From: Balanoglossus misakiensis
Lineage: Eukaryota; Animalia; Hemichordata
Reading direction: 5' to 3'
Assembly: GCA_040954595.2 (NCBI GenBank)
Contig: CM082583.2
Location: 3,233,060 to 3,297,059 of the forward strand
Length of the DNA stretch: 64,000 bases
The translations under genes were made by a program, and so were the position numbers. How positions within the stretch are numbered: the first letter of the stretch is position 1; each line of letters opens with the position of its first letter. Of this stretch, positions 1 through 64,000 are shown piece after piece. The notes beneath the pieces were generated by a model. That model made no database searches. It was not told where the DNA came from and was given only the letters and a program-made list of their open reading frames with translations.

Positions 1-3000
1 TCACTGATTTCCTAGAGAACACAATAGTCAGAATCAGAACACATTATTATTGAAATGTCAATGTCACTTACCATGCGATTAATTTCCTTTTTCCATATGA
101 TGTTACACATATTGACTGGTATACGTAAGTTTCCCGAGGGACTGTGAGTAGCCCCAAAACAGTCTGTTTCCAGAGGCCGAAGGCTGAGGGGAACCAATCG
201 TTTTGGGGCGACTCACAGGCTCTAGGGGACACAAATGTATGTGGGTACCCCAATATGGTAAGTCAATATGTATTTTACAACACACCGGCCTCATCCAACA
301 GTAGCACAAATCAGGAAGTTTCTTTGCTGTTATCAAGTTGCTCTCGGTTGCAGGCGACATCCACCATCTTAGTTGTCTTGAGTGCACGTGCATAGATGTG
401 GGTGCTCTAGTGTGCCTATAACCCTGGGTCATAGGCATTGCCAGAGTGCCCGCACAGGAGTGAACCTTTCAGTCGAGCATAGATGATGATTCTCAATGTA
501 GCTAGGCAACTGTTTTCTGAACTGTTGCCTGTCAGGCAACAGCGCTATACTGATGCACCCCATGTGACTGCACATAGGCAAATCACATCACAGATTACGG
601 ATCTACATGATTTAAAGTCAAGTGCTCAAAAATTTCCAAAATAATTATTCGTTCGTGCATTGTAACTAATTTCTACGCAACTGCATACACATTCAGTATT
701 CAACCTCAAATCTGGCCACCGATGGATGGGAGCAGTTAGAAACAAGTCTTTTTTCCCCCCCAGAGAATCTCACCTCATTAACAGTTCGCCTGATGACCTT
801 GTTGTTTTCTATTATCTCTTCTGTGATAATATGTTTGACGACTGTGGCTACTACAGTTGTCACCAATGTTCGGCGGGTAATTTTGGTCACTGAAGTTTGA
901 GTACTTGGAATTTCATTATTACCCTGGAGTTGAAACGAGAGAATCATGCAATAAATGAGTACCCATATGAGAAATTTAAACTAATTGAAAATACAATGGC
1001 TATATCAGATTCTCTCTCTGTCTGCTCACTGACATATTCTGGCCTCAAAATTACATCAACGATACTTTGCTCCTACTTTATCACCATTGATACATTCAAC
1101 TGTAGTCCCATATACTAAATCAGTTATATTATGTCTGGCATCAACACAAATCCACTTCGAAGGGGTGCCTTTAGTTAAATATTCACAATTAAAAATGTGA
1201 AAATAGATCAACAACTTGATGGAGAGCGTTCCAGTGACAAGATGAGTTTATCATGAGAAAATCGATCCTCAGAACAGTGAAACCAAATTTGAAACCACAG
1301 TGATATTCAAGATTATTATGAGCAGTCCTAGTACACAGCTGTAATTGCTCACACATGACCCACACCTCTGTAACACAGGCGTAAATTTTCCCAAGTGTAT
1401 ACATGTGAGATCCATAGCAGGCACACCAGGCCACTGGAAAATCTCACTTCCGGATTATAGCTAAGATGTTTAAGATCATTTGTGTTTATAAATTTTACAA
1501 GTAACAAAATTAATAGCTACCTTATTGGGTGTTTGGTCCTCATTTAATCTCTGTGGTATCTCCGACCGTTCACTTCCTCTCCTGTCTTGTTTTTCACCAC
1601 TGTCTTTATTTCCATAGTTTCTTTCTTCTCTGTTTCCATGGCTACCTCCCCCTCGACTATTCTCTCCTCCCCCATCAGCAGACAGGGCACAACCCCTGGT
1701 CTCTTTGTTCTCTTGATATCCGTCCTTCTCTTGGTTCACTTTGTGTGATTTTTTAGGAGTTGGAACTTTGTCAGATTGGGAGTCTGAGAAATCATAGGGA
1801 TCCCTGAAACCTCTGGTTCGTTCAGTGATGACCTTTGACTCCTGCTGGATCTCTTCACTCATTGGCTCTGTCCTGACCTCCAGTATCCCGACCTCTTCTT
1901 CATCTTCCTGCTGTGTTGTCTCCTCACCTCCTTGACTTCCTTGTTCTTGACTGTCTGCTAATTTTACAGATTTTCTCCTGCGCCTTTTTATAACCGGTTG
2001 CGAGAACAAATCTTCGGACTGCACTGACTCTGCTGGCTGATTGTTGTCTTCAAAAACATCCATCTTTTCTATTTTGTTTTCCTCTTCATTGATGATACTC
2101 TCCTCCTGTCTCTCTGCACTGAACACCTCTTCTATCCCTGCTTTTTCTTTTGCCATAGTATGGGTCTTTTTAGTAATGTTTGGTCTAACCCTTGATTTCC
2201 TTTGGATTTTCAGACTTTTGCATGACTTAAATTCAAAAGGATCTTCACTGCAAAAGGAAAAGGAATTTAATAAAATAGATGTTTTCCATTCAAGTGGTAG
2301 TGAATTATATCTTGAATAAAATCCCCCCCCCCCCAATGAATAACAATTACCCAACTCCCACTCTCACAAGCCTGTGATGGCCATGAATCATCATGACCCT
2401 TCCACATTATAAAGTATGGTCAGGCATGTCTGTGTAATGGCTCCAGGTTTGAGAACAAAAACAATAACTACCAGTAAGTAGCCAACTAGCAGCCATATTG
2501 GCTCACATCACAAAACAAGTAGACAAAAACATGTGCATGTGCATATCATAGTACATTGTCCATGTATAAAGTTTGATTGAAACCAGTTTAGACAGACAGT
2601 CAGACAGACAGATAAAGCCCAATCCATTCATCCCCCCAGTCTTGAACTGGCTACAAGATCAGCAGATGATTGTCAAGATGTTTGGTTGATACACGAGTTG
2701 CTGCTTTATTTACTTTGTTTGGTAAATCAGTGAATATATGTATCATCAATAATCTTGGTGGATCTCGATTTAATACACAGATGTAGATTTTAAACTCACC
2801 TGTACTGCACTGACTGGATCTTCTCAGCTTCAGCTGTTTTGGATTTATGCGTTTCTTTGCCTTCTCTAATCTTTGTAAATACAGAATCAGTCTTCGTGAC
2901 AGCAATTTCATCGTCTTGTGGGACAGACTCCGGTTCTAGGAAATAAACCATATCAAATCCTGTATTTATGGTTCCATGACAGGATTCAGCCCTTGAAGTT

Positions 3001-6000
3001 GTACGGTCAGTTTTATACCAACATAGAACCCTTTCCAACACACAATTTATAACTTTTACAGTAATAAAATGGGAAACCCAGAAATGACTCTTTCTTTGTC
3101 ATGGCTCAGACAAGCACCAGCTGAACTTCAAAAACCCATAACATCCGACCCATAGGCACTGAAGTCCTCTTATGAGCTTATAGTATTTGAATATATTTAA
3201 ATAAGGAAGTAATGTAAATAAGGTGAAACTAATTTAAACAAAGTCAATTGGATAGCTAACAGTCATGCTTTCTACACAGACTAATATTTCACATTCTTGG
3301 GACTTACTTTCTAAATGAAAAACTGGAGTATCAGTGCTTTCTTGAGATGCGACTGCAAATCCTAATCTGAGTGATGTTCTCCCAGGAATCTCTCTTTGCT
3401 CTTTCATCTGCAAAGCAACAAGTGTCAAGGATTGAACTGTAGTTTGTCCTGAGGTGATACATGTACTTGATTGTACATGTACATTGTGATTCTATTCTTC
3501 TCTTTTTGAAAGGGGGCATCCTGGGAGGTTGGTTAGACAATAGCTACAAAAATTTACCCCTTCCCATCTTTGAGATATTTTGCAACACAAGTTGAATACG
3601 TTACTTTTGCCTGTATTTTTAACTCACAGTAGGATCTGTCCATGGGAAGTGAAAATGAATGAATCCATCGTAATTTTGCCATTTTTGACATCCCTATTTT
3701 ACTCAGAATGTTAACATTTTGGATTTGGTGGTTTATGACGAAGCAAACATCTGTATTTTGATATTCCTGTTGTCTTTCAGAAATATTCATATAAGAATTC
3801 ATACAAGTACCTTTTCAGCAGTGACTTTGTCTTCAGCCTCTTTGGTTTCTTCAGTGTCTTTTTGGCTGAATTTGGACAAAAGAGGTGTACTGTGACGGGG
3901 TTGTTGCTTCCTTCGTTTGACGGAGAGAGGCGCGATGGTGGTGACCACTGGTCGGAGTAATGATCCTTCATTTGGAATTTCCAACCGGAATGGTTCCGAC
4001 TGTTGTGATCCGTCGTGTGTGTTTGCTTGAGTTTTCTCCACTCCAGGCGTCACTTCTGTTGGGTTTGGAGTGGTTGTTACGTTGTCTGATGCGCATGTGA
4101 TATCTGAAACTTCAATATCTATGGGTGTCTCTGTTCTCTCTGAAGCCTGGCTATTTCGTCCATCACCTGGTGCTGATTTCTGCTCAATTGGGCTGATGAG
4201 TGGAGTACATCGTGATGTCAGCTGATCGCCTGTTTTCTTCTGCCTTTCCGATAACTGACTTTCCTTGTTTTCATGCTGTGTTCTCGCTTCATTTTCAGTT
4301 TGGAACCCTTGAGAATCCTTATTTCTTAGTCCACCAGTGGATATTTGTGCAAGAAGCGACTGACTTGGAGAGGATTTATCCATTGAGTCATTCTTTTCTG
4401 ATGCTGCAAAAATATTGAGATGAAAGTTGTTACAAATATGATATTAACATAACTTTTCATCCGTGTGTAGTGCTGTGATAGAAATGCTCAACTAGCCACA
4501 ATAACATCTTTGCACACTGTAGGTACTAAAAAGTCCTGTTAAATTCACAATCAGCACAATTCTGTGAAGGTTTGACAGCGCTTCTGAGCTGACTGTAGCA
4601 AATAAGATTGATAGACAAACCAACACAGGTTTGGTTTACAGAGTGTGTTTAATGGAGCTAGACAATTTGGTTTGTAAGAACATTTTACTCTGTGCTATTA
4701 TAATGATAGCCATACCAGCTATTTGTCACAAAAATGAATAATGAAGGAACCACAACTTGGTTTGCTCGGACAAGAAGCTTTGTGAATTTTGTCAAGCCAT
4801 CAAACTATACAGTTTAAATGTGTATCTATGCAATATTTTATAAGCTTTCTATGGAGGGAAATAAGGGCGAAAGGATTAGGTCTTAAACAAACCTGCAGGG
4901 ATGACCATGTCATCTGAGTTGACAGTTTCATCCAGTTGACCTGATTTGGTTGAAGCGTTGCTGACTTGTATCTCAACTGCCTGTGACTCAGTACCAGTAT
5001 CTGCCTGTGAGGGCGACAGACACAATTGCCAGCCTCCATTTCCTTCACTGGATTCTTGAAAAGTTACATTGTCTGTCTTTTCCTCTACTTTGTCTGAAAC
5101 AACAGAATCAACCTCCATATTATGCTCGTCTTCCTTCTCAGTAAAGTCTGGCAATCTTTCCCCTGTTTCTTCACTCTGTTCAGTTATTCCAGTGCTGACT
5201 GACAGATGAAGTTGTATTGGACAGCTTTCCGTGGATCCTGCCAATTCTGTTCTTGTTTCCTCATGCTGTTTGGTCCCATGTGTATCGCTTTTGTGACTTG
5301 GTGTTGGCTTAAATGGATCCTATCAGTTAAATGAAACAGAAATTAGGCATCTTATGAACAACAGGTTGTCAAACTTGCAGCATACAGGTATTCTGTAATC
5401 ATTCAAATTCCTTAGAGCTGGGTGAGAATCTGATAAAATTTCACATGCTTTTTTACCACAGATATCCCATCATCAGACTACCTACCTCTGACATTTCAGG
5501 TTCGTCTGGTCCAAAACCTTCTCTCATTCCTTGGTTTCCACTCATGACATCTCTGCTATGCAAACCTTGGCTTGGTGACCTTTGACTTTGTGACCTTTGA
5601 CTTTGTGACCTGGGTTCTTCTTCCCAACAGCCTCCAGTCTCTTCACACGCGGACAATTTTGGCACACTCTGTTGTGGACCATTCTTTGCTGAAGAGCTTG
5701 CCACTCTTCCTTCGATGTCTTGCTTTACTCCAAGTGGTGCAGAAATACTTTCATCTGTAGTAATTCGCAATGGTGGTGATGACTGCCAAGCCTGACAAAT
5801 ATTTGACAAAATCAACATTAAAATTTCCCATTTCAATAATAACAAAGTTATTTGTATGTCTCAACCAAATATGGCCTATTCTGGTGCATTATTAACACTA
5901 TCTCTGTACCCTTTTCCACAGAAGGGAATTGTTGGTGTGAGTATAACACACATAAAAAGTATTCAAGTTTCACAATGCAAAATAATGCAAAAATAATTAT

Positions 6001-9000
6001 TAACTGTAGTGGATAAATAAAAGGTGGTGGAAGAAAGAATACTAGGAAAATAAATGTTCAAGTGTTAATAAATGACTGTGAAATGTATAATGGGCCTATT
6101 TGAGAACACGTTTCAAACAATATGAGTTACAAATTGCTGTTCCTGTGTTTTTGGAAATACTCTTCAGACAACCAAAATGATGAATAGGCTTCAAAATGAT
6201 GTAGAGAAGCAGTTTGAAGATCACAAGGAAGAATGAACAGAAACATTTCACCAAACTATCATCGTTTACAATGAATATCTTCTTGTATTTGGTGTGGTTG
6301 CTCATTTGTTTGTGTCTGTTTGTCTTGTGTTGGTTTTTTTTTCTCTGTCAATGTCTGGTTGTATATTTTAGCTGTTCTATGGGATGTACTTTAAATCCTG
6401 ATTTAAATAATAAATAAATAAATAAATAAATAAAAATTTGACGCAGACTTTTTATCGATTTCTAGTTCAGTTGATTGATGAAAAGGAGACAACAGAAAAT
6501 CAGCTTATCAAATGAGGGACCTACTTGATTGTGTAAACTTTTGGTGCGAAACTAGTTCTCAGATTCACATTTTTTTGTAAAAATCTATGATGATGGTCTT
6601 TAACCCCTTGACTACTTGGAGTGCCGGAAATTTCCAGCACCATAATTAACTGCTATATACCTTGCATGCAGGATAATTCAGGTGCAACTAAATAATGATT
6701 CTGTAGTTTGTTTTGTATATAGGGTTTCATGGCTGATGGCAGTCAAGGGGTTAATGGTGAAGGTCATACCTGTATTGAAAGTGATGATCCACTTGTTTCT
6801 TTGGATTGACTTGTTGTTAAGCTGCTCTTTTCACTGTCACTGCAAGAGGTTGACGTGGTAACAGTAGTACTGCTGATAGTACGTGTGGCCATTTGTTCTG
6901 CATTCAAAGCTTGTTGCCACTTTGGAATCTGTGTTATTTTGATGAATAACCAGATAGGAAATTCACAAGTTAGACAGAGTTACAAACATTTCTGAAATTC
7001 TAGGAAGAAATGGCTTAGTTGCCTGTCTGGAAATTTTCCTGGGTGATATACAGTCTCAACAATCGAAGACGCTTTTTGTTCTCTGTCTAATTAGATGAAG
7101 TGTGTTCAACGTGTGAAGTATGCTCTTCAAGTCGACAATTTTCTGAAGAAACTGCAAAACCTTGTGTATCTATATAGGCAGTTTATAAGGCAGGACATGT
7201 GGCACAGGACAAACAACACATGGCCCATTATGTTGGACAAAAGTTGCAAGCTTTTGTTATATTCTGCACCTATTCTAGTTTCATACAAAGCTTGACTTGC
7301 ATTACTTGGCTAGCAACTCAAAATAACCAAGTATTGCAAGATCTCGCAATGAATGAAAAATCATCTATTTGATGTACCTGTATTGTGTGTATTTCTTCAT
7401 CAAGATCAATGCAGGTATCTACTTTACTTGTAGTCTGCTCATTCTCTGGGGAGAGGAAATAAAAACCTGAATTAACATCTTGTCTGATGTGAGGGAAAGA
7501 GTTGTCATTTCATTTAAAGGGACAAAGTCTCTCTCTCGCTGCCCGTTTTCCATTAATTATGTTTGACACAAGACACTGTTTATGTTACTCTACGTGTGGA
7601 TATATAGTGTATCAACGTTCGACCACACACAACTTCCATCACACTTGTAGACACGAGAGTGAAAAAAATCGCCAAAATGAATAATCGGTCTCTACCATTT
7701 ATTCATTTTGGCGAGACTTCTACTCTCATATCCTTCAAATGGGATGGTAGTTGTGTGTGGTCGAATAGATGGAACAGTAACACATACCAACTACTCTATC
7801 TGTTGGTGAATCAGGAATCATGATTGGTGTCGGCCCGTAAGCATCTGGTGTTGGTGGGATACTGAAAGTGAAAGAAAAAAATCAAATTCAATTCAGAAAC
7901 AGCTGCATGGATATAGAAACTTGCCAATTATTCACCATGAGTTTATGGAGGGAGCATGGCAAAAGTGAGGGAAATGAAAATAACAAATAACATTTTGATA
8001 TTGTGTTTCTTCAACACACAGTACTTCACATTCTCAAACTTGTGCGTTTGATAGCAGACTCACCCATCATCAGATGTACTTGTTTCCGTTTCATGAACTA
8101 GAGTCACTCCTCCAGACAGATGAAGAGCCCCAACAGTGATGGATGGCGTGTTGACACGAGACTCTCTTGGACACTCATCTACAAATTGGTATTAATCAAA
8201 TACTTTAGACTGCAAACTTTGCTCAATATTGCAATGAATGTTGGAGCTGAGGTGCAGAGAAGTGGTGATTCAAACAATGTTTCACTGCAATCAGATTCTT
8301 TTACAAATAAACTCACAGGTATGATGAAATACTTCAAGCAATACGTACGCTACACTAGACAGAAGTTATATCACACAAAGATCACATATTTTGTCCAAAA
8401 CCACTGCAACTATCTCTGTCAATTGAAGTTTCACAGCTGGGTATTTTTCTCCCATTGGCCATGGGGGAGTACATGTACCTACCACACTGATTAGCTTCTT
8501 CAGTGAACAAGTCCTTCTGTGATGCAGAGGCATCTTCGTCGTCAGATGAGATCACAATTGCTTCAACCTGCTTACCAAGAGTACCACTGAATTTCTGTCT
8601 TCTTATGCCACTGCAAAAATCATTTGTAATGTATGTAATAAAGTGTATTATAATATGCTTGCAATCCAGCAATCTGATTGGTTGCAGTCACCTGGTTTAT
8701 AATCTCAACTAGAACACTTTCTGGTGAAAACTGAAAACTGAAGAGAGTTAACTTGGAATAGAACACTCCTTTTAATAACTTGTTTACATAGTATAAAAAT
8801 TGACAGATTAAGCATAACCTATTGTATTAGTACAATAAATTTCTATATCTGCAAATCGAGTCTCCACAGTCACAAAACAGTTGAAAGGTTTATGTGGTTT
8901 CATGTGTAGACTGAGTGACTGTCACATTCTAATTTTGACTGGATGCTAATTAATTTGCATTATATTGTAACAATTTCATTTCATTCTCGTTTGATTTGAG

Positions 9001-9965
9001 TTCATGGCAAATTTACTCCTTTAAATTTACCACAAACTGATTATTTTATGAAGGTGTACAATAATAGGGTTACCGTATATGCAAAATACGGACTTGGGAT
9101 CCATACTTGATGCATGCAGGTACTGTCAGGTTGAATTCCACATTTTTACAGTACGTGACATATTGAAATGACCTTTGACCTCACCTTGTCCTCCCATCTT
9201 TATTTGGAAGGCCTGGTGATGTCATACTAGCCGATGATCCAAAACTTGCACCTGCACTCTCCACACTTGTACTGCCAGGATAAAGGCTACTGCTGATACT
9301 ACTACCAACAGTCGTTAAGGAACTGCTGTCTGAGAAAGACATACATAAACAGTGGGTGGATATTTACCAACAATTATCATGTGTAAGCGATTTTTCATTA
9401 ACTGAAGACTAACTTAATCTTATAGTATAAATTTTAATCATTAAGAATAAGGCATCAGTGATTGTGAATCATTATCACACAAAAATTAATATATTAAACT
9501 TGAACATAACACTATGTAATAGTCTAGATTGTTTTTACCTTCCATTTTCTTTGGATGGTGCATGTGATCAGCATCTGTTAGCTGATCTTTCTTGGGTGTT
9601 CTATCACTCTGACTGGTCGTCATGATTGAGCTGGCTTCAGACACACTGAAATGATGACATGCTCTCAGTCACATTAAAAGACTTATCAATTGAAGACAGT
9701 GGGGGGGAGAGGGTTACGTAGACTCTCCCACAGCCCCTCTGCCTACGTTAGAGTCAATCTGATTAAAATCAGATGCAGGGTACAGCGATGTTTTTCACTT
9801 CACGGTACGGTATTCTTATGCTGTCGCCTCACACTACATCTGACCAACTCCCATACAAGCTCCCGTTCAAAATTACTGGCTTTACTGGGCCAGTAAACCA
9901 ATCAGTGTATATCGATGTAACGTGCAATTTAATTGACCTGGCCGCAAAGGGAGGTTGAACAGGAT

Positions 9966-9996
<31 letters not shown>

Positions 9997-11086
9997 TAGT
10001 CTTGACAATATGTCTTGACAATATCATATATTATATTACAGTTAAGGATTTTCTCTGAGTAATTTGTAATTAATTCACCTTCCTTCAGCTAACAGTTTTT
10101 GTTCTGCATGTATATCATTTCCATGGTGCTTGCGTTGATCTTCACATCCACTACCAGCATCTACAATACGTTGGTCACCATGGTTTCCATCAGCACATTC
10201 AAAGTCGTCATCTTCTTGCTCTTTGTTACCTCCTGCTGGAATTGAGATAATGACAGTGTGTTGGATTCAAGGGATGGCTATGAATTTTCTGGACTGCACA
10301 TAAGCACACTCATCAAAATAACACAACATCAGGTACATGTATCATGATCTTACCTTCCAATTGAGACGTGCCTACTTCTAAACTACCAGTATTCTCCGGT
10401 TCAATGGCATTCTATAAATGTAGGAACAGGAGAAAGAAATATATTCATGTAATTTATATGATGACCAATCATTAATAAACTATGCAGCATAAAATTGCCT
10501 TTGTGTCAAAAATGCAGGAACATATGCAAAGTAGTGATGCATGTGAGTGAAGTCAATATACAACTGCAAGAGCTGAATTTCTCAAAAATATGCACTGAAA
10601 GTTTCTTTGTCTGCTGTTGTTGTTATATTCTATTAACTTGCATCCTCATTAATTAAATATTTTAAAGAAAGGGAAAATTTACTGGGTAATTTTGTCAGCT
10701 ACAAGCTTTGATACATACCAATGGTTGAAATATGGTCAATCAGCCACTTATAATCAAACCTGGTACATATCACCACACCAGTGTTTTTCCCATTCAGACA
10801 CAGGTGTTGTAGCTCTGCGTACAGGTCTGTGTGTTCCCGGCATGCCGTGTACCGTCGGGAACACACAGACCTGTACGCAGAGCTAACACAGCTGCAAACA
10901 TATAGCCTTATATTCTACTTTGTAACTTACTTGCTCAGAAGGATTGTCCATCAGAGCTGTTAATTTCTTGAGTTGAAGTTTATGATATTGTTTGTTTCCC
11001 AAGCTTTGAGATTCTTCCGGCTGTGAGTTATCAACCATAAAACAAGGCTGTAGCTCAGACAATTCAGAGAACTCACTGTTGTCCAT
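1..11086 (-). CDS. TP53BP1: TP53-binding protein 1-like (53BP1), multi-exon, 3' part (Tudor/BRCT) outside the window
   Basis: N-terminus MDNSEFSELSELQPCFMVDNSQPEESQ (ATG 11086) resembles 53BP1 'PCLIIEDSQPESQ'. Many acidic, SQ/TQ-rich exons with GT-AG ends (e.g. ~1520-2248, 3810-4403, 4892-5319, 5485-5792). Exon ~774-924 'KITRRTLVTTVVATVVKHIITEEIIENNKVIRRTVNE' resembles the 53BP1 oligomerisation region. Probable 5'UTR exon with a donor near 12363. Confidence 0.8.
6604..6750. mobile_element. piggyBac-like MITE (TTAA flanks, CCCCTTGACT/AGTCAAGGGG TIRs)
   Basis: ttaa-ccccttgact ... agtcaagggg-ttaa in a 53BP1 intron. Confidence 0.6.
7518..7766. mobile_element. Fold-back non-autonomous DNA transposon, copy 1 (TTAA-flanked, possibly Kolobok-like)
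   Basis: ttaa-agggacaaagtctctctctcgctgccc...; near-identical to 24614-24872 and, in reverse, to 34243-34454; internal inverted repeats. Confidence 0.6.
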
Positions 11087-12077
11087 CTGCTTGTTCACTA
11101 TATGTATATGCACATCTATAATAAAAGTGAGAACAGTGGTCCAAACACATATGTTAATAGCATATAACTGTTAGAATCTGTTAGGGTGGTCATTTTACTG
11201 GGGACAACTCATTGAGTATCCGTCTGATTTAAAACTGCTTTTATTTGCACTAGTAATTTAAAACCCTATATCATATTTTTACATTTACTATCTAGTCATG
11301 CGGTTAAAAGTATAGTCTTTTTCAAATGCAACTTTACATTTGCCCATAGGATTTCTCTGAACTGTTATTATAGCGAGGTTAATGCTATGCTACAAATGTT
11401 TGACCAAATAGATCTTCCACTAATAATTATCCAGAATATGCTGAAAATTCTCAAACCACTGTAGTGGTGGTTGTATATGATATGAGAACATAAAGCACTG
11501 AAAAAAATTCATGTAAACTTAAAAATATACAGACAATTCAAAACTCGTTTTCTTTTGAAAATTACTTAATGGATATCAAAAATGTAAATTGCAGGAAGAT
11601 GAATTTTGTATCACTAACCGTACTATGCAAATTGAGGTTGGGAGAAGAAAATCTGAGTTCCTGAATTGCATTTCATCACCAAATGTAGTAAATATGCAGC
11701 ATATAAATGTTCTTTTCTCAACTCTGAAGTCACACCTTAGTCTTCAAGAACTTTGGAACATTTGAGTGATAGAGAGAATTGTACATCTTGACCTACTCGC
11801 AGGTCAAGATGTACAATTCAAGATGTAACAACCTGCTCGCAGCGCCAATGTTGTGATTTACGCAGAGTCCTGACTGACCTAAACTACAGGCTCTAACTTG
11901 ACTACAGCTACCTGGTCTGCAGCCCCAAAACCACGCTGTTGGTCCATCCACAGCCAGGCTTTTTAGACTCCCTCCATTTCCGCCTAGAGGACTGATGGGG
12001 CAGCTATGTTGCCATGGTGATGACCTGAATGAGGGCGTCCTTGCAGAATCACTACAATATTGCACAAATCATATCAA

Positions 12078-12207
12078 ATCAGATGTAGGTTGGCTCGATC
12101 TTTACATTAACTGATTCTTGACTGTTCTGTTTTCGGGTGTCCATTGTGGCAAACAGCCATGAATCAGTAAATGTAAAGATCGAGCTGGCCAACCTTACAT
12201 CTGATTG
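12078..12207. repeat. Imperfect inverted repeat / MITE
   Basis: atcagatgtaggttggc..tcgatctttacatt.actgattc pairs with gaatcagt.aatgtaaagatcga..gccaacct.tacatctgat. Confidence 0.6.
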
Positions 12208-13348
12208 AGACCCCCCCCCCCCACATCCAGTAGTGCAAACTGTCCGAAGTTGTGTCTACACATCTACTTCCACATGACATGAACAAGCATTAAAATGTGT
12301 CATGCGATCACGAAGCACAAATTTGTTACCTCGGATTGATAGGCTTATCGTCTGTCGTCTTACTGGTGCTACATAAGGAATGATGAGGCTATCGACAAAA
12401 TACTGCTGACATAAACAACAACACATGCACGATGGACGCTTTTCAAAACGTGCACGAACATGGCGCGAAATACGCATGCCTGATTGGACAACAAAAATAA
12501 TGACGTCACGGTAGGATGACCTTTCTTCGGGTGGCATAGCTAAGGTAGCTTTCAATTCATATTGGGAGGGTCTTTATTGTTGAAAATTAAATCTGGACGG
12601 AATTAAATTCACCAATAAACAATGACAATGGTCTTTACTCATATTGCATGAGTTTTTGAACATTTTATCAAGCTATCTAGGGTAGAACAAGAAACCTGAG
12701 TTGACAGTATTTGAGATAAAAAAGGCCAAATAACAGCAGTACTTTAAGCAACACATGGGGGATTCGCATTTGTCGTGATTTTGCGAACTTAAAATGTGAC
12801 CCTCCCCAGAGTAAGTTTGCAAAGTGCTCGAGGCCCCTCCAAAATCCCCCATGCTCCGGTATCTCAGATTTGTGAAATATACCCCCCCCCCCCCCAATTT
12901 TCCTGATCCACCCTTCGTAATAGCTGAAAGCTCCCTAAGTCAGTACAGCTGAATCGAAAAAGCCGAAAGTGTGTGATTAGATTCGCCGTATTTCCTGCAT
13001 GGTTTTCGCATTATTGAGAAATTTTGGCCTTGTTTAGTTGTACATTTGTATACCATAGCGGAGACATACAAACATTTTCGATTTAACGTCTACGTTGTAG
13101 CACGATTGGATACATGAAGACAAAGGCGGGCGTGAAAACAGCACAGCGAGTCGACTGTTGCATGTTGTAGTTGTACAAATACAGTGTAAGCAAGTACGTC
13201 CACATACAGTGACATACCAAGTCAGACAACCATACTCATACCCCGCCATGACATGACCAGGATTTGAAAGAAAGGAGGACTCTGTTCGGGAATTCATCCT
13301 TCGCTTCATGATTGGTGGCTTTGAGAAAGGAAGACTCGTCGCTAAGGA

Positions 13349-14008
13349 ATGGTCATGTATATGGCATCGGGTCTGAGGGCAATGACCAACCTGTCTTTTC
13401 CTCTCCTACCGATCGAGTACGATGACACACCAGAATGGGCTTACACGATGCGACGGGAAATGCAAGAAATAGTACCTGATGTGTTTCTAGGACCGTATGC
13501 AGCAGCAATGAGAAGTAGGAAAGAGCTCTTGAAAGACTGTGGTGTTACTCATATCGTGTGCATTCGACAGAGTATAGAGGCAAATTTCATCAAGCCAAAT
13601 TTCCCTGGGGACTTTTGTTATCTGGTGTTGGATGTTGCAGACAAGCCAACAGAGAACATTATTCAACACTTTGTAGTTGCCAAAGAATTTATCGACGGGT
13701 GCCTATCGGAAGGAGGGAAAGTTCTTGTGCATGGAAATGCGGGGATTTCCCGAAGTGCTGCACTTGTGGTGGCCTATGTCATGGAAACATTTTGTCTCAC
13801 ATACAAAGAGGCTTTCAGATACGTTCAACAGAGACGGTTCTGTATCAACCCCAACGAAGGATTTGCCCATCAACTGACTGAATACGAAGCAATCTATCAG
13901 GCCAGGCTAATGACAGGGCAGTTAAAGGATGATGTTGCCCATAGCAACAACAGTGTACGTGTGAAAAGAAGACTAGATGATGAAGAGATGATGGAAGATT
14001 TTGACTAA
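13349..14008 (+). CDS. STYX: Serine/threonine/tyrosine-interacting protein (pseudophosphatase), single-exon CDS
   Basis: 219-aa ORF with EWAYTMRREMQEI..FLGPY, CIRQSIEANFIKPNF, and the diagnostic VHGNAGISRS (catalytic Cys replaced by Gly); matches STYX end to end. Confidence 0.96.
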   Translation: MVMYMASGLRAMTNLSFPLLPIEYDDTPEWAYTMRREMQEIVPDVFLGPYAAAMRSRKELLKDCGVTHIVCIRQSIEANFIKPNFPGDFCYLVLDVADKPTENIIQHFVVAKEFIDGCLSEGGKVLVHGNAGISRSAALVVAYVMETFCLTYKEAFRYVQQRRFCINPNEGFAHQLTEYEAIYQARLMTGQLKDDVAHSNNSVRVKRRLDDEEMMEDFD

Positions 14009-15776
14009 TTAGAGATAAATAATAAGATATTCATTTTGAAAATTGGGAGGGACTATAGACTTTTATTTTATAAGTTTTGAACTCAGCTGCACCAATAACA
14101 TTGCAAGCTTTATGGGTGTCAGTGGATGAAAACCACTCGACCACATTCCCCATCACCACAATATCCCACAGAATAACTTGTGTTGATAAGACAAAGAAAT
14201 CAACAAATCATTTTTTAGACAAAATTGCATGTTTTATTAAGTAATAAGCAAATTTACATGTAAAACTAACATAGAAGTTGATCAACTGTTGCAAAAGTGT
14301 ACAATTTTGGCAAAATTATTTCATGATTGGATGTTGAATCCAGATCTTGGAATTGGAAAATCCATGTCCAGCCACGTATATTGCACGTATGGCTTTTAAA
14401 AATATTTTAGTTGACAAATAGATATCTCAGGTCCAGGTACTAATGTTATTTATCTCTGTTTAGGAGAAATAAGCAACTTTTCGAGTTGCAGATCCAGTGT
14501 ATTTTTGTTATGTTTAAAATCATATACTCTGTGAGAGTCCACAAGTGCAGTCTGGGAGAACCAAGACTTTGCTCATTGAAGACATTGGCCGTGTACATGC
14601 AATGCATGCTGTGAAATTGAGACTGGGTCTCAGGATGTATGTGAACACTATATAGTGCAAGCTTTCAATCAAAATTTGCTACTTTTGAAACCTTTTAACA
14701 GGTGTATGACTCGGTTCTAGCAACAGCTCTGTCTTGTGTTCTCAGAATTTGAGAAGTCAAATATTACATGACTGTTTCAGTTAAAACCCCAGTAACTGTA
14801 ACTTTCAGCTATTTTTTCAGTATTTCTCTCCCATCTATCAACTCCAGTGTCTTGGTCTATTCTGGATAACTTTATGAAAATGTTTAGTCTTCAGCTGCTT
14901 CTCAACAAAGCCTGTTATTGTTGATGAATGAAGTCTAGTCCGGACTTGAATTCCATTTTCAACAATCACAATGCTGATGATTTACTATAAAAGGGCCGTG
15001 TTGAAAATCGAAAGATTGAGTAGTTCTTTATCTTTTACAAAGTAGAATGTCAATGAGAAACCACAGTTGATACACAACAAAAATATTAGGAAAATAGCCC
15101 AAAGTTGGAGTTACTGGGACTATTTTCAAAGCACATAACTGCATGTTATAATTCAATGGAAGTTGCCTCAAATGATGCTTGTATTGATTTTATTTCAAGT
15201 GACTTTATCACCAAACATATTGATTTTTCACAATTTGTCATTGAATTTTTATATTTCCAATGATTTTCTAGATATGTATGTTTCTTGGAATAACAAATTA
15301 GCATGGAATATGCATAAAAAAGTTTCCCAGTCTGCCAATATTTTACATACATGAAAAGTCAAAACTAGGATCACAGATTGACTCCAGTGACAGAACATGT
15401 ATGAGTCACAATACTTGTACAGTTTTTCATCTTTGCCACAGTACAGATCACAATCAAATTGGAAAGCTATTCCTAAGATGCACTGTACATTACTTCATTA
15501 CATTACACTTAGATTACATATAAGTTTGAGTATGACATTGCCCGACTGTCGTATTTGTGTCCAATACACCAGTAATGTTAACAAAGTCTCTGTGATACAA
15601 TTCATTTTTGTTTTGATACTAATTTGCACACTTGCCAAAAATGAACACCAAATGTTAACTTATTGATGGCACACTGAAGTCTTGGGGTGTGGTCTACATA
15701 TAACAGACGTTTTCCTGGAGTTAACAATTCCACTGTCAACCATTAATAGATAGGTGTATTTTCTTCAATGCCAGGA

Positions 15777-18569
15777 TCATTCCTTGAACTTCCATTCTTG
15801 TCTACACATTGGGCATTGTTGATGAACTTGCTGAGAATTCAACCATTTTAGGATACAGTGCATGTGAAACACATGTGAACACTGGCCCCATACTGTAACA
15901 ACAAAAAACAAGGTGAAAGTAAAGTCAATCAATCAATCGTTCATTGCATTCCAAGGCCACCAGCCCATATGCAAGGAGGTTACAGAAATTTAACACAGAT
16001 AAGATAGCAAAATAAATCTTTTTGGAGCAGATACAAAATATAGTCACAATACACAAAACATACATGACAATTAAATAGTTTAAATTCCGTCTCTTGAAAA
16101 AAGCGAGAGAGATATCTCTCTGATTAACAGAAAGTAAAGTGCTACCTAGCTGTGTCCTATTGGAATGTGCAAATGCTAGAGAATTCCATGTAATATGAAA
16201 ACAAAAGGGCAAAAGCAAATTTAATATTTACCTAGAGGGCAGTCATCACCAGGAATTTTACAATCAGGACAGCATCCATCAAAGGCCATTCTGCAGATGC
16301 CACAATTATCATCATTAGCAATCCATCTCCATGTTGTAACGCCTGTCCAGCTACAAGAATATGTCATGAAATAACATCATTATTCTGGACACAATTATAC
16401 CAGAATCTTGAAATAGTATTCATGCAAAACTAGTTACTGATTTCATAGTCCACCTTTAAAAATATACCACATACTGCATGTACATGATGTAAATTGTACA
16501 TAGTGATTAAAATGAGTTAATAACGTTGAAGTCCAAAAAAAATACGAAAACTATTACAATAACATTGTACTAAGATAGTTTTTGTTTTTGTTTTTTTGTT
16601 TCTATGTTTATCTTGTCTTCTCATATAAACAGAAGAATTGAATGATGATACTTACCCTGGTATAACATGGAAGTTACAAGATCATGAAAAGAAAAGAGAA
16701 AAAAAATCATTAATTATTGCAACCAAAACATCCTAGTTAGTAGTACAAGTATTCCCCCTGTCATGGGGCAGTTAAGACCCAACCATTCCTTATTCGCCCC
16801 AACTTGAATCGAAACAGGTATTTTGGATGTAATATTTATGAGTTGTTTTAATTAAAATGGACATTTTCTTGTAAATACATGACTCCTTGGTTTGAGAGAT
16901 TTCTTTTGTGACAACTTGTGAGACATGCACCTATGCGTGCAACACCAGGCCACAGTGAAAGGTTTGAAGCCATTCAGGTTTAAGTCAAGTGGGTAAGCCA
17001 CTGAGTAAAGCCCAAAATATCCACTTGTGAAGTTGTCTATGGTCATACAATTTGGCTGTGACAGTTACCAGAGAAGATTACCTATGCAGTCATAATAAAA
17101 CTGGTTATGCATAAAGTGTTTTCATATATAGCTTATTGGCTTTTTGCTGGTGGGGCAGATTTTAGCTCTTCCTCCTTGTTAGCAAGTGAGTGAGTGTGTG
17201 TGTGTTTGTTTGTAGTTATTAATAGCGAGCGCGGCATAAGTGGCCAGCGAGCACTTTTGATATACTCTAGTATGGAGGATAATGGGAAATAGAATCTATC
17301 TACGAGTTCAAAAAGTGCCGGGGTTACGTCGTGTGTTGTTCCTAAGGGACATCTTTTCGTTACGTGAAACCAATGTCATTATTCATCACAAATCCTACTC
17401 AGAAATGCACAGCGACCACATGACCATCAAAGACGGTGGAAAATTAAGTACTAGTAAATGAAATTTAGTTGCGTTTCTGAACCATTTTCGAGCAGCCTGA
17501 TGGGCCGCACCATACTGAAATCATGCAAAACCACACAAGACCTCGAAATAACCTTATGCGTGTATGGTGCCACCAACAACAACATTTGTTCTTTTTGAGC
17601 CTAAACAAGACTACCATAATGACCTTGTGAGAATGAAACCCACCACTATATAAATAATCTGAAGCTATCACATAAATGGAACGTCTTTGGCAAGGTATTG
17701 CAAAGCCTACAGTTGACCAATAGAAAGTGGAGTGTTGACAACATTGTGAATATATACAATGTACATGTACATGATAGCATGGTACAAGTTACTCTTGCTG
17801 CGCTCGCACTCAGGTCAAACCAGTTACATATTATAATAAACAGAGAAATATGTTTACAAATATGGTCATGTTTGTTTGTTACCTAATAAGGAAGAAAAAA
17901 AATGTGTTTGTTTGTTCGTTTGTTTGTTTGTTTGTTTACAAATATGGACATGTCTGTTTGTTTGTTAACAGGTTTGGGTATATTCAATGGCTAAGGTTGG
18001 GGTCACTTTGCTCCACAGCATCACTCCCTATATACATGTACAGTATACATATGTGGGGAGTGTTGCTTTGGGGCAAAGTGACTGCATCCCCAATCTCATC
18101 AAAATCTGATGTGGGGCACAGGTCGCACCGACTAAGTGCTCAGCGACTGTGATGTAGGGTGCAGTACAGTGACGCAGTGCAAGTAAAAGAGGTCGCCGTA
18201 CTGTACGTCTGATTTTAATCAGATGGATCCAACCCTAACTAACAGTTGAATACATGTATATAGCCTGGTCACCATACCCAGTGTGTTTTAGATAGACTCA
18301 CACACTAGGACTCACACTAGGTGTGAGTCTATCTAAAACACACTGGGTATGGTGACCAGGCTAATGTATACCCTAACTTTAAGCTGCAATAACTGTAGCT
18401 GTGGTGGGGTGGATGGCCATCATATCCAGCCACCCAACCACTGAACCAGCCCACCAGGGCTACAAATACAATTATTTAGATGTTTACTAGTTACAATATT
18501 TCATGCAAAGAACGGGCAGAAACTGTACTCTAATAACCGTTCAGACTCACTTTTTATCGTCACCTTCAT
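15777..18569 (-). CDS. ANAPC11: Anaphase-promoting complex subunit 11 (RING-H2), 84 aa. Exons 18569-18551, 16656 (1 nt), 16350-16232, 15892-15777
   Basis: Not in the ORF track; spliced by hand: [84 protein letters not shown]. 19+1+119+116=255 nt; all introns GT-AG. Confidence 0.96.
18261..18363. mobile_element. Near-perfect palindromic MITE (TAGCCTGG...CCAGGCTA)
   Basis: ~43-bp perfect inverted arms tagcctggtcaccatacccagtgtgttttagatagactcacac / gtgtgagtctatctaaaacacactgggtatggtgaccaggcta. Confidence 0.75.
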
Positions 18570-19055
18570 TTTCGGTTCTTGCAGACTGCCTTCTGAAATT
18601 ATTTAAAGACAACCTAGCTGGCAGGATTCTGCCTTTGAAACAAGCGCCAGGACTAGTACCCACAACTTGCATTTACGTGTATAGTTTCCCGTCATTCACA
18701 TATCCTTGCTCCCTATGCCCTGGCCCTCTTTACAAGGTATTCTGGGTAATGTATCGACGGTGCGACCTGGGGTAAACAAGATGGCACCCTACATGTGAAA
18801 ACATGGTTTGAAACTTGCACACCACACTATCAAACGATCTGCGGCTATTTCGTATCGTATAGAAACCAGGTACCTCACGTAGGTATTGCAGGCATCCGGT
18901 AGGGTAAAACTCCCATCGTAGAGCTTAAAATTACAGCTTCGCGTATACATGACGGGTCTGTACACAACATGGTCTAATCATACTAATGTTTGTATCACTC
19001 AAAGTTCGTTGACCCTTGACGACCTATTTGCTGATCAGCTGTAACTTCGGCATAA
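18570..19055. promoter_or_regulatory. Probable bidirectional promoter region ANAPC11/TAF1C
   Basis: Divergent ATGs only ~490 bp apart; CpG-containing; YY1-like CAAGATGGC at ~18777-18785. Confidence 0.55.
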
Positions 19056-21092
19056 ATGGCGAACCCTTTTCCAGCCTGGATCTATCCGGAGGAAATAATA
19101 TGTAGAAAGTTTGAGGAGAAGCCGTGTCATGGTTATGGCTGTTTTTCAGCGTTAAATGTCAGCATTTCAGACGTTGACATTACGGCCAATGCAAACCCTC
19201 TCTCAGAACACAAGTTTACATTTCAAAGAAACCATGGACAAACTTCAGGAATAGATTTCAGAGCACTTGATCCAAGCATACCGCTGTCAACTCCAGAAGG
19301 TAAAGTATACAGACAGAACACGTCGTACGTATCATGGATCAACTGTCATAAGTCATCTGGGGCATGATTAAAGTTTATAACTTTAAAGTGAAGGGGTCAT
19401 CGCGCCGAGTTTGTTTATAAACATTTATGACAGCAACGGGGGGGGGGGACACCCACGCGGCGACGACCCCTTCCCTTTAATATTCCCCTGATCATTCAAG
19501 GTAGCATCTCCACATATTCTAGCTACTGGTAGTAGCTGCATTGCTGTGGGTCCATCTGTACAATTTTTGGTCAAAAATACATTTTTCTAGCACCGCTTGT
19601 AAGATTGCTGTGACACATGACGGTTTATTGGGCATGTTCCTTGTTACATTGTAATTTTGTTACATGGTTAGGTCATATCTGCTTGCTAATGTCACCTTTG
19701 ATTTTCATTCTGGTGTGCACCTATTTCTGTGTAATCCTCAAATGGGACCCCAGTGTCCTTGATGCTATGTTTTTAAAAGGTTGCAACTCCTTTTCAGATG
19801 TAGAACTGGATAGACTTTCTGTGACTGACTGCTACAAGAAAGTCAAGATTGTGCAGAATGGAAAACTTAAATGGAGATATGTCAACAGAGCTCCAGATGA
19901 TGTAAGTTATAAGTTTCATTTTCTTGAAATTTTCACAGAAGGTGCCTAAAGAGGAGTATTATTAACTGATCATAAACAACACTACATGTACATCACCATG
20001 CTTGATCTTTTAACAGAGCTGTTAAGATATTTTCACCATAGGAAAACTGTAGCATGAAGAGTACAAGAAAAGTGCTGACACAGCATATTGCACAATATTT
20101 GACATCCTCTATCAGAAAAATTAGGATGGGAACACCTTGTTTTCTCTCTGCACTTGGCCTACTTCAAGATGTACATGCATGTACATATAACATGGAAATA
20201 GATACAGAGTACATGTTGAATAAATTAAGTGTACTTCTACTCATCTTTATACAGGTCAGTTATCTGTGCGAAAACCACCCAGAAATCATGTTTGGTTCAT
20301 CATTTCAACTTATTGAGGATGAAATGACAGCCCATCTTGTAAGTATTGGTCTTATCAGAAAAGAATGTTACATTGTTACATTCAACGTCTTGTTTACGCA
20401 CCGTACGATGTGTTCACAGGTTTAGTGCGGTCCAACCCACCCGAAAATGTCAACCATTTATGGATTAGTGCATTATGATTAGTGTGGACTGCTAAACAAG
20501 GGTATTATATTATGAAATAATCATAATACCAAGGCCTTTTATCAAATATATGAACATGACATACATGTACTGATAGTGAGTGATATATGTATATCAACAA
20601 TATTTAAGAGCATTTTGCAAGTAAGTTATCACTTTATTTCTGTAGCTTCAAAGACGAAAGGTCAAAAGAGGTCGCCCATGTTCCCAGAGCAGCAATGAAC
20701 AAATAATCAAAAATTTGAGGCTACATAGGATAGTTTCTGATGCCATCTTTGATATTCCACAAGACCTGTTACTGAAGTATCTTCATGAAGAAATACATAC
20801 TACTTTTCTGAGAACTGTGAGTATCGTTGTTTAATTAAATTTCTTGCCTTGAATAATGTCTTATTTTGGTTTCAGTTTGTTCAAATCTACTACGGTTGGT
20901 CCAACCAATTAAATTATTGTGCATCAATGAGTATAGAAATATACTTATTCCTGTGTATGTCTATCATAATCAATATGTATTTTTTTGCACCACTGTCATG
21001 ACTTTCTACAGTAGTCAGCTTGCAGTGTTTGTTTTTTCAGAGAAGACATATTGCCAATATCACTATAAACTTTCAATAAGCAGTTGTTGTAA

Positions 21093-21123
<31 letters not shown>

Positions 21124-24100
21124 AAAATACTTGTAATCGAAACTGTGTTCACCATTAAAAAAAATTGAAAAGTAAGGTTTATTACACTGATATATGCCCA
21201 CTACAAGTCTACATGTATACTGTTGACCTAGAAAACTAATGTAGAGAGCACACCCGTAGGCTTCTTTCAAGTGAGATGTTTTCAAAGCAAAATCAAGTAT
21301 GAAATACTCAGTATTTTGAATTGGTGTCAGTTTTCACGTGAAAGTGGTGCAGTACCAATATTGTCAACCTCCCAAGTAACCCAACATATTTTGTACAATG
21401 AAATTGCAACAATGGTGATAAGTGCACTTTACAATGGTATTACAGGACTTTTCCAAAATGTTCACAAACTCTATAACCCACGTGCAGGCACCCTCATCCA
21501 CTTCCTGGTAAATGGTCCACTGGCGTCACATTGGGACTTTCTTGTTTTGCTTGACAGGTGTATGATGCTGGTTACAGTGGAGGCTGTCTTCAATATATCC
21601 CTGGGGACAGTGATAATGGAATTCTAGTTCACCTGTCAGGGGTGTTGATGGACACACTAAGTATCCTTTCATGACAGTCACTCTGGATGATTTGCGTGGA
21701 AAATTTGCTTTTAGTGAAATTGAAATCTTGACTGCAGCATAAAAACAACATTGTATTATATCATGCTACCATCCGCCATTCTGATTGGACGAGAGTTCAA
21801 TCTAACGCAGGGAAAAATGTGGGGTTGAACCACAGTCGCATGGGATTAAACCAAATAAATAACACAAAAACGCTTTAATTTATTGACGTTTTATGTTGGA
21901 ACTGCTCTATGGGATTATTTGGCACTTTACCATGAGCGATGCCTGTCATGTCACTTGTTGTCGTCTGCTTCATGTTTAAGCACTCATTTTTACATTCATC
22001 AACATAACTTTGGTTCAATTCATTACTTCTTCTTCTGATGCTGTTATGTTGAGAAAATGACACAGATATGCCACAAAATCAATACTTGATATACCATACG
22101 GTAAAATGATTCCAATAACCCCCGCCATAGTCGGGTACACTCAATTTGGTTACTATTTGCTGCATATAATATGTATATGTTGCGAATTTTACCCAAATCT
22201 CACACATACATGTACCCACCTTCAGCGGGGATTACTGCTGTCTGTTTACACCATGCTTTTTCTGCTTGTATAGTCCATATGAAGTGTGAACGCAATTAAC
22301 GTTTCCCTTAACACGTGTGTAGATCTTAGAAGAGTCACAGGAGATTACAGCACACAACAACCAACTCTAGAATTGGGAGAACTCCAACAATATGAAATCA
22401 AAGAGAAGATCTATCAAATAGATAGTGTGAAGTACCCGGAAACAAGTAAGTAATAACAGGGATGGGGCATTAGATGATGCAGTGCACTTGTTGTATAATG
22501 AGACAGAGAGGGTAGTCTGGTCCCCTGCCCCAATCCCACCGCTGGCTGCTCTACGCTAAAGGGAAAGGGTCAGGCACGAGCTATTGTAAACATGGCTCTC
22601 ATTGGCGTACGGACATTGGAGGCATCCATCTTGCTTATGATCAGGTGGTCTTTGTGTCATTATACTATGCGGGCCAGGCTTCTGGCCAAGATGGCGGGTT
22701 GTACCTGACCCCTTTCCTTTTAGTGTTGCGCAGCCAGCGGTGGGAATGGGGCAGGGGACCAGACTAACAGAGAGGGGTGCAGGCAAGAATGGTGTACAGG
22801 AAGTGATGTCATATCACACTTGGCCAATAAAGAAACCAGTAACTAATATATACTTGAAATCACACTTCAGTACTTGGTAGTTTTCCTTTGGTAAACTTTC
22901 TTTTTATTTGTTGCTTAATTTACATTCTTTGGTATTTTCTGTTGCTCCCATGTCTACAGGTTATATTGGAGTCCGAACATCTAAACACTGCCATCTTTTG
23001 GAAGTTCAGGAAGACAGTGACAGTGGGACACAATTCCATCAAAATGTGAAAGACACACTTCAATTCAATAGCCCTTTGACATCAATTAGTCTCAGGTAAA
23101 CTCTTTCTGAAATTTATATATCGTCTCCTTTTTTTAATTTTAATGATGTAAATGTAAATGATGTAATAGATGTATGACTTTGTGAGATTCATTTCTTACA
23201 TGATCATATTGTTCCTTGACCTTGAAAATTTCAGAGATGGTTATGTTTATTTTAATTTGTTTGCTCTGATTTGGCTTTTTTTATAAACCATAACAGCAAA
23301 GCATGAAGAATATAAAATATTTTCTACATTTACAGTCCCTATATTGCTGGGGAATGTGCAATCTCTACAGACAGTGGTGCTATCAAACTCTGGACAGCTG
23401 GTCAGAGGTAAAAAAAAACATTCTGAGTTCATGATAGTTATTGTTAAATAATAACACATGTTAACAAGGGAAATGTCAGGATTTGAAGCCTGCACGAGGG
23501 ATAGTGATCTCTGACCATAATATTGATGATGCCCGAGTCGCAGGTGATGGTATCATCAATATTATGGTCAGAGATCACCAGCCCAAGGGCAGGCTAAAAT
23601 CATGATGTTGTCTGAGCATCATGTGTTATTAGGTCCGATTTGGTTAATGTGTATATACCATTGGAACCTTATGGGATCAGTTGCGTCTGTATGTATGGAT
23701 GTCTGTCCGACCAAAGAAGAAGAAAAACTCCAGTAAAAAACAATAGGGGCCCAGCCCTTATGGGGCTTAATAAATGTTTTTGTTGTATCCATGGAACGGC
23801 TGTCACACACATTCTCAATTGCATGTCATTACTGTGTTTCTCGATTTGCTGTGAAAGGTAGATGTTGGTAAATCAGACTTTTACATATTTTATAATTATG
23901 TAAATGATACAAAAAATATCTTTTCACTTCAGGTTACAAGAGGTTTATGATGCCGAGTCTAGTCTGTTCTTTCCATGTGAAGATCGATGGAGGCATACTC
24001 ATTTTGGGAGCCATCCCAGATTACTCATGATAGCAGACAGAACAGGAATGAAAATGGTTGATTTTCGGGTAGGTCATTCATTGTACTGAAGTAACTTTTA

Positions 24101-27100
24101 GTCCTTTGAATAAATGATTAATCAATGCCAGACAAGCATGGAATATGTGGAAATTACACAAATACTTAAACCCCGGTGCGGGGTATAAAAGACCCCCCAA
24201 ATCAGTGGCGAATCTTAATGCCGTTTGACTGACAACAGACAACACCAACGATCTTGGCTCTATGAAAATCGGCCCAAACAGGTCCAAGCATATAGAATTA
24301 CACCACACAACGACAGTAGTTGGCTTTATAAACACACACAACATAAAGTTATTGACGAAAAAGTACACAAGCTTTTGAAACAACGATAATTTTGGCAGAA
24401 ATCTGGTTTCAGTGCTTTTCAGAAGCGTCCCTGGGAAACAATAACCACGCCATTCAAACAGCTGTCAATCGCGTGGAAGTGTGAAGTGTTCAATTATTTT
24501 CTGTGTAAATGAGAGCAATTACACAGTCATTATGCACGACGACCACTCCCAAATAAACAACTATACAAACACACGTTAATCCGAACCCCTGGCCTTTCCG
24601 CACCGGGGTTTAAAGGGACAAAGTCTCTCTCTCGCTGCCCCTTTTCCATTAATTATGTTTGATACAAGACACTGTTTATGTTATTCTACATGTGGATATA
24701 TAGTGAATCAACATTCGACCACACACAGCTTCCATCCCGTTTATAGGATATGAGAGTAAAAACTCGCCCAAATTGAATAAATGGTAAAGACGGATTATTC
24801 ATTTTGGCGAGTTTTTTTCAGTCTCGTGTCTACAAGTAGGATGGAAGGTGTGTATGGTTGTGAACGTTGATTCATGATAGGCAATAAGAATTTTCAGAAG
24901 ATTTTTACTGTGTAAGTTTAATAGGATTGTAAGGCAGTCTACAATGAATTGTGTGATGATGTGATTTTGTTATTTCCAGGACAAAAGCAAATGCCATGAA
25001 AGCCCGTTGTTCTCCTTGCCGTCTGTACATCTTGGGAAAAATCAATTTATCATGGCAACCAAGCAACACCCTAGCAACCACTTCCATCACTTCATAGCAA
25101 CTCAGAGTTCCTTGCTGCTGTTGGATGAGAGGTTTCCACAGAAACCAGTGAGTGTAATTTGCAAGATACTCAAAAACAGCTGAAACTTAAAGTGTGTGTG
25201 CATTCACAAAGATCTCGCTTTAAAATTTGCATGATTCAGTATATTTTACGTAATAGCAAGTTATACACTATCTTTTTCTAGCACTGACTATGCTATGACA
25301 CATGATTGGGCATGTTTGTTGTTAATTTTTTACATTTCCATATTTTTTTATATATGGTTGGGTCATATCTGCTTGCCAATGCCACATGTGTTTTTTAATC
25401 TGGTGTATACCTATTTCCCGCCCATGTAATCCCCAAAGGGGACCTGAGTGTCCTTGTCACTATGTTTATTTGTTTATGTTTACGTCAGGTACTGACTTGG
25501 AGTCATATGTTGGACTCACCACCACTCTGTATGGACATTGTCAGTGACATCACACCGACAGAGAGTATAGTGTTACTGTCATCGCATACAAGTTGCCAAA
25601 CCCACTGTGTACAATATTCAAGTAAGTGAAAAGTAGACAATAAAACATCATTTCTCTTTGCTTTTAATTTATCTTGTGTACATGTTGAGCAAAATCAACA
25701 ATGGCAAATCTTGCAATATTAGCATCAGAAAAAAATGTTCTCCATATCCCATTGAAGTATTACTTGAAAGTTTGACAGTAATTGTTGTAAGAAGTTGTTA
25801 GCTTCCATTTGGGTTTGGGGTAGAGAGAGATGGGGTGAGTGAGGGAGAGTGAGAGGGGGGAGGGAGGGAGAGAGAGTGTGTGTACCACCATACATGATGC
25901 TAGTGCATCATTGTCTGACTCAAAAATAGTTTCTAACAATTACAAAACATATTAGTTATGAAAACCAGGAATTATTGAAATCCCAGTGGGAAGCTCAATT
26001 CATTCGGAAGCTCTATTCACTAAATGTCAAATTGTTAAAAAGAATGAATTTTTATACAAAAAATAATATGATGTTAATCCTGTCTCTAATAGTATGCAGG
26101 GTTTTTTTTGTACAGGTAAATCCATGTCACCAGCTGAAGCCATAGGAACTCCATGGAGAGTAGCCCTTCCTAAGTCAGTAGAATTATAGTCTGTATTTTC
26201 TAATGCATTCCCTTAGCCACTGTAACTAAAAGTGACAGTCATTCTTTATGACCGTTTTGTGATATCGAGAATACATTGAATACTTGCATAAAGTCTCTCA
26301 GTGTACAAAATAATGGTGGTTCATGATTTAAAAGTGTGAAAATCTAACCCTTTTGCTATATGTAAAGAATTACAATGTATTTTTGTTGGTGCCCTCTTGA
26401 CAAAATGCCTACTCCCATAACAACTTGGCTTCACCAAGCAGATCTATTGGGCCTTTAAAAGTAGGAAAGACTTCTAGATAATGTACAGTAGTTAATGAAT
26501 GAAATGTATTGTACTTTATCAGTTTATGTTGATGAGAGCTTATAAAGGGTTTTCAGAGTAGTAGCGTTTCTTCCACCTGTCATTTTAATGTGGATGTCAA
26601 TTCAATTGAAGCCATTTTGATTTGTTCCAGTTCCGGGTATTTGTCGTTAAATGAAGATCTTGAAGAGCATATGGAGTCTGTTGTTGAAAAAAGACTTCAG
26701 CAACCTTTGATAGGACTTTGTAATATCAATCACAGGAATGATACTGTACCAGCATTTTCTGTTCTTCAAGTAAGTCCTTCCAGTTTTTTAATTAATTTAT
26801 TCAAGATCTATCTCTACAACATAATCTTTTTTTTAGATGAGATTGTTCCATGTAATTGCAGCAGTTTGATATAATTCTTCACAAAACAACTTTAACACCC
26901 CCATTTGTTAGATGATGCTATATTTTGAGAATTTTTTGTTTAGTGGTACACAAATCTGACACCACTTGTACATGTGGGACTCATAAGGAATAAGAAACTG
27001 CAAATAGTGCAATGTCATGTGCAATACATGTCGGATGATTTTCAATATTCTGATTTTGATTGTGTAATTTTTTTGCAGAATGGGAAGAACAAATAAGATC

Positions 27101-28769
27101 ACATTACCGGTAGTTGATTTATTTCTGTTAATTTCATCAGTTTGTCTATTATTTCCTAACTGTAGATGAACTCGGTTGGAGACATTTTCTATCAAAGCTA
27201 TGCAAGCAGCCAGAATACAGGTGGGAAATATTGTGACAAGACTGCATGTTCTGGTCCAGGGTTACAAGCCAAGACATTAGAACAAATGAATGAGCAGAGA
27301 TGCAGAGCATGGCTGAAATCTGTTGTGCAGATGTACAAGGAAAAGACGGAGGAAGTCTGTCATCCTAATTTGGCAAAAATACAAAGGCTTGATGTTGGCA
27401 GGCAATTGGCAGGTATGGAAAGTATTGCAATATTAGGTTATTGATTCCAAAATCCATGACATGATGATGATGATGACGATGACGATGATAATGACGATGA
27501 TGCTTGCTTTGCAATTTAATTTGCATGCCATTATGACTGACATTGACTTCACATGTATTTATTTGTTCAATGTACTTCTTTGCTAGAAATGAGTCTGCTC
27601 AGACGTTCACATTCAGCATGTAGACTGTGCAACACAGATGGATCCAAGGATAGTGACACTTACGACGACAGCACAGATACTTGTCACATGTGTGGTTGGC
27701 CTGTATCTGAGAGTAGACAGTTACTTCAGTGTTACAAAGACAGGGTATCTGTGAATGGAACTGTATTTAAACTGACCAATGTAAACAATGAGGAGGAGGA
27801 TTTGCAACATGTGACAAATTTGGTGAAGCCCGAGGAATCTGAAGACCGAATGAGTCAGTTAATGTGGAATACTTGGCAATATGGATATGATCAGCTAGAC
27901 AATGTACCTGTAAGTTGACTCTTAATAATAACATCCATTAGTGGTCTTTCATACATGGAGTTAAATAAGTAGGGAATAAATTCTGCGTCCTTCTTTCAGT
28001 GCATTTTGTTGTGAAAATTTCAGACATTTTATATATATTTTCTGAAAAGTGCATATTGTGTGTGTGCAAAATTCATGTTATACACGTGGTAACTTTTTCA
28101 CACTGTAAAATATTGCTAAATATTCCTGTGCTGGAGTAACCATGGTAATTGTTGCCATCCTTGAAATTGTTTTTGCAGAACATGGAAGAATTGACAAGCA
28201 GTGAGTCTACAGTGACACCAACAAGAAAATCCAAAGGCTCTCCCAGGCCAGGAGGAAAATCACCCACGCCATCAGAAACTTCAAGAGGCACACCAGAGCC
28301 AGTGGTGAGACCAGGGACTCCTACAAGAAAAGCAAAAAGCCCCCCAGTAGCAGCCATGCAAACACCAACAGTATCAAGGACATTATCAAACTTACCGGTA
28401 CACCCATTATCTTCACCAATGCCCCCAACACCACATCTGTTACGTACTCCCACCAATGACTCTTTGATGGTGCCATGTGATTCCCTTGTCTCAGATTCTA
28501 CGACAGAAAACGCCCGTAGCACAGAATCTCTCTCTCGTGAAACTCCCACTGCACATTCCATCCCAACCATAGCAACCACCGCATGTGATGTTCATGATAA
28601 AACTGCTCACTCCATGCCAGATAACGCCCTCACAGCTCACGCTACACCAGGTACAACTCTGGACGAAACACCCACAACACACCAAGATGAAGTCCCACCA
28701 AAAGAGTCAGTCAGGAAGATTTTTACACCCAAAAGAGCAAAGAAAAGAAAGTCAGTGATGGGATTTTGA
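19056..28769 (+). CDS. TAF1C: TATA box-binding protein-associated factor RNA polymerase I subunit C-like, ~17 exons
   Basis: WRHTHFGSHPRLLMIADRTGMKMVDFR resembles TAF1C [37 protein letters not shown] motif; LLDERFPQKPV motif; S/T/P-rich tail ending KKRKSVMGF*, like TAF1C ..KPRMGF. Confidence 0.85.
19388..19476. mobile_element. Short TTAA-flanked MITE
   Basis: ttaa-agtgaaggggtcatcgcg ... gcgacgaccccttccct-ttaa; a related end occurs at ~38393. Confidence 0.45.
21092..21123. repeat. (GTT)n microsatellite
   Basis: direct tandem repeat. Confidence 0.9.
21661..22322 (+). other. U12-type (minor spliceosome) GT-AG intron in TAF1C
   Basis: 5'ss GTATCCTTTC; branch site TTTCCCTTAAC at 22302-22312, about 10 nt upstream of the 3' splice junction (AG 22321-22322); no polypyrimidine tract; frame continuous (..MDTL-N-LRRV..). 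Confidence 0.85.
22513..22766. mobile_element. MITE with ~37-bp TIRs (TAGTCTGGTCCCCTGCCCCA...)
   Basis: tagtctggtcccctgccccaatcccaccgctggctgc / gcagccagcggtgggaatggggcaggggaccagacta. Confidence 0.75.
23503..23578. repeat. Palindromic hairpin element
   Basis: gtgatctctgaccataatattgatgat / atcatcaatattatggtcagagatcac. Confidence 0.7.
24170..24609. mobile_element. TTAA-flanked non-autonomous DNA transposon
   Basis: ttaa-accccggtgcgg ... ccgcaccggggt-ttaa; shares its right TTAA with the adjacent fold-back element. Confidence 0.65.
24614..24872. mobile_element. Fold-back DNA transposon, copy 2
   Basis: Same terminus as 7518; its core is inverted relative to copy 1. Confidence 0.6.
25290..25465. 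repeat. Dispersed repeat (copies at ~19608-19770 and reversed at ~62935-63100)
   Basis: shared tgacacatga..ttgggcatgtt..ggtcatatct.cttgc.aatg.cac..tctggtgt..acctatt..tgtaatc..caaa.gggac...agtgtccttg. Confidence 0.65.
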
Positions 28770-31588
28770 AGACTTGTATTGAGTCTGTCTGTGCAGCTGA
28801 AGTTCTTTGTTAGATTATGTCCATGTTTGACAACATTTTATCTGTATATAATGTCAGTGTGTCACTTTCTAAAACATCATGTTTTAAAAGAAAGGTTTAT
28901 CATGTAACTTACGGGTAGTGTATCTATTTATGATATTTCAGACAAAATTAATACTGCAGTGTCTATGAGGGCAGGTTTTAAATCTTTGTTCGTCTGGACA
29001 TTTGAATATGTACAATATGAAAGTAACTGTTTAATGTACACACAGAGGACTTGTGGTTAACTCTCATGCTAAAGAAGAGAGAGAGTTCAGAGCATGCATT
29101 TGAAGTATTGTTTGCATCCAGAATTCCAGCTTGACTTTGTCCACCAATCATCATTGCATGCAGCAAGGTGATAGTCTCAGCAGTTGTTTCCCCATTTATC
29201 ACATGAGTATATGTCAGCCAATCATGAGAATAGACTAAGGCCAACGAAAAAATATGTGGTTCCGATAACCCGACCAACCGGTATCTTATTTTCAACCCTC
29301 CAGACCTTACTCTTTTTATGGGTATGTCAATGCAAAGTTTAATTCTGCGTTAAAAATACTAAGCAGAAGCAATATCATGTGAGACTTCAAATGACAGGGA
29401 TGTCTGTAAACCAAAGAAATAAAAAAAAAGATAAACATTTTCCTGCCTGCCTGCCTACCTACTTACCTTCCCTGTTTCTGGAAAGCATATGTTAATAGGA
29501 ACCACACAATCATTTTTTGTAACGATAATTTTGTTGGCATACATTTTGGAAAGTGCTGGCCATATCTGACAATCTTGGCGTGATGAATGTCCAACAGTCA
29601 TCAAATCAACCTGTCATTACCATTGTAGCAAACCACAACCTCGCGAGAATGGTCATTGCCATCAAAATAATACACTTCACAACATTTTGCCTGTACACCA
29701 CATTGCACTGAGTTATCTTATTTCATGGGGATGTCAAAGGAAAAATTGTTTTCATTCATTTCACAACACACATCAGATTTATTTTCAACATAATGCTAGA
29801 CTACATTTCACAAGCATTTAAAAATACAATTCAGAGTGTGTTCTTAAATGCATAGATCTGGAATGTGTAAAACAGACATTACTGGTATCACCTGCAAATA
29901 CATTCATAATGCATTTTAAATTGTTTTATATACTTCTGGATGGAGTTTTATTGAACTTTTAGGGAAATAAAACCTTTTTTTTAAATAAAATATTTGAAAA
30001 AGATCTGTGACCAATCTGAGTACATTTTGATTTCAGAGCAGTACAGGTAATTGGCTTGTTTGTCAAGTAATATCAATGTCTAACTTTCTATGCACAAAAC
30101 AGTTAACTATGATTTTTATGTGCAATTTGCTCATTTTTGACAAATCAAATCATGTTTATGGATTGCTTTGTGTATCATGAAGTCTTCAGTTATGTTTAAG
30201 TTCTGATATTTCTGGAGAAAAAGTATTGAAAGGAAATCAAAGTGTATGGACATGTCCCATATCACACTGCAAACCTCAATGGGGCAAGAATGTTGAATAA
30301 ATTACAGTGGCTTGTTCATATCATATGTAAAAGTACTTGCCTGCAATATTTTGTGTGTGTGTGTGTGTGTGTGTGCGTGTGCATGCATATACACATAATT
30401 TCTATGTACATGTTGGACTTAGCACAATTCTGACCCTAGGTATCTTTCAACAACTTGGGCATGAACTGCAGATATGAGCTACTAACTCAAAAATTCAACT
30501 TTGACAAGGAATTAATACATGTACTCAGTCAAAATTTATGTATCTCATTATTATATAAAAGTACTCTGGGATTCAACTTCACAAAGACATGTACTTCTTA
30601 AAATGTGCAAACTAAATTGATTCTTCCCAGTGATAAAGAGTTGCCTGAAACTGGGGTTTGCTGAACTCATCAATGATATGTTACACAAATTTAATCAGGA
30701 AATAAAGTTATAATAATCCAGCAACTTATAATCATCTTCAAAGTCAGAATTTTAATTACAGATTTTTAGTTCACACCATTTTCATTTCATTTTCTTGAAC
30801 CTGGACAAAATATTTTATACTGCAAGATCAGATAGCTTTCTATCTTGATTCACATACAGCTACACTCAGGATAACTTGTAACATTCTTACAAAGCAAAAT
30901 ATAAACAACTTCATGAATAAAAAAATGTCAAAATGTACAAGGCAACAGATTGGTCCCTTCAATCTTTCTTTTCTTTCTTATTTTGCCAATACATATACAT
31001 AAAACTTTGATACACATTTTATAAATCTATATTGAAATTAGAATATTGTCTTGTGATAGCAACAAAGCTATTAAAGTAAGAAGAAATACCAAATATACAA
31101 GTACTGTACAACTTCAATTTTGTACTCCATATGTTGCGTAAATGCAACATTTAACATCCTTTCGTGAGTGATTCTGAGAATGAGGGACAGTAACTAATTT
31201 TTTTCAAAATGTTTCAGTATTTTTGTTCCTGCTGCAGTTTCGTGTTCTAATTCCTAAAAAATCTTGAAAAAGTTACTATTCAAGTTGACAACGAGGGTCG
31301 TTTATATATGTTTGTTTACTAAGAACAGGCAGATGTCAACAACAACAAAACTAATACGTGTACTTGCTACACCATATACAGTGTTGACAAGCTGAATACT
31401 GGGTATTTCAACATGATGTTTCAGATCAAAAACTACTGAAAATTTTAGCAAAGTTTCAGCTGCTGTCCCCATAAAATACATGTATTAAAAGCAGTCCCAT
31501 CATAAATTGAACAGCTGGCAATAATAACTAGCTGTAATTGGCCAGTTTCCTGAGCCCCAGTAAATGATGCGACTTGTAGTCCAGAATG

Positions 31589-34500
31589 TTAATGGATATC
31601 ACTATTTGTACTGCTGTTTTGTAAATGTTCAGCTGCTCTCTCAGTTGCATCATCTGCTTGCTTCTGCAATTTTCTGCATTCATTAAGGACATCTGGGGGA
31701 AAAAATACAAATTGAAGGATTGAACTTCCCTGATTTTGCCAGATTGCCAACACAATACATGATTGTGCCTAACTGATTTGCAATGCTTGCAAGAAATGTT
31801 TAAACCCTGGCACGGCCAACAGAGGCAGTCATAAGCATTGGCAGATTTATCTGCATATTATTCTCTTTGTCCTAGTAAGTGGGCTATAGAGATGATCAGT
31901 CTGTCCTCACCCACCAGATGTAGAAGATGAGCTCTGAATAAATAAAATGCCACTGGTGCACAGTTTTCATTGTCAGACAAGGGAAAACATACATATATTT
32001 TCAGTGTATTTAATCCTGAAAACCTGACAACAGTAACACTTGAAAAAATATTATATATTATCATACATGCAACGCCTGTATTTGGCACTTTCTATTGTTC
32101 TCGCCCCGAAGATATTTTACGGTATTACACTGAGTGCAATATATCTTCACTCCGCGTCTCGAACTATTTTTGAGAACGCGCGGCACGACAGTTCACTGCG
32201 TGTGCGAGCGACATACGGGCATAGGACGCTAGTGGAGAGGGGTGTTGTAAAATTCGGTTATTAGAAGCTGTAATAAAGTTTTCAAATCTGGCGGTTTTGC
32301 CATGTTGAATGTATCATTTTTACTTCTTCGAAATTCTCAATGCAAAATAATTGTTAACATGATATTTTGAAAGAGAACATAGACAATTTTATTTAGAATG
32401 CGGATGTGCCCATCGTAATGAAAGCTGCCAACCCCCTTAAAATGATACTACGGCCCACACGTCATACGTCACAACATGGCTACTGCCGTGATCCCAGGGC
32501 GCACAGTTCAAATTTGAAATCGTTTTTTTCGGCGCATTTTCGCAAATCGTACTGTTTTATAGGTAGGCATGTATGATAAAGGGGTTATTACACGCATTCT
32601 CGTGATGTCCGTATTTTGACTCGTTGCTTCGCAACTCATCAAAATACAGACATCACTCGAATACGACGTGTTATCGACCAAAATTCGTGTAATAACCCCT
32701 AATAATATATAAAAAAAAGCAGCTAAAATTTAAATGATTGGGAATTGTGACAGAATTTTTACCTTGCAACTGTTTTTCGGCCTCTCTAACTGCAGTGTCA
32801 TCGGTTGGCTTGATATCCCAGAATGCACCACTCACCAGTGCAGATGGCATTTGGCATTCTTTGATTGGACCATCTCTGGGTGCTGAAATTAACCCCAGCA
32901 ACATGGTAATACAAGTTCCATAACAAAGAAGGTCAACATGACGACCTAAGTTTTCATCTCAGCTTCAAATCCTTACAGGAGGGAGAACTCAAATCCTTTG
33001 CTCAGTGACTTTGTTGTATACTTTTGAAGAAATAACACCTTTTTTAGGACAATCTCTACATGGTGCATGACATCAAGGGCTAATAAATACATGTATGACA
33101 CTTATCTTGACTTTTACTAGTGTTAGATGTAGTTGACATCCTCTCTGAATGTATTACAAAACTTGATCAGTATTACTAATTTATCCACTATATGTATTAG
33201 TTGAGCATCCTGTATTTGTATTTTCATTGTCATGTCTAAATCTTAAATATTTCTTGCATTAAATTTATTTTTGTTATGCATATTATAGTCAAGTTTTCAT
33301 CTTATTCATCTTTTCATAGCAACTCAAAACAAAAACAAAATGAAGATATTGCAATGCACACAACGACAAACAATTTGCCATTATTTTGATCACACCAATG
33401 CATAATTACCCTGGTATTAAACATTGACTGTGTTGGCCATAACAATGCATACTTACAATTCGACTGTATAGCAATATCCAATTCTTGGCATATCCTATAG
33501 AGTTCACTGCCACGCCCTGTGACTCTCTCCCCATCAAGTGTTTTCAGTCTTGGAAATATTATCAGTACTGTGTGTTTATATGATGTACTGTGACACAGCG
33601 GATTGGACAAATGATTCACACTGTCTACCAGGCGTAAACTTTCCAAGTCTTCCAACTCTGACAGACAACGCAGGCTATCAGTGCTGTTGAGTCACACAAA
33701 AAAATAAATATAATTTCAGTGAATTTTCTTCAAAAAATTATATGCACATTTTTATGTAAACTTTTGGATAAAGCAAGTCATTTTCAATGACACAATACCT
33801 ACCGGATGAAATGATTAAGAAAACATTGGAATCGTGGAGGAATGAAATTAATGTATTAGTCTGTAAGATGAGACGGGAAGTTACTGTAAAACAGGAAATT
33901 TTTGCGATAGGAAATTTTCAGGATATCAAAAGAGGCAACTATTACACGGCAAACATTCTATTGTACACATTGTTCTATAGCGACTATTTATTTTTGCATT
34001 TTTTTTTGCTCTCGCAAAGTTCGCGTAAATTTATTGTTCGCGAAAATTTCCTGTTTTACAGTATGTTGCATGGCAATTTGTCGGAAATGCTATCTACTTT
34101 TCACCTACCTGCCAATCAAATTTCCAGCAAGATTTAAAGACTGCAAACACTCCAGTTCTTTAAGTGGTTCTTTTTGAAACATTACAGAGAAAAAAATACT
34201 GGTTATTGCACAGGCGAAACAAATAAAGAAATAAATATCAAACGAGTGAAACAACTCGCCAAAATGAATAATCGGTCATTACCATTTATTCATTTTGGGT
34301 GAATTTTTACTCTCAGCCATATAATACAAGCGTGATGGAAGTTGTGTGTGGTTGAACGTTGATTCCCTATATATCCACATGTACATCAACATAAATGGTG
34401 TCTTGTATCAAACATAATTAATGGAAAAAGGTCAGTGAGAGAGACATTGTCCCCTTAAGACTTACCTACTGATGTAATTCTATTGGCTGCTAAATTCAAG

Positions 34501-36506
34501 TGAGTAAGTTTCTTTAGAGTGGCTAATGATTGCAGTCTGGATATGTCGTTGTAGGAGAGGTCCAACGTCTGAAGACCTGTACATTCACCAAGACTGCCTA
34601 GATCATCAATTCCTGACGAGAATGGGAGCATAATGTAAGTTTGCAGCGTATTTAAATTGCAAGTAAATGCCAGAATGGTGAGTGCTTGACAAAATTGGTT
34701 AGAAATAATACATCCATCTGTTGAACAGCAGACTGGTGTCATCTAAATCTCAGAATGCTAAGCTTCTAACATTTCATGTCCAAATACACATTGTATTTTA
34801 TATTATTTTTTTTTTTTAATTTCCATGATGACTTTGTAACCATCTGGCAGTTCATTCAAGTCTCAAGATGACAAGTTCAACACAAGGACAATGTAAGATA
34901 GCATTTGTATTTAAGGTACGAAAACCAGATGATTGTCAACCAGCTTTAAATCATGAGCTCTGAGACCAGTAATATGAATATGTTAGATAACATCTAAATG
35001 TATAACCACGCAAAATTGCACTACCAGAATGTGGTCAAACATGGTGAGTGGTGGCTGTGGTGTACACATTACCATGTGACATGAGCTGAATTTTGTACAT
35101 AAAACTTGTAGTGATAATAACAGTAAAAACAGTTTACCCTGTCTTCTTAATGTAAGAAAAGGTATACTAGCAAGGTCAAATTCTCCGCTCTTTGTTTTCA
35201 ACATCTGACTGGTGATACGACCATTTTCTGTTATCAAAATGGAAAAAAATCATTTTTTACGATTAAAACTTAATTTTGCTAATTTTTATATTTCTCACAC
35301 TGGTCGGGAATATTTTGTCCAATACTCACCTGTGGCTTGTTTGGGACAAAAAATCCCTAACATGTGTGAGAAATGTGAGATTCTATTTTTCCTCATTGTC
35401 ATGTCCTTTGTATTTTGTATGGGCTGGTTCTCACCTCCTCAGAGGGGAGGAAAGTGGAAGCACACAGAATGAATTTACAAAGACCAAGCAAATCTTCACA
35501 AAGGAGTACATCATGCATTTGCTGTCAGTCCTGGTGCTCACATAAACAGCACACAATACAATATGTACATGTATACTGCAGGTATGTGAGAGGTTCAAAA
35601 TCCCACTCTACTGTGGTTGAGATCATGAACATCAATCCTATTTAATATATTTTAAACACAAGTTTCATGAGGAAACTTTTTGTACTACATGATTGCATGT
35701 GCACTTGCCTCAAATTTGTTTGCAATTAAAACTTTAAGGTATTGTTGTGTTTCTGTCAGCCGTGAGCCCTGCGTACAGGTCATTGCGTTCCCGGTGTTGC
35801 TATGTTTTTGTTAGTAGTGGAAACGCAGCTGTACCATGGGGGAGGGGGGGATCAGCTGATTCCCCTACTGACATCAGCATACCCCCCCCCCTCCCCCTCG
35901 GCACAGCTTCGTTCCACTGCTATGTTTCTTTAACTTAGCCTGGTATCCAGACCGCAGTGTGTTTTAGAGTCACACCTGTAAGTGAATCTAAAACCATAGA
36001 CAGTCTACTGTCTATGCTAAAACACACTGCAGTTTGGATACCAGCCGGCTACTGTAAACTAGGATCACACAATTCACATTGGATAGGGACGCGTTCGAAA
36101 TAGAAGTGGCACTCGACATGGACGTTTACCATTAAAACTGTACAGTACATGATGATGATGATCTGCCATATGATCATATCCCTGCACGCAACACGTGTGT
36201 ATCTTGTTGCTATGACTACATCGCCATAAACACACAAAAATCTCGTTGGGGCAAGACCGGGATTAAAAATATGAGTAAAGGGATCTAAGCATTGTTTGGA
36301 AAGCCGTGTGTCTCTTCATTTGCGGACTGAGTTGGAATAAATAGCATAGACAAACCGGAAGTCAGACATGCTCGCCCGTATGGGAACATGACAGCGGTGA
36401 TATGTTGATCACATTCAATGACAATATTCGGATTATTCGGCCTCCCCGAAATACCCTAGCACATTATTTTCTACAAACATCGTTACTTACCAGGAGCACC
36501 AGCCAT
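31589..36506 (-). CDS. LRRC61: Leucine-rich repeat-containing protein 61, ~7 exons
   Basis: MAGAP|ENGRITSQMLKTKSGEFDLASI..GIDDLGSLGECTGLQTLDLSYN..LSNPLCHSTSYKHTV..PRLKTLDGERVTGRGSELYRICQELD..DVLNECRKLQKQADD..*; matches LRRC61 motifs; splice phases checked at several junctions are consistent. Confidence 0.9.
32580..32700. mobile_element. Palindromic MITE
   Basis: aggggttattacacg ... cgtgtaataacccct with further internal symmetry. Confidence 0.6.
34243..34454. mobile_element. Fold-back DNA transposon, copy 3 (right end)
   Basis: reverse complement of the 7518 terminus, ending ttgtcccc-ttaa. Confidence 0.55.
35936..36051. mobile_element. Palindromic MITE related to 18261-18363
   Basis: tagcctggtatccagaccgcagtgtgttttag ... 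ctaaaacacactgcagtttggataccag. Confidence 0.6.
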
Positions 36507-38141
36507 GTCAGCAAAGGAATAACTCTAATTTTATGACGGAATCAATTCACTATGCACTCAATTACACCATGGCGAATAAAACCCGGATTTGGCATGATCT
36601 TTCAAATTTGCCTCTGTTGGGCGACCCTTTTACGACAATCAGAAATATTTGTAAGAAAAACTATTTTCAATCGCTCGGTTTAAATTTTGTCAGGGATGCA
36701 TGATTATTATGTATAAAAATAACTTTTGATACGCAATCTCTATCGAGTATTTTTCTTCGTTTTCATCAAAATGACAGGCATAGTTTTACGACTGTCACTA
36801 GCAAGCATACCATCAGACGGCACTTTTATTATAGTGTACTAGGCGGACGTTTGATTTAAAGATTTTCGGGGCAAATGCTTCAAACTGAATTGTTTTAAAG
36901 TAGAACTTGGGGAAAATTATGGTCATAAAAGTTGGAAAACTGAACAATTCGCACTTACGCTAGCCTCCCCCAATAAAAAATTGGCCATAAAAAATTGGTC
37001 ATCCCTTACCGTTCGTACACAGACGAGCGCCACCAACGACAGTAACTGTACTTTCTCGCCTTCGTTGAACATGAAGTGCCAGTTCAGTGTAAAAATGAAA
37101 TATACCTGATTTGTATACATATACTTTACGCTGTGGAAATACACAACACAATACACACACTTTTATAAATGACTTTTAATCTGTTTGACTAAATTTTTAC
37201 TTCAGCACTGCACAAACAATATGCCATACGATGGTATATGGTGACACTGTTGTCATTCTGACAAAATATTTGACATTTTGTTGCTATTTCTTCACCAAAA
37301 TTAGACAAAACCCCGCTTGCATGCATCTTCACATCATTCTGAACAATTATTTTGATGATTCCCACTAGATCACGAGATTCAAGAGCTCATTGGTAGAAAA
37401 AAAAATCCTTCCAGTCATGTCTGCTAAATGGCTCTCACAAATGTTTGTAACAAATGTATATGACTGGTAGCATGACACTTACACGTATACATTACACTGT
37501 ACTTGTAGTGAGTTCAACTGAAATTTTGAAAAATAGCTCCAGATACAAAAAAAGACTAGCAGGTTGGATATTTTTTACACAAATCGTTATGCATACATGG
37601 TACATTAATTTGTCCTTGCACAACATATGAAGTTTCAAAGTGCAGAATGCGACATTTTCATTGTATTTTATATTTTCCCACGGTGGTGGCTGTATTCTTT
37701 TGCGGCAAAGCCTTATTATTTATCTGGTTAAAACATACACATGCACTTACAGTTTATGGTAATATTTGTATATACCGGTACTTCAGTGCATACATCTGTA
37801 TGGGCTAATATGAGTTGCAGCTCATGGGGCTTTAATGAACGTTGATATCGTGCCAGCCAACATTGTTAAAAAATAAAAGTCAAATACAAATTTCATACCA
37901 AAAGGTGTGATAAAAATAGTTGAATGCTCGGGTATGTACAGGTTGGTTCAAAACTTGTCATCTGTGAATAAGTCCCTGGTGCCACTGTAGCATCGATCTA
38001 CAGCCCAATACATATGTAAGCATCATGTAAGCGTCCTTTTTCGTATCTTACAGGGTAATGATACAGTGCATCTCATCAAACAACAAGGCAATACTGGGGT
38101 ATGATGTTGATATGTTACAATTTGCAAGTGACAATATGAAA

Positions 38142-38310
38142 AAGTAATGCTTTTCTGTTGGAGATTAACTAAAATGGCAACCCGTATTCACATGACCTGG
38201 AACAACTTCCGGTTTGGACAGAGTATATTACAAATCTGTACATGCATTTTGGTCAGAAAAGCGCTGCACGACTTTCCCGGTGTTATGTGTAGTCACTACA
38301 GTTTCTTTTT
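38142..38310. repeat. Dispersed repeat (second copy ~59611-59787)
   Basis: aagtaatgcttttctgttggagat..aaaatggcaacccg.attcacatgacctggaacaacttccggtttggacagagtatattacaaatctg shared. Confidence 0.8.
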
Positions 38311-40283
38311 CCAAACCAGCAAACGCTTTGCGACGACAGACAATATGGTAAAATGTATCTAGCCGCCGGGAGATAGGTGATCTCCGTACTATGTGAAGGG
38401 TCATCGCGTCGGTATTAACACCTCTTTACACTTTTACCCACACACTGTCCCGTGATCGCACAAAAATAACCACACGAGTGTCCCTCTTTCATAATTTCAC
38501 CGGGTTGCTATTCTTCTTCGTGCATTTAATTAAAAAAAAAACACCCTGGAAATGGGCGCTTGTTAAATTAGATGCAATATAGTGCAGTTTTGACGTTTCT
38601 TTCATTGTCGAATTAAACGATTGAAATAATTGCGATCATAGTGAAGATTGTGGGGCATGACATAGTCATCAGTGACCTATGGCCAATGCGATAGAAATCT
38701 GAGGTGACCTAGTACTAAATCAGTTTCGGAGATACCATGATTCATCTCTCTCTCCCTCCCTCTCTCTTTATGTGGGCACTCCTCCCCTCTCTCTCTATGA
38801 GGGCGCTATACTTCCGTTAGAAGTGAAGCAATCATGAAGTCACGTACCAACTACATGTACTAGTATGCAGAGGTCACTTTTATTAATAGCTCAAAGAGAT
38901 ATTTTGCTCTCGTTTGGCATTGCTTGTTCTCTATCAAAAGTTTACATAACTTTTGTAGCAATACAACTTTTATATAAAACCAAGGTTAAATTTCCTCACA
39001 TAGCAAGATACATTACTAATAAAAGATAATAAATACAGCTATGTATTTTTAGCGCATAAAACATGAAAATATAGTCTATGAGTTGTTCATTACGTGACAA
39101 CTTTTTATTTTTGTGAGTAGAAAAATCAACAATATCAAACATTTTTAGTGTTACTTTTGGTATTACCGTATAAAAATCTTCGTTTATCATCTAGAGTTAA
39201 GGTGGCATTGCATGAAAACTTGTGATTTTTGCCAAATTTTACTTTTTTACATAAATCGTTAGGCCTAATACTGACCCACATCCTGACTAATACGTCTTGG
39301 CGGAAATGGTGCATAATCACCCCAAAATAGCACTTTTCTGAATGAGTTCACAGCTTAACATATAGGTGTCAACAATGCAAATGGCCGTTTTTCTCAGTTT
39401 GCATTTTCGCTGCTCTTGACAACTTCAGACGAAAATAGCTTCGCTCTGCATTGGCCGAATTTGCTCAAATTTTAACTGGGGATTGTGTATGACCCATCCA
39501 ACAAAACGGTATTTTTGTTAGTCGATAAAGTGTCCCTGGCGGGAATAAACTCTGATTCAATACAACTCACCGTGAATTTGATCAAATTTTACTAAAAATC
39601 TAACTTTCAAACGCTGTTACTTCTCAATGGAAGCAGATAACGCAAAACAAAATTACCGTTTTTTTGCATGTGTACTCTAGTTTCGAATGACATATTAAGA
39701 TGCATGATGCATGGTCAACTTTTTTACCTAATTTAAATTGAATGACATAATATCAAAAAATGTTTTTTTTCACCCAAAATCGCCACCATTTCCGGGGATC
39801 AATAATATTTGCAACTCAAACAAAAGTTCAAAAACTCAGCTTCCAGAATATATATGGTTTATGGGGTTTTTAACGTTGTCTTTGATGAGAAATAGGCCTC
39901 TGAAAAAGTCTTAAAGTGTGGTACACAATCATTGAAAGATAAGAGAAGCTGACCTGACCTGCCTAGGCATTTATTTGGCGGGGAACTCGTGTTTATGACA
40001 GACTGTTTGAACGATTGGATGACCCGAGGCACACATGTACCTGCTACATGTCATGCGTCCATTTAGGCCACCCAGGTGAGTGTTGAAAACGGATGATTAG
40101 AATTCATTTCACAAAAGGCCTCCCTAGCTCAATGTTAATAGTCAAGGCATCGGGTTCAGCCGACTATCATATCTGTGCATCATGTACAATATACTTCAGA
40201 AGATTCACAGTAAATTTTTAGTGCGTATATGTGATTGTATTAAACTTCTCTGTAAAATAAGACACAATTAATAATCTCCGATG

Positions 40284-42867
<2,584 letters not shown>

Positions 42868-44315
42868 TGTCAGAGACAGTTGGAAACGTCTTCTTGATTT
42901 TGCACGGTTGTCTGTGACCTGGACGCTGGTTGAAGGATAAACTGACCTACATTCAGGGAGTGTACATTTTACTTCGGGGAGGGGGGGGGTGCGTTTTCCT
43001 ATCTCTTTCTTGTTGGTGACACTTGCAGAAAATATTCTCACCTCAACTGTTGTCATGTCCGGTCAAGTGTCACGTGTACTTTCTTCTTGACAGGTCTTGG
43101 CAGGATGCCAAGTATTGTCAGCACCTTTGCTGGCCATTGAGTCCATTGATCTCCACCACCCCCTGGAGAAAAGGGTCAGATCTTGTTGAGAAGATGCCCC
43201 CTCCACACACACACATGCTGTCTTGTAAAAGGCACACATACAAATTGTAGAAGCACTGACACATGAAGTAGGAGTGTGACACAAACACACACAATACCTG
43301 ACCTTCAATCATTTAGGTCACAGTGCCCATTTACAAGTTCTCTCAAGCAGACAACCATAAATACAATCCCTGTAGGCAGCACACACAGTAATTCAGTCAT
43401 GCATTCCTCAAAGCAAGGGAAAGTTTGCACCTAGTTCAGTTTCATACAAAGCTTGACTTCTATTACCTGTCTAGCAACTCGTTGACCTGTGATGGGGCTT
43501 TGATTTATGGAGGCAACCTCAGCGACAATCTGGCAGTTAGGAATTCCTGCAGTTGATAGTGGAGGAATTCAATATTCATATATCAAAGGTCTGTGAGCTC
43601 AAATATACCTTTGGTCAGAATCTCTTAGGTTTCAGAAACTCAAGAAATGATTATGACGCACAATAGATTTCACTTTAGACTCCACACTTTTAATTGTCCA
43701 TTGAATAATGGATAATAGCATTATACACAACACCTAACATTATTTTGACTGTTTTGTCATTTGTCCCAACATGAACATGCCACAGGTGCTGATAGCAAAT
43801 CATTGTCAAATTCTCCTTCACAAGGGATCAGGACACAATAAATAAAAGATGTTCAAAGTAACAAAAATAATAACATGTAGTTAATAGTACATAGATATAT
43901 ATATATATATTCTGATAAAATTCTTGAAAGTTATGGCTACGGTCCTATTACATAAACATTTCACATCAGGCATGAGCCAGAGCTAACCCTTTTTTTCAAT
44001 TGACATTTGTCCAACTATGTCTGTTCTTATAACATGTTCACACTGGATAAAACTAGAAAGGCACAATTTTCCATTCGTAAACACAGAGAATTAATCCTTT
44101 GAGTTGCTTTGTCCACACACATGAAGTAAAAGCATGATATACCCTGACACTGGGCCCCACAGCAGGTTGCGGAGAGGTGGTAATCCTTACACAGGCTCAG
44201 GTCTGACCGGCAAAGCCGTCTCGAATCTGAAACGTTCCAGGACCTCTTAAACCGTTCCCCCATTAGTATTTGAGCTGAGACATTTCAGAAACATTTCAAT
44301 GATGTGAACGCCACA

Positions 44316-45620
44316 TTATTCACCTCTGTAAAATGCCACATTTTTATCCGTTTCATGAACCCTAACCTCGTACAGCAGTCCTTTAGGTAACTGTTCCTGC
44401 AGGTTGTCCCAAATGAAGATTGTGATGTTCTCTACAGTACTGACTTTGTCCTTGAAGTACACCACATCCTTGTCAATGTTTTTGTGGTCAAGATGATCCA
44501 TGATGCAGGTCTGTATTTGAACGAGGAAAAGAAGACGAAGTTTAACTCGAATCCGACTTTCTCTCACTGAACTAGAGCACACATTACTAAGAGTTATCTT
44601 AAAGATATTGCTCCACCTGGAAAGAAACATTTTTTGCTGTAATTCTCCAAGACTGGTGGATCGCTTACCTTCATGTATTTTTTCAGGTCAGTTATGTTCA
44701 CAACCATTCCAGTCACTGGATCCACCTGCAGTGATGGAAATGTTTCTTGTGAGATGGAAGAGTGAAAAATTAACCCTGAATTATTCAGTTCTATATAGGT
44801 GTAGACAAAACTATTCTGACATAATTCACAGTCTTTCTCCATGGAATTTTTAACTACAGTTCATAGGACTTCATTTATTTGTCATGATTTAACTTTCACA
44901 CAAAAACTAATCTCACCTTTCCTTTCACAATTACTTCAACTGCAAAACAATAAGAAGAAAAAATGTTAACTTCTGCATAACATGATCAAAACGTTGTACA
45001 TTGTCTGGTAACATTAATTACTTTGGTATTTACACAGATTTGGTGTTAGAACTGTGCTAACCTCACTTGGTGCTAGCACTGTGCTAGCCCACTGGTGAGT
45101 ACAAGTTGATGGTGAACATTATTGATAAATCAAACTCACCTTTATAATTATGCCCATGTCCGTTAGGGTTATTACAAGGACCATATAACTCTTTGTTTTC
45201 TTCATCAGTCAGCTGGGGACTAAATTGGAATTGAGAAAATGACACTCGAGTTTACTTGCTGTAAACGTCGGGCACTTTTTAGAGTCATTCAACTAGTACA
45301 TACCAGTACCGGTAAGTGTTAGACAGGCAGACTCACTGATAACAGCGAGGCCACAGGTTTTCCTGAATATGGGACAACCACGGATGTCTGGATTCCAGAC
45401 TAGGGCCAACCACACCATATGTCATGTTGGGGCCACAATTTAACACGGCCTCGGCGTGACACAGTATCATTTAGCAACTTAAAAAAATAAAGCTACTGTC
45501 GCTCTCTACCAGTGAAAATTATCAATTAAAATACACTCAATTTTACCTGTGCAAGCGATGAGCACAACTAAACGATTCGATCCTACTGACGTAAACTTCT
45601 CGCGTACGTCGTCCCTCCAT
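44316..45620 (-). CDS. PTS: 6-pyruvoyl tetrahydrobiopterin synthase, 5 coding exons
   Basis: SFSCAHRLHS, CNNPNGHGHNY, DPVTGMVVNITDLK, LDHKNID, STVEN, VHETDKN..YRGE*. Confidence 0.96.
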
Positions 45621-46582
45621 AGTTCAAAGAATGAGAATGAATATAGCCGTACATTTGCAAAATGTCGTACGTCGGGTCACGTGACGACCATTTTCACATA
45701 AAACAGAAAAAAAAACGTCCAATGTTGGATCAATGTTGCAGTATATGTTTTATAAATTTTACAAACGCGTGAAGTATTAGTGTACTTGACGTTTTCTCAG
45801 TTGTCGAAATACCTATCGCAGATTTTACAGTACACACATACATGATCCAAAAACAAAAGAACATCGCAAATCGGCCGAATCGAATCGATCACATACATTT
45901 TGCATTATTAATGAATAAAAAACGAAAGCAATTCCAAATGCTGTATTGAATCGATCCTTATACATGGATGTGTTTGAATCAGGGATTTTTAAAAGGCTTT
46001 GAATTTTGAAATGTGCAAACTCGTGAAAACAAAACTTCTGAATGGAAACCCAATCTTTACCAATGATGAAATAGAATCTCAGATAAATGCTCATGCTTTG
46101 TGCATGAATGTAAAGCATGATCAAACACACAGGTATTGATTTTATCACATGCTCATTTATTTCAGTTTATTTACTTCAGCACTACATGTAGATATATGTT
46201 GCAAAGAAACTGAATAGCATAGTAGTTGTGACACACATATACATGTATACATGTATATACTTTCTCAATTATGCATTCAAGTACATCTTAAGTTAAATTT
46301 TAACCAATCCAAAGTATAATACATAAAACAAAAACAATGTAATTATTTACAACACAAATTCAAATACATGTAACACCATGAACATGATAATTAGGCCACT
46401 AAGTTTACTCCCCATAACAATGTCACTGTAGTTGTCTACTTAATTATTTTAACTGTACATTTTAGCTAACAAGAAAGCAAAAAAATTACAGAATCATAAA
46501 ATTGGCTCAAAAGTCATCCCTAGCCAAACATAGGAGATTCTCCCTCGAAACATACAGCCTTCCATACTCTGGGAAAAAGTCA

Positions 46583-46601
46583 TAGCGCCCCCTGCTGGCA
46601 G
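46583..46601 (-). promoter_or_regulatory. CTCF consensus-like motif
   Basis: reverse strand reads CTGCCAGCAGGGGGCGCTA. Confidence 0.45.
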
Positions 46602-47500
46602 TATTTAAGTATGCCTTTGAAAAAAAAATACTTTATCCTTCAGTAAAGTAGCCAGTACAGTGAATTTCTACTTTTTAAAATCGACTAAACAAAATAAAAA
46701 GTTGACATTCTGTACATATGTCATTAAAACTGTAAAATCACTTTTCCGTAGTGCAATCTGCAGCGTTGTACAAGCTGTAAGTGCACCATCTACGCCGTTA
46801 AAAAAAAATGGCGCTAAAACTAAAATATTTCTGTTCGCACATCCTTTCTTCATATATTTTTGATATTAACAACAAATATGGACTAACGAAAGGAAATATG
46901 TAAAAATTACAACGCAATATACATCAGGCGATTTACAGGTAAGTTTTCAGAATTATTTTGCTCACATAAATTGATGAATCGCCTTCATCCTTTCGGATGC
47001 AATGGAGATCTGATGGAAAGTGGACCGCACATCATAACTTTCAGACCCCTCCATGTCAAAATTCATGAAAAAAATTCCAAAATGACTCAGATTTGGTTTA
47101 TACTCGTTACATGAAGCGACTGTAGGCTGAACTATTTTTCTTCCAAAATGGTCTTTGTAAATGTGGAAAAAAGAACCCAATTTTTGATTGTTTACATGCC
47201 AAGTTGACGGAAATGCATTCAGTTTCAGTCTTGTCTCAAAATCCCTCAAAATAAACTGCAAAAACAATTCAAAACAGCCTCAGTTTATTTCGTCTTCACT
47301 CAGTAGATGTAGCAACCGCACCTACAATTAATTTCTGTTTCGAATTTTACTTCAAAATGTGGAAAATAACTCCAAAAATTGTGAAAATGACATTGGTTCA
47401 GTTTGAACTTTGTTGCTATGGTTGCGGTCTTTAGTTTATCGACGCGGCCTCTAAATTTCTCCCAAATTTCACCGTTTTTGATGTCGTGTGGACATGTATT

Positions 47501-50500
47501 TTATGGAGATGTCTGCTTGTAGAATACTTTGATTTGGTCGCTGTAAGACTCTCCAACAGCAATTCTGTCACTGCTGACTGCAAGGAACATAGGGTGTCCC
47601 ACCCCCCCTTCAAATAAGTGACAGATCCACTCTTCATCAAATCTCCATTTCACAATCCTATCATTCCAATAATCACACACAAACAAATTATCGTCGTCAT
47701 CGACGTCAATGCTGTGTGGACGCCTCAGCTGACCAAGACCTGAACCTTTCACACCAAATTGATACAAGAATTTCAATTCAGCATCAAAACACTTGATGCA
47801 GTGATTGTAATAGTCAGACACCATGATGACATTCTTACTGTTGACCACCACAGAGGATGGCCAATTGAATTGTGTTTGGCCATCACCATAACCACCAACC
47901 TCTGCAACATACTGACCATCTTGGGTGTACTTGAGTAGCCGATGACCTTCGAAATCAGTGACCAAAACAAATCCATTCAGTAGAGTGATGCCATAGACAT
48001 TGACGCCTGCAGGTAGAGTAATTATTCTAAGAATTTTATTGTTTTGATCACAAACAACAATTTGAGAATTTCCACCATCATTTATGAAGTAGATGTTGTC
48101 ATGGGAGACAGCTACATCCCATGGCTGGAATGGCTTTGCAAACTGACCATCAAAACTTCCCAAGACTTTGTCACAGGTGTAATCTTGATTCAGTATCTGT
48201 ACAACCCTGCTTTCTTCGTCACACACCACCAGTTTGTCGCCATGGAACACGATACCTCTTGGTCGATTAAACTTTCGCCCTGGCTTTGGACTTTGGCCAT
48301 CTAGTATCCTCACTGGCCAGTGACCTGTTAGGTGAAACAAAGGTCAAAGGTCATAAAAATTCTTGAACTAAACTTCAGGGATAATTCCTCAGTTCGTTAT
48401 TTTCCTGAACAAATTTATTATGGTAACATTATAAACTGGTAACCATGGCAACTGAATTTATTTTGAAAAATACATGGCACTTTGCAAGAGTTAGTGTTAA
48501 TAATAAAACTTCTTTTAAAAAATTGAAATGCTTGGATAAATTTTCTGCCAAAGTACTCTATATGTTTCAATATATTGATTTTGATATTTCTTGATAACAT
48601 ATTGGTTACAATCATTTTGAACCACATATACCAGTAGGTCAGCCAGTTCTTGGTTTGTGGTAAGGTTGGGAATGAGATGAATATTACCTTTGTTTCTTTT
48701 TCTAGCCCACCCAGAGATGGTCTGTTGTCAAATTAGTAATTATCACATTGGTGAACAGAGAACAAATCTACTGTCCTCAGCTGAGAAGGCTGCCACTTTC
48801 TGAGACCAAGTGAGTATTTTTGTTGAACAAACGCATGAGAAAATAAATGTTGTAACTTTAACTTTGAAGAATTAACTGATATTGTTGTCCTAGGTGGGCT
48901 ACTTGAAACGAAAATAGGCTAGTGAAAATGGTGATATATTTACTAGAAAGTCTATCTGAAAGGAGTTTGTTAATGATTGCAGATGATCTGAGAGATGGAA
49001 AACCTTCAGTCACTTAGGATGAGTCATGATAATGGTCTGTCTCAACACCACTGGCTGTTCCAGAATGTCACTTGGATAAAAAAATTGATATTAGTTCCTA
49101 ATTTGAATTTCATGATTTGTACTATGAAAGCAGTGCTTTTAACCTTTTCACCACCATGGTTTGGTCGAAATCCATCGTTTTCTATTGTAAATTTGGACAT
49201 ACATAGAGGGAACTCAGAGAGTAAAAGGGTTAAAATGGGATCCTTGAGGAATCACTAAAAGACTTAATTCCACATGATGCTTTACTCTGAACGGATGCCA
49301 GTGAAATGTGTTCTGTACATTTAGCCTCCATACATTTTCTGAGTATGTCAGGTTTCATTGACTTACCTTTCTCAGCAGTAGTCTGTCTTTCTTTTGGCTT
49401 TGGTTCATCTTGTTTTGTTAGGTCTGCAGACCCAGATGCCTCTTCTCTTGTCTCAGGTTGTGTTGGTTTGGTTTTGGCATCCCCAGTTTCTTTTTCCTCA
49501 GTTGTCTCAGGTTGTGGATGTTTGGTTTCCCCCGATCCAGTTTCTTCTTCTCTTCTCATCTCAGGTTGTGTTGGTTTGGTTTTGGCATCCCCAGTTTCTT
49601 TTTCCTCAGTAGTTTCAGTATCACCAGCTTTAATTCAAAATTGAAATGAGAAGACAAAAATTGAATTCCCCCGAGTTTGTTAATAAATGTATCTTCAAAA
49701 GCCTGATAAACAGTGTTGAAAATTGAACAGGATATGTTGACCTCAGTTAAAAGTAGAAAATATCAGCAACATTCTATTTTACAATTTTAAAGTTAAAATT
49801 GAAGCCACAGGATAAAATGAAAGCCAATATGGTAAATCCTCTGGATTACGAAGATTGTTGTAATCATCAGCATGTCTCATTTACAAGGCTTACTAATAAT
49901 ATGAACTAGCTGTTTTTATGTCATGACCACATCCCAAAATAAACTTAAAATCAATCTCACCTTGTCCCGTTTTTGATTTTATATCTTCTCCCAGTTGAAG
50001 ACCCATAGCCTTTTTCAGTTGCAGCTCATTAGCAGATTGCTCATCATGTTTTTTTGATAATTTTGATTTGAGTTCAGCAATTATTTGGTCTTTCTGATCA
50101 AGTTTGGACTTCAACTCTTGAATGTGTCTAGGGTCTGATTCTTCTAATCTTTGCTTGTGGGAAATGACATCCATAAGTTGTGTGGCAGCTACTTTCTCAA
50201 CACTTGCAAGTTTCTGTTTGTACTGCTCTTCTAAGAGTGACTTTTCCTGAATTGTTTCTTTCAACTGATTCTCTAGAATCATCTTCTCTTTCTGCAGTTC
50301 AGTGGTAACGGTCAATTTATCAGAGAGCTCTGACAATTTTGTCTCCAGTTCAGTTATGGTTTGTTCCTTTTTCTCAAGTTGTGAGGCAGCTGCTTTTTCA
50401 GCACTTGCAAGTTTTTGTTTGCACTGCTCTTCTAAGAGTGACTTTTCCTGAAGTGCTTCTTTCAACTGATTCTCTAGAATCATCTTCTCTTTCTGCAGTT

Positions 50501-53500
50501 TAGTAATTTCTCCAACTAGCTTTCTCTTATTCTCAACTGACTCAGTCTGCAGTTTAGTGATTTCTCCAACTAGCTTTCTCTTATTCTCAACTGACTCAGT
50601 CTGAATTTTAGACTTCTCTGTCAGGGCCCCATCCAACTGTTGTTTTAGTTCTTTGAGCTGCTTTGCACTAGCTTCAAAGGGCAATATGCTTTTTGCTTGT
50701 AAGCTGATAGATTCAGCTGGTATGGGATGAATTGGTCTGCCATGTTGTATGATTTCATCTTCCAACTCTGAAATGGAGAATGTAGATAAATCTGTGATGG
50801 ATATATCGTTACCCTGGACATGCACTGTTGTACATGTATGCATATCATACTTTGGCATGATCTATTAATCTCGAGCACATATTTTCCCATACTGTACCTT
50901 GATCCATAGAATACATTGCATCTGTGTAAAAATGTGCTGACTGTTAAACACAGAGAATGATTTAATTGCAAAGCTAGTTGCAAAGTTTCATTCATGTTGC
51001 ACAGTGCATACATATATAGCTGCATGTGGTATGTTCCCATTACTTTTCATTGCGAAGTGCAGCAAACATATTTCTAGTAAAGCATGTTAGTATGAACTTG
51101 TCATGGAATTTGCTGGGTTTTTCTGCATCAAATTTTTCAGTTAGTTTTTAGTACATTTTGACCTCTATAGAGGGAACTGTGGTTGGAAGGGTTAACATAC
51201 CGTAGGATCCTTAAGGAAACACTAAAAGACTAAGCCACTGATGCTTTACTCTGAACAGATGCCATTGAAAAGTGTACTGTACAATATTAACCTGTTAAAT
51301 TTACTGGACATCGTGGCAAATTTCATTACATGTACCTTACCTTTCTCAGCTGTAGTCTGTCTTTCTTTTGGCTTTGGTTCATCTTGTTTTGTTAGGTCTG
51401 CAGACCCAGCAGATGCCTCTTCTCTTGTCTCAGGTTGTGTTGGTTTGGTTTTGGCATCCCCAGTTTCTTTTTCTGCAGTTGTCTCAGGATGTGGATGTTT
51501 GGTTTCCCCCGATCCAGTTTCTTCTTCTCTTCTCATCTCAGGTTGTGTTGGTTTGGTTTTGGCATCCCCAGTTTCTTTTTCTGCAGTTGTCTCAGGTTGT
51601 GGATGTTTGGTTTCCTCTGCATGAGTTTCTTCTTCTCGAATCCCAGGTTGTGTTGGTTGGGATGATAATTTCATATCATTTCTTCTGTATAAAAACAGAA
51701 ATTGCACAAAAATCCACTTGTAATTTTTAAATATTTTTTTACCACTTCCAAATTGAATTTTTTTATAAACTTGACAGAATTTGTTTGAAATACCGATCAA
51801 ATCACTTTCTGTCAAGTTTATAAAAAAAAGCTTATCGCGCTTTCTACATCAGTGTGAGAACTTGTTACACACAATGTTAAAAAAATGGGCCATTACTCAA
51901 GTTGATGTGTAAGTTTGATGTTTTGATGCAATATTTTCTATGGACGCATCAAAAATACGCATGGCCAAATATCATAGCGCTACCTCTGAGTATATCTTGA
52001 ATATGTGCAAATTTTATTTGTATTTTATCTCTTTTGGTTCACTCTATTTTGGCAATTAATTTTAATCAAGATGTTCATTTAATATTAAGTGTGACTGATG
52101 ATGCGATCCAATGTGATCACAATTATCTTTTTATGTGTGTTGTTTTATTAAGTAAATGACACTGATATGCCACAAATGATTTTCTTTGAAATAGCAATAA
52201 CCCCTGCAATGGACAGGTAAACACTTGAGTTGGGTACAATTCGCTCCATATAGCACTCGCCTAACGCCTTGGCTTTTTTACCCAAATCTTGTGTATACCC
52301 CGCCTGCAGTGGGGGTTATTGCTTAAATATACATCAGCTTTTCAGTTGGTTTACCTACCTTTCAGGATTGTCCTTTTTTGTTTTTATTCTGCACAAATAC
52401 AACACTAAGAGTAACACCAACACTCCAATTACGATTAGTACTGCTACATGTACCGGTATCTCAGGCGTGTAAACCATGATATCTACAAAAAGAAATAAAA
52501 CCAATTTGTGGAGATTAAATCCATACATTTTTGAGGGTCATATAATGATTTTTATTCACAAAGGAGTAATAAGAAAGTACTAAGAGCAGGATTGAATAAT
52601 TTGTAATGTGACAATAGCCTTTGCCTACAGGCTTTGTGAACGCTTGAGTCATGAGATTTTGCTGATACTAGACTTGGAGACCTTGGAGATGTAAGTTTGG
52701 GGATTAGTGTGCAGATCCATCTCGCGATTCTAAAGCAAACATCATTGACTCACTCGAACCTTAGTCAGGCATCATGATTTCATGCAAATTAAGGGAAATA
52801 GACCTAAATGTGACCTACATCTAGACCAAAGACATGACATTATTAAACCACATCTAGGTAAATCTAGCATGAAATGTCAACCAAGTTGGACAGCAGATAG
52901 TCATATAGACCTTGTTAATTTGCAATTCTAACTTATTTTCATTCAAATTGGCCTTTTTTCCACTTCAGTGTGTTATATTAGTACCACATTTATCACCACA
53001 CACACATGTGTGTCCTAATAATTCCTTCTAAGATGATATCTGAATTGGTGTGGCCAAAACGTGAGGTTTTAATGCCTCCGGGAGTCAGAGAGGTTTATTA
53101 TGATAACGTACCTTTCAAACCTTCCACCTGTAGAATGTTATTAACGGCTTCTGATGAAGGAAGGACTGGTCCATTCTCTATATCATGTTTTTGTATTTTT
53201 CTAAAACTACCTGTCAAAACAACCAAGAAATATTATTTTGAGTAAAGAATAAAATCATTCACAACATTAAAAAAAATAAAAAAAATCACTTATTACAATA
53301 TTAAACCAAAACCTGACAATGTGTGAACATCCATACTAACATTCATCAGGGATATTTTGTCCCAGACTTGCCTGCGGCTCGTGTGGGACGAAAATCCCCA
53401 ACTAGTGTGAGAAATATGATCCCAGGTCTTTGGGATGAGTGTGAGATTCTATTATTCTCACAATCTTGCCGCTGGGAGAGTGGGATCAAATCGATCCCAC

Positions 53501-55696
53501 ACTCTGTGTAAATGCGTTGTTACAGCTTTATGTGACAATAGCTCACAATGGGCAAATATCCAATGTGTGATGTCTTGTACATGCACACTGAAACTACAAT
53601 GTGAGCAGGTCATAATGTGCAGGCATTTAATGTCTTGACTTTGGATAATGTTGTACATAGTGGCTGGGTGACAGACTCGCAAAAGAAGGTCGAATTTTCC
53701 AGATATCCAGTTAATATAGGACATTAGTTCATCCCGAGCGATTTCTTGTCTGGAGCTAAAGTTGATCAGCTTTCAGCAGTGAAATTCGCTGCTGACTAGT
53801 CTCAGGTGTGTGTGACTGTGTGTGTTTGTGTAGAGAGAGAGACACTACTGTACATTACTTGTCATTCTTATTCAAGGCAAATTACAAGTATCATATGCAA
53901 AGTTATAGTTATAGGTTATACATGTAGTTGTTTGGCATGTTTAACGTACCTTCCGTAGTTTTCTTCCCCGGAATATATGCCAATAACTCCTGATGTGATG
54001 CAGCAATCGATCCATTGTCAATGCTTTTTTGAAGTTTCGGTTTAAGATCAGATACTGTCGTAAAGATAGCTGTATGGTAGTGATTTGTTAGTAGTGGCAG
54101 TATTTTATCCTCCCATTTCTTTGCTGCATAATCGCTATCATGATTAATACCAATTCCTTCTACCACAATGTCATCATAATACTGGGGAAAATCCTCCTTT
54201 ATAAATTCTGCCAGTCCAGAGTGACTTGTTATAAGAACTGGAACACCAGCAACAAGCGCTAACAGGCCGAGCATACCAAATGAATCTTTACTTGTGTCAA
54301 GAAGCATCAAATGACATTGACGAAAATCAATAAGTAATTGTTGCACTTTGCAATGATTCTTCTTAAATTCATAAACATTTATGTGCAAGTCTGGGAAACG
54401 TGACCTATAGTGTTGCAAAACTTTGTTACGTTCAGTAACATTGTGAAACGTTCCCCGTACCTTCAAGTTTATTGCATTTATATCTACATAAAACTGAGCA
54501 GATTGTTTCGCTACAGCGCCCATTGCAGTTGTTATGACATCTAAATTTTCACAACATCCATTGATATCTCTTTCCTCCGAAAGTGACACAAGAATTTCTA
54601 CCGTTTTGTCAATTTTGGAATTGCTAATGTGATTTTGAGTACGAAATACTTGCTTATCAATATGAGGTAAGAATTTAATATGTTTTGGTTCTTTGTCGAG
54701 AGCACGGAATTTATTCGAAAAATAGCCAAATACTTTTGGTCCAACTGAGATAACAAATCGTGCTATTGTCGCGTACTGGAGCACATTATCTTCAAAATCA
54801 TCTGCTTTGTCAAGAATAGGCACAGGATTGAGAGGAATATTAGTCAGGACAAGAATAAATTCTGCATTCTGGAAAATGTCATGTTTCATTGACAATGCTG
54901 CTCTTGCAGTATCCTTGTAGCCTGTAAAGCCAATAATTGTATGAATATGTCCATAATACTGATGTAAATTCGGGAATAAAGTTTTGTGAAAGTTGAGCGA
55001 TTCAGCTGATATTGGCCTTATCTGTTCCATTTTGACTGTTGGCTGTATCACGCAAATTCCATTCTCCTCAGCATCTGACTTTTCTTCGGGCAAGGGATCA
55101 AGAGTAGTAATGTAAACATCATAGCCTTGGCGCTTGAATATGCTGCTGAGACTTGTTTGGAGTAAATACAATGACGGATCTTCAGGCCACCATCCTGTAC
55201 TGACCATTAGAATACCATTATCTGAGAAAGAAACAACAGAGAAAATAATTTAGGTCGTCATATGTACCTTAACCTGGTACCGCGGTACAGCAGGTACATA
55301 TAACAATAGGTGGACAAGTTAACGAGAGACAAAACTTCGTCACAAACATGCCATGTGATAACAGAGGGAGTGTCAAAGCTTTAACTGCGTGTACTATACA
55401 AACAGTGGCGCTGTGTTTGTTTACATTTCTTTTAGCCCTTTTCCCATTTTCTTGTAGGCGTGTCCACTTAGTAATGCAAGGCATGATCATTAATAATGTA
55501 TAATGATGATGTCACAAAATTAACTGGTATTGAAAAGACTATAATATAAACGGAGGTAATAAGATCACATTAGGAAAAACTTACTGTTGTCTGTTTTTGA
55601 ACATTCGCTATTTGCACGGGTCGCCAATGATTGTATGCCATAGAGCGAGATGAAACATGCAATGGTCAGCACATAAGTTGAAATCTTCATCATCAT
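47501..55696 (-). CDS. Putative type-I membrane protein: signal peptide, GT-B (Glycos_transf_1-like) domain, TM, acidic repeats, coiled coil, NHL repeats
   Basis: Phase-compatible exons: 55696-55585 (MMMKISTYVLTIACFISLYGIQSLA), 55221-53950 (GT-like, FGMLGLLALVAGVPVLITSHSGLAEF), ~53211-53112, ~52482-52359 (VAVLIVIGVLVLLLVLYLC-RIKTKK), ~51685-51341, ~50768-49961, ~49629-49367, ~48324-47501 (NHL: FNRPRGI, FNWPSSV, LRRPHSI). The joining is inferred. Confidence 0.65.
49195..51650. repeat. Duplicated repeat-exon plus flanking intron (49195-49620 vs 51165-51650), each with ~102-bp internal tandem units
   Basis: ETKHPQPETT(A/E)EKETGDAKTKPTQPE(M/T)R units; both exons end DLTKQDEPKPKERQTTAEK|G. Confidence 0.9.
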
Positions 55697-57180
55697 CTTC
55701 CTCTGGTAATTTTCTTTATATTAATTTCTGCAAAGAACGCAATAAAACAATCAAGCTGCAAGTGGTGCTGAGGACATCCTTTTTAGAACTTCAATCCATG
55801 GTTCACTGCAAAAGCTACAGTAGTAAAATGCTTGAGGACTGAAAGGAACGGGGGATACAGAGTTGTACCCAGGCTGACCCAGCAAAGCTGTTTAGATCAC
55901 AGACATATATGATTGCAATTCAACCACTGCAATGTACAGTGCTAAGTCTGTTGCAAACGTAAATGGGTTCCTCTTGTGACGTCACGGAAATGGGCGTGGC
56001 CAAAACAGAATTTTCTCAGGCCCTGAACATTTTTAAATTTAACATTTATTTATCCATATGAAATAAGTAAAATGACACCAGCATTTAACGCACAAGCCCA
56101 ATTATTATTTATCCTCAAAAGTGTGTTTAGAGCCAAGATATGCTCTTTAATTTCCACCAATTATTTACAACATGTCACCTACCGGATTTTGCATTCAATG
56201 TATATTGCTAAAAACAAGACGATAAATCACCAGCTCCAGTAAAACAAACATCTAAAAACGGTTGTAAAAGATCAGGAGTGGTTGATTCCTTCACAAGTTA
56301 GAGCTTCAGATACGTGTGAAATAAAAAAACATTTTTCATTTAGGTCTTCTTTCATGTCAAGAAAAGCTTAGAGGCGTTATTGTCAAGTTATTTGCAATAG
56401 AATTCTTTTTTACGGGTGTGTTCCTGTTGCAAACAAATTAAAAAGGTGTGGCTCGTTTGAGGACTGAAAGAAAAAGAGTTGTATAGTCAGAAAACCACCA
56501 ACTTCAGTACCACATACCTGTTAATGTTATTTAAAAACAGAGTGGTTGATTCCTTCACAACGTAGAACTTCTCTCCAGGTACACAACACAACTGAAACTT
56601 GGTCCCGAAGTATCAAGAGCGCTGGTTTTCACCGGGAAAAAATGGCTGAAAGTCACCAGAGCTGGAATTTTGATTACCCCAATCTACCAAGCATGCTTGT
56701 CATGTGATCTGATTGTAAATTAGCTGTGTTGTAAATTGCATTGAGTCTGCTGTCATCCATTTAAAACATGTCAGCTATTGAAATTCAGTTAACTTTGAGC
56801 ACTGACCCATCCACTGTTAGTGAAGTCCCTCAGAACATAAAATTCAATTTCTAAAAGTATTAACTATTATTATACATCGGGCACCGAGAACAATAGAATT
56901 TAGCGTGCAATAAAAAAGCCATATGGAATGGTACGTACCGAACGCGTGTTAAATACGCCTTAAGTTTCAAGGCGACCCAACTCACTGTGTACAGGTATGC
57001 GCTGTTATGCGGACGGTTTCAAGACACCCCCACTCCATCGCACGTAAACAAAAAAGAAAGATGGCTGCTCACTGAGTCAACTGAGCGGTTTTCGATCGAT
57101 TGTATCGGCATTTTGGGCGTTTTGAAAGCCAAGTAACATGCAACACAAGAACTAACGGAGATGTAAGATGTATAATAATA

Positions 57181-57261
57181 AGGTTATTACGAAAATACCG
57201 CAAAGTATGCACTCGGACATTAGCGCTAAGTGCATACTTTGCGGTATTTTCGTAATAACCT
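57181..57261. repeat. Perfect palindrome (33-bp arms)
   Basis: aggttattacgaaaataccgcaaagtatgcact / agtgcatactttgcggtattttcgtaataacct. Confidence 0.8.
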
Positions 57262-57489
57262 CATATTATTTTTCATTACATATTTTCAAAGATTATACAG
57301 GAAAGGGCACCAACTGTCCCGCTGCCAATTTCTAATAGTCAAGAATTTTATTTTTTACAGTAAAGAGAACTCTTAGTTTGGTAGGCTTACTGGTGGGTTC
57401 TAGGACAGTCACCCCCTGGACATGTACCCACCAGACATTTACCCTACTCACATGTGTGTACGCCTAGAAATATACACTAATTATCAAAC

Positions 57490-58870
57490 CTGAGTTGACA
57501 CATTTGCTGTGCAAATAACATATCAAGCTGATGATGGTTCATGAAATTTCAGATGATGACTGGTATTGTAGTGACATATGCAACATGGCTGCAAACCGCC
57601 AACCTAAAGATAACATGCAGCAATACACTTGCTTGACCTGGCGTGGGTTGTACCACATGGCACACAAAGATGCAGAAAGGTATGAAGATGGTGAGGCAAT
57701 CATAAGCCATTGGAGGCTAGATATGGTCCAATTTTGGAAGTTTAACCACTACACAAGTACCTTATTCAGGGCCATAGATTATTAGCTGGTAAGTTTTTAT
57801 TCAGAGTAAAATAATAACTATTTAAAACAAGCTGTCTTTGCTGCTTTTGCATGGATGTGTGATCAGTGTAATAGATGTGGGAACAGTTTATTTTGGTTTA
57901 TATATTACTGGTGCATGTAGCCATTTCAGAGACTTTAATTTGCTTATTTTGGTTTAATAGAAGAAGCTAAATTATGCCAACTATTAGTGATGCAAGGTGA
58001 TTATTCATTTATTGAAATGCTCTTCTCTTTGATAGACATCTTTATCAAGAAACTAATAGTACGCTTGTCATTTTATAAAAATTATCATCATACAATTTCA
58101 GCAAATATTGTTATGTTATTTGAAGGTATTAATGGTTGGCTCCCAAGGAGATTGGCAGAGGAAATTAAATGGAATCGCACAGCAAATATAAATGGTGGTT
58201 TGGGTACTAATGTATCGTTAGACTTGGTGAATGAATTCCTGAATAATGAATTCAAGCGTAAGTAAAAAATTACACCCTTGTAAGACTGATACTTTAAAGC
58301 TCCATAGCTGCAACATTTTGCATTAAATTCTCATGAATATTTTCACTGAAGAATGTGAGTGGAAATATTATTAAGTACTAATGGGACTGTGTATGTACTA
58401 GGTAAATCAAAATAGTTAAATAGGAATATATACATCGAATATGTTTCATTTGTTATTTCCAGTATATTTTCTAATCGTTTTGTCAAATTGTAATGTTTAC
58501 AGAGAACCTGAAGAGATCTCATGGCCAATACACGGATTCCCAAGTGGAAAGGTGCTCAAAGTTGGTAGGATCACTACCAGTCTACACAGTCTTGGCAAGT
58601 CCTTGCAGAAAGTCTATTTTGACAAAGTGGCAGACACATATCAGCATACTGCACACACAACCAGAGCAAATACATCATCAGATGTCAGGAAGTTTGTTAC
58701 TTTATTTCAACAAAGAAAAACTGTTTGATTGCATTCCTGGTAGAAAGCACAAAGCCTTTCCCCAGTTTGAGCATTCCATCTCTGTAAAAAATCCCTCCAA
58801 ACTGAGGAACAGACTACAGAAATATTCTAAAGAGCTGGATGGTGAAAAAAGAATGCTTAGTTTGTCGTGA
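57490..58870 (+). pseudogene. Frameshifted, 5'-truncated DUF6589-like gene relic with two introns (possibly transposon-derived)
   Basis: KDAERYEDGEAIISHWR..FW..NH/KY..; WNRTANINGGLGTNVSLDLVNEFLNNEFK; LFDCIPGRKHKAFP. GT-AG introns ~57789-58125 and ~58258-58502; frameshifts near 57753, ~58585 and ~58710. Confidence 0.65.
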
Positions 58871-58928
58871 ATGTGAATAAAGACAATTGTGAAAAGGCTT
58901 AGTTGCAGATTTCCATGTATGTAAGTAA

Positions 58929-59267
58929 GGGACCGTCTCAGATTGTCACATAAGCTCAACAAACGAAATTTATTCGTTGGGATCCACCCCCCCCCCCTCC
59001 CAAACAAAAGTTCAAAAGTGTGAAAAATTAAGTGTTTATATCCAAAATAAACTACAATGTTGAAGTTTGGCTATAGATATTGAGTAATGTTTGCCTCTGA
59101 TCATATGCACAGTTAGAAAATTCGGAACGTGGGTGTATTCTTTGGTACACATAAAAGGTGTCACCTAAATAAAGTGTGAATGTGAAGTTCTCTAAACGAA
59201 TTGACCTCAAACCCCCCTCCCCCTAAACGAATTTATTTTGGTTGTTGAACTTATGTGTGAAGGTCCC
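58929..59267. mobile_element. PIF/Harbinger-like MITE
   Basis: TAA-gggaccgtc ... gaaggtccc-TAA: 3-bp TAA flanks and GGG..CCC ends. Confidence 0.55.
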
Positions 59268-60076
59268 TAAGGGTAGCTGGAGTAACAATAGGTGGTAAAA
59301 TCTCGACAAAATTGTTTTGTGGGTCACAAGACTCACGAAACAACTTTGTAGAGATTATACGGCCTATCGTTTCTCCAGCTAGCATTACTTTATTTTCTGC
59401 TCTGCTTTTAGTATCGAGCACTTTGTATCGGACCAGTCGCATACTTCATATATGTATGTATGGATGGATGGATGGATGGAGTGGCGAAAGGGCTAAGCCC
59501 TACAGTGACATGATTTTCTGCAAACAATACAACATGTACATGTACATTTAAAACATTCACACTTATAACATTTTTTGCCACATTGGTTGCTCTCAAGGTT
59601 TGCAGTTTGCAAGTAATGCTTTTCTGTTGGAGATGACCTAAAATGGCAACCCGCATTCACATGACCTGGAACAACTTCCGGTTTGGACAGAGTATATTAC
59701 AAATCTGCACATGCATTTTGGTCAGCAAGGCACTGCGCGACTACCCCGAACAGGCCCGATATTATGTGTAGTCACTACAGTTTCTTCTTTTACTCCCTAC
59801 AACAAGTTGTAATGCTCTCATAGTCTATATATGTATAACTTACGATGATATTGTTGACAATAGAATTTTAATCTGGAATAAAATTCAAAATGTCAACAAC
59901 AACCCTGTACTTTACGTGTGTACATGCTTTGTTGACAAGCTGAACACACAGCCAGTATAAAACAAGAAAATGTAGTTGTTGCACAGACAAAAAAGTGAAA
60001 TAATCATTGCAAATTACAGCTACTGTCCCTTTAGCCATAGATAGCAGGAGTCTTCGATCTACAGTCTAGGATCCAA

Positions 60077-62840
60077 TCACGTACTTCCATCAATGGCAAC
60101 CTCTGACTGCACTCTAACATAGAACGGTCCCTGTCTCAGATATTCCCTCAGTCGCAGTAAATAAGGCCTGCCAAACACATCACCTGTTGTAGGAGAATCC
60201 ACTAATGTTTTAACAACTGCATATTTCATTTCTTTTGCATGTTTGTCACTTTCTGTTGATCTATCTAGCAGATATTCAGCAAGACCAGGCAGTTCATTCA
60301 TCAATCTCTGTCCCCACATCTGATTGGCCAAACTTGTTATTACACTTAGGGCTCCACATCTGATCTCCAGAAATGGTTGCTTGCACAATGAGACCATTGT
60401 CTCCATAGGTCGGACATTGATGGCATTAAACCATTTTTCTGTGATGCAAAGAATATCTTCTGTTTGCTCAGATGTCTGCGGAAGTAACAAAAACATATCA
60501 GCACAAGCAAATGCCTTGGTATAACTTTTCATCAAAATACAAATCATTATGCCCTGAGTTTCAGGGTATATGGCAGAACAAACTCCTCAAAAAAACAACT
60601 GATTTACAATATTTTACCAGTTTTTATTATTCTGCTGGAATATCAGATGGGTATTTGAATTCACTCAGCTTGTCACTCACAAAAATACCCCTTTTCCTTC
60701 TGTTTCATGAACATGACCAGAGAACCAAGCAAACTGTATAGTAGAAAGCTATAAATCGAGATCAAAATTTAGTGATGGAAGTGCCAATTACCTTACAAAT
60801 TTTGAAGAGCAGAAATATGCCAAGAATATGGTATTTTATAAATTCATCTGGTTCAGAGTGATGGATGGTGGCAGTCAAGAATTGTTTCTTTAGAATTTTT
60901 GTGAGAGACAGCTGAACTTGACAAGAGTAAAATCTATTTGCATGGACGTACCTCAAGTTTGAGAAGGGATGCAATTGCAGTCAAGGTTCTGATTCTCAAC
61001 TCGGTTGGTGATTGCAAAATTGAAGCTCCTAACTCCCGGACACCATCTTCCATTGCTTTGCCTGAAAATGGACATTAGAAATCCCATTATAAAAAGATAT
61101 TAGTGAGTGTAATAACTATATGTACTCTAATTTTTTTTAGTACACACATGGCATTGGGTGGCAGTGGCTTTGGGAATACATATCACAGAAATAAGTACAG
61201 AGTGTAACATGCACCCAATTGATCAGAATTGATACTCAGACTCACCTTGCTTATTGAGCACAAGTTTACCAGCCACTGAGATTCCAACTATTCCAATGGT
61301 ATCTATGGCAACACCTTTCTGTGTCAGGTCAGGACTTGATAGAAGTGAAAAGACAATCTCAGCAAACATTGGGTGTTTCTCAAACACCTCATTGGGTTCA
61401 ACTCTAGCAACACTTCCAAAGAATTTGATGAGACCTATCAAGAAAATGGAATAATAATACGGCTTGAGATTAAATTGAAAACAATACCTGCAACTTTTCA
61501 ACTCATATCATTCTTGCACCTTCGTGAACTAGGTGACATTGCAGCTCAGTTGTTTTTGTAAGACTTTAACCATGGTTAATGTAAATGGATCGTTGAAAAT
61601 CTCACCTGGTATTAGGAATCCCACCAATGGGTCTGAATCACTCAAAGCCATCATGCTTTCTAACTTTGTGGTAATTCCCTTCTGACCCAGATAGTGGAGA
61701 CCATGTTGACAGCTTGCTAGATTAGAGAGCATTTCGATGCAATTCATCTGCACTAGAAGATCTTCACCTTGGAGTTCAGATATCAACTGATCAATCATCC
61801 CACTGCTGCTACAATATTCCAAAGACTGTGGTGACAACTCTGCAATGTTTACAATATACTGTGGGAGAAATAGATTTAGCGATAAGTTTTTTGACCTGGT
61901 GGCAACACTTTGATTCATAATCTTTTATCCCTCTTTGATTTATTTCATAGAGTACAGCTGAAATGTCTTTTTCCAATATGCTGACTCGATCCAGGCGCCA
62001 GGCCAGTGATTTCCATGCATGTGAGTTTATCTGGGGCTAGAGGGTCGCTACAGACAGTACACATCAATATTTTTGCACTTTACAGCTGGTGTGAATGGAA
62101 AGCCTTTTTGCAACAGTGAAGCAAACAATCGGTTGCTTTCCAGTGGGTTTGGATGCATGAGCACATATGACTTATCGGTACAGCTACAGGACATGATATG
62201 GGGATAAGAATAAAATATCATGTTTGTATTTTGTTTGTGTTATAATGAATTTGATAAAGCCAGAAAATTACGCTCTTACCTCATAGACTCTGTATCTTAT
62301 GATGTCATTTTTCTTCATAACTTTCCTCACTTCTTGAAGCAACGTTTGATGAAAAAGAAACTCTAATCCAGCTTGTGATCTTCCAATACATGTCAGTACA
62401 TTAATGGCTTCCTTTGCAATGCTGATTGCACTGTCTGCAATACACTGTACACATTGATAAACAAGTTCAACAGATGTGTTTAGGATTTGGTTGGTGCCCT
62501 TCTCAGTTTTAGCACATCTACGCACCTGTCAAAATAACATGCACATTATTAAATTCAAGTGTATATAATTAAGCTGTGTACATGTATATCATAGAATCAC
62601 ATTTATGGATTAACTTAAATGTATTTTGTCAAGGTTTTACTACAGCTGTTCTTGAATTTGTCGCAATTTAATCCATACTGACAGAAATGACCTACCTGTG
62701 TTAAAAATAAGTGTTTCACTGGTTCGGAGGAACTCTTCAGTCCATCATATAATTGGTCTTTATACTGAGAAACAATACATGATGGTTCCATGGCTTCAAA
62801 TAATTTCTTCAAAATATCCTTACTTTCTTCACTTTGTTCC
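60077..62840 (-). CDS. PSMD5: 26S proteasome non-ATPase regulatory subunit 5 (partial; first exon not located)
   Basis: DIIRYRVYE, ELQGEDLLVQMNCIEMLSNLA, GLIKFFG, KQPFLEIRCGAL, EYLLDRSTESDK, RLREYLRQGPFYV..VAIDGST*; at least 6 exons. Confidence 0.92.
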
Positions 62841-63767
62841 CTAAAAATTAGAACACAGAACAAGAAAACTTCAAGGTCTGTGCACATTATTGAATGTTAT
62901 GCTGTACACTAGGATGCAACAGATGGAAAACATAGCATCAAGGACACTGTGGTCCTATTTGGAGATTACAGAGAAATAGGTATACACCAGAATAAAAATC
63001 CCAGGTGACAATTGGCAAGATATGACCTAACCATGATTTAAAGATGTGGGAAAAGTAAAAAGAAATTAACAGGAACATGCCCAATCAAGTGTCATGTGTC
63101 ATGCCAGTCTTAGAAGCAGTGCTAAAGAAATTTATTTTTGACCAAAAAACTTTCAAAAGTGGCAAAAACACAAATATCAGTCCGTAGGGGTAATCAGCAC
63201 CCCCCCCCCCCCCCCCAACGGTACAGCTGTGTTACCACAGCTAGCCTCTGATAGAGGCCTTGTAACGCCGGGAACACATAGACCTGTACGCACGGCTAAA
63301 ACGAAGGCAAAACCCCGAGCTACTGAACTGCAGCTAACCATGGGGAGTAGCCAGTAAAAAAATCATCACACGGCTTTCGCATAGTAACCCAGTCATGCCA
63401 GTGTCTGTAGTTTCTGCTACACATGCTCGTCATAACGCAGAATCATGCATCGTATTCTTGTCTTTTACCTGTTGTTCCCGTGCAGACATGAAAATAGCGC
63501 ATCAAACGACAGGTTTGGTGCCACATCTGCCAATGTTGCAGTGTTCAACTGAGCAAGTAAAGTCCTCAGTTCCTGTAAGGTGGCAAGTTTGTCGTCTGAT
63601 CCAGATAGACTTGCTAGCAGACCAACAATCGTGGAGGTCGCCATTTTGATTTCGCTCTACCTCCACAAGGGGGCGTTGTTTTGGTCGTCCAGCTGAGCCC
63701 AAGCAACTGTTTGCCAAGTTCTTTGGCAAATTGTCTTTACTGCCCATACCACAGGGAACTCAGTAAT

Positions 63768-63800
63768 TTTGTTATTGTTATTGTTGTTGTTATTATTATT

Positions 63801-63842
<42 letters not shown>
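63768..63842. repeat. (GTT/ATT)n microsatellite
   Basis: direct tandem repeat. Confidence 0.9.
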
Positions 63843-64000
63843 AAGATTGGTAATAAAATTTTAAAAAAAATCAATGTGTCATTTCTTGCTATGTTTGTCG
63901 ATGTTGTAGATAACTGTAAAAAAAAAACCAACCATAATCGTGGAAAACACGACCTAGGTCGCCGAATGTCACTACCGTCTTACATACAGGCAAGGGTGGA

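Follow-up and report, generated by a model that had tools for sequence, protein, structure and literature searches.

Introduction

Known one-base exons lie in the plant genes APC11 and VPS55, in CYP621A of Fusarium and in the placozoan mitochondrial cox1. The closest to the case described here is exon A333 of Arabidopsis APC11 with its land-plant orthologues, which sits in the same gene and at the same codon, is likewise essential for the reading frame, was likewise missed by annotation, and likewise has its branch region set back, by ~40 nt or more (PMC4674806, PMC8831610). The animal exon differs from it in its base (G here, A in most plants), in intron 1, whose donor is of the major type here but, like the branch site, U12-like in plants, and in the length of that intron (1894 nt here vs. 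177-669 nt in plants). These papers place the origin of the exon in early plants and, in the sections available to us, mention neither animal carriers nor U12 (PMC4674806, PMC8831610).

The Fusarium CYP621A exon likewise reads AG-G-GT, likewise fills the middle position of a codon, with introns of phase 1 and phase 2 on its two sides, and was recognized by the same reasoning; however, it lies in an unrelated gene with very short introns, in one fungal genus, and the abstract (2026) presents it as the second example and names only Arabidopsis as an earlier one (PMC12940212). The human MPC1 gene has a 4-nt constitutive microexon, of which an engineered 1-nt version is spliced if it has a good donor and ~67 nt of intron ahead of it; two lariats are formed, and the downstream intron can leave first (PMC9929638). 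Unlike the natural APC11 exon, this 1-nt form is artificial, and its authors report having found none of 1 bp that is natural in the human genome (PMC9929638). The single-base exon of placozoan cox1 is, like the one considered here, natural and animal, but it is mitochondrial and lies among group I/II introns, and is thus not spliceosomal (PMC7813641, PMC5436844). Finally, in exons served by distant branch points, as here, an AG-free stretch separates the acceptor from a branch site and pyrimidine tract that lie some way upstream (PMC1431707).

In a literature search that reached few subscription journals, took in the top 25 of 243 hits of one query, and did not extend to large supplementary intron tables or figure-only supplements, we found no report of a one-base exon in an animal nuclear gene. 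Here, we analyze APC11 (ANAPC11) in the hemichordate Balanoglossus misakiensis, a gene that very probably uses a real one-base exon, G16656. If this is true, a nuclear gene of an animal, and one with a core role in the cell cycle, contains a naturally occurring spliceosomal exon of one base.

Results and discussion

The APC11 gene of Balanoglossus misakiensis requires one additional base

We analyzed a stretch of 64,000 nucleotides of genomic DNA (referred to here as the window; GenBank assembly GCA_040954595.2, contig CM082583.2), which carries APC11 on its minus strand in coding parts of 19 + 1 + 119 + 116 nt. Coding exon 1 (18569-18551, 19 nt) comprises the ATG, six codons in all, and the first base (A) of codon 7; 18569 is the first coding base, and the 5' untranslated part of this exon lies outside the mapped coordinates. 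Intron 1 (18550-16657, 1894 nt, phase 1) runs from GTGAGT to CAG with a major-spliceosome-type donor, and in-frame stops appear when it stays in the transcript. The candidate one-base exon, G16656, would supply the middle base of codon 7 (Ser, A|G|C). It is followed by intron 2 (16655-16351, 305 nt, phase 2, GTAAGT...TAG), by coding exon 3 (16350-16232, 119 nt after ttgtag), which extends from the last base of codon 7 to the first base of codon 47, by intron 3 (16231-15893, 339 nt, phase 1 in codon 47), and by coding exon 4 (15892-15777, 116 nt including the TGA stop).

With G16656 the coding sequence is 255 nt long and encodes 84 aa, as many as the human APC11 in the PDB has; without it, the 254 nt that remain are frameshifted and reach a stop after codon 46. 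The gene is an APC11 orthologue (RING-H2, ~84 aa) and not RBX1, as judged from its sequence: exon 3 matches APC11 proteins that carry Pfam PF12861 and PF12678 with identity of up to 95%, and the model of the nearest relative, Glandiceps (P0002), matches APC11 in the PDB at E 1e-49 vs. 1e-17 for RBX1.

Splice signals at G16656 exceed chance expectation

G16656 sits between CAG (16659-16657) and GTAAGT (16655-16650), so that a canonical acceptor and a canonical donor flank one base, and the flanking exons are out of phase by exactly that amount. Ahead of the acceptor lies an AG-free zone of 74 nt (16732-16659), which contains an unbroken pyrimidine run of 21 nt (16706-16686), 30-50 nt back from the acceptor. 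The zone is headed by a TACTAAC (16742-16736), a candidate distant branch site that, to judge from the sequence, may be used through A16737, 81 nt upstream of the one-base exon; A16710 and A16682 are further candidate branch adenosines.

We then compared this site with its background. The 2200-nt interval between exons 1 and 3 holds 13 AG-N-GY sites. Both strands of the window together hold 389 AG-N-GT sites; four of these, G16656 among them, match GTAAGT at 6/6 donor positions, and no other site has a pyrimidine run as long (21 nt at G16656, 15 at the runner-up). The combination of a perfect donor with this run and with an AG-free zone of 74 nt is found at G16656 alone. An AG-free zone of at least 70 together with a pyrimidine run of at least 20 occurs at 2 of the 7086 AG dinucleotides in the window. 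When the interval was simulated 3000 times under a second-order Markov model, 3.6% of the simulated intervals held any YAG-N-GTRAGT and 0.2% held one with an AG-free zone of at least 50, while none (0/3000) held one with a pyrimidine run of at least 15.

An earlier note on this DNA, made from the sequence alone, had described the 19-nt phase-1 exon 1, the phase-2 start of exon 3 and the 254-nt out-of-frame join, all of which we found again; our recomputed coding sequence likewise bears out its statement that including the G gives Ser (A|G|C) at codon 7 and an 84-aa APC11. The pyrimidine tract, acceptor, single G and consensus donor that it had read on the minus strand are confirmed, and are stronger than chance. 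The TACTAAC, an in-frame GT four bases into intron 1 and an in-frame ATG at 16367 are additions to its list.

Other candidates were considered and set aside. The T at 18316, a second YAG-N-GTRAGT within intron 1, was rejected, having an AG-free zone of 10 and a pyrimidine run of 4 and lying inside the loop of an inverted repeat. On the plus strand, 570 nt before the start of the neighboring STYX-like gene, position 12810 reads CAG-A-GTAAGT with an AG-free zone of 59 nt; it is probably the ordinary donor of an untranslated exon, and we counted it as background. Neural microexons regulated by SRRM3/4 are frame-neutral and tissue-regulated and have a UGC close to the acceptor; the present exon is of length 1 and frame-essential, with no TGC among the 50 nt that precede its acceptor. 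In recursive splice sites, AG|GT, an acceptor and a donor stand side by side and no base is kept in the mRNA, whereas here one base is kept and required; a zero-length arrangement passes the rule described below in 0/22 rows.

The same layout recurs in orthologous loci

A metagenome scan with the exon-3 alignment gave 155 confirmed loci, of which 80 were taken; the other 75 are probably from more distant eukaryotes. L057, in which the match is cut by the contig end, was left out, and the classified set thus consists of 79 metagenome loci, the window and L081. The last came from a collection of prokaryote genomes that gave two loci, of which L082, an 11-residue match, was dropped; L081 is a eukaryote-like stray contig with an intron-bearing APC11, filed in a bacterial genome bin that is likely contaminated. 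We found no APC11 loci in the viral collection scanned.

Twenty-two loci, including the window, have a 19-nt phase-1 exon 1 together with a phase-2 acceptor. A further 18, mostly arthropod-like, have a single phase-1 intron at codon 7, such that arthropod-like loci lack one of the flanking introns; exon 1 is 19 nt long in these 18 as well as in the 21 other two-intron loci. Their mirror image is L055 (827-909), with only the phase-2 intron and a 20-nt exon 1; the last intron of L055 also seems shifted. No codon-7 intron is present in 20 loci (mRNA-like or intronless), 16 have the phase-2 acceptor with exon 1 off the contig, two are partly spliced forms and two are unclassified. In all loci, exon 1 encodes the conserved start M-K-V-x-I-K.

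A one-base candidate lies between the flanking exons in all 21 other two-intron loci (6 animal and 15 plant); with the window included, it stands at the same codon in 7/7 animal and 15/15 plant rows. The animal rows are the window, coral-like L018/L020 and L019, bivalve-like L024, mollusc-like L025 and the unplaced L028. Under a strict rule (a donor matching GTRAGT at no fewer than 5/6 positions and an AG-free zone of at least 30 nt), fixed after inspection of the window and the first loci, exactly one one-base site was found in 7/7 animal rows and 10/15 plant rows. The five plant rows that fail do so on donor strength: they too have AG-A-GT following the conserved branch word, but its donor is weaker. 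Two of them also fail a shuffle test (p=0.18 and p=0.59). Spacer lengths other than one (0, 2-7) passed the rule in 0/49 animal and 3/105 plant tests, and the opposite strand in 0/22. With a background of one passing site per 25.6 kb of the window, the joint chance for the five distinct non-window animal loci is ~1e-7.

The base is G (Ser) in the window, L024 and L025, and A in coral-like L018/L020 and L019 (Gln), in L028 (Lys) and in the 15 plant rows. In the six other animal loci the AG-free zone measures 65-119 nt, and in four animal loci the interval from -50 to -30 is 89% pyrimidine, vs. 54% before exon 3. Four contigs without exon 1 (L006, L067, L071 and L076) also show a one-base candidate; L022, L023 and L035, animal contigs that reach 1.4-1.6 kb upstream of exon 3, gave neither a good candidate nor exon 1.

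Coral-like contigs carry the base joined to exon 3

Two coral-like contigs bear on how the base is joined. L017 lacks precisely the 533-nt intron 2 of L020 and otherwise shows 0 mismatches to it over 559 nt, with the A joined to exon 3 and with introns 1 and 3 both still present; L014 matches L019 minus introns 2 and 3, again with the A joined to exon 3 and intron 1 in place. Both read A-G where the genomic acceptor reads G-G, and that acceptor cannot give an A-G junction. L017 and L014 appear to derive from RNA, although L017, which still holds intron 3, might instead be a genomic copy from which intron 2 has gone. The retained intron 1 of L017 has in-frame stops, as in the window, and such forms are therefore not isoforms that encode APC11 but intermediates or targets of decay. 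In Orbicella, the RefSeq model P0149 has an N-terminus that corresponds to the translated tail of intron 1 followed by the A/exon 3 junction. An isoform of the moss gene in which the base stands at the end of a larger exon equals the form seen in L017 and L014 (PMC8831610).

The moss-like L049 is fully spliced and includes the A; compared with L050, L051 and L056, it has 5-6 mismatches in 169 nt. We found no fully spliced animal mRNA with the A at this place, and no such coral product, with Gln7, among the cnidarian and other proteins listed.

The exon stands at the same codon in plants, next to introns of a different class

All 15 plant loci with both flanking exons have the 19-nt exon 1, the phase-2 acceptor in codon 7 and AG-A-GT between them. 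The Arabidopsis gene itself, which lay outside this set of loci, can be compared through published primers: the APC11 forward primer, which is the same for cDNA and for genomic DNA, stops after 19 coding bases, and the one-base exon reads CAG-A-GTAGGT in context (PMC4674806 Table S1). The position of intron 3 (phase 1, codon 47) is likewise common to animal and plant loci. The question of whether the plant exon sits at the same codon, which the earlier note had left to a comparison of APC11 intron positions, can thus be answered with yes, as AG-N-GT stands at codon 7 in plant, coral-like, mollusc-like and hemichordate loci.

The class of intron 1 differs between the kingdoms. Plant intron 1 starts with GTATCC and matches the U12 donor pattern at 7-9 of 9 positions in 10/10 plant loci scored, with a U12-like branch word (8-9/9) at -39 to -46; this is near the branch reported by Guo and Liu 44 nt before the acceptor (PMC4674806), and U12 intron examples in Table 1 of PMC7367187 look like plant APC11 intron 1. 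Donor and branch words of U12 type were seen before the one-base exon in L050-L053, L056, L059, L061-L070 and L073, and we found no report of U12 signals at APC11 intron 1 in the papers searched. The animal intron 1 donor matches the U12 pattern at only 3-5/9 in 6/6 two-intron loci and at 2-5/9 in 18 one-intron loci. The window intron, with its GTGAGT donor (3/9 matches), is not of U12 type; it has an 8/9 branch-like word at -26, which is unspecific, as intron 2 has one too and 7% of random 70-mers reach 8. Animal loci generally show such a word (7-8/9) at -21 to -29, which may be a U12 relic, although for the same reason the test is weak.

Because this layout recurs at codon 7 in genes of coral-like and mollusc-like animals and of land plants, the one-base exon is probably older than the plant-animal split. 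Provided that the exon is real, it was likely inherited from the ancestor of plants and animals; the data for shared ancestry are the three common intron positions and a plausible U12-to-U2 change, and the DNA compared is animal and plant. The alternative is that the exon is real and the codon-7 introns were gained independently in plants and animals. This would also give introns 1 of different class, U12-like in plants and U2-like in animals, and would account for intron sequences that do not align between the kingdoms; moreover, AG or AAG/CAG, frequent at codon 7, is a favored context for intron insertion. Against this, three intron positions and their phases coincide within an 84-codon gene. 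Intron class conversion is reported to run from U12 to U2 only (PMC7367187), and a U12 intron in one kingdom opposite a U2 intron in the other is therefore the expected trace of descent. We consequently regard independent gain as unlikely, and it would touch only the ancestry of the exon.

Other readings of the locus

Either G neighboring the site could supply the missing base through a non-canonical junction, so this gene by itself cannot decide between readings, and the relatives are needed. Of the canonical single-intron alternatives, the least damaging uses a weak GT four bases into intron 1 (18546-18545). Here one intron of 2196 nt would start at the shifted donor (GTGA|GT at 18546) and join exon 3 in frame, adding one residue (85 aa) and leaving AG-G-GT as an incidental or merely recursive site. 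Such a join is in frame, obeys GT-AG and is possible in 7/7 animal rows, and the RefSeq models of Glandiceps (P0002) and Acropora digitifera (P0155) are indeed 85 aa long, with one extra residue here and thus eight residues before Trp8. However, the shifted donor is weak (TGA|GTCTGA), and it is absent as an option in 15/15 plant rows; the spacing is normal in 20/20 loci without a codon-7 intron and in human APC11, bivalve and priapulid models are 84 aa long (P0136, P0144 and P0134), and the conserved one-base site, L017 and L014 would all be left unexplained. We therefore consider the shifted donor very improbable.

A single non-canonical intron could also yield the G, with a donor one base late (TG-AG) or an acceptor one base early (GT-TA). 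Both neighboring bases are G in the window gene, so that this intron and the one-base exon would give an identical mRNA, and even the mRNA of Balanoglossus misakiensis would be no proof. Introns that end in TG-AG or GT-TA are very rare. The candidate base is A in L018/L020, L019, L028 and the 15 plant rows, a base that a slipped junction cannot yield in the coral-like loci, and the A-G of L017 and L014 in place of the genomic G-G speaks against it in the same way. In Arabidopsis, altering the base altered the mRNA (PMC4674806). We accordingly give this reading very little credence.

Still less probable is that translation begins within intron 2, at the ATG at 16367, or within a longer exon whose last base is 16656, with exon 1 non-coding. 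This ATG is in frame with exon 3 and is a possible start for an ab initio model, as in many public models, and in the moss isoform the base closes a larger exon on its 3' side (PMC8831610 section 12). Yet the alternative N-termini differ in every species, vs. the conserved M-K-V-x-I-K of exon 1. The N-terminal strand of APC11 pairs with APC2. That the assembly dropped one base in the A run of five at 18551-18555, leaving a single phase-2 intron, is the least likely of all, given the same 19-nt phase-1 exon 1 and phase-2 acceptor in 21 independent contigs and trouble at the same residue in the other hemichordate's model (P0002).

Public gene models

The one-base exon would account for the wrong N-termini of many public invertebrate APC11 models. 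Counted by hand, seven residues, the normal number, precede Trp8 in 1 of 15 named cnidarian models, a sample that searches bias toward odd models. A protein-representative search for APC11 matched fungal- and protist-like proteins.

A possible mechanism and history

One base cannot be shared by U1 and the factors of the 3' splice site, which would require that the branch site and pyrimidine tract be moved 30-80 nt upstream and that the stretch in between be free of AG, as in the known distant-branch-point architecture with its AG exclusion zones (PMC1431707). We propose that the strong GTAAGT donor would let intron 2 leave first, after which the base would be the 5' end of an ordinary 120-nt exon, and that intron 1 would then be removed from the distant branch site by scanning to the first AG. 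The two coral-like contigs with the A joined to exon 3 and intron 1 kept suggest such downstream-first splicing. HeLa cells splice the engineered 1-bp MPC1 exon when 67 nt of intron precede it and a 6-nt donor follows, and when its acceptor is broken, intron 1 is kept while the downstream intron is removed (PMC9929638). A skipped base shifts the frame and a retained intron 1 adds stops, so either failure would yield no APC11.

As for history, the common ancestor of plants and animals would have had both codon-7 introns and a third one; intron 1 would have been of the minor (U12) type ancestrally, apparently still is so in plants, and would have turned major in animals, with several lineages later losing one or both introns. 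Taken together, we lean toward a scenario in which the exon has stood at codon 7 since that ancestor, between a U12 and a U2 intron and thus with two spliceosomes, one on each side, and in which animals converted the U12 intron and kept the exon by means of the upstream pyrimidine tract and downstream-first splicing; slow removal of intron 1 may still set the output of APC11.

The orthologous loci and the two coral-like contigs support the central proposal of the earlier note, a one-base exon in an animal APC11. Its expectation that the two introns are removed sequentially is also supported, with the downstream one apparently first, and its suspicion that animal annotations overlook the exon fits the cnidarian count above, biased as that sample is.

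If these readings hold, APC11 would offer a natural series for shortest-exon splicing: U12 + U2 in plants, U2 + U2 in the hemichordate, corals and molluscs, then the first intron only (arthropod-like), the second only (L055), and neither. The APC11 exon would be a candidate for the oldest conserved microexon, and its intron 1 a candidate clean case of intron-class conversion across kingdoms. In the coral-like L009 (1-660), intron 3 is gone and the tail of intron 2 is present, so intron 2 is not always first out.

Neighborhood

Intron 1 of the window gene carries a perfect inverted repeat at 18261-18363 with 43-nt arms and a 17-nt loop, like a small transposon, a second inverted pair (77%) at 17995-18089, and short direct repeats rich in AAAC/TTTG at 17851-17977. 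Convergent with APC11, a STYX-like phosphatase is encoded on the plus strand (13382-14008) in a single, intronless open frame of 208 codons, with identities of 82% to Ptychodera, 75% to Glandiceps and 72% to Saccoglossus; the other matches listed reach at most 72% over part of the length, in line with a hemichordate source. The protein collection searched has no identical sequence, and in Glandiceps the APC11 and STYX-like proteins are encoded on contigs of equal length. In L037 (517-1234), an intronless APC11 lies directly behind, and on the same strand as, a dual-specificity-phosphatase-like frame with 38% identity to the window STYX.
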